Origin: a bacterium
GTDB taxonomy: Bacteria > Patescibacteriota > Dojkabacteria > JAKAPS01 > JAJZLI01
NCBI GenBank assembly: GCA_021816845.1
Contig: JAKAWT010000001.1
Coordinates: 198,087 to 262,086, forward strand
DNA: 64,000 bases
Direction of reading: 5' to 3'
Part shown: positions 1 to 64,000 of the stretch, in pieces
How positions within the stretch are numbered: the first letter of the stretch is position 1
How the letters are laid out: each line of letters opens with the position of its first letter
Program-made: the position numbers and the translations under genes
The notes under the pieces: generated by a model
The model's input: the letters and a program-made list of their open reading frames with translations, nothing else
Told to the model about the DNA's origin: nothing
Databases searched by the model: none

Positions 1-723
1 TCCCCCATTGGATTCCAAGGAAAGAAAGTTACCTTAAGTATATATTTTGTCTATACACCATTGGTTTTTGCAGGAGCTCTAGATGACATATTAAAACAAT
101 TAGATCTAACACCAATTATTACAGCTGTACAACCATTCGCCATAGCAAGATCAGTAAAAGGTAGTAGAGATTTAAATTTTGATGCTATCATAATCGATGT
201 TGGCGGAGGTACAACAGATATAGCATTAGTAACACAAGGGAGTTTTCAAGATACAAAGATGTTTGCAATGGGAGGAAGATCTTTTACAAAAAGAATTGCA
301 TCAGACCTACAAATATCTTATGAAGATGCAGAAAAAATTAAAATAGAATATGCAGAAATGGATATAGATAAATCGTTATCTCTAAAGGTAAGAGATGCTA
401 TAAAAAAAGATTTAGATTTGTGGATATCTGGCATTGAGATATCCTTGGAGGATATGGAAGATGTCAAAGTATATCCAGATCAGATATTACTTTGTGGAGG
501 AGGATCAAAACTTCAGGAAATAAGATCCAAACTTGTTGAGTACCCATGGTCAGTAATATTACCATTCCACAGAAATCCGAAGATAAACTTCTTATCTCCA
601 GAGAAAATTGATGGTATAGTAGATAAGACATTACAGTTAACAAGACCTGAAGATGTAACACCTGTAGCATTAGCAAGAATAGTACTAGATATTATGAAAG
701 ATGATGTAATAGTTGCAATATAA
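1..723 (+). CDS. FtsA/PilM-like actin-fold ATPase, C-terminal part; the ORF is open to the window edge, so the 5' end is truncated
   Basis: Frame 1 has no stop from nt 1. Motifs 'IIDVGGGTTDIALV' and 'ILLCGGGSKLQEI' match the phosphate-binding and adenosine motifs of FtsA/MreB/PilM actin-like ATPases. Confidence 0.6.
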   Translation, partial: SPIGFQGKKVTLSIYFVYTPLVFAGALDDILKQLDLTPIITAVQPFAIARSVKGSRDLNFDAIIIDVGGGTTDIALVTQGSFQDTKMFAMGGRSFTKRIASDLQISYEDAEKIKIEYAEMDIDKSLSLKVRDAIKKDLDLWISGIEISLEDMEDVKVYPDQILLCGGGSKLQEIRSKLVEYPWSVILPFHRNPKINFLSPEKIDGIVDKTLQLTRPEDVTPVALARIVLDIMKDDVIVAI

Positions 724-726
724 AAT

Positions 727-2556
727 ATGAAAGATACTAAAGTATTTGTCGATTTAGATGACGAAATAACATTTGTAGCAGAAAAAATACTTAAATCCCA
801 AACAAATAGGGTTATACTTGTAGTACCTGAAAGATCTGGGATAATATCATCTCAAATCGGACTTAAAATGTTAAAGAAAGTAGTTGACAAGAATGATAAA
901 GATATCATTCTTGTAACTATGGATGAAAAAGGTAGAAATATAGCTACAGCCTCAGGATTTATATCATTACAAAGGATAGGAGATGTCACAGAGGAAACAT
1001 GGAAAAATGCGATTGACCTTAAAAAACGTTTGAATGAAGCATCAAAGTTATCAAGAAAAGAACCTTATGGATCTGATATATATGCAGCTGTAGATAACCT
1101 AGAAATTAAAGAAAGTATACCTGAAACACATGCATTTGAAGAAAGTGAAGAAGAAAAAGAATCTTTAAAGGATGATAATATAGAAAAACTAACTCTTAAC
1201 AAAGATCCTAAAATATTCAATAATTCAAAAAAAGTTTCACTTGAAGGATTTGATCTACTTGTTGGAGGGGATATAGCATCAGATAGCAATAAAAATGAAC
1301 CAAATTTTGATTTTGTAGAAGATAAAAAAGATAATTTTAAAAGAACATTTACAAAAAAAGATAAAGTGGAAGAAAAGAAAAAAGTCATTCCCCCTAACCT
1401 ATTTAAGAGTCCTATTTTTACGAAAAATAAAAATTTTGCAAGAAATAATAAAATAATAGTAGGAGTAGTGATACTTATTCTATTAGTTATATTTATAATA
1501 TATTTTCTTTTTTTAACAAAAGCGAATATTACTATATTGATGAAAGGAAATAAGATATCAGGAACTACTACAATAATAGCAGATCCAAATATATCATCAA
1601 TTTCTCCTTCAGGTATGAAGATACCATCCAGTGTAATAACAGCTACAGAATCAGGTTCGCAATATGCAAATACAACAGGTACCAAAACAGTTTCCTCTGG
1701 ATCATATGCAACTGGTACAGTAACACTTGCAAATTATAATACCTCACAATCTGTTACAGTTCCTCAAGGAACTGTTTTAACAGCAACGGATGGATATACT
1801 TGTACTACTGATAGCTCAGTGTCTGTTCCTCAACAGTCTTCCCCAATATCAGCTCCAGGGACTGTAAATGTTAATGTAACAGCACAAACTAATACAGCTG
1901 AGGGTCAAGGCAAAACTTGGTCTGTTCAAGGGATATCAAATATTACTGGATATAATCAAAACGCTTTTTCTGCAGGTAACTATACCTCTAAGACAGAACA
2001 AGTAGTATCAGCTCAAGATCAAACTAATCTAGAGAATTCTCTATCTCAAAAACTTTTCCAGGAAGGTGATACAAAACTTACTTCAGAAGTAGGAAATGGG
2101 CTTGTATTTGTACCTTCATCAGTAAAAAATGTTGTCATAAACACAACATTTGATAATCAACCTGGGACTGTAGCTCAAGTCCTAAATCTGTCAGAACAAA
2201 CAAAAAGCGAAGGACAGGCTTACAGTAAAGCCAATATATCTAAAGTACTTGGAAGTGGTTTAACAACAAATCAAAATACTATAAAATCAATTAAGTATAC
2301 TATAAAATCAGTATCTGTAAACCCGAATGGAACAATACAAATAGATGTATCATATTCTGGAATAGAGTTTAAGAATTTGAATACAACAAATATAATATCA
2401 AAGATAAAAGGTAAATCTTTTAATTTTGCAAAGACAGAAATTCTAAAAAATAAGGGTGCAGAAAGTGTTAAAATTGTAGATAACCCATCTATATTCTCAA
2501 TATTTGGATTATTACCAGCACAACCAGAATCAATTAAAATAAATATAAAAAACTAA
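727..2556 (+). CDS. Bitopic membrane protein: about 240-aa cytoplasmic N-domain, one TM helix (IIVGVVILILLVIFIIYFLFL), about 340-aa Ser/Thr/Asn-rich extracytoplasmic domain; function unknown
   Basis: 609-aa ORF starting 4 nt after the FtsA-like stop. Hydrophobic segment near aa 245-268. No recognisable enzymatic motif. Confidence 0.5.
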   Translation: MKDTKVFVDLDDEITFVAEKILKSQTNRVILVVPERSGIISSQIGLKMLKKVVDKNDKDIILVTMDEKGRNIATASGFISLQRIGDVTEETWKNAIDLKKRLNEASKLSRKEPYGSDIYAAVDNLEIKESIPETHAFEESEEEKESLKDDNIEKLTLNKDPKIFNNSKKVSLEGFDLLVGGDIASDSNKNEPNFDFVEDKKDNFKRTFTKKDKVEEKKKVIPPNLFKSPIFTKNKNFARNNKIIVGVVILILLVIFIIYFLFLTKANITILMKGNKISGTTTIIADPNISSISPSGMKIPSSVITATESGSQYANTTGTKTVSSGSYATGTVTLANYNTSQSVTVPQGTVLTATDGYTCTTDSSVSVPQQSSPISAPGTVNVNVTAQTNTAEGQGKTWSVQGISNITGYNQNAFSAGNYTSKTEQVVSAQDQTNLENSLSQKLFQEGDTKLTSEVGNGLVFVPSSVKNVVINTTFDNQPGTVAQVLNLSEQTKSEGQAYSKANISKVLGSGLTTNQNTIKSIKYTIKSVSVNPNGTIQIDVSYSGIEFKNLNTTNIISKIKGKSFNFAKTEILKNKGAESVKIVDNPSIFSIFGLLPAQPESIKINIKN

Positions 2557-2573
2557 CTTTATAGAATCATAAA

Positions 2574-2594
2574 GGACATACATGATGTATGCCC
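2574..2594. terminator. Candidate bidirectional hairpin between convergent genes
   Basis: Imperfect inverted repeat GGaCATACAT-g-ATGTATGcCC followed by a T-rich stretch, between the + gene ending at 2556 and the - gene ending at 2617. Confidence 0.3.
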
Positions 2595-2616
2595 TTATAT
2601 GAATGAGAATATTAGA

Positions 2617-2889
2617 TTAATATCTATTATTTTCTCTTGGTTCTCTTGGTCTAGCCTCATTAACTACGATATTTCGACCGTCTAATGTACTATTGTTTAA
2701 CTCAGAAACTGCTCTTTGTGCATCTTCTTCTGTTTCCATTTCAACAAAACCAAAGCCTTTGCCTTGTCCTGTAACTTTATCCATTATTACTTTAGCTGAA
2801 ACAACTTTTCCAACTTTAGCAAAAACTTCTTCAAGCTCTGCATCTGTGATGCTGTATGGGAGCTTACCAACAAATAAATTCTTTGCCAT
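2617..2889 (-). CDS. RRM-type (RNP-1/RNP-2) RNA-binding protein, 90 aa
   Basis: RNP-2 'LFVGKLPY' and RNP-1 'KGFGFVEM' motifs. Length is typical of a single RRM. Confidence 0.85.
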   Translation of the reverse strand: MAKNLFVGKLPYSITDAELEEVFAKVGKVVSAKVIMDKVTGQGKGFGFVEMETEEDAQRAVSELNNSTLDGRNIVVNEARPREPRENNRY

Positions 2890-3221
2890 GATCTTTAAAA
2901 AAATAAAATAAAAATGACTAAATCAAAATCCATGTACATAAATAAAGGTTAGCAATTCCTTTATATTAGATCCTTTAAACCTATCGACCATAATAAATAT
3001 TATTATAATCAATTACATAATTAATACTAAATATGGATCACTAAGTCTTGAGGATTCTTGTATTTAAAAATACATATACATTAATTTTAAAAATTGCCTA
3101 ATAAACTTTCTCGCTAGAAATTGAATATTATGTTTTATTGTACAACAAATCTTCTATTATTGAAAGGGCCTGTCATATTATATATCATATATGCCATTTT
3201 TTAACATCTATTTCTTTTTCA

Positions 3222-5477
3222 CTATCTCTTTAATCCGAGTTTTTTAAACATATCTTTAGTATCATCTTGTTTTTTAGCTTCTACCCCTTTGGATATAGGT
3301 AATGTAAAAGAAAACGTAGATCCTTCACCTTCCTTTGAATCTACCCATACCCTACCTCCATGTTTTTCAATAATCCCTTTAACAACATATAACCCTAATC
3401 CTGTACCACCAGGTCTTACAAGTAGATATCTTGGATCATTAGGATCCCCAGTATAATTATTAAGCCTATGAAATTTTTGGAATAATTTTGGTACATCATC
3501 GACAGCAATACCTATCCCTTGATCTTTAATGTGAACCGTCAGTTCTTTATTGTTCTCTTCTATAGATATAACAATAGTTCCTTTCTCTGAATATTTTATT
3601 GCATTTGAAATAAGATTACCTAACACCTCCTCAATCCTTGTTTTATCAGCAAACACCTGGTGCTTTATACCTTTATCCTTATATTCTATCTTTAGACCCT
3701 TTGATTCTGCATCTCTACCAAATCCTATCAGCTGTGACTCTATCATTGAAGATATATCAATGTATTCTGGTAATATTGTTATATCTGTCTTACCTAATCT
3801 TGATGCTTCAAGGAGGGTATTAACTATTCTTATTTCATTCTCTATACTTTCCACTGTTCTAGAAGTATATCTATCCAGTCTTTCCATATCATCTCTATAT
3901 TCCCTACCCTTTAATTTTATCTTAAGTTCATCAACTAAAGCTTTAGCCATATATGCATTACCTTTAACAATAGTTGCTGGAGTTCTTAATTCGTGTGAAG
4001 CAATAGACAGTAAATCATCTTTAAGTTTATCTAAGCTGGCAAGATCCTCATTAGCTTTCTTAAGCTCGACATTCTTTTTATTTAGTTCTAATGTAGCTTC
4101 TTTTACTTTTCCCTCTAAATGATTATTAAAGTCCAATACTTCCTTATATAATCTTAAATTTGTTATAAAGATTGCAATTTGTACCTTTAGTTGGCGCAAT
4201 ATCTTTATATCGTTTGTATAATATGGATCACCCGATTTCTTCCTACCAAGGAGAATCAAACATAAAAGATTATTATCAGAAATTATTGGTAATATAATAT
4301 CTACATCTGACATGTTTAAACTTTCAAAATTTTCATCCTCAGATTCACTTAGTAAAAATATATCCTTTAAATTTGATAACTTGGAGAAATTCTCTCTAAT
4401 TAAATTATTGTCTATACCTAAAGAGTGGATATCTAATGAAGCATCTGATGCTACAATTACAAATGCTATTTTAGATATACCAAATATTTTTTCTATGGAT
4501 TTACTAAATATAGAGAAAAACTTATCTATATCTATATTAGTATTAATTGACTCAAGTAAATGATCTATCTCTTCTTTGGTATTACTGATTCTTTTAAATA
4601 TAACCTTATCCAGAACTTGCTGTGATAATTCATGAAAAAGAGGAAATAATATAACAATTAAAGTAGAAAATAATATTTCAATAAATAGTTCTATCAGAGT
4701 AAGTTGAAAATTTAAAACATAATCTATTAAAAGATCAAATAAAACAAGGAGTATAAAGCTTGAAAGGTATATTAGTATATTCCTTATAGCGATGGTCATA
4801 TTGAATAATCTTTGTCTTATAATTGCGTATGATATTAAGAAGAAGATAAATACTGGATATAAATTTTCCAATAAAAGATTAAATTCTGTATTATGGAAAA
4901 ATAAAGGTAAAGTAACATTAAATATCAATACACTAATAAAGAAGAATGAAAACCCAAAAAGTATATATTTTATCTGTGCTTTTTCTTGGCTAATACTTTG
5001 CTTATATTTTATATAAAAATTCCTTATTATAAGAGTTATGTTAAAAATATTAGCTATAAGAAAAAATGCAATACCTATATTAACTGTAGGAGTTATTGTT
5101 GGATGTAGATGTACCCCAGAAAATGTTAGAGGAGAAAAAATTAATAAACTAAAAAGTAATTCATATAACAAAAATAAGAGTACTATTTTTTCTTCCTTTT
5201 TCCAGATATTTTGGGTTAAGAAAGATCTAGAGAAAAAATAAATAGATATAATTAAAGAGAATCCTAAAAAAACAGTCAACCTGATAAATAATAACGTAAG
5301 TGATCTGGAGTTAGATGTAAATGAATAATAGTCTACTATATTAAGAGCAAAGAAAAAAATTGTAACTATTAAAAAGGATACATTTTTATACACTCTTTTT
5401 CCATTAAAGAATACAAAAAATCCAAAAATAAGGATAATAAATGCTGATATAAATGTCGATAATAATGAGAAATTCAT
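3222..5477 (-). CDS. Sensor histidine kinase with large polytopic N-terminal membrane domain (about 10 predicted TM helices), central coiled coil, HisKA and HATPase_c
   Basis: H-box 'SHELRTP', N-box 'LGNLISNAIKYS' and G-boxes 'DQGIGI' and 'GGTGLGLYVVKGIIEKHGG'. The first ~300 aa are hydrophobic. Start overlaps the upstream gene's stop by 4 nt. Confidence 0.85.
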   Translation of the reverse strand: MNFSLLSTFISAFIILIFGFFVFFNGKRVYKNVSFLIVTIFFFALNIVDYYSFTSNSRSLTLLFIRLTVFLGFSLIISIYFFSRSFLTQNIWKKEEKIVLLFLLYELLFSLLIFSPLTFSGVHLHPTITPTVNIGIAFFLIANIFNITLIIRNFYIKYKQSISQEKAQIKYILFGFSFFFISVLIFNVTLPLFFHNTEFNLLLENLYPVFIFFLISYAIIRQRLFNMTIAIRNILIYLSSFILLVLFDLLIDYVLNFQLTLIELFIEILFSTLIVILFPLFHELSQQVLDKVIFKRISNTKEEIDHLLESINTNIDIDKFFSIFSKSIEKIFGISKIAFVIVASDASLDIHSLGIDNNLIRENFSKLSNLKDIFLLSESEDENFESLNMSDVDIILPIISDNNLLCLILLGRKKSGDPYYTNDIKILRQLKVQIAIFITNLRLYKEVLDFNNHLEGKVKEATLELNKKNVELKKANEDLASLDKLKDDLLSIASHELRTPATIVKGNAYMAKALVDELKIKLKGREYRDDMERLDRYTSRTVESIENEIRIVNTLLEASRLGKTDITILPEYIDISSMIESQLIGFGRDAESKGLKIEYKDKGIKHQVFADKTRIEEVLGNLISNAIKYSEKGTIVISIEENNKELTVHIKDQGIGIAVDDVPKLFQKFHRLNNYTGDPNDPRYLLVRPGGTGLGLYVVKGIIEKHGGRVWVDSKEGEGSTFSFTLPISKGVEAKKQDDTKDMFKKLGLKR

Positions 5478-6973
5478 ACTTTTATTTTTTTAAATTTTAC
5501 TTTATTATCAGTTGCAAAAGAGTTATCTTTTGAGAATTCTTCATAAGAGATTATAGGTTCAACTTTTTTTCCAAAAGTGTTATGCAGTTTAGAATATTCA
5601 CTATTTATATTTTTTAGATTAGAAATTATATATTTTTTTATATAATTAGTATCTATAGTATTAATAGTATAACCTTTTTTTATCTCTAGATTAAGTAGGA
5701 ATTTTGGGTTTTGATTTTTATCAATATCAACTCTTGCCTGAAATTTACCAGTAATATAACTCAGAAGTTCAAAAGAATTTGTAATATCTTTTATATTATC
5801 TATATATATATTAACTGAATATATTGTAATAATAACATCAGATCTTCCACTTAAATAAAGGCAAGGAAGCTTAAGATCATTAGTTTTTATATTTATATTT
5901 ATTTTTTTTGCAATATCAGATAGGAGATATATACCTCCTTTATCTTTTGTATCATATCTTAGAAATGGCATCACATCAAATAATGTTAATACTATAGTAC
6001 CATCAATTGCTTCCATATATTTAGATAAAGGATTGTACTGAGCTAAAGTTGGATATAATTTAGTTTTAAATATTTTTTCTACTAGAGATCTGTCTCTAGA
6101 TTGTTTTATTTTATACACTATATCCTTAGTGATATTAGTATCAGTAGCTAACACTCCAGATTCAGAAGATGCGGCTAAATTGCAAATAAATCTATTATTC
6201 CCTACTTTACCCAATAGATTCAGAATATATTGTCTCCATCCTAGTGTAAAACCTTCTCCTCCTGCATATATATATATATCTTTTTTATCAATTTCAATAT
6301 GGGATAATACAGCTTCATCAAGAATATCTTTAATAAAGCTTGGATATCCAATAATAACCATTTGATCATATTCACTATTTATAAAATTATTTAAAATTTT
6401 TACACACTCCTCTATATTCAACCCTGGGGTAACTACAGAAAAACCAGTGTTTTTATATGAAATTAACAATGCTAAGGCAGTTATTTGACTAGACGCACTC
6501 CATATCCCTAATCCTACAGTAACCATAAATAATGTCCTTTTCCCTTGGATGTGGAAATTATATTCAAGTGAAAGTTCTAATGTTTCTGCCATATCAATAT
6601 CCTTGATTGCTGCCCTAGCTAAATATATAGGAACACCAGAAGACCCAGAAGAACTTGTAATAGATGATACCTCGGACATATCTGTTACAAGTTCTTCTAA
6701 TGGGTATTTTGTTATATAGTTATCTTTTGATGTTAAAGGTAGTTTTTTAAAATCTTCTATAGTATTTATATTATCAATATTAATATTATGTTTTTGTAAA
6801 AACTTTACATATGCTTTAACTTTAGGAGCATAAATCTTAAAATTATTAATTATATTATCTTCACTTTGCTTCACTATATCTTTTTCAGAAATATCTTGGA
6901 ATTTTTTTATTGTATCTCTAATATCAGTATTAAAATACTCATTTAGCTTATTACGGAAATCTTTATTATTCAT
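5474..6973 (-). CDS. Adenylate-forming enzyme, PaaK / coenzyme-F390-synthetase / CapK-like (ANL superfamily)
   Basis: 'IEDFKKLPLTSKDNYITKYP...ITSSSGSSGVPIY' aligns by eye with the PaaK N-terminus 'DFrrLPfTtKadLrdnYPf...ihaSSGTTGkPt' (P-loop of ANL enzymes). 499 aa. Translationally coupled (ATGA overlaps) to both flanking genes. Confidence 0.55.
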   Translation of the reverse strand: MNNKDFRNKLNEYFNTDIRDTIKKFQDISEKDIVKQSEDNIINNFKIYAPKVKAYVKFLQKHNINIDNINTIEDFKKLPLTSKDNYITKYPLEELVTDMSEVSSITSSSGSSGVPIYLARAAIKDIDMAETLELSLEYNFHIQGKRTLFMVTVGLGIWSASSQITALALLISYKNTGFSVVTPGLNIEECVKILNNFINSEYDQMVIIGYPSFIKDILDEAVLSHIEIDKKDIYIYAGGEGFTLGWRQYILNLLGKVGNNRFICNLAASSESGVLATDTNITKDIVYKIKQSRDRSLVEKIFKTKLYPTLAQYNPLSKYMEAIDGTIVLTLFDVMPFLRYDTKDKGGIYLLSDIAKKININIKTNDLKLPCLYLSGRSDVIITIYSVNIYIDNIKDITNSFELLSYITGKFQARVDIDKNQNPKFLLNLEIKKGYTINTIDTNYIKKYIISNLKNINSEYSKLHNTFGKKVEPIISYEEFSKDNSFATDNKVKFKKIKV

Positions 6974-8118
6974 TTTACTACCTCTTCTAAATTTAGAAAT
7001 ACTTTATTATTTATTTTATTACCCAGAACTATTTGCTTTATAGCATAAGTAACGAAAACCCCAGTCAATGATGATGCCAATTTTAACTGTGACATCCAAG
7101 AAATTTCTCCTTTGGACATAGATACTATATGTCCCATAAATCTCTCTGGATATTTTTCTAGATTCAATATTTTTGGGATTATTTGACCCATCTCGATTAA
7201 GGTCAATTTTTCACTATTTTCTATTCTATCAAGTTCACTAATAGGTAATACTCCAAAGAATATTGGATCTTCTGGAGTCTCTACATTAAGAAGTAACCCA
7301 TTGCCTATATCTGTACCCATAACAACTGTAACACCATATTTCTTAGCAAGCCTTCTTAATGTTATTTTTGAAGATATAGAGTCAAAAGCGTCAATAACAA
7401 AATCAAGTTTGAATTCAGATAATAAAAAATCTTCAAGATTATTTTTTGAGATAGGTTCTTCATAGAATTTAATATTGTAATAAGGATTTAATTTTAATAT
7501 TCTTCTTCCCACTAACTGTGTTTTAATAAGTCCTATTTCATCAATTCCTCCATCCAACCTATTAAGGTTGGATCCTGATAGAGTATCAAAATCTGCAAGT
7601 TTTAAATTTTTTGAAATACCTGCGCCAACGAGAGATAATGCACTTGACTGCCCCACACTAAGACCTATAATCCCAATATTCACTTTCCTTAGAATTTCAT
7701 GCTCTTCCTTTGTCACCATATTCCTATTCCTTGCTGTGATAAGTTTATAATGTAAATCATCTGATAAACATGCAACCAATTTTTTATCCCAAGGAAAATA
7801 AACCCAATTAAATTTATCATCCAAAGACTTCTTAAATTTTTTGAATTCCTCTATGTATAAATTAGAATTCTTTAAGATATGGGGATATTCTACTTCAAAT
7901 ATTTCTTCAGAAAGTAAATCTCTTTTATCATATATAGAGTTTATCTCCATTTTTCTTATTAAAGATTCTAAACTATGATTCTTACAAGGATAAAAGATTA
8001 AATTGGAGTTTTCACCCAAAAATTGGTTACCTTTATTTTTTAATAATCCAACACTGATCATTAAAAAAAGTATATTATAAAAAATGAAAAAAAGATACAA
8101 AGTGAATATTATTGACAC
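6970..8118 (-). CDS. ThiF/MoeB/E1-like adenylyltransferase with about 120-aa N-terminal extension
   Basis: 'GIIGLSVGQSSALSLVGAGISKNLKLADFDTLSGSNLNRL' matches the ThiF nucleotide-binding region (G-rich loop, 'LvDfD.ve.SNLnRQ'). Later 'FVIDAFDS' matches the 'DctDn' motif. The first 25 aa are hydrophobic, so the true start may be a later Met (MEINSIY). Confidence 0.7.
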   Translation of the reverse strand: MSIIFTLYLFFIFYNILFLMISVGLLKNKGNQFLGENSNLIFYPCKNHSLESLIRKMEINSIYDKRDLLSEEIFEVEYPHILKNSNLYIEEFKKFKKSLDDKFNWVYFPWDKKLVACLSDDLHYKLITARNRNMVTKEEHEILRKVNIGIIGLSVGQSSALSLVGAGISKNLKLADFDTLSGSNLNRLDGGIDEIGLIKTQLVGRRILKLNPYYNIKFYEEPISKNNLEDFLLSEFKLDFVIDAFDSISSKITLRRLAKKYGVTVVMGTDIGNGLLLNVETPEDPIFFGVLPISELDRIENSEKLTLIEMGQIIPKILNLEKYPERFMGHIVSMSKGEISWMSQLKLASSLTGVFVTYAIKQIVLGNKINNKVFLNLEEVVK

Positions 8119-8170
8119 TTATTAATACCTACTATAATAGTTAATTTAGGAATTAGAAAAAATAGAAATA

Positions 8171-8980
8171 TTAATTCGAGGATATTGTTATCTTGTTTAT
8201 ATATATATTAGATAAAGGTCTGTGATGAGCAGATTTATTTACAGGAATATCATTAATCTCCTTAACAACACTCATTCCTTTTATAACTTTTCCAAATGCG
8301 GTATAAAGCCCATTTAGCCTTCCTTCTTTAGCTACTGTTATAAAAAATTGACTCCCATTAGTGTTAGGCCCTGAATTTGCCATTGCCAAAGTACCTGCAT
8401 TAATAGGGATAGATTGTACACTATAATCATATGTATAACCCTGTTTTTTATAAGCATTAATCAATAATTGAGGAATTCCCAAACTTATTGGGTTTATTTG
8501 GTCATTGAATTTATAACCTGGTCCTCCATTACCTTGTCCAGTAGGTGAACCTGTCTGATCCATAAACCCTTTAATCACTCTCGTAAATATAACATTATTA
8601 TAAAATCCTGACTCAGATAAAAATACAAAATTATTAACTGCTAAAGGTGCGGCTTTAGGATATAATACTACCTTTATATTACCATACGAAGTTTGTATAT
8701 TTGCTGTATAATTTTTACTTTTATTAATACAAAATTTAGGATAACTACTATAACTTTTTACAGATGGTTGATAAACTATATTGCATGGATTTTGAGTAAA
8801 CAATTTTCCACTTTTTGAAAAATATGAAAATGTTATCAAAAACCCAACTACTATTATTAATAATATATATAATGCTAGCACTCTTTTGGATACATTCGAT
8901 TTTTCCATATACGCTAAAGGATACCATAAATTACCATGTTTCTCAATTCGATAAAATATGTTAATATTCTTTATATACAA
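8171..8980 (-). CDS. ppiB: Cyclophilin-type peptidyl-prolyl cis-trans isomerase, N-terminally membrane-anchored
   Basis: 'FTRVIKGFMDQTGSPTGQGNGGPGYKFNDQ' and 'GTLAMANSGPNTNGSQFFITVA' are cyclophilin signatures. TM segment 'ALYILLIIVVGFLITFSYF'. True start is possibly the Met at 8908 (MEKSNV...). Confidence 0.85.
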   Translation of the reverse strand: MYIKNINIFYRIEKHGNLWYPLAYMEKSNVSKRVLALYILLIIVVGFLITFSYFSKSGKLFTQNPCNIVYQPSVKSYSSYPKFCINKSKNYTANIQTSYGNIKVVLYPKAAPLAVNNFVFLSESGFYNNVIFTRVIKGFMDQTGSPTGQGNGGPGYKFNDQINPISLGIPQLLINAYKKQGYTYDYSVQSIPINAGTLAMANSGPNTNGSQFFITVAKEGRLNGLYTAFGKVIKGMSVVKEINDIPVNKSAHHRPLSNIYINKITISSN

Positions 8981-8985
8981 ACATT

Positions 8986-11142
8986 ATGGGAAGAAAAAAA
9001 TCATCTGCAATATCTCGTGCCTTAAAAAAGAAAAAAGGACCTTCTTTTAGTGGACAAGATACTTATACAATAATAGGTATAATATTGATGATATTATCAC
9101 TACTTTCTTTTATAGGAGCATTTACTCATATATCAGTATTGAATTTTATATATTTATCTCTTGGGTATGGGATAATAATATTTGCTATATTTGCATTCCT
9201 TCTATCTTTAAGATTCCTAGGTACTAAGATAAAATTTAACACAGTATCGGCGATTTCAGGGATTATAATTTTTATGCTATCAGCATTGGCATTCTTGAAT
9301 GTTTTATATCCATCTAATTTATCACTAACCTTATCTGGAGAAGGTAAACTTGGTGGAGCAATAGGATATTTATTGTCTCAACTTATGATAAACCATTTTA
9401 CAAAAATAGGATCCTTTATAATACTTATACCTATTATTATAGTATCTTTTCTTATGGCCATATCATTTTCTTTTGTTGAAGCACTACGCTCAATAAAATG
9501 GGGGATTAACATAATAATAGAATATATAATGTCATTTATAATAAGTGAAGAAGAAAATAATGTAAATAAAGGAGATAATATTGAAAACTTAGAATTTGAA
9601 ATAAAAGGTACAAATCCACAAACTGGTTCAGGAATGATAGGAGATCTATCAGGTGGAAATATAATGAATAAATATAAAAAAGTTGATGTAGCACAAACAG
9701 AATATACACCAGTCTTTTATGAGAACTGGAAAACACCCCCAATTGATTTTCTAAAAATTATAAAAAAAATTGAAGTCGTTAATGCCCAAGATATAAAAAA
9801 GAATTCTGAAATTATAGAAAGAACACTTCTAAGTTTTGATATAACATCAAAAGTAGTCGATGTTGATATAGGCTCTGTAGTTACAAGGTATGCTCTCCAA
9901 ATAACGATGGGTACGAAAGTATCTAAAATAAACAATCTATCAAGAGATATTGCTCTAGCCCTTGCAGCACCATCTGGTACAGTTAGGATAGAAGCACCAA
10001 TTCCAGGAACATCCCTTGTAGGTATTGAGGTTCCTAATTCCAAGTTCCAAATAGTAGGATTAAGAAACATTGTAGATACAGCAGAATTCAATAATCCAAA
10101 AATAAGGCTGCCCCTTGCTATGGGAGAGGATGTAACAGGTAAGATTATAATAAGGGACCTTGCTGCTATGCCCCATGTCCTTGTAGCAGGATCTACTGGG
10201 TCTGGAAAAAGTATGTTAATAAATTCATTTTTGATGGGGCTTTTATACAGGCATTCTCCTGATACATTAAAAATTATTATGATTGACCCAAAACATGTAG
10301 AGCTTTCTGTATATAATGGTATACCCCACTTATTAACTCCTGTAATTACCGATATGGATAATGTGAATAATGCATTAAAATGGGCAGTAAGAGAGATGGA
10401 ACAAAGATATAACATTCTAAAAGCTGATGGAGCAAGGAATATAGAAGGATATAATGAAAATAAAGAAAATGCAGAAAAAATGAGTAACATTGTTATTGTA
10501 ATAGATGAGATGGCAGATTTAATACTAGCAAAGGGAGTTGAAATAGAACATTCAATAGTAAGACTAGCTCAAATGGCTAGAGCAGTAGGCATACATCTTA
10601 TACTTGCAACCCAAAGACCATCTGTCAATGTTATAACTGGACTTATAAAAGCTAATATCCCTGCAAGAATATCTTTGTCAGTAGCATCAGTAATAGATTC
10701 AAGAGTTATTTTAGACCAACAAGGAGCAGAAACATTACTTGGGAAAGGAGATATGCTTTTCAAAGCACCTGATCTTGGAAAAACTATGAGACTACAAGGA
10801 GCTTTGATAAGTGAAGAAGAAATATCTAAAGTCATAACCTTTATATCCCAACAAGGGACAGAATTTGCGTATAACGAAGAAATTCTTACACCTTTAAGAG
10901 AAAATATTATACATGGAGGAGATGGATCATATGAAGATAATCTATTCCCTGAAGCTGTTAGAGTTGTTGTAGAAGCACAGAGAGGTTCTGCATCAATATT
11001 ACAATCAAAACTCAAAATAGGATATGCTAGAGCAGCTAGATTAATATTAGAACTTGAAAATAGTGGTGTTGTAGGTCCTCAGGATGGATCTAAGCCAAGA
11101 GATGTTTTAATTGATGATGCTGATAATTTTCTACAACCTTAA
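8986..11142 (+). CDS. ftsK: DNA translocase FtsK/SpoIIIE
   Basis: N-terminal TM helices, Walker A 'AGSTGSGKS', Walker B 'VIVIDEMADL', 'ATQRPSVNVITG', C-terminal winged-helix gamma domain 'SASILQSKLKIGYARAARLI'. Confidence 0.9.
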   Translation: MGRKKSSAISRALKKKKGPSFSGQDTYTIIGIILMILSLLSFIGAFTHISVLNFIYLSLGYGIIIFAIFAFLLSLRFLGTKIKFNTVSAISGIIIFMLSALAFLNVLYPSNLSLTLSGEGKLGGAIGYLLSQLMINHFTKIGSFIILIPIIIVSFLMAISFSFVEALRSIKWGINIIIEYIMSFIISEEENNVNKGDNIENLEFEIKGTNPQTGSGMIGDLSGGNIMNKYKKVDVAQTEYTPVFYENWKTPPIDFLKIIKKIEVVNAQDIKKNSEIIERTLLSFDITSKVVDVDIGSVVTRYALQITMGTKVSKINNLSRDIALALAAPSGTVRIEAPIPGTSLVGIEVPNSKFQIVGLRNIVDTAEFNNPKIRLPLAMGEDVTGKIIIRDLAAMPHVLVAGSTGSGKSMLINSFLMGLLYRHSPDTLKIIMIDPKHVELSVYNGIPHLLTPVITDMDNVNNALKWAVREMEQRYNILKADGARNIEGYNENKENAEKMSNIVIVIDEMADLILAKGVEIEHSIVRLAQMARAVGIHLILATQRPSVNVITGLIKANIPARISLSVASVIDSRVILDQQGAETLLGKGDMLFKAPDLGKTMRLQGALISEEEISKVITFISQQGTEFAYNEEILTPLRENIIHGGDGSYEDNLFPEAVRVVVEAQRGSASILQSKLKIGYARAARLILELENSGVVGPQDGSKPRDVLIDDADNFLQP

Positions 11143-11146
11143 AAAA

Positions 11147-11893
11147 TTATCCTAATGTTAAAATTTCAGGAGCACCATTCGTTATTAAAATAGTGTGCTC
11201 AAAATGACCAGATATAGACTTGTCTTGAGTCCGTATAGTCCATCCATCTTGTTCTATATAAATATCAGAACTACCCATATTAATCATACTCTCAATGGCT
11301 ACAGTCATATTCTCTCTTAGCCTGGTACCAGTTTTTGGCTTACCATAACCTAGTATATATGGATCTTCATGTAATTTATATCCTATACCATGACCTGAAA
11401 GTTCTTTCACAATAGAATATCCCGCTTTTTTAACTGGAATCTCCATAGCATAAGATATATCTCCAACAAATGATAGATTCTTTGCAGCTTTAATACCTTC
11501 ATCTCTAGATTTTTTAACTATATCAAGGAAAGATTGTATTTTATTATCTTTTTTATCCCCAACTATAAATGATATTGCAGCATCAGTGTATAAACCCTTA
11601 TAAATAACTCCATAGTCTAAAGATACTACATCACCGTTTTTAATTGTATATGAACTTGGTATACCATGAACTACTTTGTCATTAATACTTATACACAAAG
11701 ATTTTGGATATCCCTTATACCCTAAGAATGCTGGTTTAACGTCATATTCCTTACATAATTCTTCAGACATTTGATTAAGTTCATTCTCTGACACACCAGG
11801 TTTTGATTCACTTTGTAAAATTTTAAGAATTTTCCCTAATATTTTGCCTCCATGTCTCATATATTTTATTTCTTCAATTGTTTTTGGTTTCAT
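11147..11893 (-). CDS. map: Methionine aminopeptidase type I
   Basis: 248 aa. Metal-ligand context 'TDAAISFIVGD', 'GHGIGYKLHEDP', 'HFEHTILIT'. Confidence 0.9.
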   Translation of the reverse strand: MKPKTIEEIKYMRHGGKILGKILKILQSESKPGVSENELNQMSEELCKEYDVKPAFLGYKGYPKSLCISINDKVVHGIPSSYTIKNGDVVSLDYGVIYKGLYTDAAISFIVGDKKDNKIQSFLDIVKKSRDEGIKAAKNLSFVGDISYAMEIPVKKAGYSIVKELSGHGIGYKLHEDPYILGYGKPKTGTRLRENMTVAIESMINMGSSDIYIEQDGWTIRTQDKSISGHFEHTILITNGAPEILTLG

Positions 11894-11897
11894 AAAA

Positions 11898-12458
11898 TTA
11901 ATTTATTATATATTTTAGAATCATATTATATATTGTATCAATACTTAAAGTAGCATCAATATCAATAACCTTTTTTTTATAAAAATTCCTTATTTTATCC
12001 TCATTTTTATGGTAATTGTATAATCTGTTTGATATGGCTTTATCAGATATATCTAATCTTTTTTCTTCACCCTTTTCACGATTTAATATCCTTTCTTCAG
12101 ATATTTTATCATCAAGATTAAAAATAAAAACAAGATCCATAGATTTATTATTTTTTTCTAAATATCTATCTAATAATAAAGCTTGTTTTCTAGTCCTAGG
12201 GTATGCGTCCAACACTATTTTGTCACTTTTTATTTTATCAAGTTTGGTAAATAACATCCTTGATATTATGGAATCTGGAACCCATTCTCCATTTTTCCAA
12301 TATTTCAAGTAAAGCTCTTTCCCAATCTTGGTACCATCTTCATACTCCTTTCTAAGTAACTCCCCTGTGGATACAATATTAAAACCTTCATTTTCACAAA
12401 GTCTCTTACTCTCTGCACCTTTCCCACACCCAGAAGGCCCTATAAAAGAAATTATCAT
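11898..12458 (-). CDS. adk: Adenylate kinase (short form, no zinc-binding LID insertion)
   Basis: P-loop 'GPSGCGKGAES', 'TGELLR', 'DAYPRTRKQA'. Position next to map is typical of the secY-adk-map arrangement. Confidence 0.85.
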   Translation of the reverse strand: MIISFIGPSGCGKGAESKRLCENEGFNIVSTGELLRKEYEDGTKIGKELYLKYWKNGEWVPDSIISRMLFTKLDKIKSDKIVLDAYPRTRKQALLLDRYLEKNNKSMDLVFIFNLDDKISEERILNREKGEEKRLDISDKAISNRLYNYHKNEDKIRNFYKKKVIDIDATLSIDTIYNMILKYIIN

Positions 12459-12546
12459 ATTGTATATATTAGCAAAATACAGTCACTAATACAAAAATTT
12501 TATATATAGATACAACAAACATCTAAAATTTGGTAGTATATAGTGT

Positions 12547-13683
12547 ATGCCTCCAGAATATATAAAGAAACAATCTATACAATTTTTTGAACTATCACTG
12601 TTAGTTTTTACCTTATTCCAAACTTTTTTTACTTTTCTAAAAAACCCATTTTATAATTTTTTCCCACTTTATAATTTTTATATCACAATAATAGGATTTT
12701 TACTTATTATAATACTCAATCGTATATACCTAAAAAATAATAATTTATATATAAAGCTTGCAAGATACCTATTACTTTTCATAATAGCAATATTAGAAAT
12801 TTATATTGCGGGAGCAAATTCAGATATATATTTAGTACTTATATTATTTTTAGAAATACAAATTGCGGCAGAAGTTCGTTCAATTAAAAATGCATTGTAT
12901 CTATTTTCTACCATATTCCTTTTATCCTCTGTCATAGTAGTAATCCAAGGTATGAGTACTATGTACCAATCATCAGCAATTTTTTTAGGATTAATAACAT
13001 TGGGCGCTATAATATTACTATTTATAAGATATAATACAGATTCTCTAAGTAAATTAGAAAATCTAGAAGCTGATATTGAAAATAAAAAAATTATAAAAAC
13101 TTCTCAAGAGAATTTTCTTTCTATAAATAAAAATATATTAAAAGAAGAATTTGCTCATATAGCAGAAATTCTAATAGATGATAATACACTACTTTATGAA
13201 ACCTATAAGGATAGTGTATATATGCAAAATCTATTCATACAAAGAGAAGATTCCTTAAAACTCCTATCTTTGAATATTGATATTGTAAATCTATATGAAG
13301 AAATATTAATAATACAAAAGGAGTTTAGTATATTTTATGATGCTAGGATAGAATATAAAATCGATGATAAAGAGACTGTACTCAAAGATCAGAACATTTT
13401 AATGGATAGAGAGAAACTAAGATCTATGTTAAGATTGATTTTTATATTTATACAAGAGAATAATATCCTGAATACAACGATAGAGATAAAAACTAACCCT
13501 CAAGGTGTGTCACTCAAAATTATTTTTCCTCAGAAATTTACAACATATTTTGCAGGTAAAACCATTAATCAAATACAAAAAGATTTTACATGGTCAAATA
13601 TTTTAATGATATATTCTAAGATAATAGGCAATGAATATATCTCCCAAGAAAGCTTTATATCTACTACCTTTATTAAAATATGA
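12547..13683 (+). CDS. Polytopic membrane protein with weakly HK-like C-terminal domain
   Basis: About 5 TM helices in the first 170 aa, then a coiled-coil region. The C-terminus has only a faint resemblance to an HK ATPase N-box. Stop overlaps the next gene's start (ATGA). Confidence 0.4.
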   Translation: MPPEYIKKQSIQFFELSLLVFTLFQTFFTFLKNPFYNFFPLYNFYITIIGFLLIIILNRIYLKNNNLYIKLARYLLLFIIAILEIYIAGANSDIYLVLILFLEIQIAAEVRSIKNALYLFSTIFLLSSVIVVIQGMSTMYQSSAIFLGLITLGAIILLFIRYNTDSLSKLENLEADIENKKIIKTSQENFLSINKNILKEEFAHIAEILIDDNTLLYETYKDSVYMQNLFIQREDSLKLLSLNIDIVNLYEEILIIQKEFSIFYDARIEYKIDDKETVLKDQNILMDREKLRSMLRLIFIFIQENNILNTTIEIKTNPQGVSLKIIFPQKFTTYFAGKTINQIQKDFTWSNILMIYSKIIGNEYISQESFISTTFIKI

Positions 13684-14897
13684 ATAAGAACCTAGATACT
13701 AAAGATATAAAGAAACAAATAATAGATAAGAAATCTCAACATGATTCTTTAGAAATTACTGCTATAGGAATCACAATAGCTTTATTTATGATTATAAGAG
13801 AAATCGTGAGCTTTAATAATTTGTATATCATAGGATTAAGTATCATTCCAATAATTGCTATTATAGGATTTTTCATTGTTTATTATATATATTACCCAAA
13901 AAATAATTACTTTGATGATAAAAAAAATAAGCTCGAGTATATACTAATAATGATTGAGCTTTTATATTTTATAATCATATCTGGAGGGCTATATGTTGGA
14001 GGTGGTATAAATTCAGTTGCAATGCTGGTATTTTTCCCATATATAGTATCAATTATCATAGATCCAAAGGATTCAAATATATTTTTATCATATTTATATA
14101 TAGATATAATCCTTTTTGCTACACTCTTTATTTTTGGATTCTATTTATTTGATTTTACAGCACTCTTTATCATTAATATATTTATGATAGTGACTGGGGT
14201 TTTGATAAAAACATTTGCTGATATAATGATGTTTAATTATCTAGAACTTGTAGAAAAAAATACAGAAGAAGATGTTTTTGAAAATGATAAAAGGGAAAAT
14301 ATAAATTTTCTAAAAACAACAATATTAGAAATTGATGAATTTATAAAAAGAATATCAATTAGAAAAGATATCAAAAAAAACATTGTAGAACTTAAAATCA
14401 TTGAACAAAAATTGAAAGACAGGCAAGAACTTCTTGATGGAGAAAAATTAAATATAAGTATTTTTCAATTTAATAAAATTGTATCTTCAGTATTACAAGA
14501 ATTATTCCCTCTAATGAAAGATAAAGCCATTCAAATACAATATCTACCATATATAAATGAAGACTTAGAAATAAATAATGATAGAGATAAAATATATTCA
14601 ATACTTTTATATTGTATTGAGAATGCAATACTATTTTCTAATGATGAAGGTATCCTTACAATAATAACAAAAAAAGAAAGAGATAATATAAGTGTTTCTA
14701 TACGCAATAATACAGATACTGAAATAGATTTGAAAAATCTATTTAAACTGGGTAACACTACTAAAAAGGGTACCAGAGAAGGAGTTGGATTATACATTTC
14801 AAAATCATTTTCTAACCTAACAAAAACGGATATTCAAATACATAAGGATTATGCAAATCTCATCATAGTTGATTTAAAAGTAAAGATCATACTATAG
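13680..14897 (+). CDS. Polytopic membrane protein with C-terminal HATPase_c-like domain but no recognisable H-box (degenerate histidine-kinase-like)
   Basis: About 6 TM helices, then N-box-like 'LLYCIENAILFS', D/G1-like 'DLKNLFKLGNT' and G2-like 'GTREGVGLYISKSF'. No 'HE[LM]RTP'-type phospho-His box found. Confidence 0.5.
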   Translation: MNKNLDTKDIKKQIIDKKSQHDSLEITAIGITIALFMIIREIVSFNNLYIIGLSIIPIIAIIGFFIVYYIYYPKNNYFDDKKNKLEYILIMIELLYFIIISGGLYVGGGINSVAMLVFFPYIVSIIIDPKDSNIFLSYLYIDIILFATLFIFGFYLFDFTALFIINIFMIVTGVLIKTFADIMMFNYLELVEKNTEEDVFENDKRENINFLKTTILEIDEFIKRISIRKDIKKNIVELKIIEQKLKDRQELLDGEKLNISIFQFNKIVSSVLQELFPLMKDKAIQIQYLPYINEDLEINNDRDKIYSILLYCIENAILFSNDEGILTIITKKERDNISVSIRNNTDTEIDLKNLFKLGNTTKKGTREGVGLYISKSFSNLTKTDIQIHKDYANLIIVDLKVKIIL

Positions 14898-14914
14898 AAT
14901 TTATGTTTAGCTGG

Positions 14915-16201
14915 CTATGCATAGCTTGAGTACGAACGAGTTATAAGATGTGATTTTATATTCCTTATTAGAGTCAATATTACTACTACGATAATAAGTA
15001 TACTCGTACCACCAATTGCTACACTTGTTATATTAGTATAATACTGAACTACTAATGGTATTAATGCAATAATAGTCAAAAATATTGCTCCAACAAACGT
15101 AAGTTTCAACAAAATATTATATATATAGTTTTCTGTTTGTTTACCAGGTCTAAAACCAGGGATAAACCCTCCTTGTTTTTGGATATTATTTGCTACATCA
15201 TGAGGTTTGAATACAATGAATGTATAGAAATAAGTCATAAATATTATTAAAATTCCATATATTATCCCATAGTATAACTGATTAGATAAACCATTATAAA
15301 CAAATACTGAAACATGATGTATTAGTACATTTTTACTCGTTTCTAATATTTTAGATAGTTCAGTTGGTAGCAGCACAAGAGAAAGTGCAAATATAATAGG
15401 CATAACACCTGCTGTATTTATTTTGATCGGTATATATGATTTATTCCCTCCCACAAGCTGCACTCCACGTGTCATACGAGTATAGTTAACAGGAATGTTT
15501 CTGGATGATTCGTTCACAAGTACAATAGCAATAACCATACCAATAAATAGTAATAGTAATACTAATATAATAATACCATTAATACTCTGTGACACTGCAG
15601 CCGATACTAGTGATTCTGGCATAGCAGCCAAAATACCAACAGCTATAAGTAGCGATATACCATCCCCAACCCCGTATTCAGTAATTAATTCTCCTAACCA
15701 CATAAGAAATATTGAACCAGCTGTCATTGTAATTATGAATGTTGTAAGACCCAATGGATCAAGGTTAGAAATTATAGGAGTTTGAGATACTCCAAGAAGA
15801 AACTTATAAATTCCAAATGATTGTAGCGCTGCAATAGGTACTGTAAGATATCTTGTATATTGATTTATAATCTTTTGTCCTCTATCACCTTGTTCTTGTA
15901 ATTCTTTTATTTTAGGTACTAGATAGACTAAAAATTGGAATATAACAGTAGCAGTAATAAAAGGACCTAACCCTATACCTACAATTGCAGCTGTCTGCAA
16001 TGTACCTCCAGAAAATATATTCAGAAAACTTAACGCCTGATTATTCTTAAATAGTGATGACAGAACACTTACGTTAACTCCAGGAACAGGTATTGAAGCG
16101 AAAACTCTAAATACAGCAATAAGTAATATTGTAAATAATATTTTCCTTCTAAGCTCAGGACTATTATAAAGCTCTCGAATAATATAAAAAACTTTTTGCA
16201 T
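14915..16201 (-). CDS. secY: Preprotein translocase subunit SecY
   Basis: 428 aa, 10 TM helices, and the conserved N-terminus 'ELRRKILFTILLIAVFRVFASIPVPGVN'. Confidence 0.95.
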   Translation of the reverse strand: MQKVFYIIRELYNSPELRRKILFTILLIAVFRVFASIPVPGVNVSVLSSLFKNNQALSFLNIFSGGTLQTAAIVGIGLGPFITATVIFQFLVYLVPKIKELQEQGDRGQKIINQYTRYLTVPIAALQSFGIYKFLLGVSQTPIISNLDPLGLTTFIITMTAGSIFLMWLGELITEYGVGDGISLLIAVGILAAMPESLVSAAVSQSINGIIILVLLLLFIGMVIAIVLVNESSRNIPVNYTRMTRGVQLVGGNKSYIPIKINTAGVMPIIFALSLVLLPTELSKILETSKNVLIHHVSVFVYNGLSNQLYYGIIYGILIIFMTYFYTFIVFKPHDVANNIQKQGGFIPGFRPGKQTENYIYNILLKLTFVGAIFLTIIALIPLVVQYYTNITSVAIGGTSILIIVVVILTLIRNIKSHLITRSYSSYA

Positions 16202-16632
16202 CAGAGTATTTTACCATTCGCTAATTTTATTTTATCTAAAGACGATTTAGAGAAAGATATTTTATCATTTTTGAATGATAATTTTTTTGATAATTCTCCA
16301 TCTCCTAGTATTTTAACAGTTTTTTCCTTTTTTAAAACCCCAATTTTTTTTAGTTCATCAAAGGATACTATATCATTTTCTTTGAATAATCTATCTATGT
16401 CAGATAAATTTAAAACAGCGTATTCATGTCTTTGTCTCTTAAACCCTTTAAGATAGGGAAGTCTTAATATCAATGGATTTTGTCCTCCTTCAAAAAACGG
16501 GGATATATGTACACCCGATCTGGATTTTTGACCTTTGGTCCCTCTACCAGCAGTATGTCCACCCTTACCTGATCCATAACCTCTACCTACTATTTTTTTT
16601 GATTTTTTTACAATTTTATTCTTAATTAACAT
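16201..16632 (-). CDS. rplO: 50S ribosomal protein L15
   Basis: 'GRGYGSGKGGHTAGRGTKGQKSRSG' is the L15 glycine-rich signature. No L30 gene lies between L15 and S5. Confidence 0.9.
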   Translation of the reverse strand: MLIKNKIVKKSKKIVGRGYGSGKGGHTAGRGTKGQKSRSGVHISPFFEGGQNPLILRLPYLKGFKRQRHEYAVLNLSDIDRLFKENDIVSFDELKKIGVLKKEKTVKILGDGELSKKLSFKNDKISFSKSSLDKIKLANGKIL

Positions 16633-16633
16633 A

Positions 16634-17140
16634 TTATCTTGCCTTTAAATTTTGTAAAGCTAGGAAACTACAGTATATATTTGCCTTTTTATTGGTGGAA
16701 CCAAGTCTTTTAGATAAAACATCTTTAACACCTGCAAGTTCTAAGATTGGCTTGATATTTTTCCCTGCTATAATACCTGTTCCTTGTACTGCTGGTTTAA
16801 AAAGCATTTTTGCGGCTTTAAAATCCTGTGTTATTTCATGAGTAATAGTATTCTCTGTAAGATTTATTGACACTACAGATGCTCTGGCCTTCCTTATTGC
16901 CTTCTCTATAGCAAATTTAGGATCATTTCCAACCCCCTTTCCTATACCAATTTTGCCATTCCTATTACCAACTACAACCATAGCTGAAAATCTAAATCTT
17001 TTAGCTCCTTTTGTAACCTTTGTAACTCTTTTAGTCTCAAGAATATAATGCTCATAATCAGATACAGGAGTTTTATCCTCAAGTGTTATTTCATCTATAA
17101 TTATTTCTTTTATTTCCGTTATATCTTCTTTATTCGCCAT
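16634..17140 (-). CDS. rpsE: 30S ribosomal protein S5
   Basis: 'VVVGNRNGKIGIGKGVGNDPKFAIEKAIRKA' is an S5 signature. Confidence 0.9.
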   Translation of the reverse strand: MANKEDITEIKEIIIDEITLEDKTPVSDYEHYILETKRVTKVTKGAKRFRFSAMVVVGNRNGKIGIGKGVGNDPKFAIEKAIRKARASVVSINLTENTITHEITQDFKAAKMLFKPAVQGTGIIAGKNIKPILELAGVKDVLSKRLGSTNKKANIYCSFLALQNLKAR

Positions 17141-17153
17141 AATTTTTAAAATC

Positions 17154-17495
17154 TTAAAATATCAATCCGCTTTTCTTCGCTCCATCAGAAAAAGATTTTA
17201 CTCTACCATGAAATCTATATCCTCCTCTATCAAATACCACAGATTTTATACCTTTTGATAATGCTATTTTACCAAATTCTACACCAAGATTATATGATTT
17301 TTCTGTTTTATCCTTACCATTTTTGATAACCTTTGTAGACATACCTATGATTGTTTCACTTTTATCATCATCTATTATCTGGACATAAATATCTTTACTA
17401 GATCTAAAAACAGACAATCTAGGTCTTATTTTAGTACCTGATACTTTTTTCCTTATAATTTTATGCCTTTTTAATCTTCCTTGTAATGTTTTCAT
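17154..17495 (-). CDS. rplR: 50S ribosomal protein L18
   Basis: 'RPRLSVFRSSKDIYVQIIDD' is an L18 signature. Confidence 0.9.
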   Translation of the reverse strand: MKTLQGRLKRHKIIRKKVSGTKIRPRLSVFRSSKDIYVQIIDDDKSETIIGMSTKVIKNGKDKTEKSYNLGVEFGKIALSKGIKSVVFDRGGYRFHGRVKSFSDGAKKSGLIF

Positions 17496-17507
17496 AGAAT
17501 TTAAAAT

Positions 17508-18056
17508 TTATTTAACTGTGGCCTTACCACTCTTCCCTGCCTTTTTAATTACAACCTCATCTTTATACCTTATACCTTTACCCTTATAAGGTTCTGGTTT
17601 TTTAATCTTTCTTATGTCTGCACTTACCTGACCTACTAATTGTTTATCAATTCCGCTAATCTTTATTTGATTATTATCAGAGACTTCAAATTTTATACCT
17701 TCAACTTTCCTAACTTTTACAGTATGTGAATACCCAACATTTAAAACAATATCCTCTCCATCTAGTGCAACTCTATATCCTATCCCTTGAAGTGAGAGCT
17801 CCTTAGTAAATCCTTCAGATACACCTATAACCATATTATTTATTAGTGATCTATATAATCCATGTAAAGATTTATCTTCCTTAGAATCTGATTTTCTAGA
17901 TACCTTAATAATATTATCTTCTTTTATTATTTTTACTCTATTCAAATAGTGCATCCTAAGTTCTCCCAATTTCCCTTTTACGACAACTTCGTCACTGTTT
18001 ATTTCAACATCAACTCCTTCTTTTAAATCTATTGGTAATAATCCTATTCTTGACAT
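17508..18056 (-). CDS. rplF: 50S ribosomal protein L6
   Basis: 'MSRIGLLPIDLKEGVDVEI...VVVKGKLGEL' plus two L6 repeats. Confidence 0.9.
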   Translation of the reverse strand: MSRIGLLPIDLKEGVDVEINSDEVVVKGKLGELRMHYLNRVKIIKEDNIIKVSRKSDSKEDKSLHGLYRSLINNMVIGVSEGFTKELSLQGIGYRVALDGEDIVLNVGYSHTVKVRKVEGIKFEVSDNNQIKISGIDKQLVGQVSADIRKIKKPEPYKGKGIRYKDEVVIKKAGKSGKATVK

Positions 18057-18062
18057 AATAAT

Positions 18063-18440
18063 TTACCAAACTTTACAAATAATTTCTCCACCTACCTTAT
18101 TCTTCCTAGCCTCACTATCAGTCATAACCCCTTCTGGTGTTGATAGAATACATAAACCAAGACCGTTTAGAACTTTTGGTATATCTCTATATGATGAATA
18201 TATCTTCAAGCTAGGCTTTGATACTCTTTCTATACCAGATATAACACTTTCTCCCTTTTTATACTTTAGGGATATTATTATATCATGTTCCTTGATTTCA
18301 TAATCTTTTATATATCCTCTATCTTTAAGAACTCTAACTATATCTTTTTTGATAGTACTTAAAGGTACTGATACAATCTCTTTATCTCGAAAGATCGCAT
18401 TTCTTATTCTTGTTAATAAATCTGCTATTGGATCACTCAT
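18063..18440 (-). CDS. rpsH: 30S ribosomal protein S8
   Basis: 'MSDPIADLLTRIRNA' is the S8 N-terminus. Confidence 0.9.
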   Translation of the reverse strand: MSDPIADLLTRIRNAIFRDKEIVSVPLSTIKKDIVRVLKDRGYIKDYEIKEHDIIISLKYKKGESVISGIERVSKPSLKIYSSYRDIPKVLNGLGLCILSTPEGVMTDSEARKNKVGGEIICKVW

Positions 18441-18468
18441 AATTAAACCTACAATAAATTACATATAA

Positions 18469-18663
18469 TTACCATGATGACTTCCTAACTCCAGGAAGTT
18501 TGCCTTCATGAGCTAAATGCCTTAAGCATATTCTACAAATTCCAAAATCTCTAAAATATGCTCTAGAACGACCACAAATAGTACATCTGTTGTATCTTCG
18601 GACTCCAAATTTCATCTTTTTTACCCTTTCTTGTTGTTTATCAACCAATGCTTTTCTTGCCAT
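18469..18663 (-). CDS. rpsZ: 30S ribosomal protein S14, zinc-binding type Z
   Basis: 64 aa with '[22 protein letters not shown]...W' (Cys4 S14 type Z). Confidence 0.9.
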
Positions 18664-18664
18664 A

Positions 18665-19240
18665 CTATTTCTTTGCTAAATTATCCTTTGCTAAAGGTTC
18701 TTTTACTAAAGGTAATCCCAAATATTTAAATAAAATTTTTGCATCGTTATCATTCTTTGCAGTGGTAACAATTGTAACCTGTAGAGATTTTACCTTATCA
18801 CCATACATTTGTGCAACTTCAGGGAACACTGAATGTTCTTTAATACCTATTGAATAGTTACCTTTTCCATCAAAAGAATTCAATGTTAAACCTCTAAAAT
18901 CTCTAAAACGAGGGATATCAATATCAATCAACTTCTGATAAAAATCCCACATCCTATCACTTCTTAGAGTGACCTTTATTCCTATGTTCATCCCTTCTCT
19001 TATGTGAAAATTGGATATAGAAGCTTTCGCCTTAGTTGTAACAGGAACTTGTCCTGTAATAGCAGTAATGATTTCCCTCATTTGATCTAATGCTTCAGGA
19101 TTATTAGGAACTGAGTCAGATACACCAGAGTTAACTATTATTTTGGATAAATTCGGTACAGCGAAAACATTATCCACTTTCATTTCTTTTGCTATATCAC
19201 CTCTTAATTTTTTATTATATTTTTCTTTTAGGCTATTCAT
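18665..19240 (-). CDS. rplE: 50S ribosomal protein L5
   Basis: 191 aa with a typical L5 N-terminus and position between S14 and L24. Confidence 0.9.
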
Positions 19241-19250
19241 AATAAACTAC

Positions 19251-19541
19251 TCATATTATATTTTTACATTTCTTACAACTTCTTTCTTTTATACCCTTAT
19301 CATTGATTACGTACCCCACCCTTGTAGGTTTACTACATTTAGGACATACTAATTTTACTATAGACGTATCTATAGCTTTTTGTCTGTCTACCATACCTGA
19401 ACCCTTTACTGCTTTCTTATACAGACCAACACCATCGACAAATATCTTATTTTTAGCTGGCAAAACTTTTGATACTTTGGCTACAGTACCTCTCTTATTT
19501 CCACTCAATAATTGCACTGAATCACCTTTCCTTATTTTCAT
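19251..19541 (-). CDS. rplX: 50S ribosomal protein L24
   Basis: KOW motif '[22 protein letters not shown]'. Confidence 0.9.
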
Positions 19542-19909
19542 AATACTTCATCTGCTAAACTAACTAATTTATTAAAACCTCTATCTCTAAGTTCTCTTGC
19601 TACTGGACCAAAAATAGCAGTTCCTCTTGGATCACCACTCTTTGGGTCAATTATCACTGCAGCATTATCATCAAATCTTATATAAGAACCATCTTTTCTC
19701 CTTACTTCCTTACGTGACCTAACAATTACGGCTGTTACCATATCATGTGCCCCAACTTGACCTCCTGGAGATGCTTTTAAAACAGTACACTTCACTCTGT
19801 CACCAACTCTGGAAAATCTTCTGAATGATACACCTAAAGATCCTAGAACTTTTAATTCTTTTGCTCCAGTATTATCTATACATTTTATCCTTGATTCATC
19901 TTGTAACAT
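19538..19909 (-). CDS. rplN: 50S ribosomal protein L14
   Basis: '[21 protein letters not shown]' is an L14 signature. Confidence 0.9.
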
Positions 19910-19911
19910 AA

Positions 19912-20391
19912 TTATTTTACCTCTAAATCTTTAATATACCTAAAACTTATTTTTTTAGAAATAGGTCTTGTCTTTACAAAACTAATCTCATCACCAATGT
20001 TTAATACATCATCAACTCCACATGCGACTAAATATATTTTTGTCTTTTTTGTTAATTTCTTATATAAAGGATGTGGAACATATTTTAATACCCTGACCCT
20101 TACACATTTACTTCCATTAACCTGAGGAAGTAACACAGTCCCTCTCAATGGTTTTTTCACCTTGGGTCTAGACCCATTGGATCTAGATACCTTAGTGTTT
20201 GTAACCTTATTGTCAGAACCAATGTTCTTTGAAGATACAATTTTTGGTTGTACTTTTAATCCAACTTTTTTAGATGTTTTTAATGCAGGTTTTTTTGCTA
20301 TAACTTTTTTACTTGATATAGCCTTAGTCCTCTTTAAAGATGTATCTGTTTTTCTAATTTTTGATGTTTTTTTTACTTTCTTATTTTCCAT
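19912..20391 (-). CDS. rpsQ: 30S ribosomal protein S17 with about 80-aa lysine-rich N-terminal extension
   Basis: The C-terminal 80 aa, '[68 protein letters not shown]', match the S17 OB fold. The N-terminus is K/T/S-rich low complexity. Confidence 0.8.
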
Positions 20392-20668
20392 TTTGTTTCT
20401 CCTTTAAATCTGAGTTACTTGGGTCTAGATTATTTGTACCTTGATTCTCTAACTTTTCTAAATATTTCTTTTCTGTTAATACAGTTTTAAATCTAGCAAT
20501 CTCTTTCTTCATCTTAGTCAGCTCAGAAACATCAATATTTTCACTTGATGACTTATACAATATTTGCATCCTAACATCCATCCTCTTTTTAAGCATTTCA
20601 TCGTTAAGCTTTTTTAATTGCTTATATATTCCGTCTGTACTTATTTTTCTTATTTGTTGTATATCCAT
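20381..20668 (-). CDS. rpmC: 50S ribosomal protein L29 with C-terminal extension
   Basis: 'LKKLNDEMLKKRMDVRMQI...KEIARFKTVLTEK' fits the L29 helix-turn-helix pattern. Position between L16 and S17. Confidence 0.75.
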   Translation of the reverse strand: MDIQQIRKISTDGIYKQLKKLNDEMLKKRMDVRMQILYKSSSENIDVSELTKMKKEIARFKTVLTEKKYLEKLENQGTNNLDPSNSDLKEKQNGK

Positions 20669-20680
20669 AATTTTTAGAAA

Positions 20681-21100
20681 TTAAAATTCATCCTCTTTCC
20701 TCACAAATTTCACCTTGCATGGCAATTTATATCCTGCTAGTCTAAATGCTTCTTTTGCAGTATCTTCAGATACTCCAACTATCTCAAAAAGTATTCTTCC
20801 TGCTCTAATTGGTGATGCAAATCCTGATACACTACCTTTTCCCCCTCCCATTTTGACTCCTGCTGCTTTTTCCGTTCTTGGATGATAAGGAAACATCCTT
20901 ACCCATACCTTTCCACTTCTTTTTGTATAATGGGTAATTTTTTTTCTTGCTGCTTCTATTTGTTTTGCAGAAATCAAAGAAGGTTCCATCGCTTTAATAC
21001 CATAATCCCCAAAACTTAGTTTTGTTCCATTTGAAGCTACCATATCAATCTTAGCCCTAAATGTCCTTCTATATTTTTGTCTTCTTGGTTGCATTAACAT
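20681..21100 (-). CDS. rplP: 50S ribosomal protein L16
   Basis: 'MLMQPRRQKYRRTFRAK' and 'GGGKGSVSGF' are L16 signatures. Confidence 0.9.
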   Translation of the reverse strand: MLMQPRRQKYRRTFRAKIDMVASNGTKLSFGDYGIKAMEPSLISAKQIEAARKKITHYTKRSGKVWVRMFPYHPRTEKAAGVKMGGGKGSVSGFASPIRAGRILFEIVGVSEDTAKEAFRLAGYKLPCKVKFVRKEDEF

Positions 21101-21106
21101 AATATT

Positions 21107-21754
21107 TTATACTACTTCATCTATATAATTTTTCTCACCTTTATATATCCAGACTTTTACCCCTATAACCCCATAACTATTTGTCTTTATGTAGCTATCT
21201 GCATAATCTATATCAGCTCTTAGTGTATGTAGTGGGACAGATCCAAAATTCCTTTTGTCTGTTCTGTGTATCTCAGATCCTCCAACCCTACCTGAAACCC
21301 AGATTTTAGCACCTTTTGCACCTGCTTCTTTTATCTTTACAATTTCTCTATCCATTAGAAATTTAGGTGAAACTCTTTTTGCAATCCCATCTGTAACATT
21401 TTGAGCTACAAGCATAGCATTCAAATCAGGTTTTTTTATATCATGAACCTCAAGATGTACATTAGAATTGAGCATCTTATCCAATATCTTCTTCAAATCT
21501 TCAAGTCCCTTTCCACCTCTTCCTATTACAACACCTGGTCTTGATACTGAAATATCTATAATAACATTATTCACAGATCTCTTTATAACAATATCTCCTA
21601 CCCCAGCAAGTTTTAAAGTAGTTTTTAAATATTTCCTTACCTTTAAATCCTCATGTAGTTGGTTTTTATATATATCCCCTTCTGCATACCATAAAGATTT
21701 ATAATTTTTATTGATTCCCAGTCTGAATCCTACTGGGTGTATTTTATGTCCCAT
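21107..21754 (-). CDS. rpsC: 30S ribosomal protein S3
   Basis: 'MGHKIHPVGFRLGINKNYKSLWYAE' and the KH-domain 'GVVIGRGGKGLEDLKK'. Confidence 0.9.
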   Translation of the reverse strand: MGHKIHPVGFRLGINKNYKSLWYAEGDIYKNQLHEDLKVRKYLKTTLKLAGVGDIVIKRSVNNVIIDISVSRPGVVIGRGGKGLEDLKKILDKMLNSNVHLEVHDIKKPDLNAMLVAQNVTDGIAKRVSPKFLMDREIVKIKEAGAKGAKIWVSGRVGGSEIHRTDKRNFGSVPLHTLRADIDYADSYIKTNSYGVIGVKVWIYKGEKNYIDEVV

Positions 21755-21756
21755 AT

Positions 21757-22092
21757 TTAACTACTACCAAGTTTAACTAAAATATTACAAGTACGTTTGT
21801 GTATCATTGCAACGCTACCTTTTGATAGATATCTGTATCTTTTTAATGTCTGTCCCTCATCTATTCTAATTTCTTTTATAGTATAAGGCTTCTCTAAATT
21901 TTTTTTATCTGCATTATTTATAGCTGTTTTTATAACCTTTTTTAATACATCTGCATTCCTATAATTTAAAAATGAAAGAGTTGATACAGCAACATCAGGA
22001 GATAACCCTTTTAGTAATCTAGCCACCCTACGTGTCTTCCCCGCAGATCCCTTTATATTTTTAACACTTGCAATAACTTCTTTACTATCCAT
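21757..22092 (-). CDS. rplV: 50S ribosomal protein L22
   Basis: 111 aa with an L22-like profile and position between S19 and S3. Confidence 0.85.
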   Translation of the reverse strand: MDSKEVIASVKNIKGSAGKTRRVARLLKGLSPDVAVSTLSFLNYRNADVLKKVIKTAINNADKKNLEKPYTIKEIRIDEGQTLKRYRYLSKGSVAMIHKRTCNILVKLGSS

Positions 22093-22103
22093 AGTATTTA
22101 TAA

Positions 22104-22409
22104 TTAACTTTCAACTCTCCCTATACTCCCTTGATTTTGAGCGATTTTACCCTTCCTGCTATGTCCTCTAAATAATCTTGTTAGAGCAAATTCCCCAAGT
22201 TTATGTCCTACCATTGCCTCATTAATCAAAACAGGAATATGATGTTTCCCATTATGTACTGCAATTGTAAGTCCAACCATCTCAGGAGATATTGATGAAC
22301 GACGAGCCCATGTTTTGATAGGCTTTCTATCTCCAGAAGTCTTTTGTAATATAACCTTTTTTAATAATTTTTCATCCACATAAGGACCTTTTTTACTTGA
22401 TCTTGACAT
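22104..22409 (-). CDS. rpsS: 30S ribosomal protein S19
   Basis: '[18 protein letters not shown]' and '[33 protein letters not shown]'. Confidence 0.9.
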
Positions 22410-22410
22410 A

Positions 22411-23268
22411 TTATTTTTTTACTCTTTGTCCTGTTCTTTTAATTAATATATATTTATCAGTCAATTTATTTTTCCTTGTTTTGGTTCCACGCCTATGGCC
22501 CCAGATATCCTTTGATATACCACCAACTTGACCTTTACCTTCTCCTCCTCCATGAGGGTGCTGTTTAGCATGCATTGCCATACCCCTAACTGAAGGCCTA
22601 ATTCCTAAATACCTAGTTCTACCAGCTTTCCCAAGTTTCTGATTTGCATGATCTGTATTACCGACTCTTCCTATTGTTGCAAAATTATCTGAATTTATAT
22701 ACCTTACTTCACCTGAAGGAAGTTTTAAAAGAGCAAGATTATTTTCCTCTATAGATTGTAATTTTGCAAATACACCAGCAGATCTTACCAAAATACCTCC
22801 ATGACCTGAAGTTATTTCTATGTTATATATCTCAGACCCTATTGGAATCTTTTTTATTGGCAACGCATTACCTACCCTAACTTCAGCATTCTCTCCTGAT
22901 TCAACCCTATCTCCAAGAGATAATCCTACAGGTGCAATTATATACCTTTTATCACCGTCTGTATAGTGTAAAAGTGCAATTCTAGCAGTTCTTATGGGAT
23001 CATATTCTATGGATTTCACATAAGCAGGAATTCCATATTTATCTCTTCTTGTATCTATAATTCTATATCTTTGTTTAACTCCACCTCCTTGATGACGTAC
23101 TGTAATAACACCTCTAGAATTCCTACCTGCCTTACTTTTATATTTTACAAGTAGCGATTTTAGTGGCTTATTTTTCCTCAATCCATCTTTTGAAACTAAT
23201 ACGGTATGCCTTAAAGATGCAGTTACTGGATTATATGTTTTTAAATTTTTATTCTTATTTTTCTTCAT
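22411..23268 (-). CDS. rplB: 50S ribosomal protein L2
   Basis: '[16 protein letters not shown]' and '[17 protein letters not shown]'. Confidence 0.95.
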
Positions 23269-23825
23269 CTTGAAGCTCCTTTTCTTTCATTTATATTTGT
23301 ATCTGTTTTTTTATCTATACTCCTTCTTCTTAAAAGTGTTCTTGCAATGCCTAATGGATTTGAATCTTTTGACTTTGTACCTATTTCCTTAGTTTTTACT
23401 TTTTGAGTTTGGGCTCCTTGAGCATTGACTCCTTGTGATTTTAACACATTTTTCCCCTTTGTAGCCTTATTGTTTATTTCAGTCTTTGACTTAGATTTCT
23501 TTTTCTTTTCTTCTTCTTTATCCTCTCCAAGTAAGTTAATGCTAAACCCTGGTTTCAATTTTACATATGCTTTTTTTATATCTGCCTTTTTATTCTTGAC
23601 AATATATCTCTTTTTATTTATATCTCTGATTTTCTTACCTTTTTCTCTAAGTAGCCTAATTTCAGCAACTTCTACAGAAAAAGCCTTTTCAACTGCAGCC
23701 TTAACACCTTTTTTATCTGCAAGCATTGAAATCTTAAATCCATACCAACCACCAGAAGAACTTGTAGACATTCTTAATATCTTCTCTGAAATTATAGGTT
23801 GTTTCAATACATCAGCTATTTTCAT
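23265..23825 (-). CDS. rplW: 50S ribosomal protein L23 with about 90-aa K/E-rich C-terminal extension
   Basis: The N-terminal 100 aa are L23-like ('ADVLKQPIISEKILRMSTS...FSVEVAEIRLL'). The tail is lysine-rich. Confidence 0.8.
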   Translation of the reverse strand: MKIADVLKQPIISEKILRMSTSSSGGWYGFKISMLADKKGVKAAVEKAFSVEVAEIRLLREKGKKIRDINKKRYIVKNKKADIKKAYVKLKPGFSINLLGEDKEEEKKKKSKSKTEINNKATKGKNVLKSQGVNAQGAQTQKVKTKEIGTKSKDSNPLGIARTLLRRRSIDKKTDTNINERKGASR

Positions 23826-24722
23826 TTATTTTAACTTTTTAGAATTAGTCTCTGTAGTACTAGATCTATTGGTTCTAACAGACTTTACTACTTTGTTTTT
23901 TTTCACTATAGTTTTTTTCAAAACAGGTTTCTTAGTTATTAATTCGTTAACTACTGATTTTTTAACCATGGATTTCTTAACTGCTGTTTTCTTCACCTTT
24001 GATTCTATAGATTTAGATGCTTCTATATCTATAGATTTTGTATTTTTTTGTTTTAAACCTTTATTTTCTAACTTTGATTCTGTAATTTTTGTTTTTAATG
24101 AATATCCAGGAATGTTATTAATTGAATCCTGCAGAAATAAAAGTCTCCTTGAATTTTCAACATCATAAGCATTAAGAAAATCAGCTTTCAAAACTTTTAT
24201 TTTTTGTATATTTGAAAAAGCTCCCTTTATATTTGAAGAATCAATATTTGCTACAATTAAAGTCTTTGTACCTTTGATATTTAACTTTTCTAGTATTGAA
24301 ACTGCTTGCATAGTAAGTGGTTTTTTTGAGAATTTTATCTGATCTAGCACCATTACTGATCCTTCTGATGCCTTTAGGCTTAATGATGAATACAGGGCTA
24401 TCCTTCTCATTTTTCTTGGCATCGATAGTTTGAAGAATTTTGGCTTTGGACCATGAGAAACTCCTCCAGATCTTTGTATATTAGACTTCTTAGCTCCCGC
24501 TCTAGCCCTCCCAATTTTGTTATTAGCCCATAATTTCTTTGTTGTTCCAGCTATCTCTGATCTACCTTTTGTAGACCTAGTTCCTTGTCTAGTATTTTGA
24601 AGATGTATATATATATATTGATCTATTAGATACCTATTTATAGGCGCATTAAAAACATTATCATTCAATTCTATCTTTTTAGTATTTTTTTCTCCATTCT
24701 GAGAATATACATCTATCTTCAT
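23826..24722 (-). CDS. rplD: 50S ribosomal protein L4 with about 100-aa C-terminal extension
   Basis: 'RQGTRSTKGRSEIAGTTKKLWANNKIGRARAGAKKSNIQRSGGVSHGPKP' is an L4 signature. Lys/Ser-rich tail. Confidence 0.85.
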   Translation of the reverse strand: MKIDVYSQNGEKNTKKIELNDNVFNAPINRYLIDQYIYIHLQNTRQGTRSTKGRSEIAGTTKKLWANNKIGRARAGAKKSNIQRSGGVSHGPKPKFFKLSMPRKMRRIALYSSLSLKASEGSVMVLDQIKFSKKPLTMQAVSILEKLNIKGTKTLIVANIDSSNIKGAFSNIQKIKVLKADFLNAYDVENSRRLLFLQDSINNIPGYSLKTKITESKLENKGLKQKNTKSIDIEASKSIESKVKKTAVKKSMVKKSVVNELITKKPVLKKTIVKKNKVVKSVRTNRSSTTETNSKKLK

Positions 24723-25348
24723 TATGTAGCCTTTATAACAATTAAATTATTCTTAGCTCCAGGCACTGCCCCTTTAAGAACTATTATGTCATCCTTTATA
24801 TCAATAATTTCTAATCCTTTAACAGTAACTTTTTCCTGGCCCATACGTCCCCCCATTTTTTTCCCTTTCTTAACATTACCTGGAGTAGTACCCGACCCTA
24901 TGGACCCTGGATGCCTCTCTTTGTCAGACTGTCCATGAGTTTTGGGTCCTCCATGGAATCCCCATCTCTTAACAACACCAGCAAATCCTTTTCCTTTAGT
25001 AGTTCCATATACTTCTACTTTTTCCCCAACATTAAAAATAGAACTTAGCACCTTATCCCCATACTTTACATCATCTATATTTCCAACTTCCTTTATATAT
25101 TTTGGGACTTTTAAACCAAGTTTCTTTGAGCCTTTCAAATTTTTAAACTTACCTATCTCCGGCTTTTTGGGATTTTTTTTATCTAGCAATCCCAATATGA
25201 CAGAATCATATCCATCTTTGTCATTTTTTTTAAAACCACAAACAAAACATTTTGATGTGTCAATAAGGGTAACAGGATAAACTGTACCGTTTTCCCCGAA
25301 TGTTTGAGTCATATCTTTTTTAATACCCAATATAGTTCTCATAATCAA
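24722..25348 (-). CDS. rplC: 50S ribosomal protein L3
   Basis: 'GTTKGKGFAGVVKRWGFHGGPKTHGQSDKERHPGSIG' is an L3 signature. Confidence 0.9.
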   Translation of the reverse strand: MIMRTILGIKKDMTQTFGENGTVYPVTLIDTSKCFVCGFKKNDKDGYDSVILGLLDKKNPKKPEIGKFKNLKGSKKLGLKVPKYIKEVGNIDDVKYGDKVLSSIFNVGEKVEVYGTTKGKGFAGVVKRWGFHGGPKTHGQSDKERHPGSIGSGTTPGNVKKGKKMGGRMGQEKVTVKGLEIIDIKDDIIVLKGAVPGAKNNLIVIKAT

Positions 25349-25390
25349 AAAAAATAGAAAGTCTCGGCTTTCTATATAAACTTAAATATC

Positions 25391-25696
25391 TTACTTTATT
25401 TCAATACCAACACCTACAGGTAACTGTAGGTGGGTAAGTATATCAATAGTCTTCCCAGTTGGCTGTAATATATCGATTAATCTCTTATGAATCCTCATTT
25501 CAAAACTTTCCATAGACCTCTTGTCAACATGAGGAGATGTGTTTACTGTATACTTTTTTATTTTTGTAGGTAGAGGAATAGGACCTGAAGCTTTAGCTCC
25601 AGAAGATACTGCTGCATCAATGATTTTTTGAGCAGATTTGTCTAAAATCTGGACATCAAAACCCTTCAATTTTACTCGTATCTTGTTATTATCCAT
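25391..25696 (-). CDS. rpsJ: 30S ribosomal protein S10
   Basis: '[25 protein letters not shown]...GPIPLPTK...[23 protein letters not shown]'. Confidence 0.9.
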
Positions 25697-25717
25697 ACTA
25701 AAAAGAGCAAATAAAAT

Positions 25718-26920
25718 TTATTTTACAACCTTTGTTATAATTCCTGCTCCAACAGTTCTTCCACCTTCTCTTATTGCAAATCTTACACCTTCTTCTATAG
25801 CTACAGGTACTATTAAACGTACAGACATCTTTATGTTATCACCAGGTAAAGCAACTTCAACACCTTCAGGTAACTGAATCTCTCCTGTTACATCAGTAGT
25901 TCTTATATAAAACTGTGGTCTATATCCTGATACGAAAGGAGAATGTCTACCTCCCTCTTCTTTTGTTAATATATAAACCTCTGATTCAAATTCTGTATGA
26001 GGTGTTACTGATCCTGGTTTAGCTATAACTTCACCTCTTTGTATTTCCTCTCTCTTGTATCCACGTAAAAGTAATCCAACATTATCCCCTGCTTGAGCCT
26101 GTTCCAAAGATTTATTGAACATTTCAATACCTGTTACAACAGTATTTCTAACTTTTTCTGTAAGACCAACTATATCAGCTGCATCTCCAGCTTTCAAAAT
26201 ACCTCTCTCAACCCTTCCAGTTGCTACGGTACCTCTTCCTTCAATTAAAAATACATCTTCAACAGGCATTAAAAATGGTTTATCAATTTCTCTTTCTGGT
26301 AAAGGAATGTAGTCATCTACATTGTTCATCAAAGTTAATATAGGTCCACACCACTGACAATCTTCTTTTCCACAACCACATTCTAAAGCTTTCAAAGCGC
26401 TCCCTCTAACAACAGGAGTTTCATCTCCATTAAATTCATATTTTGAAAGTAGTTCTCTAACTTCCATCTCAACAAGATCAATAAGCTCTGGATCATCTAC
26501 CATATCCACCTTATTCAAGAATACTACCATCTTTGGGACTCCAACTTGACGAGCTAAAAGTATATGTTCTCTTGTTTGTGGCATAGGACCATCAGTTGCA
26601 GATACAACTAATATAGCACCATCCATTTGAGCAGCTCCTGTAATCATGTTCTTTACGTAATCAGCATGTCCTGGACAATCAACATGAGCATAGTGAAACT
26701 TGGATGTCTCATATTCTGTATGAGCTGTAGCTATAGTAATACCTCTTGCTCTTGACTCTGGAGCCTTATCTAAAGCATCTACTCCTTTGTTCTGAGCTGC
26801 AAATCCAGCTGCAGCAAGTACTCTAAGTATCGCTGCGGTTAATGTTGTTTTACCATGATCAACGTGACCAATAGTTCCAACGTTTTTATGTGGTTTTGAT
26901 CTATCAAATGCTGCTACCAT
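25718..26920 (-). CDS. tuf: Elongation factor Tu
   Basis: 400 aa with '[18 protein letters not shown]', '[26 protein letters not shown]' and 'NKVDMVDD'. Sits directly upstream of S10 with no fusA in between. Confidence 0.95.
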
Positions 26921-27154
26921 AATAATTTTTGACTAAAATAAATAAACTCTAAATCCTTGGACCTAAATCCACAGATTTAATCCAAGGCAATTATACATAC
27001 AAAATATGCATATTGCAACTACTTTAAGATGCTATAAATATATCATATCACTAAAAATTTGTAAAATTGTATTTATATTGTTATTACAATATATCTAGAC
27101 AATTATGATATGAGTTAGGACAAATAATAATTAAAGTTACATTAAATGCATAGT

Positions 27155-27718
27155 CTAAAGCAATTTACGGGCTATTAAATCTTTCTTTAATTTTTTATAT
27201 TCTGGAATCTTGAGGCTAACAAGATCCCAAAATTTATCCTGATGATTCATTTCTTTAATGTGACAAAGTTCGTGAACTATAATATAATCTGATAAAGACT
27301 GAGGTAAAAGAACTATCTTCCAATTAAAATTTAAATTACCCAACGTTGAACAACTACCCCACCTAGACTCTTGATTTTTAATCCTGATATTTTTAAATTT
27401 GAAATTGTAAAAACTATTAAAGTATTTGATCCTAGTAGTTACAAGATTTAGAGCTTCTTTTTTGTAATTTATAATATTATCATCTAAATGCACCCCATCT
27501 TTTGTAAATTCTGTCTTTATATAATTCTTTTTTGTTTTTACAATCCATTTATATTTCTTTCTTAGAAATTCCTCTTCCATGCCTTCCTTGATAAAATATG
27601 GAATTGTAACAAAAACAATCCCTCCTTTCTTTATATAAACAATGATTCTTTTTGCTCTCTTACTTTTTTTAAGAAAATAATTAATTGTTGTTCCTTCAAC
27701 TGTAATATGTTTTTCCAT
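27155..27718 (-). CDS. DUF45 / YgjP-like metal-dependent hydrolase (WLM-type HExxH)
   Basis: 'RWGSCSTLGNLNFNWKIVLLP...YIIVHELCHIKEMNHQDKFW' matches the YgjP/DUF45 signature around the HExxH. Confidence 0.75.
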   Translation of the reverse strand: MEKHITVEGTTINYFLKKSKRAKRIIVYIKKGGIVFVTIPYFIKEGMEEEFLRKKYKWIVKTKKNYIKTEFTKDGVHLDDNIINYKKEALNLVTTRIKYFNSFYNFKFKNIRIKNQESRWGSCSTLGNLNFNWKIVLLPQSLSDYIIVHELCHIKEMNHQDKFWDLVSLKIPEYKKLKKDLIARKLL

Positions 27719-27794
27719 AAATTATATATTAACAAAAAATTACTTATAATTAATATATTTTGAAAATACAATGATTTTTTGGTAGTATTACATT

Positions 27795-28475
27795 ATGAGT
27801 AGAAAAAATTTAGGTTTTGAAAAATTAAAAAAGGATTTAACACCAAAAGAAATTTTCAAAAATGAACCTGAAACTATCTTCAAACTAAATAATCCAATAT
27901 TGTATTTTTTTATCTTAGGTATAATAGTTTTCTTTATATCCCTAAATACTAGTATAAACAAAAGTTTATTCTTTTTTATATTTAATATATCAACCAAACA
28001 TTATCTCTTTCTAAATCCTATCATGGAATTTTCTGCATTTTTACTTTTTGCAGTTATCTGCATAATTGCATTTTTCTGGACATTATTAAATGAAAAAAAG
28101 AAAATGTATACTATTGGTTTTTCATTCCTTTTTATAGGAATATTAGCTTTTATAATATCAAGGATAGTTATGCATTTTTATTTTGACATCAGACCTTATA
28201 TGGAATACGGATTAAAACCTTTAGTCCCAGTATCCTCTGGAAATGGATTCCCTTCAGACCATGCACTTTTAACATCTGCAGTGACTGCCACAATGTATCT
28301 ATATAGCAGAAAGGCTGGACTAATATTACTTATACTAACTATTTTAGTATGTATTGCAAGAATATTTGTCGCAGCACACCACCCTCTAGACGTTGCGGCA
28401 AGTATATTCATTGTCTTTATAGCAACATCAATCTATCTACTATTTTACAACAAAATAGGAAAGAAGTTACTCTAA
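27795..28475 (+). CDS. PAP2-family membrane phosphatase (undecaprenyl-diphosphate / phosphatidate phosphatase-like)
   Basis: PAP2 motifs 'RPYMEY' (KxxxxxxRP-like), 'PSDHA' (PSGH) and 'ARIFVAAHHPLDV' (SRxxxxxHxxxD), plus 5-6 TM helices. Confidence 0.7.
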   Translation: MSRKNLGFEKLKKDLTPKEIFKNEPETIFKLNNPILYFFILGIIVFFISLNTSINKSLFFFIFNISTKHYLFLNPIMEFSAFLLFAVICIIAFFWTLLNEKKKMYTIGFSFLFIGILAFIISRIVMHFYFDIRPYMEYGLKPLVPVSSGNGFPSDHALLTSAVTATMYLYSRKAGLILLILTILVCIARIFVAAHHPLDVAASIFIVFIATSIYLLFYNKIGKKLL

Positions 28476-28858
28476 ACACTAGACTTTTAAAAAGATATTA
28501 TCTCTACAAAGTGATGTCAGGAGGACCTATCAATACTTTAAGTGTCGCCTGTTAATAATCTATTCCTAACATTTTCAAACATCATGATATTCCAATTTAT
28601 ACTAATTAAAAGGTTAAATTTCAAAGCCATACGGCCTTATCTTAAATCATCATTTCATTGCTTAAATATTATCTCTTTATTTTTCAAGTACTGTATCCAG
28701 AGATGAAGTAAAAACTCTCTGCGCTAAAACTCATTATACAGATTTTTATAAAGAGTTATGACAATTTTTCTGATATCAACCTTTGTAAAGATATAATTTA
28801 TATAGCTTAAACTATCTATACCTATTAAATATAGAAAATATTTACTGGATCTTTATTC

Positions 28859-28947
28859 GGAGAGGGTAAGATTCGAACTCACGATTCTATTTTTGTAGAA
28901 TGCTGTTTTTCGAGAACAGCCTGATAAACCACTCCAGCACCTCTCCA
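28859..28947 (-). tRNA. tRNA-Ser (anticodon CGA), type II with long variable arm
   Basis: Hand-folded from the reverse complement: acceptor GGAGAGG/CCTCTCC, D-arm CTG-GAGTGGTTTAT-CAG, anticodon arm CTGTT-CTCGAAA-AACAG, variable stem ATTCTA/TAGAAT, T-arm GTGAG-TTCGAAT-CTTAC. No encoded CCA. Confidence 0.8.
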
Positions 28948-28958
28948 TATACTAATTA

Positions 28959-29032
28959 TCGCTTCTGGTAGGATTCGAACCTGCAATCTCTAGATCCGCA
29001 ATCTAGGGCTTTATCCGATTAAGCTACAGAAG
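28959..29032 (-). tRNA. tRNA-Arg, anticodon read as GCG
   Basis: Hand-folded: acceptor GCTTCTG/CAGAAGC, D-arm GCTT-AATCGGATA-AAGC, anticodon arm CTAGA-TTGCGGA-TCTAG (U33, G37), T-arm GCAGG-TTCGAAT-CCTAC with one C-A mismatch. 74 nt. Confidence 0.7.
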
Positions 29033-29082
29033 CATTTTGAATTCAGACTCCTGAACATAAATCTTGAAATCTATATTTTGTA

Positions 29083-29664
29083 CTATTGAATAGGTATATA
29101 TGTACCATCAATCATTTTTGAAAACCTAGATTGTCTATTTTTAAATTCCTTATATGGTAGATATTCTGATAATATAGTTTTTATTTTATCCTGTGATTCC
29201 TCATCCACAATAAGAACTAACCTTGCAGGAATCTTATAATTAGTATCAATATTTAATATAGATTGATCTCCTCTTTTTGAGAACCAAAAATTTACTAAAT
29301 CTTTATAAGGATAATCTTTATCAAACCACATAATTTCTTTATTGGTAATAGTATGCTCAATAATATTTGGAGGAACTCTAACCATCACGTACATAACAAA
29401 CCCTAAAGCTACAACTACTACAATAGTAAGATATTCTTTTATAAATAAAAGCAATACTATAATAACAAGTAACCACAAAAAAACAGTATATAATTTTTGT
29501 TTATCCCAATTAACATATACTCTAGCTGGTGATTTCCATGTATACAATACTTCTCTTGGCTTTTTATCAAAATCTTTTTTATCTTTCTCCTCATTTATGT
29601 CATCCTTCAAAGATTGTAATTGCTTCTCTAGAACTTGAATTTTTTCTGCCTTTTTATCCTCCAT
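29083..29664 (-). CDS. Hypothetical membrane protein (charged coiled-coil N-terminus, 2 TM helices, about 100-aa C-terminal domain)
   Basis: 193-aa ORF with hydrophobic segments 'LYTVFLWLLVIIVLLLFI' and 'TIVVVVALGFVMYVMV'. No recognisable motif. Confidence 0.4.
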   Translation of the reverse strand: MEDKKAEKIQVLEKQLQSLKDDINEEKDKKDFDKKPREVLYTWKSPARVYVNWDKQKLYTVFLWLLVIIVLLLFIKEYLTIVVVVALGFVMYVMVRVPPNIIEHTITNKEIMWFDKDYPYKDLVNFWFSKRGDQSILNIDTNYKIPARLVLIVDEESQDKIKTILSEYLPYKEFKNRQSRFSKMIDGTYIPIQ

Positions 29665-29760
29665 TAAATTAATATTACTATTTATTAGTATCTAATTCAA
29701 TCTAGCAACATTTTACTGGTATATTTTGCACTATTTGTAATTTAGTTCTAATATAAAAAT

Positions 29761-32589
29761 ATGAATGGGTATAAATCCAAAGTTGAAGATTTCAATAATT
29801 CTCAGAATAAGCATTTTTACGAGACATCGTTATATCCATCTATTTTTCAAAAAACATTAGATGAGGAAGCATTTATATACTCACTAACCCCAGATGAGGT
29901 TATTAAAATTTTAAGAACTGATAAAGATAAAGGATTGTCAAGTACTGAAGTTGAAAAATTGATTGAAGTACATGGACAAAATAAACTACAAGAAAAGTCC
30001 AACTTTAACGCATTTAAAATATTTTTCTCCCAATTTAAAGATTTCCTAGCGTTACTGCTTTTTATAGCAATGATATCTGGTTACCTAACTGGCCAACCTA
30101 TAATAGGAGACATACTATTCTTACTTATACTTTTCAACGCAACAGCTGGTTTTATACAAGAATATAGAGCAGAGAAAACAATGGAAGCCCTGGCTAATAT
30201 GATACCGAAAAAAATAGAGGTTATAAGAGATTCTAAGTTACAAACTATAGATTCCATAGATCTTGTTCCAGGAGACATCATCATATTACAGGCAGGAACA
30301 GATATACCAGCTGATTGTAGATTGATAGAGTCTAATTACCTTGAATGTCAAGAGGCTTCAATAACTGGAGAAAATGCTCCAAGAGCAAAAACTGTTGACG
30401 AACATGAGAAAAAAATACTATCCATATTTGACGTAACAAACCTTGTTTTTATGGGTACTACTGTATCATCAGGATCAGGGAAAGCAGTAGTTGTAGGAAC
30501 AGGGATGAATACAGAGTTTGGTAAAATCGCTCAATCAGCTCAAATCACAAAAAAAGAGAAATCACCTCTCCAGAAAGAACTGTTTTTAGCTGGAGAATAT
30601 CTTATAATCATAGCACTTGTTGTTGCAATAATAGCATTCTCAATAAATTTCTTCTATGCTAAGGATTCTTTTAATACAACTTTGATACTAGCACTGGGAC
30701 TTGCTGTTGGGGTTGTTCCTGAAGGTTTACCATCTACTGTTACTGCGGCACTAGCTTTTGCAGTTAAAAAACTTGCAAAAAAAAATGTAGTAGTAAAAAA
30801 ACTTACTTCTACTGAAACTTTAGGATCATGTAATATTATAGTAACAGATAAAACGGGAACCTTAACAAAGAATGAAATGACTGTAAAAAAAATATTCTTT
30901 TTTGGAATTGATTCTCTTAATAAAGATGATACTGCCAAAAAGCAAGATTATGTAGATGTTACGGGAGTTGGATATGCATATGACGGAGAAATCAAAATGG
31001 ATTTAACCAATAAAAAAGCTAAAATCATATTAGATCTTCTACTGAAATCCTCCACCTTATGTAACAATTCAGAAATTAACTATGATCAATCAAAAAATAA
31101 ATATACAGTCGTTGGGGATCCTCTTGAAGGAGCATTACTATCTTTCTCAGCCAAGATAGATAAAAATTTTGAAGATTTAAAGAAAAAATATGTAAGGATT
31201 AAAGAAGTCCCATTTGATGCTAGAAGGAAAATGATGTCAGTTATTGTTAAATATGATGATAAAAGTTATGTATTCACAAAAGGAGCCATGGAAGATGTGT
31301 TGGCAATATCTAAAGATACAATGTTATTAGATAAAAAAGTAAATCTTACCTTGAAATTAGAAAGAGAACTTATTAGAAAAGGAGAAGATTTTTCAAATGA
31401 TACTTTACGTGTCATAGCATTTGCCTATAAAGAAATTATTGGGGATATAGACAATTTAAGCCCAAAGGATATAGAGAATAACCTTACTTTTATAGGTATT
31501 ACAGGCATACAAGACCCTCCACGAGAAGAAGTATATAAGGCTATACTGGATGCAAAGAATGCAGGCATTAAAGTAATAATGTGTACAGGTGATTCTCCTG
31601 AAACAGCTCTTGCAATAGGGAAGATGATTAATATTGCAGATTTGGATACAACTGTTATAACTGGGACTCAAATGAAAAATATGCCACATAAAGATTTAGA
31701 AAATATACTAAAAGCTGGGAATGTTATATTTGCAAGGACAACACCACTAGGAAAATTAAATATCGTGGAAATTCTACAGAGACAAGGGAATATTGTTGCA
31801 GTCACTGGAGATGGTGTTAACGATGCCCCAGCATTAAAGGCTGCAGATATAGGAGTTGCAATGGGCATAACTGGTACAGATGCAGCAAAAGAAAGTGCTG
31901 ACCTGATACTCCTCAATGACAGTTTTCAATCTATTGTATACGCAATATCTGAAGGTCGACAGATATATGACAATATAAAAAAGTTCATCAGATTTGTTGT
32001 AACAATAGATATAGCAGAAATGATGACGATTTTCATTGGGTCATTATTTCTATTTCCTCCAGTTATGTATGTTCTACAAATATTAACAATAGACTTGATA
32101 GTAAACATTATTCCATCATTAATCCTGTCATCTGACCTCCCTGATCCAGACATAATGGATAGGCCTCCAAGAAGTAAGAAAAATCATTTGTTTGATAAAG
32201 AAACATTGGTACCAGTATTAATGAATGGAACTATCATTGCTATATTAGCAGTCATAATCTTTTATATTGTATACCACACCTATAATAATTACTTCATGGC
32301 AACGACAGCTGCATACTCAACCCTAGTGTTTGCCCAGGTTGGTAACTTCCTTTCATCAAGATCATATAAATATTCTATATTCTCATTTAAAGTATTAAGT
32401 TATTCAAAGATATTTATCGGGATTTTGACTATAATAATATTTCAATCTCTATTTATATTCTTGCCATTTTTCAACGCAATATTACATACTTCTCCATTAA
32501 AAACAGATATAATCTTCTACTATGTATTTGTCATAATTCTTCTGATTATTGTAGAAGAAATAAGAAAATTGATTATACGTAAATTTTAA
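29761..32589 (+). CDS. Cation-transporting P-type ATPase, type IIA/IIB-like (Ca2+/Mg2+ pump family)
   Basis: 942 aa with the phosphorylation motif 'DKTGTLT', hinge 'TGDGVNDAPALKAADIGVAMG', 'TGES'-region analogue 'SITGEN', an N-terminal cation-ATPase domain and 10 TM helices. Confidence 0.9.
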   Translation: MNGYKSKVEDFNNSQNKHFYETSLYPSIFQKTLDEEAFIYSLTPDEVIKILRTDKDKGLSSTEVEKLIEVHGQNKLQEKSNFNAFKIFFSQFKDFLALLLFIAMISGYLTGQPIIGDILFLLILFNATAGFIQEYRAEKTMEALANMIPKKIEVIRDSKLQTIDSIDLVPGDIIILQAGTDIPADCRLIESNYLECQEASITGENAPRAKTVDEHEKKILSIFDVTNLVFMGTTVSSGSGKAVVVGTGMNTEFGKIAQSAQITKKEKSPLQKELFLAGEYLIIIALVVAIIAFSINFFYAKDSFNTTLILALGLAVGVVPEGLPSTVTAALAFAVKKLAKKNVVVKKLTSTETLGSCNIIVTDKTGTLTKNEMTVKKIFFFGIDSLNKDDTAKKQDYVDVTGVGYAYDGEIKMDLTNKKAKIILDLLLKSSTLCNNSEINYDQSKNKYTVVGDPLEGALLSFSAKIDKNFEDLKKKYVRIKEVPFDARRKMMSVIVKYDDKSYVFTKGAMEDVLAISKDTMLLDKKVNLTLKLERELIRKGEDFSNDTLRVIAFAYKEIIGDIDNLSPKDIENNLTFIGITGIQDPPREEVYKAILDAKNAGIKVIMCTGDSPETALAIGKMINIADLDTTVITGTQMKNMPHKDLENILKAGNVIFARTTPLGKLNIVEILQRQGNIVAVTGDGVNDAPALKAADIGVAMGITGTDAAKESADLILLNDSFQSIVYAISEGRQIYDNIKKFIRFVVTIDIAEMMTIFIGSLFLFPPVMYVLQILTIDLIVNIIPSLILSSDLPDPDIMDRPPRSKKNHLFDKETLVPVLMNGTIIAILAVIIFYIVYHTYNNYFMATTAAYSTLVFAQVGNFLSSRSYKYSIFSFKVLSYSKIFIGILTIIIFQSLFIFLPFFNAILHTSPLKTDIIFYYVFVIILLIIVEEIRKLIIRKF

Positions 32590-32679
32590 AATTACAACAC
32601 CACCTATTGATGTACATGTATAATATAGGTATATATCAAAGCACCCTATTGCTATTTTAAAAAAGTATTTGTAGAATGG

Positions 32680-33735
32680 ATGTTACAACCAAATATGTTT
32701 AAAATAGTAAAATCTGATATATACAAACAAGCATTAATTGCTAAAATAAAAAAAGCCCAATCTAGAATATATATCCAAGCTATGGCCATAGAGTTTACTG
32801 AAGATATATCATCTATTATTGATGAGCTTATAAATGCTAAAATAAAAGGTGTAGATGTTAGAATTAACATAGATTGGTATTCTAAAATGTATACCTCTTC
32901 ACATATAAATAAATACCCTCTATTACTAAAGACTAAAAAAAACGTAATAGAAAAAATAAAGAGGGAAAATAATACTTATATCCAAAAACTTTTAGATGCA
33001 AATATACAAATTATATACATTAACAAACCTAAGCATAAAATTAGTGAATATATCCCTTATGTAGGAAGAAATCATATGAAATTTATTCTTATTGATGAAT
33101 GTGTATTTATAGGAGGGATGAATATATCTCAAAGATCTTTTAAAAATGTAGATTTTATGGCTGAGAGTAACAATAATATGTTAAAAGAAACCATACTTAA
33201 AATATTTACTAATAATCACACTTTGTATAACAATAGCGAGATACCTCTATCATCTGATTCTTCTCTCCTTGTAGATGTAGGTACATTCGGGAATTCCATA
33301 ATATATAAAAAAGCATTAGAAAGTATTAAATCTTCAAAATCAAGTATAAAATATATATCACAATTCCTTCCAAATTTTAATATTTTAAAAGCTTTAAATG
33401 ATGCTGCAAAAAGATCTGTAGATGTAAGCATAATTACATATGATAAAAGATTAGCTAACCAAAAATTTGCAAACAGAATAGATCATCTACTTTTCACGTT
33501 GTCAAAGAAGAACTTAAATGTCATGTATAATAAAGATAAATATGTACATGCTAAATTACTACTTGTAGATGATAATGAGGATGGGACTGCACTTTTTGGA
33601 TCACATAATTTTTCACCATTTGGTGTATATTTTAAAACAGCTGAGATAGCTATATCAACAAAAAATAAAGAGTGCTTAAATGACCTAAATAATTGGTATT
33701 CAAGTATCAAGGATAATCTAGATACTAATGCCTAG
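32680..33735 (+). CDS. Phospholipase D family protein with two HKD motifs (cardiolipin-synthase-like)
   Basis: First HKD 'GRNHMKFILIDECVFIGGMNIS', second HKD 'YVHAKLLLVDDNEDGTALFGSHNFS'. Confidence 0.7.
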   Translation: MLQPNMFKIVKSDIYKQALIAKIKKAQSRIYIQAMAIEFTEDISSIIDELINAKIKGVDVRINIDWYSKMYTSSHINKYPLLLKTKKNVIEKIKRENNTYIQKLLDANIQIIYINKPKHKISEYIPYVGRNHMKFILIDECVFIGGMNISQRSFKNVDFMAESNNNMLKETILKIFTNNHTLYNNSEIPLSSDSSLLVDVGTFGNSIIYKKALESIKSSKSSIKYISQFLPNFNILKALNDAAKRSVDVSIITYDKRLANQKFANRIDHLLFTLSKKNLNVMYNKDKYVHAKLLLVDDNEDGTALFGSHNFSPFGVYFKTAEIAISTKNKECLNDLNNWYSSIKDNLDTNA

Positions 33736-33746
33736 ATATATCATAA

Positions 33747-34673
33747 CTAATTAAAAACGTTACTCCACCCTGAATGTTGGAACTGTAGAAGAAAATTATC
33801 AGAAGCAGATGCAGTAACTTCTGCGGTATATAAAACTAAAGAATAGTTATTTTTTGGTTTTACCTGTATTTCTACTGTTGCAGCTCCCAATCCATACTTT
33901 AGATAATATATAGTGTTATTATCTATTATTGCTCCATACACAGTAAAAGGAAAATACCCCCAATTTGTAAATTCATTCATGTAAAAATGGAGTAGATTTG
34001 TTATTTGTGTTTGATTTTGCGTCCATAAAATAGCCTCACCTGTGATCATTTCTATAGGTTTGTTGTATTGAAATTTAGAAACATTCGCCAAATTTGAAGA
34101 ATAATATGTAAAACCAGTCTCTGTAATCACGCTAACATTGGATACATTTAAAGATGATAGCACATCTTGCATATCAGATTGTGTAAAAGGATATGACCCT
34201 CCACTTCTAAAAGATATGGGTGAAAATAAAGACCTAAAATCTCTATACTCTTTAGTTAATTTTTGAGGTATGAATAAAGCTACAGAAATATTATTTGAAA
34301 ATTCTTTATATGTTATTACATAAGGACCTTTTGTAAAATTTATTTTATTTTGAAATATATAATACTTGAAACCTCTACTCATATAGTATGGAAATGAAGT
34401 ATTTTCAAATGATAAGAATGAATCATTTATATTAAAGTTTAACACTTCATAGCTACCATTTTTAACTATATTGGTTTTAGTTGTATTTGAAGATGATGGA
34501 TTTAGATATTTTTCAAAAGATATAAGGGTAGAGTCTTTAAATGGATAATTTGAAGAGGATGTTATACTTTTTTCTATTGCAGGAGAATGTAGAAGAAAAA
34601 TATATGTAATTATCGCAAGGTACACAATAAGTACTATAAAAAAAATTATTGATTTTTTAGTTCTCAATTTCAT
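33747..34673 (-). CDS. Hypothetical secreted/anchored protein
   Basis: 308-aa ORF with an N-terminal signal anchor 'SIIFFIVLIVYLAIITYIFLL'. No recognisable domain. Confidence 0.4.
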   Translation of the reverse strand: MKLRTKKSIIFFIVLIVYLAIITYIFLLHSPAIEKSITSSSNYPFKDSTLISFEKYLNPSSSNTTKTNIVKNGSYEVLNFNINDSFLSFENTSFPYYMSRGFKYYIFQNKINFTKGPYVITYKEFSNNISVALFIPQKLTKEYRDFRSLFSPISFRSGGSYPFTQSDMQDVLSSLNVSNVSVITETGFTYYSSNLANVSKFQYNKPIEMITGEAILWTQNQTQITNLLHFYMNEFTNWGYFPFTVYGAIIDNNTIYYLKYGLGAATVEIQVKPKNNYSLVLYTAEVTASASDNFLLQFQHSGWSNVFN

Positions 34674-34755
34674 ACCTTAGATTATACAGTTAAAACCTTT
34701 TATATAAAAGTATTTTTTGATATACTTCAAAAATAAGGTTTGTATTTAATTTAAA

Positions 34756-34843
34756 GGAGAGGTACCCAAGTGGCTGAAGGGGAGGGTTTGCTAAACCCTT
34801 AGGAATCGAAAGGTTCGCGAGAGTTCGAATCTCTCTCTCTCCG
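34756..34843 (+). tRNA. tRNA-Ser (anticodon GCT), type II
   Basis: Acceptor GGAGAGG/TCTCTCC (one G-U pair), D-arm CCC-AAGTGGCTGAA-GGG, anticodon arm AGGGT-TTGCTAA-ACCCT, long variable arm, T-arm GAGAG-TTCGAAT-CTCTC, discriminator G. Confidence 0.85.
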
Positions 34844-34876
34844 AATCAGAAACTATGAATATAAATTCTATCATAT

Positions 34877-34963
34877 GGAGAGGTGGCCGAGTGGTTTAAG
34901 GCAACAGTCTTGAAAACTGTCAAGGGTGAAAGCTCTTCGTGAGTTCGAATCTCACCCTCTCCG
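34877..34963 (+). tRNA. tRNA-Ser (anticodon TGA), type II
   Basis: Acceptor GGAGAGG/CCTCTCC, D-arm GCC-GAGTGGTTTAA-GGC, anticodon arm ACAGT-CTTGAAA-ACTGT, long variable arm, T-arm GTGAG-TTCGAAT-CTCAC, discriminator G. Confidence 0.85.
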
Positions 34964-35327
34964 AATTAGAGTTATATATATTAAGATAATTTTTAAGATA
35001 ACCTTTATTATGTTTATAAATATTGTTTTAGGATATAGAATATTCACACCAAAGGATTATATATAAGAATTATCTGAATACATACTTAAATTTAATCTCT
35101 AAAAATACTCCTAATATTATTACTGGAGGAGTATCAAATCCACACTACAAATATCTGTCAGAAGCAAAATCCATGGGAGAATATTTAATCTCTAATAATA
35201 CTCTAAAATACAAACTATCATACAAACAATAATGTTATTAATATTACCTATTTAACAGTTAATGATAAAACTATATTCAACCTAATGAATAAAATATATA
35301 ATCTTATATAATAATGAATATATTAAT

Positions 35328-36425
35328 TTGGAACACTATAATATATACTTATATAGAAAAAATATGAGTAAAATTCACTACGATAAAACAAAATTCATAT
35401 TCCCTATACTAATGATAATTCTCTTCGCGGGCACATTAATTTATGTAAAGCACATACAGAATAATACTAATGTTATTACTAAAAAAATAATCTTACATAA
35501 GAGGCCTGCAAAAAAGGCTCTTCTAATTAAGAATGTATCAACTGGACCATTAGGCCAGAACATTTATATATGTGATTCAAAAAATAATAGAATTATAGAA
35601 GTTAATCCTCAAAAACAGATAATATGGCAAATGGATAATATAAAGGATCCTGATGATGTACAGGTATATAAACCTAATAGATTAATTGTAAATGAGGAAG
35701 ATTATAGTAAAGTAGTAGAGATAAATACCCAAACAAAACAAATTATATGGAGTTACGGTCATCTTGGTGTGTCTGGGTCAGCTACTGGATATCTTGGTCA
35801 ATATGTAGATGATTCATTTAGGTTACCTGGAGGAAATACATTAATAACTGATGATGTGAACATGAGAGTCATAGCAGTAAATAAGCTCGGTCAAATAGTT
35901 TGGCAATATGGGCATACAGGAATAAGATCTAATGCTCCAGGATATCTAAATGCTCCAAATGATGCCATGCCTATTCCAGGAGGGAGCGTCCTTATTACAA
36001 ATATTGGCAACCACATGGCTATAGATGTTAGCATAAATACAAAACAGATACTTTGGCAATTAAATATACCCCAATCTTATCCTTCTGATGCAGTACCTCT
36101 CCCTAATGGAAATATCATATCTACAGACTGGGTTAACCCAGGGAAAATACAAGAAATTACAAGACAAGGACAAGTAGTGTGGACATATCAACCCCAAGGT
36201 GCAAATGCTCTAAACCATCCATCTTCCACACAATTACTGCCTAATGGTAATTACTTAGTAGTTGATGATCATAATGATAGGGTATTTGTACTAAATCCAA
36301 AAACACAACAAATATTATGGCAATATGGTATTACTGGAGTAGCCGGCATCGGCACCAATATGCTGAATGATCCTTCAGGTGTTGCTTTATCTACCCCAAT
36401 GGAATCTCCTGCCTTTGTAAATTAA
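35328..36425 (+). CDS. Membrane-anchored beta-propeller-like repeat protein (six '[QK]QI[IV]WQ...G' repeats)
   Basis: N-terminal TM helix 'FIFPILMIILFAGTLIYV'. Repeats NRIIEVNPQKQIIWQM, TQTKQIIWSYGHLG, KLGQIVWQYGHTG, NTKQILWQLN, RQGQVVWTYQP and KTQQILWQYGITG occur about every 50 aa, as in a 6-bladed propeller. Confidence 0.5.
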   Translation: MEHYNIYLYRKNMSKIHYDKTKFIFPILMIILFAGTLIYVKHIQNNTNVITKKIILHKRPAKKALLIKNVSTGPLGQNIYICDSKNNRIIEVNPQKQIIWQMDNIKDPDDVQVYKPNRLIVNEEDYSKVVEINTQTKQIIWSYGHLGVSGSATGYLGQYVDDSFRLPGGNTLITDDVNMRVIAVNKLGQIVWQYGHTGIRSNAPGYLNAPNDAMPIPGGSVLITNIGNHMAIDVSINTKQILWQLNIPQSYPSDAVPLPNGNIISTDWVNPGKIQEITRQGQVVWTYQPQGANALNHPSSTQLLPNGNYLVVDDHNDRVFVLNPKTQQILWQYGITGVAGIGTNMLNDPSGVALSTPMESPAFVN

Positions 36426-36898
36426 ATAATATCAACACTAAGATCATCAGACCATGCAGGATCATAGTAGGATATTTCATCAATGGTGTATTGACTATCA
36501 ACTATTGAAAATTCTTCACCAATCCCAAGACCTAACATATTACTACCTGGTGGACGACTATAACGAATTACTAATATTTCACCAATTAAAGGATTGTTAA
36601 ATAACCCTTTCCTATTGTCAAGAACATATTTCCAGGCTATCTCTGAAAGAATAAGGTAATTTGTTATATCTGAAGTATTAGTTAGGCTATGAACTCTAAC
36701 GAGGCTTCCTATATCGACCTTGCCTTCACCAAGTTCTCTTTTATATTCATAAGTATCACCACAATCTTTGAGAATATCTTTAAATCTATCTACTTCAAAC
36801 TCACATAACAAACGAGATCCCCTAGATAAAGCATTCCTTGTTTCTAAGGAAAATTGATCCTGTAAAAGAGGCAGAGTACTGGTCCTCAGTGTCTCCAT
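36422..36898 (-). CDS. Hypothetical protein, 158 aa
   Basis: Intact ORF with no recognisable motif. Its stop overlaps the convergent upstream gene. Confidence 0.35.
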   Translation of the reverse strand: METLRTSTLPLLQDQFSLETRNALSRGSRLLCEFEVDRFKDILKDCGDTYEYKRELGEGKVDIGSLVRVHSLTNTSDITNYLILSEIAWKYVLDNRKGLFNNPLIGEILVIRYSRPPGSNMLGLGIGEEFSIVDSQYTIDEISYYDPAWSDDLSVDII

Positions 36899-36935
36899 AC
36901 CTTGATTATATAGCTAAATAAGTCTTAAAACAAAT

Positions 36936-37412
36936 TTATTCATTTTTCTCTACCTCAAGAAATATTTCCTCATAATAATCTTTGAGCCTCTTATCTACCC
37001 ATATTTTCAGAATATTACTATCCTTATTTATTAAAAATGTTGCTCTTATAACCTTATTATCTTTATTTAATAATTTATATTTAGAGGCTACTACTTTATC
37101 ATTATCAGACAAGATAGAGAAAGGTATTGCATACTTTAAAGAAAATTCGACAACCATATCCACTGTATCTTCACTTATAACAAATAGCAGAGTATTTAGT
37201 TCTTTGAAAAATCTATATTTATCCCTGAATAATTTTATCTCCTTAATTGATCTATTCATATCATCATGTGGATAAAAATAAATAACAACAAAACTTCCTC
37301 TGTAGTGATATAATCCTCTAAAATTACCATCATTGGACATCAAATTAAAATCAGGTGACAGACTACCCACAGATAAGAGTTTAGGAGTATATTTATTAGG
37401 TAAAATGATCAT
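36936..37412 (-). CDS. Thioredoxin-fold AhpC/TSA (Bcp-like) protein lacking the canonical peroxidatic cysteine
   Basis: 'PDFNL...GNFRGLYHYRGSFVVIYFYPHDDMNRS...IPFSILSDNDKVVASKY' follows the Bcp/peroxiredoxin layout. The position of 'FYPxDFTPGCT' reads 'FYPHDDMNRS'. Confidence 0.55.
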   Translation of the reverse strand: MIILPNKYTPKLLSVGSLSPDFNLMSNDGNFRGLYHYRGSFVVIYFYPHDDMNRSIKEIKLFRDKYRFFKELNTLLFVISEDTVDMVVEFSLKYAIPFSILSDNDKVVASKYKLLNKDNKVIRATFLINKDSNILKIWVDKRLKDYYEEIFLEVEKNE

Positions 37413-37460
37413 AAGAATATTTATACCCTAACATCTTAGCATTAACTAATGAATACAGTA

Positions 37461-38129
37461 TTAAGTATAATATTCTTGGAAATATATTATTTTCCCATAT
37501 ATTTTAAATTTCTCAAGTTTTAACTCTATACTTCTATCGTATAAATTGGATACTGAAGAAGTCAACATTTCTTTAGCATTTACAATCCTATAATTCCTTA
37601 GAATAAAATTACTTTCATTATCATATGCTAGAACCAAATCTCCATCTTTTGGTTTTTTTGATGCTATAACTATTACAGCCTTTTTAGGAAGATTAGAATC
37701 ATTAGTTTCAAGATTTTTCACCTTTATAGCTACAATAGAATCATATAGTTCTATCGCATTAAATGGGACAGAGATTGTAGTTTTTGATGTATACATAGTG
37801 TCTAGAAGATTATCAGGATATATTTTTTCTACTAATGGGATATTCGTATAAGAAACCCCTTTATCATACTTCCATTTCTCAATTATATCTGTCATTAGAT
37901 CTTTATTATCTGTATAGAAATAAAGAATACTTTTTTCAAGTGCTCTTGCAAGTTCTTGCATTCTATAGACAGATATCCTCCTTGTACCTTCCTCATACAA
38001 AGCAACTTCCTTTTTATAAACACCAAGTCTCCTCCCAAGTTCAGATTTACCGATACCTAACTCTTCTCTAGCTTTTTTTAATTTCTGTCCTAGTTGTATT
38101 TGAAATATTGTAGGATTTTTTGTCCTCAT
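37461..38129 (-). CDS. XRE-family HTH transcriptional regulator with about 140-aa C-terminal domain (possibly LexA/S24-like, uncertain)
   Basis: N-terminal 'LGQKLKKAREELGIGKSELGRRLGVYKKEVALYEEG' is a classic XRE HTH. The C-terminal 'AVIVIASKKPKDGDLVLAY' is reminiscent of the S24 peptidase fold, but no clear Ser/Lys dyad was identified. Confidence 0.55.
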   Translation of the reverse strand: MRTKNPTIFQIQLGQKLKKAREELGIGKSELGRRLGVYKKEVALYEEGTRRISVYRMQELARALEKSILYFYTDNKDLMTDIIEKWKYDKGVSYTNIPLVEKIYPDNLLDTMYTSKTTISVPFNAIELYDSIVAIKVKNLETNDSNLPKKAVIVIASKKPKDGDLVLAYDNESNFILRNYRIVNAKEMLTSSVSNLYDRSIELKLEKFKIYGKIIYFQEYYT

Positions 38130-38140
38130 TTAGGTAATTA

Positions 38141-38788
38141 TTAAAACTTTTCTGTATATATTTTCTCTATATCGATCTTATTATAATTTGAAAGTATGAA
38201 TTTTTTTATACTTTCTACATTGTTTGGATTTCCAGATATGTAGAAAGACATTAAATTATCTGCATTAGCCTTTATAAAATCTCCTATAATACTTTGTATA
38301 TACATCTTATCTTTTGAAAATGTATACTTAAATTTATCACCAAGTGAAGGAAAATTAAATATCAAATCTAGTTTATCCTTCACACCCCAAAAAAGATAGA
38401 CATCATCTTTCAAAGGCAGGCTTTCTATAATACTCCTTATAGGTGTAATTCCTATTCCCGTAGCTATAAAAATATCTTTGCTACAAAGATCTTTTTTATT
38501 ATATATAAATTTACCGAAAGGTCCTAATATCTCTATATTATCTTCTAATTTCATATTATGCAAAATCGTTTGTGCACCAAGACCATCATCTATTTTTATC
38601 CCAAAAGAGAGATATTGATCTTCTTCTTTGGACAATATTGAGTATGTCCTTTGCAATTTATCCTTGAGTTTTAGAATTAAATATTGTCCAGATTTAAATG
38701 TAAAATTTTCTGGTTTGGACAAAGTCAAAATTATGTACCTATCGTTTATAACATCTTTACCTATTATTTTAACAAAATTCGATATCAT
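38141..38788 (-). CDS. FNR-like FAD/NAD(P)-binding oxidoreductase (ferredoxin-NADP reductase / PyrK-like)
   Basis: FAD-binding 'RTYSI', 'GLGAQTILHNMK' and the NAD-binding glycine motif 'IFIATGIGITPIRSI'. Start overlaps the RNase J stop (ATGA). Confidence 0.6.
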   Translation of the reverse strand: MISNFVKIIGKDVINDRYIILTLSKPENFTFKSGQYLILKLKDKLQRTYSILSKEEDQYLSFGIKIDDGLGAQTILHNMKLEDNIEILGPFGKFIYNKKDLCSKDIFIATGIGITPIRSIIESLPLKDDVYLFWGVKDKLDLIFNFPSLGDKFKYTFSKDKMYIQSIIGDFIKANADNLMSFYISGNPNNVESIKKFILSNYNKIDIEKIYTEKF

Positions 38789-40449
38789 TGGCTTAACAAA
38801 ACAAGTACTAGTGGATTTTTTCCATATTTTTCAACTAACATAGTTGATATAGATTTTGCAATTGCGTTTCTCATATCCTGAAGATCTGGTATTTTCTCAT
38901 AGATTTTATCTTTAAACATAAAATCTACATTTTCTTCTACATATCTAATTAATTTATAATTTTCCTTTGAGAATATAAAACCTCTTGATATTATATTTGG
39001 TGTACCAATCATTTTCTTTTGAGAATCTACATTTATATTGACTAATAATATACCATTTTCAGATAATTGTTCCCTTTCCTTCATAACCTTGTTTCCTATA
39101 TCTCCCAGTAGATTATCAGAAATTCTTACAGGAACATGAGTAATCCTTTCACCTATGCTAAATCCTTTACCTTCTTGATATTCAAATACACTTCCATCTT
39201 TAGGCATTAAAATCTTATCTTCCTTAATACCTACAGATTTTGCAGTTTTTTTATGAGAATCAAGAAAAGATTGATACCCTTCTATAGGCATGAAATATCT
39301 TGGTTTTATTAAATTCAATAGAAGTTTATGGTCTTCCTGATGAGCGTGTCCACCAGCATGTACATCCATGATACTTTGGTGAATGACGTTGGCTCCGGAA
39401 CCAACTATATAATCAAGAAGTTTTTGCACTAGTGCAGCATTAGTAGGAATTACTGATGAAGATAATATTACTGTATCTTCTTTCTTTATTGAGATTTGTG
39501 CATGATCTCCTAATATCATCCTCATTAACCCAGCATTCTCCTCACCTTGAGCTCCAGTAGTTATTATTAGTATCTCCTTATCTGGATACTTAGATGTATC
39601 TGAAATTTTTATAAAAGTGTCCTTTGGTACATCCAAATAACCAAGGTTCTTAGCAATTTTAATAGTTTTCTCCATAGATAATCCTGAGATAGCTACCTTC
39701 CTCCCGTATTTATGTGAGAGAGATACTAATTGGTTTACCCTTGTTAATAAAGATGAAAATGTTGCAGCAATAATCCTACCTTCTGAATGTATAATAATAT
39801 TCTCTAAAATTGGAGTTATGGCACTTTCAGAAACAGACATTCCTGATTTGTTAGCATTTGTACTGTCAGACATTAAGAGTAACACTCCTTCTTCCCCAAC
39901 TTTGGTTATTTTATGATACTGAGTAACAGGTTCTTCAAATGGAGTATTATCAAATTTGAAATCTCCTGTATGTACAAGATTCCCAAATTTTGTACCAACT
40001 ATAATTCCAACTGAATCTGGTATATTATGATTAACTCGAAAAAAACTCATACTAAAAGCACCTAAATTAAATTTATCTTCTGGGGAAAATTCTATTATCC
40101 TAGCCTTGTTTTTTAAACCAACTGATCTATCTGCAAGCTTTTCTTTAATTATTTCAACAGTCATCTTTGTTCCATAAATAGGAGGATTACCAAGTTTATC
40201 AAGGACGTATGCTAAACCTCCTATATGATCTAGATGTCCATGAGTGATAACAAATCCTCTTATTTTATCTTTATTATTCTGTAAATACTCAAAATTTGGT
40301 ATTAAAAAATCAATTCCATATAAATTATCTTCTGAAAATCCTAGCCCAAAATCAATAACAATAATATCATTGCCTAATTCTATGATAGTAGAATTAATAC
40401 CTACTTCCTCTACACCTCCTAGTGTAATCACTTTTAATTTATCGTTCAT
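38785..40449 (-). CDS. rnj: Ribonuclease J (metallo-beta-lactamase / beta-CASP)
   Basis: 554 aa with 'ITHGHLDHIGG', beta-CASP motifs and a conserved C-terminal domain. Confidence 0.9.
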   Translation of the reverse strand: MNDKLKVITLGGVEEVGINSTIIELGNDIIVIDFGLGFSEDNLYGIDFLIPNFEYLQNNKDKIRGFVITHGHLDHIGGLAYVLDKLGNPPIYGTKMTVEIIKEKLADRSVGLKNKARIIEFSPEDKFNLGAFSMSFFRVNHNIPDSVGIIVGTKFGNLVHTGDFKFDNTPFEEPVTQYHKITKVGEEGVLLLMSDSTNANKSGMSVSESAITPILENIIIHSEGRIIAATFSSLLTRVNQLVSLSHKYGRKVAISGLSMEKTIKIAKNLGYLDVPKDTFIKISDTSKYPDKEILIITTGAQGEENAGLMRMILGDHAQISIKKEDTVILSSSVIPTNAALVQKLLDYIVGSGANVIHQSIMDVHAGGHAHQEDHKLLLNLIKPRYFMPIEGYQSFLDSHKKTAKSVGIKEDKILMPKDGSVFEYQEGKGFSIGERITHVPVRISDNLLGDIGNKVMKEREQLSENGILLVNINVDSQKKMIGTPNIISRGFIFSKENYKLIRYVEENVDFMFKDKIYEKIPDLQDMRNAIAKSISTMLVEKYGKNPLVLVLLSQ

Positions 40450-40482
40450 ATTTTTATTTTCTCCTTGGATATAGATCCTCTA

Positions 40483-40842
40483 TTATAAAATTATTATAAT
40501 AAGCAAGCCTCCTTGCTTTTTTATATATACATGAGTACCTTTTTTAGAAAGTACACTTTTATTTTCAACTTTACCTTTTAAATTTTTAACAACTGTACGT
40601 TTAGATAGCCTTAAAGATAGGGTATCTCCATTCAACGTTGATACTTTAAGTATATTATTTTTAAAAGATTCAATTTTTCCTAGAACAGCAATATTCTCTT
40701 GATGAGGACCATGACTTTGGTGATAACCATAAAATCTTAGGTGAGAACCAAATACCGCTCCCAAAGAAAAAGATATAAATAGCAATACAGCAAAAACGAT
40801 TCCGGCCGAAAGGGAAATTATAACAAGTTTACTTTTCTCCAT
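40483..40842 (-). CDS. Small membrane protein (single N-terminal TM)
   Basis: 119-aa ORF with TM 'LVIISLSAGIVFAVLLFISFSLGAVFG', downstream of the sigma/anti-sigma pair. Confidence 0.35.
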   Translation of the reverse strand: MEKSKLVIISLSAGIVFAVLLFISFSLGAVFGSHLRFYGYHQSHGPHQENIAVLGKIESFKNNILKVSTLNGDTLSLRLSKRTVVKNLKGKVENKSVLSKKGTHVYIKKQGGLLIIIIL

Positions 40843-41105
40843 ATCTCTTTAATTTTAAATAATACTACCATAAAAATTACAACAGAAAAAGCCAATACTA
40901 ATATTGAGACACTAGTCTGATAATATACTTGAAAGATAGATATTATAGCTACCATAATTGAAAATATCAAGAGAAATCCAAATATGAATGGATAGTACAA
41001 CATATATAGTTTCCTTTTCCTATTGATCTTATCTATAAGATCATTGTTAAAACCTTCACTTACTTTATAAGTCTGTAAATTGTTAAATATATCCATTAAG
41101 TTCAT
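40818..41105 (-). CDS. Candidate anti-sigma factor (small 2-TM protein directly downstream of ECF sigma)
   Basis: 95 aa. Start overlaps the sigma gene end. Cytoplasmic N-terminus followed by two TM helices. Confidence 0.35.
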   Translation of the reverse strand: MNLMDIFNNLQTYKVSEGFNNDLIDKINRKRKLYMLYYPFIFGFLLIFSIMVAIISIFQVYYQTSVSILVLAFSVVIFMVVLFKIKEIWRKVNLL

Positions 41106-41607
41106 TTTTAATTGCCTCCTTCGCTCTTCTGATTCTAGTCTTTACTGTACCAAGAGGAACATTCAGAATTTCAGAAATCTCATTGTATGAGAATCCTTCC
41201 ATATAGTACATTAATAAAACTATTTTATATTTTTTCCCTATTTTATTCAACGCTGTTTGTACTAAATGTTCTCTCTCATATGTGTCCTCCTCTTTGTGAG
41301 GATCTGTTGGGTCATCATCTAAGCTAGAGAGTTTTCTTTCTCTAAATTTATTATATATAGTATTTTTGGATACTCTATAAATCCATGTTTTAAAAGAAGC
41401 CTTGGTTTCGTCATACTTGTCTAGTTTAAAATATACCTTAACAAATATATTTTGAACTAAATCCTCGGTATCTTCTCTTTGAGAGAGATACCTTAAGGTG
41501 AAATTGTATATATTATCCTTATATCTATTAACCAACTCCTCAAAAAACTTTATATCTCCAGTCTTCCTAAAATTGGTGACAAGCTCTTCATCACTGATTG
41601 TAACCAT
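41083..41607 (-). CDS. RNA polymerase sigma-70 factor, ECF (sigma-24) subfamily
   Basis: Region 2 'DLVQNIFVKVYFKLDKYDETKASFKTWIYRVSKNTIYNKFR' and region 4 'GFSYNEISEILNVPLGTVKTRIRRAKEAIK'. Confidence 0.8.
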   Translation of the reverse strand: MVTISDEELVTNFRKTGDIKFFEELVNRYKDNIYNFTLRYLSQREDTEDLVQNIFVKVYFKLDKYDETKASFKTWIYRVSKNTIYNKFRERKLSSLDDDPTDPHKEEDTYEREHLVQTALNKIGKKYKIVLLMYYMEGFSYNEISEILNVPLGTVKTRIRRAKEAIKNELNGYI

Positions 41608-41666
41608 TCACCTATATATGTATACAAAAATTATTTCTTATTTGTTTCATATTGATAAAGTATGTA

Positions 41667-43007
41667 TTATCTTCTATAAACCTTATCTTTTATATTCTTT
41701 ATTATAAATGAGGGTCTTGATATGTTTTTCTTCTCATAATAAAAAGCTCCCATAAAAACAAGAAGTAATGCTACTATGAAAGATAATACAGACACAGAAA
41801 GCAACATTAGGACAGTGGCTATAACACCAAAAAGTGGTAGTATCTCTCCTCCCAATCTTTTAAAAGTTTTCTCTCCTATTATATCACGAAATCTAATATG
41901 TATCATCACTGCAGCAAAATTAATCAGTATAAATATAAACATTACAATTGTTGCAGCTACCTCAACAAGAAAATTTATATTATTTACCAGTAAAAATAAT
42001 GAAGTAACTAGAAATATGAAAATCAAAGAATTTTTTGGTGCATCATATTTATTTAACCTAACAAATTTTGAAGATATCTGATTCTCCAAAGCCATACTTG
42101 ATATTGTTCTAGTTGTTGAGATTATGTTTGAATTAGCTGATGATAGGGTAGCAAATAATGCAGCTAGTGGAATTAGAAATCCGAGAGTTCCCATAGATTT
42201 CTCGGCTGCCAAACCTACAGATGCTACATTAAAATTTGATCCTAAAATAGATATTGTTGCAATAACAACCAAAAGATAAATTACAAGAACAAATATTAAT
42301 GATAAAATAATTGCCATTGGTATATTTTTTTTAGGGTTTTTAGTTTCTACTTCCATGTTAGAAATGACTTGAAATCCCATAAAAGAAATAAATAAAATAC
42401 CTATTACTCTAAATACACCACCTCCTCCATATGGAAAGAAATTAGAAAAGTGAGATAGATTAATATGTGCTATACCAAATAATCCAAATAAAAATAGTAT
42501 AAATATTGTCACCATTACCAGTACACCTTCAAACCACTTGGTATCAGATAAATCTAGGTATGCTAAAATCATAAGTAATATTAACGCTATAAAAGAGAAA
42601 TATATAGGATGAATATTGTGTATAAAAAAAGTAGACATATAATCTCCAAAAACAGAAAGTACAAAAGCTATAAATATAGCACCACTTATGTATATGGCCC
42701 ATCCTGATATAAATCCAAGAAAATTGCCTAAAAGCTTTTTTATAAATAAATATCCTCCTCCGTCTGAAATGTATAAGGCGGATAGCTGGGCATATGATAT
42801 TGCAGATATTAGGATAATAAAGAAAGCAATAATGTATGAAATAATGGCACCTGGACCAGCAATATTAACTGAGATACCTGTAAGAGCAAATATACCTCCA
42901 CCTATAATTGACCCTATTGAGAATATTATAGCGCCAAGTAATCCTTGCCTATTTTCCCTACTTAAAGAAACAGAGTCTAATCTTTTACTCTTTTTAAATA
43001 TAGACAT
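41667..43007 (-). CDS. Amino acid permease (APC superfamily)
   Basis: 446 aa, 12 TM, N-terminal signature 'GLLGAIIFSIGSIIGGGIFALTG'. Confidence 0.85.
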   Translation of the reverse strand: MSIFKKSKRLDSVSLSRENRQGLLGAIIFSIGSIIGGGIFALTGISVNIAGPGAIISYIIAFFIILISAISYAQLSALYISDGGGYLFIKKLLGNFLGFISGWAIYISGAIFIAFVLSVFGDYMSTFFIHNIHPIYFSFIALILLMILAYLDLSDTKWFEGVLVMVTIFILFLFGLFGIAHINLSHFSNFFPYGGGGVFRVIGILFISFMGFQVISNMEVETKNPKKNIPMAIILSLIFVLVIYLLVVIATISILGSNFNVASVGLAAEKSMGTLGFLIPLAALFATLSSANSNIISTTRTISSMALENQISSKFVRLNKYDAPKNSLIFIFLVTSLFLLVNNINFLVEVAATIVMFIFILINFAAVMIHIRFRDIIGEKTFKRLGGEILPLFGVIATVLMLLSVSVLSFIVALLLVFMGAFYYEKKNISRPSFIIKNIKDKVYRR

Positions 43008-43167
43008 AACTTAACTAAAAATATACTTAATTATAACTTTTGCTCTAATATAATACTATAATTGCTACCTTGAAATTCAAAAAATGAATACCAAGGATTA
43101 TAACGAATATTTAAGCAATGAGAAAATTACAATATTAATCATATAACATCTGGTTTATTAAAATTGG

Positions 43168-43401
43168 CTATGACCGTGGAGCCAATTTGAGAATTTCTTT
43201 TATACGACCGACTCTATCTCTTAAATCTACATACTCACGATCAAAAAAGGATACTATTGTATTTATATCCTTTCTAGTTTTGCTACTATCACTCTTCAGA
43301 ATATTGATATCACTTTTCACTTCCTTCATATCAATCTTAAGAGGATCTACTTCCTCATGTAGTAATTTTTTGATTTGTTGTAGATCATAGTTATTAAGCA
43401 T
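43168..43401 (-). CDS. Small coiled-coil hypothetical protein (77 aa)
   Basis: The ORF is intact but has no recognisable similarity. An antisense ORF of similar size exists, so the coding strand is uncertain. Confidence 0.3.
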   Translation of the reverse strand: MLNNYDLQQIKKLLHEEVDPLKIDMKEVKSDINILKSDSSKTRKDINTIVSFFDREYVDLRDRVGRIKEILKLAPRS

Positions 43402-43463
43402 ATATGAATGATATCAGGTTGATATTGAGATCTCAAATATGTATATAATATAAGCAAAAAATG

Positions 43464-43492
43464 TTGACTTTTAGAAAATTCTTTGATAACAT
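43464..43492 (+). promoter_or_regulatory. Candidate sigma-70-type promoter for rpsO-pnp
   Basis: TTGACT at 43464-43469, a 17-nt spacer, and TAACAT at 43487-43492, about 100 nt upstream of the rpsO start. Confidence 0.25.
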
Positions 43493-43596
43493 AAGGTCAA
43501 GCTTCTTTTACTAATTAAACTTTTAAGTATACAAAAGATTTTTCGAATACTCATGATATATATTTGTAAGGTTGTGAGTATTTTATTGGTTTTAAT

Positions 43597-43890
43597 ATGG
43601 CAAGAAAAAAAGAATCAGAGATTAATTTAATCAATGAGACAAGAGATAAAATTATAAAGCATTTTTCCACACACGAAGGTGATAATGGTTCTCCAGAAGT
43701 ACAAACAGCACTTTTTACCAAAAGAATTTTGCAATTATCCGAGCACCTGAAAGAGAATAAGAAAGATAATCACTCAAGAAGGGGATTGCTACAAATAGTA
43801 GGTAAAAGAAGAAGAATATTGCAATTTCTAGAGAATAAGGATCCCGAAAGGTATAAAGTATTGATAGATAGGTTAGGCATTAAGAGATGA
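43597..43890 (+). CDS. rpsO: 30S ribosomal protein S15
   Basis: '[39 protein letters not shown]' is an S15 signature. Confidence 0.9.
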
Positions 43891-45962
43891 GTATTATAAA
43901 AAAAGAAACGACCCTCCAAGACACAAAAATTTCATTTGAATCAGGAATATTTGCACCAAAAGCACATTCATCAATTTTAGCTACTATGGGAGAAACTGTT
44001 GTTTTAGCAACAGTAGTAACAAGAGAAATGAAAGAAAATCCTGGATTTTTTCCTCTCACCATAGAATACATGGAAAGGTTATATGCTAGCGGAATGATCT
44101 CATCTTCAAGATTCATTAAAAGGGAAGGGAGACCTTCAAGCAATGAAATTTTGAAAGCAAGAATGATTGACAGATCCATAAGACCTATATTCAAAGAAGA
44201 TTTCAGAGATGAAATACAGCTTGTAGTAACTGTATTATCATATGATAAGATTAACGACCCTGTGATAATAGGAATCTCTGCTGCGTCTCTAGCTTTGATG
44301 GTTGCAGGTATACCCTTTGAAGGCCCAGTAGCTGGAATTAGAGTGGGACTTTTAGACAACCAATTTGTTCTAAATCCTGTACCTACAATACTAGATTCTT
44401 CAGATTTAAATCTTTTTATATCTGTAACTTCGGACTCAATCTCTATGATTGAAGCGGGTTCAAATAATATACCTGAAGACAAAATGATTGAAGCAATAGA
44501 GTTTGCAAAAGAACAAACAAAACCTCTCATTGACATACAGAATGATTTTCTTAGTGAACTTAATAATAGAAATAACATAGAATATACTAAACATGGAGTA
44601 GACGAAGCACTACTTAAAGAAATTGATTCCAAATTCCATGATGATATTGAAAAATCAATTTGGGACACAGAAGATAAAGAACTCGAGAATAAAATAGGAG
44701 AAACTTTTGACATAGACCATGATCCTAAGGATGTTGAGGAAGCTGTCCATGAGTTGTTTAGAAGATCATTCAGAGGAGGGATACTAAAAAATAGTGTAAG
44801 ACCAGATAAAAGAGCCCTTGATGAAGTGAGACCTTTATATATCAAAGTTGATATTTTACCAAGAACTCATGGTTCTGCAATATTTCAAAGAGGTGAAACA
44901 CAAATTCTGTCAGTCGCTACTCTAGCCTCCTCAAAACAAAGCCAGACTATAGAAAATATAGAAGGAGAGGAAGTAAAAAGATACATGCATCACTATAATT
45001 TTCCAGGCTGGTCAGTCGGTGAGATAAGTAGGAATCTATACTACCCATCACGTAGAGATATAGGACATGGAGCTTTAGCTGAAAGAGCGTTAGAACGCCA
45101 AATACCTCCAATGAGTGAATTCCCATATGCAATAAGAGTTGTATCGGAAACATTATCATCTAATGGATCATCATCTATGGCATCTGTATGTGGTTCCACC
45201 CTAGCCTTAATGGCTGCAGGTGTGAAAATTAAAAATCCAATTTCAGGATGTGCTATGGGACTTGTAATGGATGAAGAATCATCAAAATATGTTATTTTAA
45301 CAGATATCCAAGGGCCAGAGGATCATTTTGGAGATATGGATTTTAAAGTTGCTGGATCTAAAGATGGTATAACAGCATTACAAATGGATAATAAATTAAA
45401 AGGAATATCAATAGAAATTCTAAAAGAAGCATTAGATCAAGCGAAAAAAGCTCGTTTATTTATACTATCTAAGATGCTTGAGGTATTACCTACTCCTAGA
45501 GAATCATTATCAATATATGCTCCACAAATCAAAGTTATAAAAATAGATTCTACTAAAATAGGTGAAGTGATCGGAGGTGGAGGAAAAACTATTAAAAATA
45601 TTATAGAAAAATCTGGTGCAGATATAGAGATATCTGATGATGGATCTATATCAATATCTGCAGTTGAGGAGAAACAATTTACTCTAGCTCTTAAGATGAT
45701 AGAAGATATAACAAAAGAGGTCGAAGTTGGACACACTTATGAGGGCAAGGTAGCCAAAATTACAACTTATGGTGCCTTTATAAATGTTACACCATCAATA
45801 TCTGGACTAGTACATGTATCAGAAATGTCAGATAAGTTTACGAAAGACCCAACAGAGATAGTATCTGAAGGAGACACCGTATTGGTCAAAATTATAGGAA
45901 AGGATGATCAAGGAAGATTAAAATTTTCAATGAAACAAGCATCTGAAGAAGATAAAGAATAA
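43887..45962 (+). CDS. pnp: Polyribonucleotide nucleotidyltransferase (PNPase)
   Basis: 691 aa with two RNase PH domains ('[15 protein letters not shown]'), a KH domain ('[17 protein letters not shown]') and a C-terminal S1 domain. Start overlaps the rpsO stop. Confidence 0.95.
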
Positions 45963-45965
45963 TTT

Positions 45966-47081
45966 TTAAATTATTCCTATAATCTTTTTTACAATATCAT
46001 CAATAGGACCGGTATCTTTGAATATATAAACACCACTGTCTAACTTATAATCAGGATATAGTTTCTTAATATTATTAGCCTTTATAACATCACTAAAGTC
46101 TTTAAGATAAATTTTATAATTATCTATACCTGCAAATATACATGTAAACAGAGCTCCTTTTATATATATATCATTAAGAAGCGAAGTTGAAGTTATCTCT
46201 TCTTCATCAATATTAGATATTACAAACATAGATTTCTTAAATTCTACTTCTTTAGCATTTTTCAATATTTCAAACTTTTCTTTCAGATCAGATATAGACC
46301 TTGGTGCAGATAAATCAATAGTTGCTAAGTTTAAATCTCCTCCACGATTTATAATATTAGATACATCCATAAAAGTTTTCTCAGTTATTGATTTACCACG
46401 CAAAAAATCTGTGTTTGAAAGTATCCCCATTAATGTTAATTGATAATCTTTCTTTGACACTATAGAATCAATTGCAATAAGCATATGATAAATTATTTGT
46501 ACAGTTGAATTAACATTATTGGCTGTTAAATTTAATAATCCGTATTGTTTGTTATCAATATGTGAATCTATATTAACTATTTTAATTTTATCTTTGTTAT
46601 CTATATCTTTTTTATATACCTTATATAACTCCCCTAGATAACTTAAATCAGCAGTGTCTATAGCAAATATAGTGTCATACTCAAATTCACCTTTTTCAAT
46701 TTTTACATTTGATGTATCTAAAGTTCCATTATGTAATCTTACATGGAATTTAAAATTATCTTTATCATATTCATACCTGACTGAGTCTATTTTTACATCA
46801 TCCTTTTTTATAGATATTATATATTCAAGTTTTGGATATTCATTCTTTATATCTTCTTCAAGTAGCATTGAATAATTAAGTAATAATCCCAACCGTTCTG
46901 GAAATTTTGGAATATATATGTCTATTTTCTTTTTAAAATTAATACTTAAAAAATGCCACACCAAAAGCACAGATGCTATGCTATCGTAGGTTGGTCTTGT
47001 ATGAGATACAATAAGAATCCTATTTGATGCATCTACTATATCTTTTATTTTTTCTATATCTTTCTCCATTATAACCCCCAA
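45966..47081 (-). CDS. DHH/DHHA1-family phosphoesterase (NrnA-like), with partly degenerate catalytic motifs
   Basis: 'ILIVSHTRPTYDSIASVLL' resembles DHH motif I/II ('HxnPDGDalGS'). The expected 'DHH' reads 'IDSHID'. A C-terminal 'GGG'-type DHHA1 region is present. Confidence 0.45.
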   Translation of the reverse strand: MGVIMEKDIEKIKDIVDASNRILIVSHTRPTYDSIASVLLVWHFLSINFKKKIDIYIPKFPERLGLLLNYSMLLEEDIKNEYPKLEYIISIKKDDVKIDSVRYEYDKDNFKFHVRLHNGTLDTSNVKIEKGEFEYDTIFAIDTADLSYLGELYKVYKKDIDNKDKIKIVNIDSHIDNKQYGLLNLTANNVNSTVQIIYHMLIAIDSIVSKKDYQLTLMGILSNTDFLRGKSITEKTFMDVSNIINRGGDLNLATIDLSAPRSISDLKEKFEILKNAKEVEFKKSMFVISNIDEEEITSTSLLNDIYIKGALFTCIFAGIDNYKIYLKDFSDVIKANNIKKLYPDYKLDSGVYIFKDTGPIDDIVKKIIGII

Positions 47082-47181
47082 TAACTGATAATCTTGATCA
47101 AAGGATTTTGATCCAGAAGTTACCTAATATTAATGGGGCAGTTTCACAAGAACCAAAGGGCTAGACCTTAGGTCCAAAATT

Positions 47182-48798
47182 TTATACTTTCTCTACTTTA
47201 TAATCGATGACTACATCCTTCTCTTGTACACCATCAAATGTAGGATTGAGAATTATACCACATTCTCTTCCTGAAATCACTTCGCTGACATCATCTTTAA
47301 GATGTTTCACTGATCTTATTTTACCTTCATATATTTCTTCATCACCTCTAAAAATTTTACATTTGTTATTTTTTATTATTCTACCTTCAAAAACAAGGCC
47401 TCCTAACACTACAGATTTATCTGATAATACAAATATCTTAGAAATCTCCATCTTCCCCATCTCTACATCTACATATTCAGGAGGTATGAGTGACTCCGCT
47501 GCATCTCTAACATCTTGTATGAGTTCATATATTACAGAATATTCCATAAAAAGTAATCTCGAATCTTGGAGGATTTTCTTAATTCTAGATGATACCCCAA
47601 CTTTAAAAGAGAGAATTATTGAGTGAGTAGATTTAGCTATAGTGCAATCTTCTTCCGTAATATCACCAACTTCAGCTTTTATGATTTTTATATCTATATT
47701 ATTAAGCTTTATCTTCTCTAAAGCAGAGGTAATTGCTTCTAATGAACCTTCAGTATCAACTTTCAAAATTATAGACAATTGTTTTTTTTGATTATTATCA
47801 CCAAAAAAATCTTCAAATCCTTCATTATCGACAATCAACGATTCATTCTTTGAATCTTTATCATTCCCATGTAATTTATTACCGTGTAATACATTACCGT
47901 GTAATTCATCTATTTTAAAATCCATTTTTTTATCTTGAAAAAATATTCTGTCCCCAATAGACAAGTTTTTATTTTGCCCTACAATATATACTGGCATAGA
48001 AGCCCCTGCTTCTTTCATAAAAATACCTTTATCATTTTTTATTGATCTTACTCTACCCAAGGATTCCCCATTTGAGGAATAAATGTAATCAGATATCTTT
48101 AACACTCCATTCTCAATAATTGCAAGGCTCATATTCCCTATATTCCTGTCCTTAAATGATTCTAAAATAGTCAAGGAAGGCCTCAAAGTAGTTTCATCAC
48201 GTACATTAAAAGAAATGTCATACTCAAGTAATATTAAATCTAGTAAATCATCTATCCCTTGTTTAGTTTTTGAAGAGACTGATATATATGTAGTATCTCC
48301 ACCATAACCCTCAAGAAGAATTCCTTCTCTACCTAGTTCTGCTTTAATCTTTTCAATGTTTGAATTGGGAAGATCAGCTTTTGTAAAAACTACTATAGTC
48401 TTTAGTTTTTGGGATTTTATAATATTAATAACCTCTTTTGTTTGAGGTTTTACTCCATCATCCAATGCGATAATAAGCAATACTATATCTGTCATTAAAA
48501 CTCCTCTCTCCCTCATGCTAGTAAAGAGTTCATGTCCCGGAGTATCTATAAAGGTTATATGTCTATCTTTATATAAAATATCAAATGCAGAAATATGTTG
48601 AGTTATACCTCCAGATTCATTCTCCACTACAAAGCTCCCTCTTATTGCATCTAGTAAAGATGTTTTTCCATGGTCAACATGACCCATAATCGTAACAACT
48701 GGAGGTCTACTATTAACCACTTGCTCACTTTCAGATTTTTTTGGGTCTATACCCTTTATATCTTTTTTCATATTTACCATCAAGATGAAGTATATCAC
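47182..48798 (-). CDS. infB: Translation initiation factor IF-2 (short form without long N-terminal domain)
   Basis: G-domain '[21 protein letters not shown]', 'DTPGHELFTSMRERG', 'TKADL', and the C-terminal domains. The true start is probably MKKDIKG, a few codons into the ORF. Confidence 0.9.
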   Translation of the reverse strand: MIYFILMVNMKKDIKGIDPKKSESEQVVNSRPPVVTIMGHVDHGKTSLLDAIRGSFVVENESGGITQHISAFDILYKDRHITFIDTPGHELFTSMRERGVLMTDIVLLIIALDDGVKPQTKEVINIIKSQKLKTIVVFTKADLPNSNIEKIKAELGREGILLEGYGGDTTYISVSSKTKQGIDDLLDLILLEYDISFNVRDETTLRPSLTILESFKDRNIGNMSLAIIENGVLKISDYIYSSNGESLGRVRSIKNDKGIFMKEAGASMPVYIVGQNKNLSIGDRIFFQDKKMDFKIDELHGNVLHGNKLHGNDKDSKNESLIVDNEGFEDFFGDNNQKKQLSIILKVDTEGSLEAITSALEKIKLNNIDIKIIKAEVGDITEEDCTIAKSTHSIILSFKVGVSSRIKKILQDSRLLFMEYSVIYELIQDVRDAAESLIPPEYVDVEMGKMEISKIFVLSDKSVVLGGLVFEGRIIKNNKCKIFRGDEEIYEGKIRSVKHLKDDVSEVISGRECGIILNPTFDGVQEKDVVIDYKVEKV

Positions 48799-48906
48799 TT
48801 AATAGTACCTAAACAAAGCCTTTAAAGGATCCAGATTCGAAAATCTAAATCCAAGAATCTGAACCCAAAGGGTCTGAACTCAAAAGTCTAATGAATGTTT
48901 TTATTA

Positions 48907-50091
48907 TTAAGTTTTTTTGGATTTTAGCTTTTTAGAGCTGGGCTTGGACTTTGAATCCTTAGAAGCCTTTTTTAAAGAAGAAGATTTAGAGGCTACACTC
49001 TTAGGGTTAAGATCTTTAGTTTTACTTTTAGATACAGTTTTAGTTTTTTTTACAACTTTAGATTTTGTTGTAACTTTTGCTGTTTTTTTGACCACTTTCT
49101 TTTTTGTCACTTTTTCATCTTTAACCTCATCATCAGTATCATCTTTAAAAAGTTCATCTGCAACTATATCTATGCTCCAACCTGTAAGTTTTGCTGCAAG
49201 CCTAACATTTTGTCCTTCTTTTCCTATAGCTAGAGATAATTGTTCCTGTGGAACTATAACCTTTGCAGATCTATTGACTTCATCCATAGATATGGTAATA
49301 GGTTTAGCTGGAGACAGAGAATTCTTTATGAATTTTTGTATGTCAGGATCCCATTGTATAACATCAATCTTTTCATTTCCAAGTTCATTTGTCATTGCTA
49401 TAATCCTCATACCCCTTTGCCCAACACATGCACCTATAGGATCAATACCGGTTGTATCGGAAAAAACTGCCACCTTAGTCCTATAGCCAGCCTCTCTGGA
49501 TATCGCTTTTATCTCAACAGTTCCACTTGCTATCTCTGGTACCTCATTCTCAAATAAAGATCTTACCATTAGATCAGAAGACCTTGATACAATGAGCTTC
49601 CTACCCCCTGTTGGAGAATCTTGAATTTCTTTCAAATATACCTTCACCCTATTCCCAGGTTTCAATATTTCTCCAAAAATTTGTTCTTGAGGAGGTAGTA
49701 CAGCAGAGAGTTTACCTACTTCTACTATAACATTCTGTCCATCAAATCTTTGTACAGTTGCCATCTCAATAGTCCCTATCCTATCTTCTATTTGATTCAT
49801 CATAGAGTCTTTTTCTGCCTCAGAGACCTTTTGTAATATAACTTGTTTAGCCGTTTGTGAGGCTATCCTACCAAAGTCTTGGGGGGTGTTATCTTTACCG
49901 TTAACAACTATAGAAAATTTTCCATCCTCATTTATCTGAGCTTTTATTTCATCATCTTCACTATATTCATAATCTCTTTTATATGCTGCTACTATAGCTT
50001 CCTCAACAGCCATAAGAACCTCAGAGGAATCAATTCCTCGCTCTGAAGCTATCTGATGAACAGCAAGTAAAAAATCTGATTGAGTAGCCAT
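48907..50091 (-). CDS. nusA: Transcription termination/antitermination factor NusA with lysine-rich C-terminal tail
   Basis: N-terminus 'FLLAVHQIASERGIDSSEVLMAVEEAIVAAYKR', then S1 and two KH domains, then about 70 aa of K/S/T-rich tail. Confidence 0.9.
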   Translation of the reverse strand: MATQSDFLLAVHQIASERGIDSSEVLMAVEEAIVAAYKRDYEYSEDDEIKAQINEDGKFSIVVNGKDNTPQDFGRIASQTAKQVILQKVSEAEKDSMMNQIEDRIGTIEMATVQRFDGQNVIVEVGKLSAVLPPQEQIFGEILKPGNRVKVYLKEIQDSPTGGRKLIVSRSSDLMVRSLFENEVPEIASGTVEIKAISREAGYRTKVAVFSDTTGIDPIGACVGQRGMRIIAMTNELGNEKIDVIQWDPDIQKFIKNSLSPAKPITISMDEVNRSAKVIVPQEQLSLAIGKEGQNVRLAAKLTGWSIDIVADELFKDDTDDEVKDEKVTKKKVVKKTAKVTTKSKVVKKTKTVSKSKTKDLNPKSVASKSSSLKKASKDSKSKPSSKKLKSKKT

Positions 50092-50209
50092 ATGTAAATT
50101 TAATTAAAATAATTATCAACAATAAAGTACATTGGTAAGTATATCATATTAAAAGCTTAATTAGAACGTATAGAATACTTAAAGGGTCTTAAAAATATAC
50201 CCATAGGAA

Positions 50210-50920
50210 ATGGTTTATTTTAACACGGTTCATAAGGATATGCCCTTAATGTTTTTTTCTGGTATAATTTTAAAATACATGAAAAATCATTTTCTAGATC
50301 AGGCAAAACAGATAATTTTTGGTATGCAGGATGGATTAGTATCAACTATAGTTCTGTCAACAACTGTAGCAGGTATAACACACAACAACTATTATATAAT
50401 AATAGCAGCAGTAGCCGAAGGTCTTGGAGGCGGTATTTCCATGGCAACAGGAGTGTATCTAGGCTCTAAATCTCAAAAGGAAATATTGGAAGCTAAAATT
50501 AAGGGAGATGAAGATATGAGAGATGAAGCCATAAACAAATTAGAGAATGATGGAATAGATAAGAACGACGCAGGAGAAATTATTAAACTACTTTATAAAT
50601 ATCCTGTATCAAAAGCTAAACTTATTCCTAATATAGTACTAGGTCAAGATATAGATTCTACACTAAATCCATATATGGAATCATTCTTCATGGGAGGATC
50701 TTTTATACTAGGTTCAATTGTACCAATAATTGCATATTTCTTTCTAAAAGGTATTGATGCTGTTATACTATCTGTAATATTAACTGCCTTAACTTTATTT
50801 TTTGTTGGTGTAATGAAAGGTAATTTTGCAAATCTTTCAAAGGTAAAAAGTGGGTTAGAAATAATGATAATAGGCATGTTAGCAGGCTTACTTGGATATA
50901 TACTTGGTATAGTATTATGA
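50210..50920 (+). CDS. VIT1/CCC1-family iron/manganese transporter
   Basis: 'FGMQDGLVSTIVLSTTVAGI' matches the VIT family N-terminal motif, with 5 TM helices. The real start is possibly an internal Met (MKNHFLD, about 50279). Confidence 0.7.
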   Translation: MVYFNTVHKDMPLMFFSGIILKYMKNHFLDQAKQIIFGMQDGLVSTIVLSTTVAGITHNNYYIIIAAVAEGLGGGISMATGVYLGSKSQKEILEAKIKGDEDMRDEAINKLENDGIDKNDAGEIIKLLYKYPVSKAKLIPNIVLGQDIDSTLNPYMESFFMGGSFILGSIVPIIAYFFLKGIDAVILSVILTALTLFFVGVMKGNFANLSKVKSGLEIMIIGMLAGLLGYILGIVL

Positions 50921-51945
50921 ACGAAGAATTATCAAAATTAAAGAATAAAGTAGATATAACAGAAATGCCAGTTGACCTAAAGGAGAAAGTCGATGGTATG
51001 ATTGAAAGGCTTGAAAGAATGGCCCAACATGGAAATTACTCCTCAGAATATGAAATTGTTTCAAAATATATAAATGTAATAACAGAATACCCTTGGAATA
51101 AACAAACAACAGACAATCTTGATATTAAAAATGCAAAAGAAGTTCTGGATAAAGAACATTATGGAATTGATGATGTAAAAGAGAGAATTCTGGAATATAT
51201 TGCTGCCATGAATATGAACAATACTCAACAAGCACCAATTTTATGTTTTGTTGGATTACAGGGTATAGGTAAAACAACTATGGGGAAATCTATAGCTGAT
51301 GCCTTAGGAAGAAAATTTATACGAATATCTCTTGGAGGTATGGGATCATCTTTAGAGATAAGAGGACAATCTAAAGCTACACCTGACGCTGAGGAAGGAT
51401 ATATAATAAAAGCATTAATAAGATTACAAACCAATAATCCCGTCATACTCCTTGATGAAATTGATAAAATATCAGATGAGAAAAGTGTACGCTCATCAAT
51501 AATGGCAACATTATTAGAGCTTTTAGATCCAGAACAAAATTCTACATTTTTTGATCATTACATGGATTATCCCGTTAATCTGTCAAAAGTTATGTTTATT
51601 TTAACTGCAAACAATCTAGGAAGTATTTCTTCTGCATTGCTTGATAGATTAGAAATTATCCGTTTTCCATCCTACACTGATGAAGAAAAGTTAATTATTG
51701 CAAAAGAATATATTATGCCTAAAGTATACAAAACGATAGGTGTAACAAAAGATCAACTTGAAATAGAAGATGAGGTATGGGCTAATATAATAAGACCACT
51801 AGGATATGAAGCTGGTATAAGAGAACTCGAGAGAACTCTTATGGGTATAGCAAGGAAAGCTGCAAAACAAATACTTATGGATAACAAAACCAAAGTTACG
51901 ATTACAAATGATAACGTAAAAACATATTTACCATTAGGGTATTAG
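50917..51945 (+). CDS. Stand-alone Lon-type AAA+ ATPase module (no N-terminal LAN domain, no S16 protease domain)
   Basis: Walker A 'LCFVGLQGIGKTTMGKSIADALGRKFIRISLGGMGSSLEIRG', Walker B 'VILLDEIDKIS' and 'VMFILTANNLGSISSALLDRLEIIRFPSYTDEEKLIIAKEYIMPK' are collinear with the LonA AAA+ domain. The ORF ends with TAG right where the protease domain would begin. Start overlaps the VIT1 stop (ATGA). Confidence 0.75.
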   Translation: MNEELSKLKNKVDITEMPVDLKEKVDGMIERLERMAQHGNYSSEYEIVSKYINVITEYPWNKQTTDNLDIKNAKEVLDKEHYGIDDVKERILEYIAAMNMNNTQQAPILCFVGLQGIGKTTMGKSIADALGRKFIRISLGGMGSSLEIRGQSKATPDAEEGYIIKALIRLQTNNPVILLDEIDKISDEKSVRSSIMATLLELLDPEQNSTFFDHYMDYPVNLSKVMFILTANNLGSISSALLDRLEIIRFPSYTDEEKLIIAKEYIMPKVYKTIGVTKDQLEIEDEVWANIIRPLGYEAGIRELERTLMGIARKAAKQILMDNKTKVTITNDNVKTYLPLGY

Positions 51946-51962
51946 TATCTAGATACTAGAGT

Positions 51963-52517
51963 ATGGACCTTATAAGACAAGAAATACTTAATTGTACAAA
52001 ATGTGAACTTTGCAAGGGAAGAATACATGCAGTTCCAGGGGAGGGAGCAATAAATGCTCGAATTATGTTTGTTGGAGAAGCTCCAGGTCAAAACGAGGAC
52101 CAACAAGGGATTCCTTTTTGTGGAGCATCTGGAAAATTACTTGATTTGATGCTTGAGAGTATATCACTAAAAAGAGAAGATGTTTTTATAACAAATATAG
52201 TAAAATGTAGACCCAAAGGTAACAGAGATCCAGAGAAGATTGAAATAGATACGTGCTCAAAATATTTAAAAAGGCAGATACTCCTTGTAAACCCCAAGGT
52301 CATATGCACATTAGGAAGATTTTCAATGAATTTGTTCTTCCCGGACTTTAGTATATCAAAAGTTCATGGGCAAATTTTTAAACTTTCAAAATTCAAGATT
52401 ATTCCACTCTATCATCCTGCAGTAGGATTATATAAAGATAGCATGAAAGAAACACTATTTTCTGATTTTAAAATATTAAAACAATTTACCACAATCAAGC
52501 CTAAAGAATTCTCCTAA
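51963..52517 (+). CDS. Uracil-DNA glycosylase, family 4 (Fe-S type)
   Basis: 'CTKCELC', 'IMFVGEAPGQNEDQQGIPFCGASGKLLDLML', 'FITNIVKCRPKGNRDP' and 'HPA' match family-4 UDG. Confidence 0.8.
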   Translation: MDLIRQEILNCTKCELCKGRIHAVPGEGAINARIMFVGEAPGQNEDQQGIPFCGASGKLLDLMLESISLKREDVFITNIVKCRPKGNRDPEKIEIDTCSKYLKRQILLVNPKVICTLGRFSMNLFFPDFSISKVHGQIFKLSKFKIIPLYHPAVGLYKDSMKETLFSDFKILKQFTTIKPKEFS

Positions 52518-53394
52518 GGATAATTACAATCAATATCAAAAGAGAAAATGATATTACAAAAGTAGGGAGTGTGTTAGTTTGAGACTTAGCCTTTTTTGAA
52601 ATAGTCGTAGGAATAACTTTACCATTGCAGTAATTAAAACTACAATAATTCAAGGTGGAATTTTGAACTACATGTACAGTATGAATACTTGGAGTTTTAG
52701 TAACTGGGGGAGGAGAAATATTTGTAGGTTGTTGATTATTAGGATTTACAGATGTTGTATTTGTAATATTTATGGTTATAGGATTTGAATAATTTGATAT
52801 AACTCCACCACTGGTTATATCTAGAGCCGTAACTTCGTATTGACCTAGAGGAATATTTGATGCATTTTCAACATATTCAAAACTACCTACAGAATTTACT
52901 AAAGTTGAATATTCATAATTAGAATTTAGGAAGATTTCTATTTTACTTAGAGGATATGCCATACCATATAAAGAAAGGTTATTGTTTGTGCTTTGAGCAG
53001 TCATGGTTGGAGATAGGTTTATGTTATATACATTGTTTATTCTATCTGACATTACATTATCAGAAATTGAGACAATATTTGAATTTAACCCATTTATATC
53101 CTGAGAATAGATTTGATAATTAGAGATTCCAGAGCTTATCCCAACAAGTGTAACATTAAAATCACCAGAACTTTGGGAAATCCCAGTCCCTACTACTGAA
53201 TTATTTTCTTCAATATATACTAAAGCTCCAGGTGAGGTATATCCTTGAAATACCAAAGTAGTGGGAGATATAGTAACAGATACAGAGATGTTGAAAGTCT
53301 CTGACGCTGCAAAAACAGGACTAATAACCTTTAAGGAGTATACAATGATACTTAATATAGTTAATACTAGAGCAATTCTATATATTTTACACAT
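52501..53394 (-). CDS. Secreted Ser/Thr/Asn-rich surface protein with C-terminal LPxTG-like tripartite anchor (LPTF, hydrophobic stretch, RR)
   Basis: Signal peptide 'MCKIYRIALVLTILSIIVYSLKVISPVFA'. The C-terminus 'KSQTNTLPTFVISFSLLILIVIILRRIL' has the motif + TM + basic tail layout of sortase-type sorting signals. Confidence 0.45.
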   Translation of the reverse strand: MCKIYRIALVLTILSIIVYSLKVISPVFAASETFNISVSVTISPTTLVFQGYTSPGALVYIEENNSVVGTGISQSSGDFNVTLVGISSGISNYQIYSQDINGLNSNIVSISDNVMSDRINNVYNINLSPTMTAQSTNNNLSLYGMAYPLSKIEIFLNSNYEYSTLVNSVGSFEYVENASNIPLGQYEVTALDITSGGVISNYSNPITINITNTTSVNPNNQQPTNISPPPVTKTPSIHTVHVVQNSTLNYCSFNYCNGKVIPTTISKKAKSQTNTLPTFVISFSLLILIVIILRRIL

Positions 53395-53395
53395 T

Positions 53396-54487
53396 TTAAC
53401 TCCTGAGACCAGTACCGGAACCTATTCTGAAACCTGTACCGCTGGTATGAGTACCACTGGTACGAGTACCTTTGGTGCCTGTACTTCTAGTACCTGTGTC
53501 ATTAGAGAATAATGCCTTTAGTGCTCTTAATATATTCCTCCTAAATAATATTAAAAGAATTATTATTGCTATAATGAGGAGTATTTCATATATCGGTATT
53601 ACCCAAAAACTTGTTTTACCTACTAAAGTCCCACTTTTACCTTCACTGTTATAATTAACAAATAGGGACGCAGTATATAATCCAATATAGCCTTTTGTAT
53701 TTATTTGCTCCTGGGATAAACGCACTGCACTAGGGATAACATCCAAACTTTGGATAGATATAGTTTTTACAGTATTACCAAACATATTTGAGATTACAAT
53801 CTTTCCGGTAGGCCTTAATGTTACATTTCCAGTATTTTGAATTTTCTGAATAAAATTGACTATTCCTCCTTGAGTAAACACAGGATTAGTGTAAAAATTA
53901 GTCAATGTTGCATCAACCGTGACGTTTCCTGATATAGTAAGTAATATTAAGGATCCTATCTCTGTGCCAACCCCACTCCCAGATCTTGAGTTTTGACTTG
54001 CTGAGACGGATGCTACTACAGATGCAAACCTACTCCCTGGCTGAGCATCTAAAGGTACATTTATAGTGAATCTTACATATTGATATGAATCAGGAGCAAT
54101 ACTAAGATTTGATGGACTTACAGTAATCCAAGATGCCAGAGAATACTGGTTCGATAATGCAGGAGATTGTAATTGCACCTGTCCTCTATCCCCAACAGGA
54201 GTATAGTTATCTACTAAAATAGCAGTATTTAGAGGATAAGGAGAAGTATTGTATACCTTAATAACATTTGATATCGTACTTCCAGGATTTGCTGTTAAGT
54301 TAGAAAATACAGGGGGGGATATTATGATGCCTAGAGTTTGCTTTGCAGAAGTCTGCCCTGAAGTTTGAGCATGTGAACTTTCAGGTACAACTACATAAAA
54401 AAATAAAGTTGAAAACAAAATAACGGCAAATAACGACCTAAATACAAGTTTTTCCAAACGAAGTTTCCTGAAACAAAGTTTCTTCAT
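53396..54487 (-). CDS. Cell-surface protein: signal peptide, beta-sandwich (DUF916/CARDB-like) ectodomain, C-terminal TM anchor, Gly/Thr-rich cytoplasmic tail
   Basis: N-terminal signal. 'VSPSNLSIAPDSYQYVRFTINVPLDAQPGS'-type strand patterns. C-terminal 'SFWVIPIYEILLIIAIIILLILFRRN', then a 'TGTRSTGTKGTRTSGT' tail. Confidence 0.45.
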   Translation of the reverse strand: MKKLCFRKLRLEKLVFRSLFAVILFSTLFFYVVVPESSHAQTSGQTSAKQTLGIIISPPVFSNLTANPGSTISNVIKVYNTSPYPLNTAILVDNYTPVGDRGQVQLQSPALSNQYSLASWITVSPSNLSIAPDSYQYVRFTINVPLDAQPGSRFASVVASVSASQNSRSGSGVGTEIGSLILLTISGNVTVDATLTNFYTNPVFTQGGIVNFIQKIQNTGNVTLRPTGKIVISNMFGNTVKTISIQSLDVIPSAVRLSQEQINTKGYIGLYTASLFVNYNSEGKSGTLVGKTSFWVIPIYEILLIIAIIILLILFRRNILRALKALFSNDTGTRSTGTKGTRTSGTHTSGTGFRIGSGTGLRS

Positions 54488-54558
54488 CTAATAAATATAC
54501 TATAACTACTTTGATAGTATCAGAATTATACTACTAATACAATAATCCAAACCTTTAA

Positions 54559-55620
54559 TTAGTAAGTTGGTGTAACTACATAATCAAGATTATTTGTATA
54601 TGTACCAGCTGGTTGAGCTGCAGTAACTCCAAGCTGAAAATTCACATATTCACTATCACCTGATGATGATGTTGCAGATGACTTAGTAGCTAGGGTAACT
54701 GGTGTAGCAGGATTCACTGGTATTGGTTCATATATAGCATTTGAGGTGAATAATGCAGAGTTATAATCTCCTGATGTAACATTAACTCCAAAACCAGTAG
54801 TTGTATTTGTAGTCCAAGTTCCAGCAGTAACATTAGGTATTGTACTTGAACTTGAATCAGTCAATAATTGGTTCTCTTGCAAAGTTACTGTATAACCGTA
54901 AGCTGCATTAGTTGTTGTTGATATTTGTTGAGCTGCAACATTAGTAGTTGCAACATTAAAATGTCCAAAAGGTAATGTGGTCGATGTTGTGGTTACAGTA
55001 GTTGCATTTTCTGCTCCAGTTGTAGAAGTCGCAGTACCTGAAGCTATTCCAGTTACAGTAAATGATAATGAAGGATCCATTGTACCTGTAACGACAACTT
55101 GTGTCACAGTAGTTGTTGCCATAACACCATAATCAGTAACAGAAGGTGTGGAACTGTTTGAAGTCACTTGGACATAAAACGTTCCAGCACTAGGGTTAGT
55201 AACAGAAGCAACAGTAACACTAACAGTTGCTGATGGTGCCGTTGCAGCAGATAATGTAACAGTTAAAACTCCGGTGGATGAGTTATATGCTCCAGTTGCA
55301 GTTGCACTACCAAACCCAGATAACGTTATAGTTGGGGTAGCTGACATTGAAAGACCCGATGGTACAGTTGTACCAGTTGCAGTTGTTGCATATTGGATAT
55401 CTATAGTAGCGACTGCAGTTGTCGTATTACTTGGATTCCATTGAATAGTTTCATTAGCTACAGTTCCAGGATTTGAGTTAGAAAGAGTAATAGATGCATG
55501 AGACACTGTGACTGTTCCAGAAGCAGCAACACTCTGAAGGAACAAAACACTACTCATTGATAATATTATAAAAAATGATACTAAACTAGCTAGAGGTCTT
55601 CTTATATCTTTTAATCTCAT
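54559..55620 (-). CDS. Secreted Thr-rich protein with WxL-like C-terminal motif (Tyr in place of Trp)
   Basis: Signal peptide 'LASLVSFFIILSMSSVLFLQSVAA'. About 45% Thr/Ser/Ala. C-terminus 'QPAGTYTNNLDYVVTPTY' resembles the WxL-domain terminal consensus 'GxYxgxLtWtLxxxP'. Confidence 0.45.
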   Translation of the reverse strand: MRLKDIRRPLASLVSFFIILSMSSVLFLQSVAASGTVTVSHASITLSNSNPGTVANETIQWNPSNTTTAVATIDIQYATTATGTTVPSGLSMSATPTITLSGFGSATATGAYNSSTGVLTVTLSAATAPSATVSVTVASVTNPSAGTFYVQVTSNSSTPSVTDYGVMATTTVTQVVVTGTMDPSLSFTVTGIASGTATSTTGAENATTVTTTSTTLPFGHFNVATTNVAAQQISTTTNAAYGYTVTLQENQLLTDSSSSTIPNVTAGTWTTNTTTGFGVNVTSGDYNSALFTSNAIYEPIPVNPATPVTLATKSSATSSSGDSEYVNFQLGVTAAQPAGTYTNNLDYVVTPTY

Positions 55621-56575
55621 GATTTACTTTTTCTAAAATTAAATTAAAACCAACACTTAGTAAGTGTTTATTTTTTACTAATACCAGAATACAGAAACCT
55701 ATTAAAAATGTCAATAATATTATAAGGTATATTGGAATTATATAGATATTCTTTATAATTTTACTACGTTGGTTATATCCATATAAAAGTGTAGATGAGA
55801 TTGTATAACTACCTATATTAAAATTATATGCAATATTTTTATCTAAAATTCTTTTTTCATTTTGCAGAATCAAATGTACTGGGAGATTAAAATTCTTACT
55901 CTTACCACTAGATTTAACAGATAAATATCCATGTTCATTAATATATGTATTACCTAAATTCTGGATTACAGTTTCTGTATTAATTGTAGGAATATTAAAC
56001 AACGGAAAATAGAAATTGGAAAAGTGAAGAGTGTTAGTTTTTATGGATATATTATTTATTCTTGAATTATAGTTTATATTCCCCCCAATTGTGATAAAGA
56101 ATAATGATCCCAGTCTTGATATAACCCCTACATTAGAATTTAATTTTTCTGTATTTAACGATTGAAAGAAAACTGTAACATAGTGTCCACCAGGTGTGGC
56201 ATCTTTGGGAACTTTTATTTCTATAGGTACATCTATAGTACCTTTTGGAGGAACAGCATAATTTAGATTTGGAAAAGAAAACCAAGATGCAGAAGCTAAT
56301 CTTGATTTATCGACAAAAAAACTAATATTACCATTTAGTCCTACAGTCCCAAAGTTTTGAGCATATACTTTAATGGCTATAGGAGCTCTTGTATTGTTAT
56401 AAAATGTCACATATTTGATAATTTGTGATCCTCTATCTAGAGTAATTATATTTAGAGAAGGATAAATAGTTTCATTCAAATTTGGATGTGTAAATGATGC
56501 ATAAGAATTTTTAGCTATCTTAATGTTGGTAACTAGAAAAATCACCAGTAGTGTAATTATTAAAATTTTTCTCAT
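55586..56575 (-). CDS. Cell-surface protein, paralog of 53396-54487 (signal peptide, beta-sandwich ectodomain, C-terminal TM anchor)
   Basis: 'IEIKVPKDATPGGHYVTVFFQS' and C-terminal 'NIYIIPIYLIILLTFLIGFCILVLVKNK' parallel the other anchored protein (shared IPIY-TM motif). Overlaps the upstream gene by 35 nt. Confidence 0.45.
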   Translation of the reverse strand: MRKILIITLLVIFLVTNIKIAKNSYASFTHPNLNETIYPSLNIITLDRGSQIIKYVTFYNNTRAPIAIKVYAQNFGTVGLNGNISFFVDKSRLASASWFSFPNLNYAVPPKGTIDVPIEIKVPKDATPGGHYVTVFFQSLNTEKLNSNVGVISRLGSLFFITIGGNINYNSRINNISIKTNTLHFSNFYFPLFNIPTINTETVIQNLGNTYINEHGYLSVKSSGKSKNFNLPVHLILQNEKRILDKNIAYNFNIGSYTISSTLLYGYNQRSKIIKNIYIIPIYLIILLTFLIGFCILVLVKNKHLLSVGFNLILEKVNHEIKRYKKTSS

Positions 56576-56601
56576 AACCTAATCACAGTTTGTATAATAA
56601 T

Positions 56602-59600
56602 TTAGAATGATGATACTACAGTATACACAATATTAGTTTGATATGTACCCGGAGATTGTATAGATTGTACTGCAACCTTATAGGTGATAGTGTAGTTAGT
56701 TGGGGTGGTAGTATAATTTGACCCTGTAATATTTGTTTGGTTCTCAGCTACAACATCTCCAGGCCCTGATTGTGAGAAAGGTGCATATAGTGTCCCGTTA
56801 GAAAAAAGGTTGACACCATTTATATCTGTAGCAGAACTGGTATACCCAAATCCATAATCTCCACTAGGCCATGAGGCTGGCGATGCATAAGACCCAGCAG
56901 AGAAATTAGGTATTGTATTTGAAGAATTTTGCAGTGACGTTAATATTGACGTTTCATAAGCAGAAATTGTATACCCGTTATAAGCATTTGTTAAAACTGA
57001 TAAAGTTGAGGTGTTAGTCGTAGTATAGGAATTAGTAGCATTCCAATCACCTAAATTAACAGCTGAAGAATTGAGAGAGAAAGACAGTGTAGGAACAACA
57101 TATTGGCCTGATGATGTAACTGTAGTAGTTAAACCAGCATTATTGATGGCCTGCACACTAACATAATATGTTTGACCGGTATGTAGAGGAAGAGATGATA
57201 AAGAAACTGTGTTATATGGACTAGGGTTATTTAGGACAACTGAAGATGAAGAATACGCATATATATTTGTACCTCCAGGAGTAGTTCCAACTGCGACTTG
57301 ATAAGGCGTAGAGGCAAGTCCTGAACAGGTATCAGAAAAACCTGTCCAATTTGCACCCAGTGATGATATTGAGGCAGTAGTATTAGTTTCTGTCCCAGTT
57401 ACTGACCCATCATATACTGTTCCTGCTGTGGGTGCACTATCAGATACGGAAAAATTAGGATTCACAGAATTGAAAACTACAGGTGAAGATAAACCACTTG
57501 AGTTCTTCACAAATGCCTGCCAATGATATCCAGTACAATTAGTTAACCCTGTGACATCTACAATCCCTGTTACAGCAGTACCAGAATAATTTACAGCAGT
57601 ACCAGAATAGTTTGGTGTACCAGTAAATGCCGTACCATTTTGTTGAAGCTCGATTTCTGGGGTAAGAGTATCAGTACTATTTGGTGATGACATAGAGAAT
57701 TGAAACACAACATTCGTGGTTATACCACTCGTAGTCCAAGTATCATTAGTAATTTGTGTAGTTCCATTTGATTGAAGTTGTTCCAAAGATGTAGGAGCAT
57801 TTGGTGCACCAGCTGTAGGTGGTGGTGTAAAATTATATTCAAAATTTACATTCTCCAAAGATGTATTTCCCACGTTATCATATATAACGACATTTAAATA
57901 GTACATACCAGATGTTGTAAGTGATGGGGAAAGATAACCTTCAGTTGTTTGAGTACTTACAGGGTAATCAGTAGCAGTCTGCCCGAAATATACACCATAA
58001 TTTGTAATCCCAGAACCTTGATCATATCCACCTAAAAATTCAAAATAGGGAGTGGTGTAAGTATATGGGGTAGGATTCCCATATGCAAGTTGAGTTAACC
58101 CTGAAGTATCTTCAACATTAATATTATCCATATTCATATTGATGCTGTCAGAAGTGGCATCAGTTACAGCACCAAGAGTGAGAGTAGTCATATTAGACAC
58201 ACCAGTATTCTGACTTGTCAAAGACACTTGTTGTGAACCATTCAAATATGTATAAATACTCCCAGTAGTACCACTAATTGATAGATCAAATACAATAACA
58301 TTCCAAGTATTTAAAGGTAAAATAGTCGTACCTTGAGAAGAAGTAGCTCCAACAGAGTTAGTAGCCTGTAGTACTGGTCCAGAGCTTGTATCTAGCAGGT
58401 TTAAAGTTGCAATTGTACCTGATGCTCCAGATATACTCATAAGTGTAATGCTATCACCAGTTGCTGCAAATGCCACAGCAGAAACATTTATATACATCCT
58501 CACTTGAGCAGAAGAAGTATTAAATGTATCATTAGCAATATAGCTTGTACCTGCTGCAGAGGTTGCCATGTTTACCGAGTATGTTCCTTGTAATACATGA
58601 CCTTGTATGTTGTTTTGGATAAGTGGGAGAGATGTTCCTCCATCTGAAGTCCAACCACCTGCAGGAGATGAAGTAGTCAAAATTGTCCCACTCTCAAATC
58701 CATTTGAGAATAAAGCTGTTGGTTGTCCAGACCAAGCAATGACATTTGTACCTCCAGATATAGGGGATGATGTGTCAATACCAAAGTCAGGATTGCCTCC
58801 CATTGCAACCCATGAGCTTACCCCATCTGCATTTTCAACTGTAGCCTGCCAGTGGTACTGAGTATTCGATGGAAGCCCAGAAATAGTGACACTTGCAACA
58901 ATACTTGTACCTGAATATGAATATGCTATACTTTTATACACTCCAACTCCTGATGTTACAAAATTAGTAGTTGAATTTGTGAAGGCAGTACCATTAGGCT
59001 GTACTTCTACCAACAAATATAAAGTGTCTGGATTATTTGGACTTGATATTGTAGCACCCAAATTTATACTATTATGGTTAAGCCACGACCCAGATGTAAT
59101 TGATGAAGAAGAGACACTTGATGTAGAGACAGCAACACCTGTTGGAGTTAAAATTGTACCATTTGCAGTTATCGAAACTTCAGTTGAAGGAAGAGTTTCC
59201 CCAGAAGATGTTATACCAGTAACTTCATAATAGTAGGTAGTCCCATATGGTATATTTCCACCAACTGATGATGTAGATGAGGATGCAATTGTGGGGGCAG
59301 TTCCTCCACTTGAAGGTGGAGAACCTGAAGAGGGAGTATTAAACCCTGAATCTATAAATGTAGTTGTAACAGAGTTATTTATTAGGAAATATGTAGTTTC
59401 TCCTCCTGAAGAACTCCCTTTATATACTTTATATGAGGTTGCCCCACTCAAGGCATTCCACGTAATTGTGTTTTGATTAGTATTGGTATATGCAACATTT
59501 AAAGTTGATGGAACATTAAGATATCCCCACAATACATATTGATATGTGTTAGTACCATCATATCCTCCCACTGTGTATACATACCCATTGTATATTACAG

Positions 59601-62370
59601 CATTTTCATTATCTATAGTTTGAGGTAGAGAATTTGTTGATGTTGCCCACGTTCCGGGTACTCCTCCAGTACCTATTTGTGCATATTCTATTGTAGATAG
59701 ATAATTACTACCAGTAAAACCCCCAATTTCATATATATATCCGTTATATACTATAGAGGCTGAATAATCAGTATTTTGAGGTAATGAATTGGTTGACGTA
59801 CTGAAAGTACCTGGTGCTCCGCCTGTACCTATAAGGGAATAGTCTACTGTATTTAAATAACTCCCATCATATCCGCCAAATACATAGATATACCCATTAT
59901 ACACTACTGAAGTATCGTGAGTTTGAGCATTAGGTAGAGAATTTGTTGATGTTGCCCACGTTCCAGGTACTCCTCCAGTACCTATTTGAGAATAATAAAC
60001 TGTTGATATACGTGCAGACGTTGTTCCGTCATACCCTCCAAGCTCATATATGTATCCTCCATATTCAACTGAGGTAGAAGAATTGATTTCTGCAGGAAGA
60101 GGGTTTGTTGCAGTAGTCCACGCACCTGGAGCTCCACCTGTACCTATAAGTGAGTAGTAAACTGCAGAAGATATTGCAGTACTACTAGTAGATCCTCCTA
60201 ATACATAAATATATCCTTGATACACCACTGAAGTTGCAAAATCCAGTCCCACAGGAAGAGCATTTGCTGCTGTTGCCCAAGTACCTGGTACACCTTGATT
60301 ATTAATCTGTGAATAGTAAACCGAAGATAAATAAGTTGAACCATTCAATCCACCTATATCATATATATATCCACCATATTCAACTGATGTGGAATATAGA
60401 ATAGATGCTGGCACAGCATTATTAGGGTTTACCCATGTACCTACTGTCCCGCCAGAAGCAGTTGGTGTATACTCTACTATAGTCACTGCAGCACTACCGT
60501 TATATCCACCCATATCATATATGTATCCGTTATATACAACTGAGGTAGTTCCAAACAAAGAAGTATTAAGGGATGTTGTAGCTGTCCATGACCCTAGTGT
60601 CCCTCCAGAGTTTATTGGTACATAATACACAGAATTTGTAGCAGCAGTAGTAAAGCCCCCTATCTCGTATATATATCCATTATATTCTACTGAAGTAGAA
60701 TTATATGTAGCAACAGGTAGGGAGGTTGTAGCTGCCCATGATGACCCTAGGGTACCATTAGAGTTTATAGGTATAGAATTTACCGTAGTCACTGCTGCAC
60801 TACCATTGTATCCTGCTATATCATATATATATCCGTTATATGCTATTGAGGTAGAGTTGTCCATCTTGACGGGCAGGGCTGTGGTAGAATTCCATGCTGA
60901 ACCTAAGGTACCATTAGAATTTATAGCTATATAATATACTGTAGTCACTGCTGCACCAGCAACATACCCTCCAATTTCGTAGATATAACCATTATATACT
61001 ACAGATGTAGCCGAATCTATAGAAGGAGAGAGAGATGTGGTAGAATTCCATGTACCTAATGCACCAGAAGATAATATTTGAGCGTAATACACAGCATTTG
61101 TAGATGTAGAACAAGAAGTATCTGTACACCCCCCGATTTCATATATATAACCATTGTATACTACAGACGTAGCGGAATTTAATGGTACAGGTATAGGAGT
61201 TGTAGTTATCCATGATGTACCTAACCCACCTGATGATAAAATCTGAGCATAATATACATTAGACAAGGTTGTCCCACCACTATTCTCACCACCGATCTCA
61301 TACACATATCCGTTATACTCCACAGATGTAGCATATTCATCAGTTTGGGGTAGTCCAGCGCTAGATAATAGTGGATTATTATTCCCTATGTTAATCCAAT
61401 TTAGATTTCCTGTATCTGTAAGGTATGAATTAGTGGTATTTATGTACTGAGCCATTGTTGACGACCCAATACCTCTATACACATTATATGAAGTTGCTCC
61501 CACTACAGGATTCCAAGATATTTTATTTTCTGACGTAGATCCTGTCGTGGTTACTGAAACTGCAGCTGATGGAGTAGTTTGCCCATAAGAAGTTAGAGCT
61601 GCAACTTCATAGTAATAAGTATTTGCAGATAAAGTTCCTCCCAAGAGTGATTGAGTTAAAGTTGTAGGAGCATTTGGAACAGGAGGAATAGTGAGTGTAA
61701 CAGTATTAGAACTAATACTCCCTGCAACCACATACAGATTATCAGTTCCTATAACAGAACCAGATGGTATTGTAAATACTATTTGAGTATTGGACCATGA
61801 TGTAACATCCCCTGTTGGGACTGTGTTACCTTGTATATTAATATTATTAGTTGATGTATCATAATTACCTGTACCAGGAGCACCAAATTCTGATCCATTT
61901 ATAGTAACACTTGTACCATCATATCCTGATGTAGGCGAAATTGAAGTTATACAAGGATTGATGGTAAATGCAAAAGATGCTGTACGATTTCCAATATTAA
62001 CATTTATATTCCCTGTAATAGTTCCTAAAGGTACCACTACTCCCGCTATTTGCGTATTAGACCAAGTATAGTTACTATTTGAAGGCGATGAACCATTTAC
62101 AGTAACAGTTGAAGAGCCCTGTGTTGATCCAAAATTTGATCCATTTATATTAATTGTATCTCCTACTCTTGCAGATGTAACAGACGTTGTAACAGTTGAT
62201 GAACATGCCGTTGCAGTAAGATCTACTGATGATATTGAAGGAGGCGGTCCAGCATATATAACACTTGTAATAAATATTAAGAATATAAGGAATATAGGTA
62301 TAGATATAAATAAAATCAAGCTATAGAATTTATTATATAGAATTTTATCTAAAAGTAGGCCTTTACCCAT
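56602..62370 (-). CDS. Giant (1922 aa) secreted surface protein: N-terminal signal anchor, Ig-like domains, about 15 Kelch-like 'NGYIYEIGG' repeats, two FN3-like modules, and a C-terminal WxL-like (YxV) motif
   Basis: Single uninterrupted ORF with N-terminal 'LILFISIPIFLIFLIFITSVIYA'. The repeats 'TSVVYNGYIYEIGGY...YYAQI...G.LG.W' are roughly 50 aa each. 'GATSYNVYRG' and 'GATSYKVYKG' are FN3-like. C-terminus 'SPGTYQTNIVYTVVSSF'. Confidence 0.6.
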   Translation of the reverse strand: MGKGLLLDKILYNKFYSLILFISIPIFLIFLIFITSVIYAGPPPSISSVDLTATACSSTVTTSVTSARVGDTININGSNFGSTQGSSTVTVNGSSPSNSNYTWSNTQIAGVVVPLGTITGNINVNIGNRTASFAFTINPCITSISPTSGYDGTSVTINGSEFGAPGTGNYDTSTNNINIQGNTVPTGDVTSWSNTQIVFTIPSGSVIGTDNLYVVAGSISSNTVTLTIPPVPNAPTTLTQSLLGGTLSANTYYYEVAALTSYGQTTPSAAVSVTTTGSTSENKISWNPVVGATSYNVYRGIGSSTMAQYINTTNSYLTDTGNLNWINIGNNNPLLSSAGLPQTDEYATSVEYNGYVYEIGGENSGGTTLSNVYYAQILSSGGLGTSWITTTPIPVPLNSATSVVYNGYIYEIGGCTDTSCSTSTNAVYYAQILSSGALGTWNSTTSLSPSIDSATSVVYNGYIYEIGGYVAGAAVTTVYYIAINSNGTLGSAWNSTTALPVKMDNSTSIAYNGYIYDIAGYNGSAAVTTVNSIPINSNGTLGSSWAATTSLPVATYNSTSVEYNGYIYEIGGFTTAATNSVYYVPINSGGTLGSWTATTSLNTSLFGTTSVVYNGYIYDMGGYNGSAAVTIVEYTPTASGGTVGTWVNPNNAVPASILYSTSVEYGGYIYDIGGLNGSTYLSSVYYSQINNQGVPGTWATAANALPVGLDFATSVVYQGYIYVLGGSTSSTAISSAVYYSLIGTGGAPGAWTTATNPLPAEINSSTSVEYGGYIYELGGYDGTTSARISTVYYSQIGTGGVPGTWATSTNSLPNAQTHDTSVVYNGYIYVFGGYDGSYLNTVDYSLIGTGGAPGTFSTSTNSLPQNTDYSASIVYNGYIYEIGGFTGSNYLSTIEYAQIGTGGVPGTWATSTNSLPQTIDNENAVIYNGYVYTVGGYDGTNTYQYVLWGYLNVPSTLNVAYTNTNQNTITWNALSGATSYKVYKGSSSGGETTYFLINNSVTTTFIDSGFNTPSSGSPPSSGGTAPTIASSSTSSVGGNIPYGTTYYYEVTGITSSGETLPSTEVSITANGTILTPTGVAVSTSSVSSSSITSGSWLNHNSINLGATISSPNNPDTLYLLVEVQPNGTAFTNSTTNFVTSGVGVYKSIAYSYSGTSIVASVTISGLPSNTQYHWQATVENADGVSSWVAMGGNPDFGIDTSSPISGGTNVIAWSGQPTALFSNGFESGTILTTSSPAGGWTSDGGTSLPLIQNNIQGHVLQGTYSVNMATSAAGTSYIANDTFNTSSAQVRMYINVSAVAFAATGDSITLMSISGASGTIATLNLLDTSSGPVLQATNSVGATSSQGTTILPLNTWNVIVFDLSISGTTGSIYTYLNGSQQVSLTSQNTGVSNMTTLTLGAVTDATSDSINMNMDNINVEDTSGLTQLAYGNPTPYTYTTPYFEFLGGYDQGSGITNYGVYFGQTATDYPVSTQTTEGYLSPSLTTSGMYYLNVVIYDNVGNTSLENVNFEYNFTPPPTAGAPNAPTSLEQLQSNGTTQITNDTWTTSGITTNVVFQFSMSSPNSTDTLTPEIELQQNGTAFTGTPNYSGTAVNYSGTAVTGIVDVTGLTNCTGYHWQAFVKNSSGLSSPVVFNSVNPNFSVSDSAPTAGTVYDGSVTGTETNTTASISSLGANWTGFSDTCSGLASTPYQVAVGTTPGGTNIYAYSSSSVVLNNPSPYNTVSLSSLPLHTGQTYYVSVQAINNAGLTTTVTSSGQYVVPTLSFSLNSSAVNLGDWNATNSYTTTNTSTLSVLTNAYNGYTISAYETSILTSLQNSSNTIPNFSAGSYASPASWPSGDYGFGYTSSATDINGVNLFSNGTLYAPFSQSGPGDVVAENQTNITGSNYTTTPTNYTITYKVAVQSIQSPGTYQTNIVYTVVSSF
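59490..61330 (-). repeat. Tandem array of about 15 diverged ~150-165-nt coding repeats (Kelch/propeller blades) inside the giant gene
   Basis: Recurrent DNA words (for example 'tatatatatccgttatat', 'gtacctatttg', 'gttgatgttgcccacgttcc') that encode the repeated NGYIY[ED]IGG / 'PGTWA' peptide units. Confidence 0.6.
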
Positions 62371-62484
62371 TGAGTTTGTATTTAATATATAAAAGACAGA
62401 TTATTATATTCTAACTTTTATAAGTGCTTATTTCAATATTTTTAAAAATTCAAAATATATTTTTGTTCTATTAAATTTGGAATT

Positions 62485-63597
62485 TTAATCCAGAGTTTTT
62501 AAAGTTTCAAATAACCTTTTCTCATCACTTGATAACTTTTTAGGAATGTCCACTTTGACTGTAACATATAGATCTCCAACACCTCTACCATGAAGGTAAG
62601 GGATACCTTTTTGTTTGACTCTAAAAATTTCCCCACTTTGAGTTCCCTGTGGAATTTTTAATTTTATTGGTCCATATAAAGTATCTACATCCAATACACC
62701 TCCAAGTACTGCAGTTGGGATATTAATATGAGAAACTACCTTTAGATTATTCCCATCTCTCTTGAATCTAGAATCAGGGTTAACCTTGATGTGAATATAC
62801 AAATCTCCACTAACTCCTCCATTCAATCCAGCTCCACCTTCACCTTGAAATTTTAAAACACTCTCATCATTTGCACCCTTTGGTATTTTTATAGTCATTT
62901 TCTTTAACTGCTTAACCCTTCCAGTTCCAGAACATGTACGGCATTTATCTTTTATTATCTTTCCAGCGCCCTTACATGTAGAACATACCTCTGAGACTGC
63001 AACATTTCCAAAAAAACTTTGAGAGATTTTTCTTACATGACCAGTACCTTTACATGTTGGACATGTCTCAGTTTTTAAAGTTGAAGACCCAGTACCTTTA
63101 CACACAGTACATTTTACCATTGCATAAAAAGAAAGTTGCTTTTCTGCACCGAAAACTATGTCCTTAAGGTCAACATTTATATATATCTCCATATCATCAC
63201 CAGATAAATCTACAGACTCTGATCTACTTGATCCTTGTTGAGAAAATCCTCCACCAAAAAGATCTGAGAATATATCCTCAAACCCTCCAAAATTTGCACT
63301 AGAGGATTCATATCTAAAGCCACCAGTGGAACCACCAGTCTGCCCTCCAGAAGTATACCCACCACCAGGACCTCCTTGTTGGTTTGCAAAATCAGCGTTT
63401 CCGAATCTATCATAACTAGCTCTTTTTTGTGGATCAGACAAAACTGAATATGCTTCATTAATCTCTTTAAATTTTTTATCATCTGCAGATTTATTCTTAT
63501 CTGGGTGATGTTCTCCTGCAAGCTTTCTATATGCTCTTTTTATTTCTTTTATATCCGCATCACGTGATACACCTAAAATTTTATAATAATCATCCAT
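62485..63597 (-). CDS. dnaJ: Chaperone DnaJ (Hsp40)
   Basis: J-domain '[33 protein letters not shown]', a G/F-rich region, four CxxCxGxG zinc-finger repeats and a C-terminal domain. No dnaK or grpE adjacent. Confidence 0.9.
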
Positions 63598-63855
63598 AGC
63601 GAAAATATTTTAGCATATAAGTCAATAATCTGATAGTCTGTTTATGTCATTTAATCTTAACATTAATCAACTGGTTCTTGATTCTTTACCAATTGTTTCA
63701 TAAGGGATATCATATATTCATGATATAATGGGACCATGGCAAAATATATGTATGTAAAAGAAATTCACACTAGAAAACCTCTAATTTTCAAGGTTAGAAT
63801 TCCTCTGAGCTATCCAAAATTAAAAATACCACATATCGGTTTTAAAAAAAGAAAG

Positions 63856-64000
63856 ATGTTTCAAAGAAGAAAGTTAAGATTTAATTATGGATCTATATTT
63901 TTAATAGTAATAGGTGGATTTTTTGTATTTATAGCAGCATCACCACTCATTAAATACTATATAGATACAAACCTTTTGCATAAATATCAGACTGCTATAG
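63856..64000 (+). CDS. 5' end of an ORF encoding an N-terminally anchored protein (runs off the window)
   Basis: ATG at 63856 encodes 'MFQRRKLRFNYGSIFLIVIGGFFVFIAASPLIKYYIDTNLLHKYQTAI', a basic N-terminus plus TM, as in type II membrane proteins such as sortases or signal peptidases. Only 48 codons are visible. Confidence 0.3.
   Translation, partial: MFQRRKLRFNYGSIFLIVIGGFFVFIAASPLIKYYIDTNLLHKYQTAI

Follow-up and report, generated by a model that had tools for sequence, protein, structure and literature searches.

What could be the function of an operon in which a tiny-genome bacterium (Patescibacteria) encodes a ThiF-like adenylating enzyme, a PaaK-like adenylate-forming ligase and a polytopic sensor histidine kinase? 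The analysis of a 64-kb stretch of DNA (hereafter "the window") and of related loci from other genomes suggests that the triad represents a compact cassette, composed of a small-molecule synthase and a sensor kinase, that is related to the biosynthesis of oxazolones (azlactones), a reading to which we assign a probability of about 0.5.

The three ORFs, all on the minus strand (Table 1), overlap by 4 nt at both junctions, as claimed in an earlier note on this DNA, the stop and start codons being in both cases combined in ATGA (...gtaaaATGAataat, 6970–6973, between the ThiF-like and the PaaK-like gene and ...agtATGAatttc, 5474–5477, between the latter and the kinase gene). Since homologous or identical proteins of the triad are found in public assemblies, the genes can be regarded as real. 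Their previously reported lengths are those of the ORFs, but the 382 aa attributed to the ThiF-like protein correspond to an upstream GTG at 8118, up to which the frame is open, whereas the ATG start of the public record yields a product of 363 aa (P0017). The only room available for a putative operon-specific promoter is the 109-nt spacer that follows the cyclophilin gene; the number of sites detected in this AT-rich DNA by a promoter/terminator scan did not exceed that found in shuffled sequence, and Rfam gave nothing credible at the operon.

Table 1. Genes, kinase domains and upstream spacer of the operon (window coordinates)
Feature	Position	Strand	Size and basis
ThiF-like ATP-dependent cyclase/adenylating enzyme, Rv1355c/TrzS/OxzB/TyzB clade (by profile scores and alignment)	6970..8061	-	363 aa; PF00899, NF005901
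PaaK-like ANL-superfamily adenylate-forming ligase	5474..6973	-	499 aa; TIGR02155, PDB PaaK 4r1l
Polytopic sensor histidine kinase	3222..5477	-	751 aa; membrane domain, GAF, HisKA, HATPase_c; Pfam + NCBIfam
Kinase membrane domain, ~aa 1–280, HisKA_7TM-like	4638..5477	-	Kyte–Doolittle segments
Kinase cytoplasmic GAF domain, ~aa 300–455	4113..4580	-	orthologue profile vs PDB; Pfam on orthologues
Kinase core, HisKA + HATPase_c	3294..4022	-	HisKA 486–562, HATPase_c 611–728
AT-rich 109-nt spacer, upstream cyclophilin gene to ThiF start	8062..8170	-	sequence

The product of the first gene carries the nucleotide-binding motif LADFDTLSGSNLNRL and a Gly-rich loop of sequence GLSVGQ, and its attribution to the ThiF/MoeB/E1-like superfamily, already made in the earlier note, is borne out by both profile and fold. 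It matches PF00899 (E 1.2e-20, 74 bits vs a cut-off of 28), its D157, D159, N165, R168, K180 and D227 (363-aa numbering) are the ATP/Mg residues that are invariant across 14–23 homologues, and its AF2 model (pLDDT 88.7) retrieves with Foldseek AclA (9egb) as top match, together with ThiF, UBA5, PaaA, MccB, MoeB and TcdA, the E values for ThiF, MoeB, UBA5 and TcdA ranging from 1e-9 to 1e-16. The top NCBIfam model is NF005901, the "Rv1355c family" (193 bits, E 7e-57, model positions 24–327 of 722), the next-ranked ThiF family scoring 73.5 bits; the score remains below the full-length cut-off of 476 because the protein covers only the cyclase half of the model. Furthermore, the protein aligns end to end with fused ThiF–nitroreductase, Rv1355c-family proteins (P0055, P0075), its C-terminal third departing from the family consensus. 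Profile scores and alignment thus assign it to the clade of the small-molecule cyclases Rv1355c/TrzS, OxzB and TyzB and not to the ubiquitin-type E1 enzymes.

The 499-aa product of the second gene displays the N-terminal motif DFKKLPLTSKDNYITKYP...SSSGSSGVP and falls, as had been proposed, inside the ANL superfamily. Indeed, motifs A3, A5, A7, A8 and the A10 Lys can all be recognized and the SSSGSSG P-loop (G110/G113), GGE (E240), RYDTKD (R339/D344), GRSD (R377/D379) and K491 show little or no variation among 16 homologues, although Pfam, AMP-binding included, gives no match for the protein. The similarity to TIGR02155 (E 3.9e-16, residues 46–452) amounts to 58.6 bits vs an equivalog cut-off of 646.3, so that the protein does not qualify as a PaaK equivalog; it has in common with PaaK (4r1l, E 4.7e-7, and 2y4o) the fold family and the adenylation motifs, with an alignment that extends over most of both domains, but differs from it by an N-terminal extension of ~45 aa and by its biosynthetic gene context, as opposed to a paa catabolic operon. 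Judged from these comparisons, the protein belongs to a separate, PaaK-like branch within the ANL ligases. The family had appeared to be rare (16 word-index matches), a view that was dropped after an exhaustive HMMER search returned 1037 cluster representatives at E≤1e-30. Fusions of the types PaaK-like–ThiF, ThiF–PaaK-like, ELFV–PaaK-like–ThiF and ELFV–PaaK-like also occur, ELFV being a Glu/Leu/Phe/Val dehydrogenase.

As to the third protein, the description given of it as a histidine kinase with H, N and G boxes and a membrane domain of ~10 helices proved correct: HATPase_c is clear (E 4.9e-29, 101 bits), HisKA is slightly below its cut-off (E 2.2e-5, 24.9 vs 26.9 bits), the H-box reads SHELRTP, the N, G1 and G2 boxes are intact, which makes it a HisKA-class kinase, the WalK, PnpS and PhoR-type cores are matched with E values of 1e-37 to 1e-42, and ~9–10 hydrophobic segments (Kyte–Doolittle) are present within residues 5–277. 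The HisKA_7TM match is weak in this kinase (E 0.0067) and clear in the orthologues of loci L001 and L015. Between the membrane domain and HisKA there is a GAF domain, missed by the earlier note, which was detected through the profile of seven orthologous segments that matches the PDB GAF sensor 3o5y (E 1.2e-9) as well as the GAF domains of DevS and PDE; Pfam GAF, GAF_2 or GAF_3 is found in five of the seven kinase orthologues.

ThiF-dependent oxazolone biosynthesis, whose connection with this operon had escaped the earlier note, was discovered only between 2020 and 2025. Rv1355c, i.e., TrzS, was shown experimentally to be an ATP-dependent N-acyl-Trp cyclase/desaturase (PMC12856293), TyzB of M. 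tuberculosis is a stand-alone ThiF cyclase whose substrate is an N-acyl aromatic amino acid (PMC10404671), and OxzB is likewise on record (bioRxiv 10.1101/2020.06.11.147165). The role of the oxazolones is considered a "major unresolved question", with signalling being suspected (PMC12856293; bioRxiv 10.1101/2020.06.11.147165). The operon resembles TyzACB in that TyzB is a ThiF-like ATP-dependent cyclase separate from the flavin oxidase (PMC10404671), a split ThiF/nitroreductase layout that is seen also in related Patescibacteria cassettes; however, in TyzACB the N-acyl amino acid is made by the acyl-CoA-dependent GNAT-type TyzA, whereas the window has an ANL ligase, the oxidase TyzC has no counterpart in the window, and no histidine kinase is linked to the Tyz genes. 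The likeness to TrzAS (Rv1356c/Rv1355c) resides in the cyclase half of Rv1355c, which is the best family of the ThiF-like protein, in the ATP-binding Asp motif, essential in TrzS (D217A; PMC12856293) and kept as a motif here, and in the location of trzAS, which also adjoins signalling genes, those of c-di-GMP turnover (PMC12856293). On the other hand, TrzS and OxzB are ThiF–FDO fusions paired with an N-acyltransferase, whereas here the FDO is absent and a PaaK-like ligase is present instead, and the linked signalling protein is a polytopic histidine kinase, unlike in TrzAS and OxzAB. The window thus lacks two of the three defining components of the known oxazolone pathways: neither a nitroreductase-superfamily flavin oxidase (phmmer, four NTR queries) nor a homologue of the X233/NAS N-acyltransferases, which would fill the OxzA/TyzA/TrzA role, was detected in its 64 kb, and the PaaK-like ligase stands at the N-acyltransferase position of the cassette.

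The significance of this substitution emerges from the comparison of 80 loci, picked by similarity to the ThiF-like protein of the window (ThiF alignment) and representing, because of this choice, a biased sample. The neighbourhood check envisaged by the earlier note was positive, the cassette of ThiF-like protein, PaaK-like ligase and kinase being kept at ~30% identity across differing genomic contexts. A polytopic kinase is encoded directly downstream, on the same strand, in 65 of the 72 assessable species-level loci (~90%), which belong to two phyla; its position relative to the synthase genes is identical in all 65 and the gap is ≤150 bp in 60 of them, while the classical actinobacterial relatives (L060, L086) have no kinase. 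In Patescibacteria the cassettes contain the PaaK-like ligase, to which an amino-acid-deaminating enzyme or a nitroreductase-type oxidase may be added, whereas those of Bacteroidota consist of a bona fide Rv1355c-family enzyme (741 bits vs the cut-off of 476) followed by a 230-aa protein (X233). The latter has no match in Pfam, NCBIfam or PDB sequences and is identified by its predicted fold, the AF2 model (pLDDT 88.5) being closest to BjaI and to the N-acyl amino acid synthase FeeM, which would make it an N-acyltransferase; BjaI and FeeM are the reported structural relatives of TyzA and OxzA (PMC10404671). The PaaK-like gene and the X233-type acyltransferase gene are mutually exclusive (37 vs 36 among the 80 loci), which suggests that their products act at the same step of the pathway. 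The oxidase is present in 29 of the 37 PaaK-type cassettes, the split nitroreductase of related Patescibacteria loci matching the C-terminal half of Rv1355c and PRK14851 (176 and 204 bits), and is fused in 13 of the 36 Bacteroidota cassettes. The PaaK-like and ThiF-like pair of Patescibacteria also adjoins an ELFV dehydrogenase, PAL or an aminotransferase. Most of the relatives' cassettes include both a nitroreductase-type oxidase and an amino-acid-deaminating enzyme.

On the whole, comparative genomics and the ThiF/PaaK-like fusions lend support to the suggestion, made in the earlier note, of an adenylation-based module synthesizing a ligand for the sensor kinase. We infer the following course of events. 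The PaaK-like ligase would adenylate a carboxylic acid, possibly supplied in the relatives by the adjoining ELFV dehydrogenase, aromatic ammonia-lyase or aminotransferase/DAO, and would couple it, directly or via a thioester, to an amino acid, the resulting N-acyl amino acid being that otherwise expected from the OxzA/TyzA/TrzA N-acyltransferase, for which the ligase would substitute; alternatively, the ligase could release a CoA thioester destined for an unlinked transferase rather than an amide. The ThiF-like enzyme would then adenylate the carboxylate of the N-acyl amino acid, allowing the amide oxygen to close a 5(4H)-oxazolone ring, a ring closure of the type shown for TyzB, TrzS and OxzB. 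Since the window subtype has no nitroreductase-type oxidase, the product would be the saturated oxazolone, or the compound that arises from it by hydrolysis or aminolysis. The co-translated GAF kinase might finally sense this lipophilic product, or control its synthesis, and would pass the signal on to a response regulator whose gene lies in another part of the genome. The earlier note had recorded that no response regulator accompanies the triad; this holds for the window, in whose 64 kb no receiver domain was found (best E = 1 with an HMM of 61 receiver domains), yet it does not characterize the system as a whole: 46 of the 80 loci have a stand-alone receiver gene within 6 kb, and receivers flank L018–L020, L022, L001 and the Bacteroidota cassettes.

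A bolder and more tentative proposal is that molecules of the oxazolone/N-acyl-amino-acid type are autoinducer-like signals having the downstream polytopic kinases as dedicated receptors, in a previously unrecognised system common to Patescibacteria (CPR) and Bacteroidota, and that in its CPR version an ATP-dependent, amide-forming PaaK-like ligase, supplied through the deamination of amino acids, takes over from the acyl-CoA-dependent N-acyltransferase. As in agrBDCA and in AHL sensing of the LuxM/LuxN type, signal synthesis and a polytopic membrane histidine kinase would share one operon, and the acyltransferase of the Bacteroidota cassettes is predicted from its model to share the AHL-synthase/FeeM fold. 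However, the chemistry expected from a ThiF cyclase and an ANL ligase is wholly different from that of the autoinducer cassettes, and the window cassette, a putative signalling system, has neither a DNA-binding response regulator nor any receiver domain.

It is rather unlikely, yet deserves to be weighed, that with the enzymes unchanged the kinase acts only as an upstream regulator. It would respond to an unrelated stimulus from outside (stress on the envelope or membrane, or a host signal, for instance) by turning on the biosynthetic genes, whose product would serve as an antimicrobial, a stress metabolite or a membrane lipid and would not be the ligand of the kinase. In favour of this, oxazolone production in Proteobacteria is elicited by antibiotics and a link with oxidative stress exists for the Mtb tyz locus (PMC12856293; bioRxiv 10.1101/2020.06.11.147165), N-acyl dehydrotyrosines are antimicrobial, and the sensors differ by phylum (HisKA_7TM vs 7TMR-DISM), as would be expected from the recruitment of any convenient regulator. 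The membrane domains of the Patescibacteria and Bacteroidota kinases (hhalign probability 21%) are not demonstrably homologous, so that the linkage may have two origins or may be a matter of regulation and not of reception. What speaks against a mere regulator is that the kinase gene follows the enzyme genes in translational coupling instead of being divergently placed, with a constant position in the 65 loci, that this synthase–receptor layout is typical of autoinducer circuits, and that most cassettes have no DNA-binding regulator in the operon, their receivers being stand-alone.

The presence of GAF in the window-subtype kinase raises the further, improbable alternative that ligase and ThiF-like enzyme produce a cofactor or chromophore-like ligand for this very domain. 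Tyrosine ammonia-lyase (TAL) and p-coumarate ligase load the photoactive yellow protein, and the aromatic ammonia-lyase and aryl-acid-type ligase that occur together in 10 related cassettes recall this synthesis of the PYP chromophore; the bilin loading of phytochrome GAF domains offers a second analogue. However, the kinases of the PAL-bearing cassettes are short (~540 aa) and devoid of GAF, the GAF-kinase subtype has no PAL, and the Bacteroidota cassettes, which use an acyl-CoA-type N-acyltransferase, have no GAF domain at all.

It is very improbable that the ThiF-like protein modifies, like MccB and PaaA, the C-terminus of a ribosomal peptide whose mature form is sensed by the kinase in agr-type quorum sensing. 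RiPP pathways frequently include ThiF-like enzymes (PMC12596934) and Foldseek matches MccB and PaaA to the ThiF model over its entire length, N-terminal alpha/beta domain included, but this domain is found also in the small-molecule-acting enzymes of the Rv1355c family, the partners (dehydrogenase, lyase and ligase) are small-molecule enzymes, the flanks of the operon contain no small ORF fit for a precursor peptide or a Ub-like protein, and a conserved precursor gene would not fit into the short gaps of 60 of the 65 loci. An E1-like conjugation or sulfur-carrier system with non-canonical partners, the other option of the earlier note, could invoke a ThiF fold with intact ATP site and a weak, unspecific similarity to CBASS Cap2-type models in their E1 domains, but is extremely improbable, the PADLOC matches being confined to the shared Rossmann region, the clade being that of small-molecule cyclases, and Ub-like/ThiS/MoaD, E2 and JAB genes, whose absence had been correctly noted, being found neither in the window (annotation and small ORFs beside the operon) nor in ~90 related loci. 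A defence system was likewise rejected, PADLOC giving these generic E1-domain matches (CBASS Cap2) for the ThiF-like protein and none for the other two.

To return to the synthase–kinase cassette, the oxazolone pathway itself is already known, whereas its kinase-linked form is new, no description of a kinase linked to oxazolone-type synthase genes having been found in the literature. The near-obligate linkage within the same operon names a concrete candidate receptor or regulator for this class of molecules and extends to the culturable Dyadobacter, Algoriphagus, Sphingobacterium, Pedobacter and Niabella; given its frequency (65/72 loci) and these hosts, the role of the molecules can be tested by genetics and biochemistry. 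Furthermore, the data suggest a possible new entry into the biosynthesis, by means of an ANL ligase fed by amino-acid deamination, a route that would suit the minimal lipid and CoA metabolism of CPR bacteria and would provide these largely uncultured, symbiotic organisms with a candidate system of chemical communication.

The three genes lie in an AT-rich window (GC ~30%), which, to judge from the sources named for identical or nearly identical proteins, belongs to a Patescibacteria (CPR) genome, and were described in an earlier note as a minus-strand operon; both the ORFs and the junction sequence, with an ATGA stop/start overlap at each of the two junctions, bear this out, and the motifs quoted in that note were found in the proteins. 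The absence of a response regulator holds across the 64-kb window, in which an HMM built from 61 receivers found no receiver domain (best E = 1). Nor do the flanks of the operon contain a small ORF that would be a candidate for a precursor-peptide gene or for the gene of a Ub-like protein.

Features of the operon and of other genes in the window (window positions)
Feature	Position	Strand	Remarks
FtsA/MreB-like fragment	61-723		adjoins the next gene
609-aa protein	727-2556	+	609 aa
RNA-binding protein	2617-2889	-	90 aa; single RRM (RRM_1, E 1.2e-24); directly downstream of the kinase gene
Polytopic histidine kinase	3222-5477	-
PaaK-like ligase	5474-6973	-	499 aa
ThiF ORF, longest form	6970-8118	-	most upstream start, GTG
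ThiF gene, publicly called form	start at 8061	-	start ATG; 363 aa (database protein P0017)
Polytopic membrane protein	12547-13683	+	overlaps the next gene
Polytopic membrane protein	13680-14897	+	weak HATPase_c match (E 5.6e-6)
Very large ORF	56602-62370	-	1922 aa

The ThiF-like protein contains the ThiF domain PF00899 (E 1.2e-20) and finds its top curated-family match in NF005901, the "Rv1355c family" (193 bits, E 7e-57, the second-ranked ThiF family reaching only 73.5 bits), the match covering positions 24-327 of the 722 of the model, i.e., its N-terminal half. Homologues share all of its residues for nucleotide and Mg binding without variation, and the AlphaFold model (pLDDT 88.7) matches ThiF-fold enzymes, AclA (9egb) being followed by ThiF, UBA5, PaaA, MccB, MoeB and TcdA. 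AclA of Tenacibaculum discolor, solved "in complex with substrate" (PDB 9egb/9egc), is the closest solved structure (Foldseek E 4.5e-16, TM 0.83 on target) and matches the protein also by sequence (E 6e-7).

In oxazolone biosynthesis the ThiF domain adenylates the carboxylate of the amino acid, after which the amide oxygen closes the ring. Rv1355c is TrzS (PMC12856293), whose cyclase on its own yields the saturated oxazolone (PMC12856293); TyzB is a stand-alone ThiF cyclase whose partners are an oxidase, TyzC, and an acyltransferase, TyzA (PMC10404671), and OxzAB is the founding system (bioRxiv 10.1101/2020.06.11.147165; review PMC12596934).

The 499-aa protein gave no match in a Pfam search; its alignment with PaaK spans both domains (TIGR02155, E 3.9e-16; PDB 4r1l, 2y4o), and it retains the ANL motifs, among them the catalytic Lys near the C-terminus. 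Because its score is far under the PaaK cut-off, the protein is assigned on sequence grounds to a distinct PaaK-like family, for which an exhaustive HMMER search returned 1037 cluster representatives at E<=1e-30, a word-index search having given only 16 relatives. Protein predictions, in which gene calls may have been merged, contain PaaK-like/ThiF fusions in both orders and fusions of an ELFV dehydrogenase to the PaaK-like domain with or without ThiF (PaaK-like-ThiF, ELFV dehydrogenase-PaaK-like-ThiF, ThiF-PaaK-like and ELFV dehydrogenase-PaaK-like among database proteins P0107, P0108, P0113 and P0196).

Scanning the ThiF alignment against species-representative genomes yielded 575 relatives, and the best 80 of these 575 show two mutually exclusive cassette types. 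The Patescibacteria type (37/80) has the order [receiver] - [ELFV/PAL/aminotransferase] - PaaK-like - ThiF - [nitroreductase] - polytopic kinase - [receiver], the nitroreductase being present in 29 of the 37. The Bacteroidota type (36/80; loci L013, L014 and L037-L095, e.g., L052:7896-14141), carried by Dyadobacter, Algoriphagus, Cyclobacterium, Sphingobacterium, Pedobacter, Niabella, Chitinophaga and Owenweeksia, consists of a divergent stand-alone receiver, ThiF, the 230-aa protein X233, a 7TMR-DISM kinase and a REC-HisKA-HATPase hybrid; ThiF is fused to the nitroreductase in 13 of these 36 loci, and in the other 23 the latter is absent within 6 kb. The fused Dyadobacter protein, which scores 741 bits against a family cut-off of 476, is by sequence a bona fide member of the Rv1355c family. 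X233, named GNAT in some UniRef entries, has no family match in Pfam or NCBIfam, and its AlphaFold model (pLDDT 88.5) best matches BjaI, a CoA-dependent AHL synthase, and FeeM, an N-acyl amino acid synthase (NAS), both of which have been reported as structural relatives of TyzA and OxzA (PMC10404671). More distant PaaK-like loci (L009, L010, L015 and a JGI contig) have a split nitroreductase, which in L015 scores 176 bits against the C-terminal half of Rv1355c and 204 bits against PRK14851; distant PaaK-like loci also contain an ELFV dehydrogenase, an aromatic ammonia-lyase, or an aminotransferase plus DAO.

In 8 of the 80 loci the sequence ends at the cluster; of the 72 loci that can be assessed, 65 have the polytopic kinase, in each case on the same strand and downstream, and in 60 of these 65 at a distance of <=150 bp. 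Loci without it include the actinobacterial L060 and L086. The kinase of the window combines ~9-10 hydrophobic helices and a GAF domain with a HisKA/HATPase core whose boxes are all intact. The subtype to which the window belongs has no nitroreductase, its kinase contains a GAF domain and measures about 750 aa, and it is shared with L001, L003, L006, L017-L020 and L022; several loci of this subtype have stand-alone receiver genes 3' of the kinase. The triad recurs in a syntenic relative (L003) and, at 31% identity, in Daviesbacteria (L001), where the flanking genes are unrelated.

In a 51%-identical relative (L006:5602-7866), two genes on the opposite strand, one for an aminotransferase and one for a DAO-type FAD oxidase, are inserted between the ThiF and PaaK-like genes, an insertion that interrupts the operon yet leaves amino-acid-deaminating enzymes in the cluster. 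In a Kaiserbacteria locus (L050:10011-15035), the PaaK-like, ThiF and nitroreductase genes are succeeded by a tandem array of three paralogous 7TM histidine kinases. The Patescibacteria-type cassette (PaaK-like, ThiF, GAF kinase; ThiF 37-38% identical to that of the window) occurs also in MAGs labelled "uncultured Gammaproteobacteria" (L018, L019, L027 and L035), suggesting that either these bins are mislabelled or the cassette is more widely distributed. As to the surroundings of the operon, the single-RRM gene keeps its position in L003, which also has a syntenic counterpart of the gene pair for membrane proteins; the second product of this pair has no recognisable HisKA or H-box domain, and both may be degenerate or atypical kinases. 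The 609-aa protein has a single hydrophobic helix in its centre and a long C-terminal region rich in Ser, Thr and Asn, and its L003 counterpart, likewise of 609 aa, has no Pfam match on record.

Family assignments, fusions and mutually exclusive PaaK-like/NAS partners support one pathway logic common to both cassette types. In Bacteroidota an acyl-CoA-type transferase, and in Patescibacteria an ATP-dependent ligase, would make an N-acylated amino acid, which would then be cyclised by the ThiF enzyme and, in the cassettes that have a flavin oxidase, desaturated by the latter; the neighbouring deaminating enzymes could plausibly supply the acid by converting amino acids to a 2-oxo or cinnamate-type acid. 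Since the cassette of the window lacks the oxidase, its route would end at a saturated oxazolone, a reactive acyl donor, or a derivative thereof. Readings of the triad as Ub-like conjugation, RiPP modification or GAF-cofactor loading were considered and disfavoured.

The invariant operon position of the polytopic kinase suggests one of two roles: the kinase may sense the lipophilic product, in the manner of autoinducer-type circuits, or it may regulate the synthesis of that product; homology between the sensor domains of the Patescibacteria and Bacteroidota kinases is not demonstrable, which weakens a simple model with a common receptor. The physiological role of oxazolones has been called a "major unresolved question", signalling being raised as a possibility (PMC12856293; bioRxiv 10.1101/2020.06.11.147165). 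Full-text literature searches, whose coverage did not extend to a 2009 survey of the E1 superfamily, returned no paper tying oxazolone, ThiF or NAS clusters to histidine kinases and no description of the PaaK-like/ThiF/kinase cassette in Patescibacteria.

Compared with the OxzAB, Tyz and Trz systems, the finding is read as a form of oxazolone-type biosynthesis whose first enzyme differs, a PaaK-like ligase probably taking that step, whose oxidase is often missing, and to which a sensor kinase is hard-wired. A ligase-based route would fit CPR cells in which lipid or CoA metabolism is limited, and both the putative chemistry of the product and its presumed signalling role can be tested by direct experiments, for which culturable Bacteroidota offer the easiest setting.

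Follow-up and report, generated by a model that had tools for sequence, protein, structure and literature searches.

Background

The first description of Pam pili, from ultra-small CPR bacteria, dates from 2026 (bioRxiv 10.64898/2026.03.03.709456). Cryo-EM of PamA and PamB from M. amalyticus revealed donor-strand filaments with long homopolymeric stretches; PamC and PamD are FimC/PapD-like proteins with a C-terminal transmembrane (TM) helix, and pam operons adjoin ATP-synthase genes (bioRxiv 10.64898/2026.03.03.709456). For comparison we used the system as reported by Troman et al. (2026) for Ca. Mycosynbacter amalyticus and further CPR bacteria, together with the NCBIfam models NF058578, NF058579 and NF058581.

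WxL/Csc clusters are found in Lactobacillales, Listeria and Bacillales. They comprise proteins with the WxL domain (PF13731), WxLIP proteins composed of DUF916 (PF06030), DUF3324 (PF11797) and a TM helix, and CscD, a small LPXTG protein. The anchored protein is predicted to lend a strand to its partner, whose incomplete beta-sandwich is thereby completed (PMC10599100).

Organization and conservation of the locus

The window (the whole 64-kb stretch of DNA that was analysed) contains five adjacent, co-directional ORFs on the minus strand at 52501-62370. These are g1 (52501..53394, 297 aa), proposed terminator and membrane anchor; g2 (53396..54487, 363 aa), second chaperone candidate and paralogue of g4; g3 (54559..55620, 353 aa), the putative pilin; g4 (55586..56575, 329 aa), chaperone candidate; and g5 (56602..62370, 1922 aa), an exported giant and proposed tip adhesin. 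Spacing between the genes is tight, from -35 to +71 nt. All five products start with a hydrophobic signal-peptide-like segment. One C-terminal TM segment each was detected in g1, g2 and g4; scanning of g3 and g5 revealed no C-terminal TM segment. On its flanks the cluster has dnaJ and nusA rather than ATP-synthase genes.

A first-pass annotation of this DNA had described the same five genes as encoding signal-peptide proteins, and both their coordinates and the strings quoted from them agree with our ORF check. It had also named synteny and persistence of the terminal motif in homologs as checks. Both checks turn out in its favour: in five other genomes, all MAGs, a giant is likewise followed by an anchored protein, the pilin, a second anchored protein and a g1-like protein, and 138 of 148 distant family representatives have retained the terminal motif. 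Within the window, this motif combined with the internal TNAxxG[YFW] motif occurs in g3 and g5 only.

We propose that the cluster is probably a Pam-type pilus operon, compact and divergent, from a CPR/Patescibacteria-like bacterium, whose products would be assembled by usher-less donor-strand exchange. In the best reading, its five genes provide two chaperones, an anchor, a single pilin and, for the tip, a giant Kelch/TIG adhesin.

Probable pilin domain of g3 and g5

C-terminal domains of both g3 and g5 cover positions 2-148 of the 148-position model NF058581 (CPR_Pam_pilin_C). For g3, the E value is 9.2e-7 with the full-length protein and 4.6e-8 with the C-terminal domain alone (29-33 bits); for the last 159 aa of g5 (56605..57081, aa ~1764-1922) it is 2.2e-9 (37.6 bits). 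Scores of 29-38 bits lie below the curated cutoff of 55 bits. A profile constructed from these two domains retrieved 3253 representative clusters, in every one of which the domain is C-terminal, with 1683 family representatives at E<=1e-10. Among 138 family members, Pam_pilin_C is matched by 92 (best E 1.3e-44) and PamT by 22. Judged from these profile matches, g3 and g5 probably both end in a domain of the Pam-pilin family. The surface system, which had been suggested to be possibly undescribed, is not new as such; the pilus built from this domain was published in 2026.

The g5 domain contains the motifs TNAYNGY and QSPGTYQTNIVYTVVSSF. That g3 and g5 share one terminal motif holds in the sense that they share one domain, matched by the same profile from end to end. 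The motifs had been called near-identical; as only 6 of 16 residues are common, they are better termed similar.

In the AF2 model of g3, the signal peptide (aa 1-33) is followed by an N-terminal beta-sandwich (aa 34-172, pLDDT 80-95), a linker that is unstructured at aa 175-181, and the beta-rich C-terminal Pam pilin domain (aa 182-353, pLDDT 63-78). The model thus displays the two-domain pilin architecture, with N-terminal sandwich, single linker strand and C-terminal domain. The linker, TQVVVTGTM (aa 173-181, nt 55078-55104), is the proposed donor strand, and its VxVTGTM motif is conserved. The motif was also sought in front of the g5 C-terminal domain, the proposed donor-strand acceptor, and is absent there, though present in g3. 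The g3 pilin contains no cysteines.

A stand-alone PamT (NF058579, cutoff 240 bits) was not found among ORFs of the window; C-terminal domains of g5 and g3 score 9.5 and 21 bits, respectively, with this model. The reference operon L019, which adjoins ATP-synthase genes, exceeds the curated cutoffs for PamT, pilin domains and PamR.

Membrane-anchored chaperone candidates

The first-pass annotation regarded g2 and g4 as paralogous, TM-anchored beta-sandwich proteins resembling DUF916, and our results bear this out. The two proteins share 25% identity over 236 aa (E 1e-13). The g4 model (pLDDT 90) consists of two beta-sandwich domains, WxLIP-like and PapD-like, and a TM helix (aa 282-301, nt 55673-55732) with a cytoplasmic helix after it. 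In g2, the TM helix (aa 296-314, nt 53546-53602) precedes a cytoplasmic tail rich in Gly, Thr and Arg. Using the g4 model as query, Foldseek returned Enterococcus faecium WxLIP structures 9i1y and 9i25 on top, followed by the chaperones CfaA, YadV, CsuC, FimC and Caf1M; these matches to WxLIP and chaperone-usher chaperones range in E from 1e-11 to 1e-7. The WxLIP alignment spans 268 columns against a chain of 267 residues.

Sequence profiles point in the same direction. PF06030 is matched by 88 of 122 members of the g2/g4 family, g2 and g4 themselves being under the Pfam gathering threshold (g4 alone, E 0.059). The family profile has EfmWxLIP1 as its sole match in PDB (E 4.5e-7), and hhalign aligned it with seven Firmicutes WxLIPs at a probability of 97.1% (E 7e-11). 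A Pfam search for PF11797 gave no match in g2, g4 or their family. We conclude that g2 and g4 are remote DUF916/WxLIP homologs.

They are likewise related to Pam chaperones. The chaperone-position gene of the pam operon L019 shares 32% identity over 307 aa with g2 (E 4e-41) and matches the g2/g4 family profile with E 1.6e-56. Both g2 and g4 have the build of a PapD/FimC-like chaperone with C-terminal TM helix, for which PamC and PamD of M. amalyticus were compared by description. Kinship of Pam chaperones with WxLIPs joins two surface systems so far handled as unrelated, and this link appears to be new to the literature.

Putative tip adhesin and anchor

Behind its signal peptide, g5 carries two N-terminal TIG/IPT Ig-like domains (61681..62223, about aa 50-230; Pfam TIG E 1.8e-9, two stretches) and a long Kelch beta-propeller region (59491..61353, about aa 340-960) with repeated YNGYIYEIGG units (Kelch_1 in nine stretches, E 3.7e-22; PF24681, E 2.9e-28). 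Further regions, Ig-like or unassigned, lead to the C-terminal Pam pilin domain. Orthologous giants in other genomes measure 1610-2233 aa and all end in this domain; other large proteins with a C-terminal domain of g5 type carry lectin or propeller modules. We infer that g5 is a tip adhesin whose Kelch region may serve as host-binding module.

The g1 protein consists of a signal peptide, a linker-like strand, one or more Big_6 Ig-like domains (Pfam E 4e-8), a Pro/Thr-rich stalk and a C-terminal TM helix (aa 275-293, nt 52516-52572). Its N-terminal strand ISVSVTISPTTLVF (aa 36-49, nt 53248-53289) is a copy of the pilin linker; the motif is conserved in orthologs and, as written, was found in g1-type proteins only, among 197 ORFs scanned. 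A true PamR likewise mimics its own pilins (SLTGTVP and GLSGTMP vs LTGTMPESLVF). Comparison of g1 with the PamR model NF058578 gave nothing at E<=1, and BLASTP with a true PamR gave E 2.4. By its architecture, g1 may be proposed as a PamR-like terminator.

The tail of g1 had been likened to a sortase signal owing to its LPTF. Besides the window copy, only L001, an identical sequence from another assembly, has this string; it is missing in four of five orthologs from other genomes (L004-L007) and the fifth (L003) has MFPTV. Because the tail is not conserved, we regard g1 as a TM-anchored Ig protein. The sortase TLxTC motif was not found in ORFs of the window, a weak test that covers the window only.

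Proposed assembly and alternative explanations

All five products would be exported by the Sec pathway. Held in the membrane by their C-terminal helices, g2 and g4 would serve as chaperones, a strand or hairpin of their DUF916-like first domain filling the open groove in the incomplete Ig fold at the C-termini of g5 and g3. Since g5 has no donor linker, it would begin the fibre at the distal tip with its variable binding modules (Kelch propellers, TIG). The g3 interdomain linker VVVTGTM would then displace the chaperone strand and enter the groove of the preceding subunit, so that g3 would polymerise head to tail. Growth would be stopped by g1, which would donate its linker-like N-terminal strand to the final g3 subunit and then fix the fibre on the membrane by its TM helix; the fibre would display g5 for host-cell contact. 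Donor-strand pairing is predicted from the motifs of the cluster, and strand exchange, subunit order, polymer length and the ligand of g5 are parts of the scheme that we infer.

The same donor-motif logic equally fits a 1:1:1 complex, i.e. a membrane-tethered adhesin in which single copies of g5, g3 (as adaptor) and g1 (as anchor) form a short donor-strand stalk without polymerisation. The single pilin gene and the very large tip protein would suit such an arrangement. However, g3 combines a donor linker with an acceptor domain and could therefore self-polymerise, the related PamA and PamB assemble into long homopolymeric stretches, and the 71-nt intergenic gap after g3, in which no terminator was found, is compatible with differential expression. 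We consider a short stalk unlikely.

Non-covalent attachment to peptidoglycan, suggested by the first-pass annotation, is less likely as a mechanism than polymerisation by donor strands on a membrane anchor. Such attachment would make the cluster a WxL/Csc complex, in which g3 and g5 bind peptidoglycan through a Tyr variant of the WxL domain, stabilised by a DUF916-type WxLIP, and no fibre is formed. The resemblance in gene content is real: like the genuine WxL locus L011 of E. mundtii, the cluster contains a small and a large protein with a common domain, DUF916-like TM proteins (true remote homologs, as described above) and a small anchored protein. The proximal, distal and FG motifs follow one another as they do in WxL, and none of 55 column-permuted nulls reached the hhalign score of 23, the highest being 16.7. 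Identity of the shared domain with WxL, however, is not supported. The g3 and g5 domains do not match PF13731 at E<=10, nor does any of 138 family members at E<=0.1, whereas control WxL domains match in 8 of 8 cases. The hhalign probability is 4-5%, with the last strand alone aligned with confidence, HMM-versus-sequence scores are scarcely above reversed decoys, and the solved WxL chain 9i25_A is absent among fold-search matches. In the 138 family members with the motif found, the distal aromatic residue is never Trp. Moreover, the same domain family forms the filaments seen by cryo-EM in M. amalyticus. A WxL/Csc complex is thus very improbable.

Chance proximity of unrelated secreted and membrane proteins, with motifs arising from low-complexity Thr/Ser-rich composition, is effectively refuted and its likelihood negligible: Ser+Thr content of g3 and g5 does reach 29-35%, and the HMMER bias filter removes the full-length g5 match, but profile matches run end to end, the family is large, its motifs are confined to two ORFs of the window and synteny extends to five other genomes.

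Comparison with known systems

The preferred reading, a Pam-type pilus, agrees with the described Pam system in several features. Here, too, the pilin has a linker that joins an N-terminal beta-sandwich to a truncated Ig domain at the C-terminus, probably of one family with that of Pam pilins; the chaperone candidates have two domains and a C-terminal TM helix, and the proposed terminator is of Ig type with an N-terminal strand and a C-terminal TM helix. An usher is absent and all components have signal peptides. On the other hand, there is one pilin here as opposed to PamA, PamB and PamE, and the acceptor domain resides on the 1922-aa Kelch/TIG giant without a stand-alone PamT. The anchor is not a PamR homolog, PamA and PamB have paired cysteines whereas g3 has none, dnaJ and nusA occupy the flanks instead of ATP-synthase genes, and all scores are under the NCBIfam curated cutoffs.

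With WxL/Csc clusters, the locus shares a homologous DUF916-type anchored protein (the top fold match in PDB), a small and a large protein with one common C-terminal domain, the large one with N-terminal binding modules, and an extra small anchored protein. FG, xNAxGW/Y and YxTTLTW/Y motifs are collinear, and in both cases the anchored protein is expected to supply a strand that completes the partner sandwich. In contrast, the common domain here has Tyr or Phe in place of Trp and no WxL profile match, the anchor is a TM helix rather than LPXTG with sortase, and DUF3324 as second domain is undetectable by sequence in g2 and g4. WxL proteins are described as peptidoglycan-bound and non-filamentous.

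Tentatively, Pam pili and the WxL/Csc system of Firmicutes might have branched from a single ancient pathway of usher-less assembly that serves envelopes lacking an outer membrane. In this pathway a membrane-anchored DUF916-type chaperone would complete an incomplete beta-sandwich subunit and then hand it over; WxL would correspond to the C-terminal domain of Pam pilins in a variant with Trp. For the chaperones this idea is well supported. For the subunits it is weakly suggested by the collinear motifs, a low profile score above the nulls and N-terminal 'G-x-I-x-F' strands, which are common to small WxL and LPXTG proteins. If true, WxL clusters would do more than sit on peptidoglycan and would assemble by donor-strand exchange, beginning with large WxL (tip) and continuing with small WxL and then the LPXTG anchor.

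Compared with chaperone-usher pili (Fim/Pap, CFA/I, Csu, Caf1), the cluster has no outer-membrane usher and its envelope presumably no outer membrane. Its chaperones are membrane-anchored instead of soluble, and the putative donor strand is an interdomain linker instead of an N-terminal extension.

Organization and conservation of the gene cluster

The cluster at 52501-62370 consists of five co-directional minus-strand ORFs, encoding g5 (1922 aa), g4 (329 aa), g3 (353 aa), g2 (363 aa) and g1 (297 aa), with intergenic distances from g5 to g1 of +26, -35, +71 and +1 nt. Each of the five products starts with a hydrophobic segment resembling a signal peptide, and g1, g2 and g4, but not g3 or g5, have one C-terminal TM segment. 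Proteins g2 and g4 form a paralogous pair (25% identity over 236 aa, E 1e-13), and g3 and g5 are the only ORFs of the 64-kb window with the shared terminal motif and with an internal TNAxxG[YFW] motif. The five-gene cluster recognized in the first-pass annotation, with its ORFs, signal-like segments, paralogous pair and shared motif, stands as observed.

The cluster is flanked by dnaJ on one side and by a block with UDG-family, Lon-like AAA, VIT1 and nusA genes on the other, and its G+C content is ~33-38% versus ~30% window-wide. The window sequence has matches in contig DAIBVS010000004.1 of GCA_027425395.1 and in a metagenome contig from ENA. Five further genomes keep the arrangement of giant, chaperone, pilin, chaperone and g1-like protein, at 69-81% pilin identity. 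A promoter/terminator scan yielded counts not above those of shuffled sequence. The 3' end of g1 overlaps that of a convergent UDG-family ORF (51963-52517, plus strand) by 17 nt (52501-52517), and in the source annotation g2 begins ten codons later and is 353 aa long. The window also contains tRNA pairs at 28857-29034 and 34756-34964, one on the minus strand (tRNA-Ser(cga) and tRNA-Arg(gcg)) and one on the plus strand (tRNA-Ser(gct) and tRNA-Ser(tga)); no rRNA or Rfam family besides tRNAs was detected in it at gathering score.

Proteins g3 and g5 share a probable Pam pilin domain

The Pam system was described in 2026 by Troman et al., who identified pilins PamA and PamB by cryo-EM of Ca. Mycosynbacter amalyticus filaments, joined through donor-strand exchange (bioRxiv 10.64898/2026.03.03.709456). 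The same operon encodes PamC and PamD, FimC/PapD-like chaperones with C-terminal TM helix, the tip subunit PamT, which has the C-terminal domain only, PamE, and the RbmA-like PamR with C-terminal TM helix and extra N-terminal strand, for which a role as terminator and anchor is proposed; Saccharimonadia and Microgenomatia are reported to have homologues (bioRxiv 10.64898/2026.03.03.709456).

NCBIfam model NF058581 (CPR_Pam_pilin_C, Pam pilus system pilin subunit) covers the C-terminal regions of both g3 (E 4.6e-8) and g5 (E 2.2e-9) at positions 2-148 of 148, with scores (33 and 38 bits, respectively) under the curated cutoff of 55. A profile built from g3, g5 and g3 homologues matched 3253 representative clusters with E<=1e-3, of which 1683 reached E<=1e-10. 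The domain is C-terminal in each of the 150 matches listed, from proteins of 183 to 1158 aa. When 136 of the listed matches were scanned together with g3 and g5, Pam_pilin_C was found in 92 of these 138 sequences (best E 1.3e-44) and PamT in 22.

It had been proposed that this domain is a variant of WxL. Pfam WxL, however, matched none of the 138 sequences at E<=0.1, none of the five cluster proteins at E<=1 and neither the g3 nor the g5 C-terminal region, scanned alone, at E<=10. Genuine Firmicutes WxL domains, used as positive control, matched PF13731 in eight of eight cases (best E 1.4e-45). The terminal motif Q..[GAS].{1,2}Y...[LIVM].[YWF].{3,8}$ is present in 138 of 148 representatives, and its distal aromatic is tyrosine in 137, phenylalanine in one and tryptophan in none. 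Judged by these profiles and motifs, the domain common to g3 and g5 is most probably the Pam pilin domain, not WxL. Sequence and profile searches with the pilin found no match among PDB sequences, the PDB copy evidently being without PamA and PamB chains.

In full-length g5 (56602-62370), neither hmmscan nor hmmsearch shows the Pam domain match, which is recovered only by scanning the C-terminal ~160-230 aa separately; the composition-bias filter of HMMER is the probable cause. Because full-length giants would thereby have their pilin domain hidden, routine annotation will systematically miss giant Pam tip proteins.

Proteins g4 and g2 are related to WxLIP and to Pam-type chaperones

A profile made of g4, g2 and their first homologues retrieved 344 proteins of ~310-350 aa, and all those with informative source name belong to CPR. 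PF06030 (WxLIP_PGBD, i.e. DUF916) is matched at E<=0.01 by 88 of 122 family members, g4 itself reaching only E 0.059. The AF2 model of g4 (pLDDT 90, pTM 0.76) displays two beta-sandwich domains, TM helix and cytoplasmic helix. Its best PDB match is WxLIP from Enterococcus faecium (9i1y_A, E 4.5e-11), followed by 9i25_C, a WxLIP bound to long WxL, and later by RbmA and the chaperone-usher chaperones CfaA, YadV, CupB2, CsuC, FimC and Caf1M. By sequence alone, the family profile found EfmWxLIP1 as sole match in the whole PDB (E 4.5e-7), and its hhalign comparison with an alignment of seven Firmicutes WxLIPs from annotated plasmid loci gave a probability of 97.1% (E 7e-11) across the DUF916 domain. 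These PF06030, fold and hhalign results bear out, at the level of remote homology, the earlier description of g2 and g4 as DUF916/CscA-like.

To the side, g2 carries after its TM helix a Gly/Thr/Arg-rich, low-complexity and presumably cytoplasmic tail of ~45 aa (53396-53530; …SNDTGTRSTGTKGTRTSGTHTSGTGFRIGSGTGLRS), at the position of which g4 has a predicted helix.

The comparison pam operon L019 adjoins ATP-synthase genes, the context reported in the Pam preprint (bioRxiv 10.64898/2026.03.03.709456). Its PamT (268 bits, cutoff 240), three pilin C-terminal domains (134-158 bits, cutoff 55) and PamR (340 bits, cutoff 300) all pass the NCBIfam thresholds. NCBIfam has no model for the gene located between the pilins and PamR of L019. 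This gene is a member of the g2/g4 family (E 1.6e-56) and shows 32% identity with g2 across 307 aa (E 4e-41). It follows that Firmicutes WxLIP belongs to one superfamily with g2, g4 and the Pam-type chaperones, and the homology between Pam-type chaperones and WxLIP is robust.

Downstream of PamR, L019 (11289-17710) and a second pam operon, L021 (6226-7371), bear a giant of >2100 aa starting with …INQQINFQGRLLN…, whose C-terminus lies beyond the contig ends. This giant of canonical Saccharimonadia-type pam operons probably corresponds to the preprint's "tail fibre-like protein".

The family also occurs in four distant CPR contigs (L015:7317-9746, L016:7302-9922, L017:7306-9784 and L018:7364-9777), where a DUF916-like TM-anchored member lies between two small secreted proteins ending in GxYxAxxTxTAxxN. 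The Pam C-terminal-domain HMM does not match these small proteins, which look like a third subunit family using chaperones of the g2/g4 type. The L018 chaperone bears a Magasanikbacteria name. A MerR-type HTH gene and a gene for an HTH protein of ~310 aa are located upstream in L015 and L016, and C-terminally anchored and/or very large proteins downstream in L015, L016 and L018.

Proteins g1 and g5

Protein g1 has the same layout as PamR, i.e. signal peptide, Ig-like domain(s) (Big_6, E 4e-8) and C-terminal TM helix. As a PamR homologue it is ruled out by sequence, with no match to the PamR model NF058578 and BLASTP E of 2.4 against true PamR. At the mature N-terminus, the g1 sequence ISVSVTISPTTLVF is a copy of the linker and first strand of the pilin, VVVTGTMDPSLSF; g1 orthologues keep this motif, which as written matches only g1-type proteins among 197 ORFs scanned. 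True PamR likewise copies the linker of its own pilins (SLTGTVP and GLSGTMP versus LTGTMPESLVF). The LPTF string near the g1 C-terminus had been taken for a sorting-signal-like tail; the idea of a sortase signal was discarded because the string is not conserved in g1 orthologues.

The linker motif is absent before the C-terminal domain of g5, as would be expected of a subunit that only accepts a strand. All g5 orthologues (1610-2233 aa) end in the Pam C-terminal domain (E 1e-17 to 1e-20), and other large family members contain Laminin_G_3, LVIVD-propeller or Kelch/TIG modules. A variable binding head joined to a constant pilin domain is likewise the pattern of FimH, PapG and "large WxL" proteins.

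A putative usher-less pilus

The locus displays the domain families, folds, synteny and shared motifs described here, and its best-supported interpretation is a divergent Pam-type, usher-less donor-strand pilus operon. All five products would be exported by Sec; g2 and g4 would act as membrane-anchored chaperones, g5 as tip adhesin, g3 as polymerising pilin and g1 as terminator and anchor. We infer that strands are exchanged, as well as the order of the subunits, the length of the fibre and the ligand of g5.

Pam pili have already been published and are represented by NCBIfam models, so that the locus does not amount to a new kind of system. It constitutes a distinct variant, scoring under the thresholds of those models. 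Such a stripped-down Pam pilus, made of a single pilin, a pair of chaperones, an anchor other than PamR and a giant tip protein bearing a propeller, falls outside the lineages and score thresholds of current annotation models. Giant tip adhesins are obvious candidates for host recognition by episymbionts.

Relation to Firmicutes WxL clusters

In favour of a relationship between the Pam C-terminal domain and WxL, their partner proteins are homologous and their clusters follow the same logic. The two domains also share three collinear blocks: lpFG versus l.FG in the first strand region, TNAxnG[FY]xVTV versus RGtNAGWxLtV in the proximal block and QxAGxYTnTLTYIxTP versus YxTTLTWxLxxxP in the distal one. 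Local hhalign of the two scored 23.0. A set of 55 column-permuted WxL alignments gave 10.1 +/- 1.8 with a maximum of 16.7, the reversed WxL alignment scored 12.6, and the pilin N-terminal domain reached 10.7 when compared with WxL. HMM-versus-sequence tests barely exceed reversed decoys. In the PDB, phmmer with one E. mundtii WxL domain found no match, a profile being required to find the solved WxL chain 9i25_A. Relationship of the two domains is possible but unproven. The earlier WxL proposal is partly vindicated, through the homology of chaperones and WxLIP; its parts concerning the shared domain and LPTF were not supported.

In Firmicutes plasmid WxL loci (L008-L012, e.g. L011:4532-5747), small WxL proteins and small LPXTG- or TM-anchored proteins carry at their mature N-terminus the same type of strand, [TS]x[ENT]Gx[IV]xF, after which comes a Pro-rich linker. 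It reads, for example, ETEGSIRFTG (LPXTG protein) and TTEGKIEFRP (small WxL) in E. mundtii, and TTNGQVTFNG and TTNGVVVFTT in E. faecalis. Large WxL proteins examined in these loci are without the extension. By analogy with the g1/g3 donor motif, which this strand parallels, WxL clusters may possess N-terminal donor strands.

The geometry of Hassan et al. is the one predicted in the Pam preprint for PamC/D with the pilin C-terminal domain. The preprint leaves the evolutionary origin open, regards the system as distinct from every known filament system and makes no mention of WxL or DUF916 (bioRxiv 10.64898/2026.03.03.709456). The DUF916/WxL literature found does not connect these proteins to CPR, and the word "chaperone" is absent throughout one such paper. 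Homology of Pam-type chaperones to WxLIP/DUF916 offers a concrete, testable answer on the origin of Pam. WxL clusters of enterococci, listeriae and lactobacilli are tied to virulence and adhesion, and their field gains a mechanistic hypothesis not considered there, chaperone-assisted donor-strand assembly. The homology of Pam-type chaperones with WxLIP suggests for CPR Pam pili and the WxL clusters of Firmicutes a common origin and perhaps a common mechanism.

Follow-up and report, generated by a model that had tools for sequence, protein, structure and literature searches.

The window, i.e. the whole stretch of 64,000 nucleotides that was analysed, encodes two exported proteins with similar last residues, which raises the question whether these tails are a new sorting or attachment signal or belong to something larger. 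The 353-aa protein ends in ...AAQPAGTYTNNLDYVVTPTY and the 1922-aa protein (the giant) in ...SIQSPGTYQTNIVYTVVSSF, each up to the stop codon, and the tails quoted in a preliminary description were found letter for letter in the window sequence. When all six frames of the window were scanned, the stricter pattern G[TS]Y.{2,3}[NT]..[YFW].V only matched these two C-termini, and a looser tail pattern gave one extra match inside the giant, within a Kelch repeat. A chance or compositional likeness of two Thr/Ser/Asn-rich low-complexity proteins might be suspected from their strong composition bias and from the HMMER bias filter, which hides the giant's domain in whole-protein scans and reveals it when the domain is scanned alone. 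However, composition-corrected matches are significant both pairwise (BLASTP, 29% identity over ~129 aa, E=1e-5) and with an independent pilin C-terminal domain (CTD) profile, which was built without any giant and matches giant residues ~1761-1922 with E=2e-12. In addition, an exhaustive search returned 1808 cluster representatives at E<=1e-3, the register at the stop codon is the same in 150/150 relatives, and synteny is conserved. Based on these matches, chance, with a practically negligible probability, was rejected as an explanation, and judged from the sequences the resemblance of the two tails is beyond chance. The two proteins had been called otherwise unrelated; instead, they have a whole C-terminal domain in common.

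According to Troman et al. (bioRxiv 10.64898/2026.03.03.709456) and the NCBIfam entries NF058581 and NF058579, the Pam pili of ultrasmall CPR bacteria comprise the pilins PamA, PamB, PamE and PamT, the chaperones PamC and PamD and the anchor PamR. Cryo-EM of PamA/PamB from Ca. Mycosynbacter amalyticus revealed an Ig-like fold that is incomplete by itself and takes up the linker strand of the neighbour to become complete, i.e. donor-strand exchange (10.64898/2026.03.03.709456). The roles of the chaperones and the terminator in this preprint are AlphaFold-based proposals and un-reviewed. The NCBIfam model CPR_Pam_pilin_C (NF058581) matches over its full length (model 2-148 of 148) both the 353-aa pilin (29.1 bits, E=9.2e-7) and the last 190 aa of the giant scanned alone (36.3 bits, E=5.2e-9). 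Both scores (29 and 36 bits) are under the curated cutoff of 55 bits, and by this measure the window proteins are a divergent branch outside the core PamA/B/E/T set. The pilin aligns with P0174, which passes NF058581 with 151 bits (P0173-P0176 and P0179 together score 137-151 bits), at 29% identity over 251 aa (BLASTP, E=7e-10), and the pilin and P0174-type proteins co-align over their full length; the CTD of the giant matches P0174 with E=0.007 (BLASTP). P0174 and four siblings end in PAGTY(T/Q)TTLTYICTPTF, and the cutoff-passing proteins that align with the pilin share the ending ...PAGTYTTTLTYICTPTF. Because both proteins match NF058581 over its full length and are homologous to cutoff-passing proteins, the motif was assigned to the C-terminal strand of a Pam-type pilin domain. 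It is thus probably the conserved last strand of a Pam pilus-subunit domain and not a new export or anchoring signal.

Position and frequency of the tail were counted in the best 150 of the 1808 representatives. In these, the domain always ends 0-3 residues before the stop and the motif is internal in none, a strictly terminal placement. The tail pattern Yx3[LIVM]x[YFW][IVLT]x4[FYW] is terminal in 147/150 and internal in 0/150. According to the position-specific frequencies, the invariants are Tyr at -13 and -7, Thr-Pro at -4/-3 and Phe or Tyr as the last residue. The narrower expression [AP]GTY.TN..Y.VV suggested earlier for such a search matches 0/150 relatives, the pattern being too narrow. 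A hydrophobic N-terminal leader is present in ~120 of 128 full-length relatives (about 94%), so the view of a conserved C-terminal signature of exported proteins holds. Such a strictly C-terminal and strongly conserved position in exported proteins could also be expected of a true sorting or processing signal, i.e. a tail that a dedicated transpeptidase, protease or component of secretion recognises and then cleaves or attaches covalently. This is considered very unlikely. As described before, the motif is none of LPxTG, PEP-CTERM, Por-CTD or the literal WxL motif, and Pfam and NCBIfam scans of the operon proteins gave no match to the sorting signals LPxTG, PEP-CTERM or the ~80-aa Por/T9SS CTD. 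The last residues are ...TPTY and ...VSSF, neither a membrane helix nor a basic tail comes after the motif, and no sortase, exosortase or rhombosortase-like gene is seen in the operon or among its immediate neighbours. Moreover, the remaining domain co-varies with the tail across the 1808 relatives. Within the domain, the tail is the most conserved segment, residues 335-353 being the two most conserved windows of the whole family (3.5 bits per column). In the AF2 model, a domain of ~160-170 residues is folded with confidence and the motif is its final beta-strand, rather than a separable tag behind a linker. Of the earlier proposal of a sorting or attachment signal, the sorting tag is therefore abandoned, while attachment survives in a broader meaning of the word: through this domain, the giant adhesin and the pilin would become parts of one fibre, held by strand complementation and not by signal recognition and cleavage.

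The 353-aa protein consists of a signal peptide (residues 1-33), an N-terminal beta-sandwich (~34-171), a linker (~172-184) as candidate donor strand and a C-terminal acceptor domain (185-353). The AF2 monomer model (overall pLDDT 85.6, about 90 in the C-terminal domain) shows a helix at 7-27 and two beta domains, with strands at 40-171 and 185-351 and a disordered stretch at 172-184. Foldseek searches of the PDB with this model only returned generic tandem-Ig adhesins, from a library without Pam structures. Although the linker is unstructured in the monomer (pLDDT 63-73), it ranks in the top eight of the family's 9-residue windows by conservation, with the consensus IIDDVTVTA, alternating hydrophobic residues and near-invariant columns I171, V175, V177, A179 and V181. 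By analogy with the cryo-EM description of PamA/PamB (10.64898/2026.03.03.709456), we infer that the linker acts as the donor strand.

Table 1. Positions of the locus features in the window
Feature	Position	Strand	Basis
Ig-like protein, 297 aa, candidate pilus terminator/membrane anchor (PamR-like)	52501..53394	-	Pfam, synteny
Membrane-anchored chaperone-like protein 2, 363 aa	53396..54487	-	AF2, Foldseek, profile comparisons
Major pilin candidate, 353 aa	54559..55620	-	NF058581 match, BLASTP to P0174, AF2 model
Motif in pilin, predicted last strand of C-terminal domain, AGTYTNNLDYVVTPTY	54562..54609	-	Conservation, predicted beta-strand at 345-351
Candidate donor (linker) strand, TQVVVTGTMDPSL	55069..55107	-	Low pLDDT, conservation, preprint analogy
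Membrane-anchored chaperone-like protein 1, 329 aa	55586..56575	-	Paralogy, weak Pfam, family-level evidence
Giant secreted protein, 1922 aa, putative pilus tip adhesin	56602..62370	-	ORF, translation, Pfam
Motif in giant, PGTYQTNIVYTVVSSF	56605-56652	-	End of the giant's Pam-type domain
Pam-type C-terminal pilin domain of giant, residues ~1767-1922	56605..57072	-	NF058581, independent profile, BLASTP

The giant is built from an N-terminal hydrophobic leader, TIG/IPT domains (Pfam TIG, E=2e-9), many Kelch repeats (E=3e-28), Fn3-like modules and the Pam-type pilin domain. Its alignment starts at position 25 of the pilin-CTD profile, leaving the linker segment unmatched. The same holds for other large relatives: proteins of at least 1344 aa only align from position 11-28, whereas ordinary pilins align from position 1 in 108/117 cases. 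Since the giant has an acceptor domain but no recognisable linker strand, it was placed at the tip of the putative pilus. Its hydrophobic leader of 23 residues could be a signal anchor, which would be incompatible with a tip position.

Both proteins lie in a five-gene minus-strand operon with the order giant, chaperone 1, pilin, chaperone 2 and Ig-like anchor (Table 1). This order is conserved in 5 related MAGs, with homologous giants of 1613-2234 aa at the same position. The 297-aa protein is kept at the operon end in 5/5 related loci and has a signal peptide, a Big_6 domain (Pfam, E=4e-8) and a C-terminal TM helix. Its mature N-terminus ETFNISVSVTISPTTLVF resembles the pilin linker QVVVTGTMDPSLSF, and a role as pilus terminator or anchor is suggested by analogy with PamR in the preprint (10.64898/2026.03.03.709456). 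The 329-aa and 363-aa proteins are paralogues (BLASTP, E=6e-14). The former combines a signal peptide with two Ig-like domains and a C-terminal TM helix, as in PamC/PamD and WxLIP. In the latter, a signal peptide is followed by beta-sandwiches at 54-161 and 175-296 with a flexible loop between them (~162-174), a TM helix (299-327) and a Gly/Thr/Arg-rich cytoplasmic tail. None of the NCBIfam Pam models matched either chaperone-like protein or the 297-aa protein. Taken as a whole, the locus is likely a complete, divergent pam-like pilus operon in which the motif forms the terminal strand of the Pam-type pilin domain.

The partner proteins bear on another explanation, WxL-type surface display, in which strand complementation would keep the CTD permanently docked on a membrane-anchored, WxLIP-like partner and/or on the cell wall and the giant would be displayed without polymerisation. 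As references, PF13731 (WxL), PF06030 and PF11797 (WxLIP), PDB 9i1y and 9i25, and Hassan & Williamson 2022/2023 (PMC9772566, PMC10599100) were used. In favour of display, both sequence profiles and fold show the TM-anchored partners to be homologues of Firmicutes WxLIP. The hhalign comparison of the chaperone family with Firmicutes WxLIP gave 98.4% probability (E=8e-15, 230 columns), the family profile matches EfmWxLIP1 in the PDB (E=1.5e-5), and PF06030 is matched by 28/39 family members (best E=2.6e-7). Individually, the 329-aa protein weakly matches WxLIP_PGBD (E=0.059) and the 363-aa protein has no WxLIP match in the Pfam scan. The AF2 model of the latter (pLDDT 85.7, pTM 0.72) has the E. 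faecium WxLIP structures 9i1y (9i1y_A on top, E=8e-11) and 9i25, titled 'WxLIP bound to long WxL', as best Foldseek matches, followed by CfaA, CsuC, Caf1M, FimC and PapD (E from 1e-10 to 3e-7). A relationship of the chaperone-like proteins of this Pam-type locus to WxLIP is therefore firmly indicated by profiles and predicted structures.

The cluster architecture is WxL-like as well, judged by genuine WxL clusters and by PMC9772566: a small protein is accompanied by a large one, in which the domain forms the extreme C-terminus, and by an adjacent, TM-anchored partner of DUF916/WxLIP type. In an AF2 prediction, the WxL sandwich has a gap into which a strand from a WxLIP loop fits (PMC10599100), the same principle as the capping proposed here for the chaperones. 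Landmarks are collinear between the WxL and the window family: FxFG and PFG, DxRGxxxGWxLxV and TNAxxG[FY]xVTV, and AGxYxxxLTWxLxxAP and AGxYxxxLxYVxTPxF, so that the tails read AGxYxxxLTWxL in WxL proteins and AGxYxxxLx[YW] here. However, both Trp of the WxL motifs are absent and replaced by Tyr or Phe: at these positions, the pilin reads GYTV and DYVV, the giant GYTI and VYTV. Against display, 0/50 relatives match Pfam WxL (PF13731) even at E<=10, and the profile likeness of the CTD to 15 genuine WxL domains (hhalign, P=0.017-0.032; reversed control 0.34; score reached by 0/100 column shuffles and 2/100 block shuffles) is only suggestive. The pilin, unlike small WxL proteins, has an extra N-terminal domain, as in the filament-forming PamA/PamB (cryo-EM), and a conserved linker with alternating hydrophobic residues. 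Direct alignments also connect it to proteins above the cutoff of the Pam pilin model. Furthermore, an LPxTG partner protein is lacking here, and WxL proteins are described as peptidoglycan-binding rather than as fibres. Display without polymerisation is thus unlikely, though less so than a sorting signal, and pilus assembly by donor-strand exchange, with the motif lining the acceptor site, is the most likely reading.

The proposed donor-strand exchange also links this locus to the chaperone-usher systems of Gram-negative bacteria (Pap, Fim, CFA/I, Csu, Caf1), in which a donated strand makes up for what the Ig-like subunit lacks. Further parallels are a chaperone with two domains and a PapD-like fold and, as in FimH/PapG, a tip adhesin that combines a binding module with a pilin domain lacking a donor strand. 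The tail seen here also has a parallel in the C-terminus of chaperone-usher subunits, which is reportedly conserved and hydrophobic at alternating positions, with a Gly ~14 residues before the end and an aromatic residue in last or penultimate place, and which forms the strand contacted by both chaperone and donor strand. In contrast to these systems, there is no outer membrane here and the chaperones are membrane-tethered, the donor strand would be an internal linker instead of an N-terminal extension, and sequence similarity is not detectable. In Pfam and NCBIfam scans, none of the five operon genes resembles an usher.

Like Pam pili, the locus has a pilin of two domains joined by a conserved linker, and NF058581 is matched over its full length in this pilin and in the giant. 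All components carry Sec leaders, and there are two paralogous PapD/FimC-like chaperones, each with a C-terminal TM helix and kept in 5 related loci. The operon is closed by an Ig-like TM-helix protein, the proposed Pam terminator being a membrane-anchored, RbmA-like tandem Ig/Fn3 protein with an N-terminal donor strand. The CPR type of the genome, at 31% GC and lacking an L30 gene between S5 and L15, is likewise in common with the Pam systems, and relatives carry the names Pacebacteria, Minisyncoccia, Nomurabacteria or Saccharimonadales. Besides the scores under the cutoff, the differences are one pilin gene instead of PamA, PamB and PamE in M. amalyticus, no paired cysteines, and a 1922-aa TIG/Kelch/Fn3 adhesin at the tip instead of the single-domain PamT. 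The word 'adhesin' is absent from the main text of the preprint, which only mentions a 'tail fibre-like protein' in the neighbourhood, and the ATP-synthase genes of its genomic context were not seen among the immediate neighbours here (10.64898/2026.03.03.709456).

In the proposed assembly, Sec would export all five proteins, with the paralogous chaperones remaining tethered to the membrane by their C-terminal helix. With a strand derived from a loop, these would cap the groove that is open in every C-terminal domain just after export. The giant would be incorporated first and finally sit at the distal tip, where its TIG, Kelch and Fn3 array would be exposed for binding to the host. Pilins would then be added successively, each placing its linker (about TQVVVTGTMDP) in the groove of the subunit before it, possibly in direct contact with the tail strand. 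Finally, the 297-aa Ig protein may insert its N-terminal strand into the last pilin and hold the fibre on the membrane. This kind of locus has already been described in the 2026 preprint, and the window locus is a divergent new member of that kind. Beyond that, Pam pili and Firmicutes WxL/WxLIP clusters look related, a previously unreported link which is firm as far as the chaperones are concerned but only suggestive in the case of the pilin domain.

The last residues of two proteins encoded in the window, a 353-aa protein (the pilin) and a 1922-aa giant protein, carry the same short motif. In a six-frame scan of the window, the stricter pattern G[TS]Y.{2,3}[NT]..[YFW].V matched only these two C-termini, in line with the preliminary description, and a looser pattern gave one extra match, within a Kelch repeat of the giant. 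The same description regarded the two proteins as otherwise unrelated, which does not hold: BLASTP joins their last ~129 residues with 29% identity (E=1e-5), the landmarks of the alignment being TNAxxGYT[VI], SS(S/N)TIPN(V/F)(T/S)AG and GFG. A chance resemblance of the two tails is excluded. The motif observation is real but mis-scoped; its explanation lies in a pilus system described in 2026, the Pam pili of CPR bacteria.

Positions, in window coordinates, of the features discussed
Feature	Position	Strand	Remark
Ribosomal protein L15	16201-16632	minus	1 nt past S5; SecY next
Ribosomal protein S5	16634-17140	minus	
L15 to S5	16201-17140		no L30 gene between S5 and L15
Uracil-DNA glycosylase gene	51963-52517	plus	convergent with the anchor gene (minus)
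Shared 3' ends of the anchor and glycosylase genes	52501-52517		17 nt
Tail of the 363-aa chaperone	53396-53500		NDTGTRSTGTKGTRTSGTHTSGTGFRIGSGTGLRS
Pilin (353 aa)	54559-55620	minus	ends in AAQPAGTYTNNLDYVVTPTY before the stop
Pilin N-terminal domain	55108-55521		
Giant (1922 aa)	56602-62370	minus	ends in SIQSPGTYQTNIVYTVVSSF before the stop

No Pfam model was found for the common C-terminal domain (CTD) in the window proteins or in 50 scanned relatives. The NCBIfam model NF058581 (CPR_Pam_pilin_C - Pam pilus system pilin subunit) matches the pilin over positions 2-148 of 148 (E=9.2e-7, 29.1 bits) and the isolated last 190 residues of the giant (E=5.2e-9, 36.3 bits), both scores being under its curated cutoff of 55 bits. 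Five database relatives retrieved by a profile of the window pilin's family (P0173-P0176 and P0179) score 137-151 bits on this model, align with the window pilin over the full length (BLASTP E=7e-10 for P0174) and end in PAGTY(T/Q)TTLTYICTPTF. At the sequence level, the bridge from the window pilin to bona fide Pam pilins is direct. The locus is a divergent member of the Pam system, carrying a giant putative tip adhesin.

The structural model of the pilin (pLDDT 85.6) has two beta domains, and residues 172-184 between them are low-confidence and unstructured, as expected of a strand needing a partner. A search of PDB sequences with the pilin profile returned nothing meaningful, and Foldseek comparison of the model with the PDB returned generic tandem-Ig adhesins only (TM scores ~0.2); one of the domains resembles the BslA and YcnI Ig-like folds. 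The N-terminal domain shows a weak, below-cutoff Pfam match to DUF2808 (residues 63-157, E=3.3e-4), also seen in 4 of 50 pilin relatives.

A single-sequence word-indexed search with the CTD found one relative only, and an exhaustive profile search was required. Using HMMER with a CTD profile made from three sequences, 1808 cluster representatives were retrieved at E<=1e-3 and 932 at E<=1e-10. Among the best 150 of the 1808, the CTD always ends 0-3 residues from the C-terminus (exactly there in 147), and the family motif Yx3[LIVM]x[YFW][IVLT]x4[FYW] is terminal in 147 and internal in none. The tail consensus of these 150 is LQEAG(D)DY[TS]xTLTY[IV][AC]TP[TV][FY] followed by the stop, with Tyr at -13 in 148, Tyr at -7 in 147, Thr at -4 in 142, Pro at -3 in 134 and Phe/Tyr at -1 in 148. 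The literal pattern [AP]GTY.TN..Y.VV suggested earlier fits 0 of these 150 relatives and is therefore too narrow. An N-terminal hydrophobic leader is present in ~120 of the 128 full-length family proteins. Within the protein family, the two most conserved 9-residue windows are residues 335-353, and the linker (171-179) is within the top eight. A CPR ORF ending in Y-x3-[LIV]-x-Y-[IV]-x-T-P-x-[FY] very likely encodes a subunit or tip protein of a Pam-type pilus, and an unexplained motif becomes a usable marker.

The giant, a 329-aa chaperone-like protein, the pilin, a 363-aa chaperone-like protein and a 297-aa candidate anchor are encoded by five tightly packed genes, all on the minus strand. 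This order is repeated in the five related MAGs (L003-L007) that a related-locus search with close relatives found, and in an identical contig of GCA_027425395.1. The lack of an L30 gene between S5 and L15 and the window GC content of 30.9% fit a CPR/Patescibacteria genome. The 329-aa and 363-aa proteins are paralogues (E=6e-14). In an AF2 model of the latter (pLDDT 85.7, pTM 0.72), a leader helix precedes two beta-sandwich domains, the segment at ~162-174 forms a flexible loop, and a TM helix lies towards the C-terminus. The best Foldseek matches of this model are the Enterococcus faecium structures 9i1y (E=8e-11) and 9i25 ('WxLIP bound to long WxL') of WxLIP, the TM-anchored partner of the Bacillota surface protein WxL, followed by the chaperone-usher chaperones CfaA, CsuC, CupB2, Caf1M, EcpB, FimC, PapD and FaeE. 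Past its TM helix lie ~35 Gly/Thr/Arg/Ser-rich, repeat-like residues predicted to be cytoplasmic; the homologues in the related MAGs are shorter (308-328 aa) and do not have this tail. Pfam detects a Big_6 Ig domain in the 297-aa protein, which also has a TM helix at its C-terminus. When mature, this protein begins with a conserved stretch, (E/Q)T(F/Y)NISVSVTISPTTLVF, similar to the pilin linker and first CTD strand, QVVVTGTMDPSLSF, and the same was proposed for PamR in the Pam system. The gene of the 297-aa protein and a uracil-DNA glycosylase gene overlap at their 3' ends.

According to the Pam preprint (bioRxiv 10.64898/2026.03.03.709456), cryo-EM identified PamA and PamB in filaments of the CPR bacterium Ca. 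Mycosynbacter amalyticus, in which the open barrel of the CTD takes the linker of the next subunit, i.e. donor-strand exchange. Besides these pilins, the pam operon comprises genes for PamC and PamD, two PapD/FimC-like chaperones that each have a TM helix at the C-terminus, for the tip subunit PamT, which has a single domain, and for the terminator PamR, which is RbmA-like and anchored in the membrane. In the acceptor domain, the motif forms the terminal strand, which very probably belongs to the binding site for the donated strand. With the CTD, its family and position, the operon and the folds observed, we infer polymerisation, assembly order and strand contacts: subunits would be exported by Sec, a membrane-tethered chaperone would cap every open CTD, and sequential donor-strand exchange would add the tip adhesin first, then the pilins and the 297-aa anchor last. 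Permanent WxL-like display of the proteins, with no fibre, is possible but less likely because the linker is conserved and homology to filament-forming Pam pilins is direct. The preliminary description had pointed to sorting or attachment signals; a cleavable signal is unlikely, as the strand belongs to the fold, neither a helix nor a tail comes after it, and the operon and its immediate neighbours contain no gene resembling a sortase. The beta-signal of outer-membrane proteins, with its terminal aromatic residue, was rejected since these organisms are CPR-type and show no sign of an outer membrane, and since the strand belongs to a soluble Ig-like domain.

Tip adhesins such as FimH and PapG are fusions of binding modules to an acceptor domain that lacks a donor strand. 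The giant consists of TIG and many Kelch repeats (Pfam) followed by the Pam CTD, and a profile made exclusively from ordinary pilins aligns to it starting at position 25, leaving the linker segment unmatched. In other proteins of at least 1344 aa the alignment begins at position 11-28, while in 108 of 117 ordinary pilins it begins at position 1. Because of this FimH/PapG-like design, we read the giant as the putative distal tip adhesin. A 2294-aa database relative of the giant (P0102) also ends in a Pam-type CTD, with YTSTVVYTATAQY before the stop, and has an M23 peptidoglycan DD-endopeptidase domain (residues ~181-292, E=3e-20); such a cell-wall hydrolase at the pilus tip would suit a parasitic lifestyle. 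A whole-protein NCBIfam scan of the giant gives no NF058581 match at E<=1, and default-filter hmmsearch overlooks it and 4 of 5 related giants, all of which are retrieved with --max. The composition and bias filters of HMMER conceal the CTD in whole-protein scans, and annotation pipelines will overlook such tip proteins. Current curated models miss this Pam branch, since both window proteins score under the cutoff and the giant goes undetected when scanned whole. The word 'adhesin' is absent from the main text of the Pam preprint, whose authors state that the mode of pilin contact with the host surface is unknown (bioRxiv 10.64898/2026.03.03.709456). In ultrasmall episymbiotic bacteria, giant tip adhesins are candidates for recognising the host.

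The case for homology of the chaperone family to WxLIP is firm. Pfam WxLIP_PGBD (DUF916) is matched by 28 of 39 members, the family profile finds EfmWxLIP1 in the PDB (E=1.5e-5), and hhalign gives 98.4% probability (E=8e-15, 230 columns) against six genuine WxLIPs of Firmicutes, encoded on plasmids of Enterococcus, Bacillus, Companilactobacillus and Terribacillus. WxL clusters share the grammar of the Pam-like operon: a small WxL protein, a large one with the domain at its extreme C-terminus and a TM-anchored WxLIP. In the AF2 prediction for these clusters, a gap in the WxL sandwich is occupied by a strand from a WxLIP loop (PMC10599100). For the pilin CTD itself, a relationship to the WxL domain is only suggestive. 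Pfam WxL has no match in 50 CTD relatives; hhalign gives P=0.017-0.032 against 0.34 for the reversed control, and the observed score was attained by 0/100 column and 2/100 block shuffles. The alignment is collinear over PFG/FxFG, TNAxxG[FY]xVTV/DxRGxxxGWxLxV and AGxYxxxLx[Y/W]. Two proteins considered as bridges to Firmicutes (P0232 and P0233) were rejected, neither being located in a WxL locus.

Two further loci were noted. On Terribacillus goriensis plasmid pT1 (NZ_CP008877.1, 5327-9174), a WxL cluster (small WxL protein, 691-aa large protein, DUF916) lies inside a conjugation gene block, between lytic transglycosylase/C40 peptidase and VirD4-like and TrbL-like genes, a setting that hints at a function as a mating adhesin. 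JGI metagenome contig Ga0645781_12167 (85-7761) encodes a 271-aa DUF916/WxLIP-like protein with no evident C-terminal TM helix and several ~200-aa signal-peptide proteins with similar terminal strands (QGTYTSTVVLTMIEIP and ADTYTLNIILTLSNTMP, each before the stop). Neither the Pam CTD profile nor the WxL profile hits the ~200-aa proteins, and this locus may be a further related strand-complementation system.

A link between Pam and WxL is absent from the Pam preprint (bioRxiv 10.64898/2026.03.03.709456), and a literature search for 'WxL' with 'donor strand' found both terms only in a 2013 review, once each. The chaperone homology ties the long enigmatic WxL/WxLIP clusters of enterococci, listeriae and lactobacilli to Pam and is a worthwhile lead, offering both fields a testable common mechanism. 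We tentatively raise, as a reading somewhat short of probable, that Pam pili and WxL/WxLIP (Csc) form one ancient usher-less strand-complementation superfamily of single-membrane bacteria, with membrane-tethered PapD-like chaperones and the tail G-x-Y-x3-L-x-[Y/W] as common acceptor-site strand. If true, the description of Pam pilins as 'exclusive to CPR' would not hold, and WxL proteins, now read as peptidoglycan binders, would dock or polymerise via donor-strand exchange. CPR giants with this CTD would be pilus-tip effectors contacting or breaching the host, with Kelch arrays here and the M23 hydrolase in P0102.
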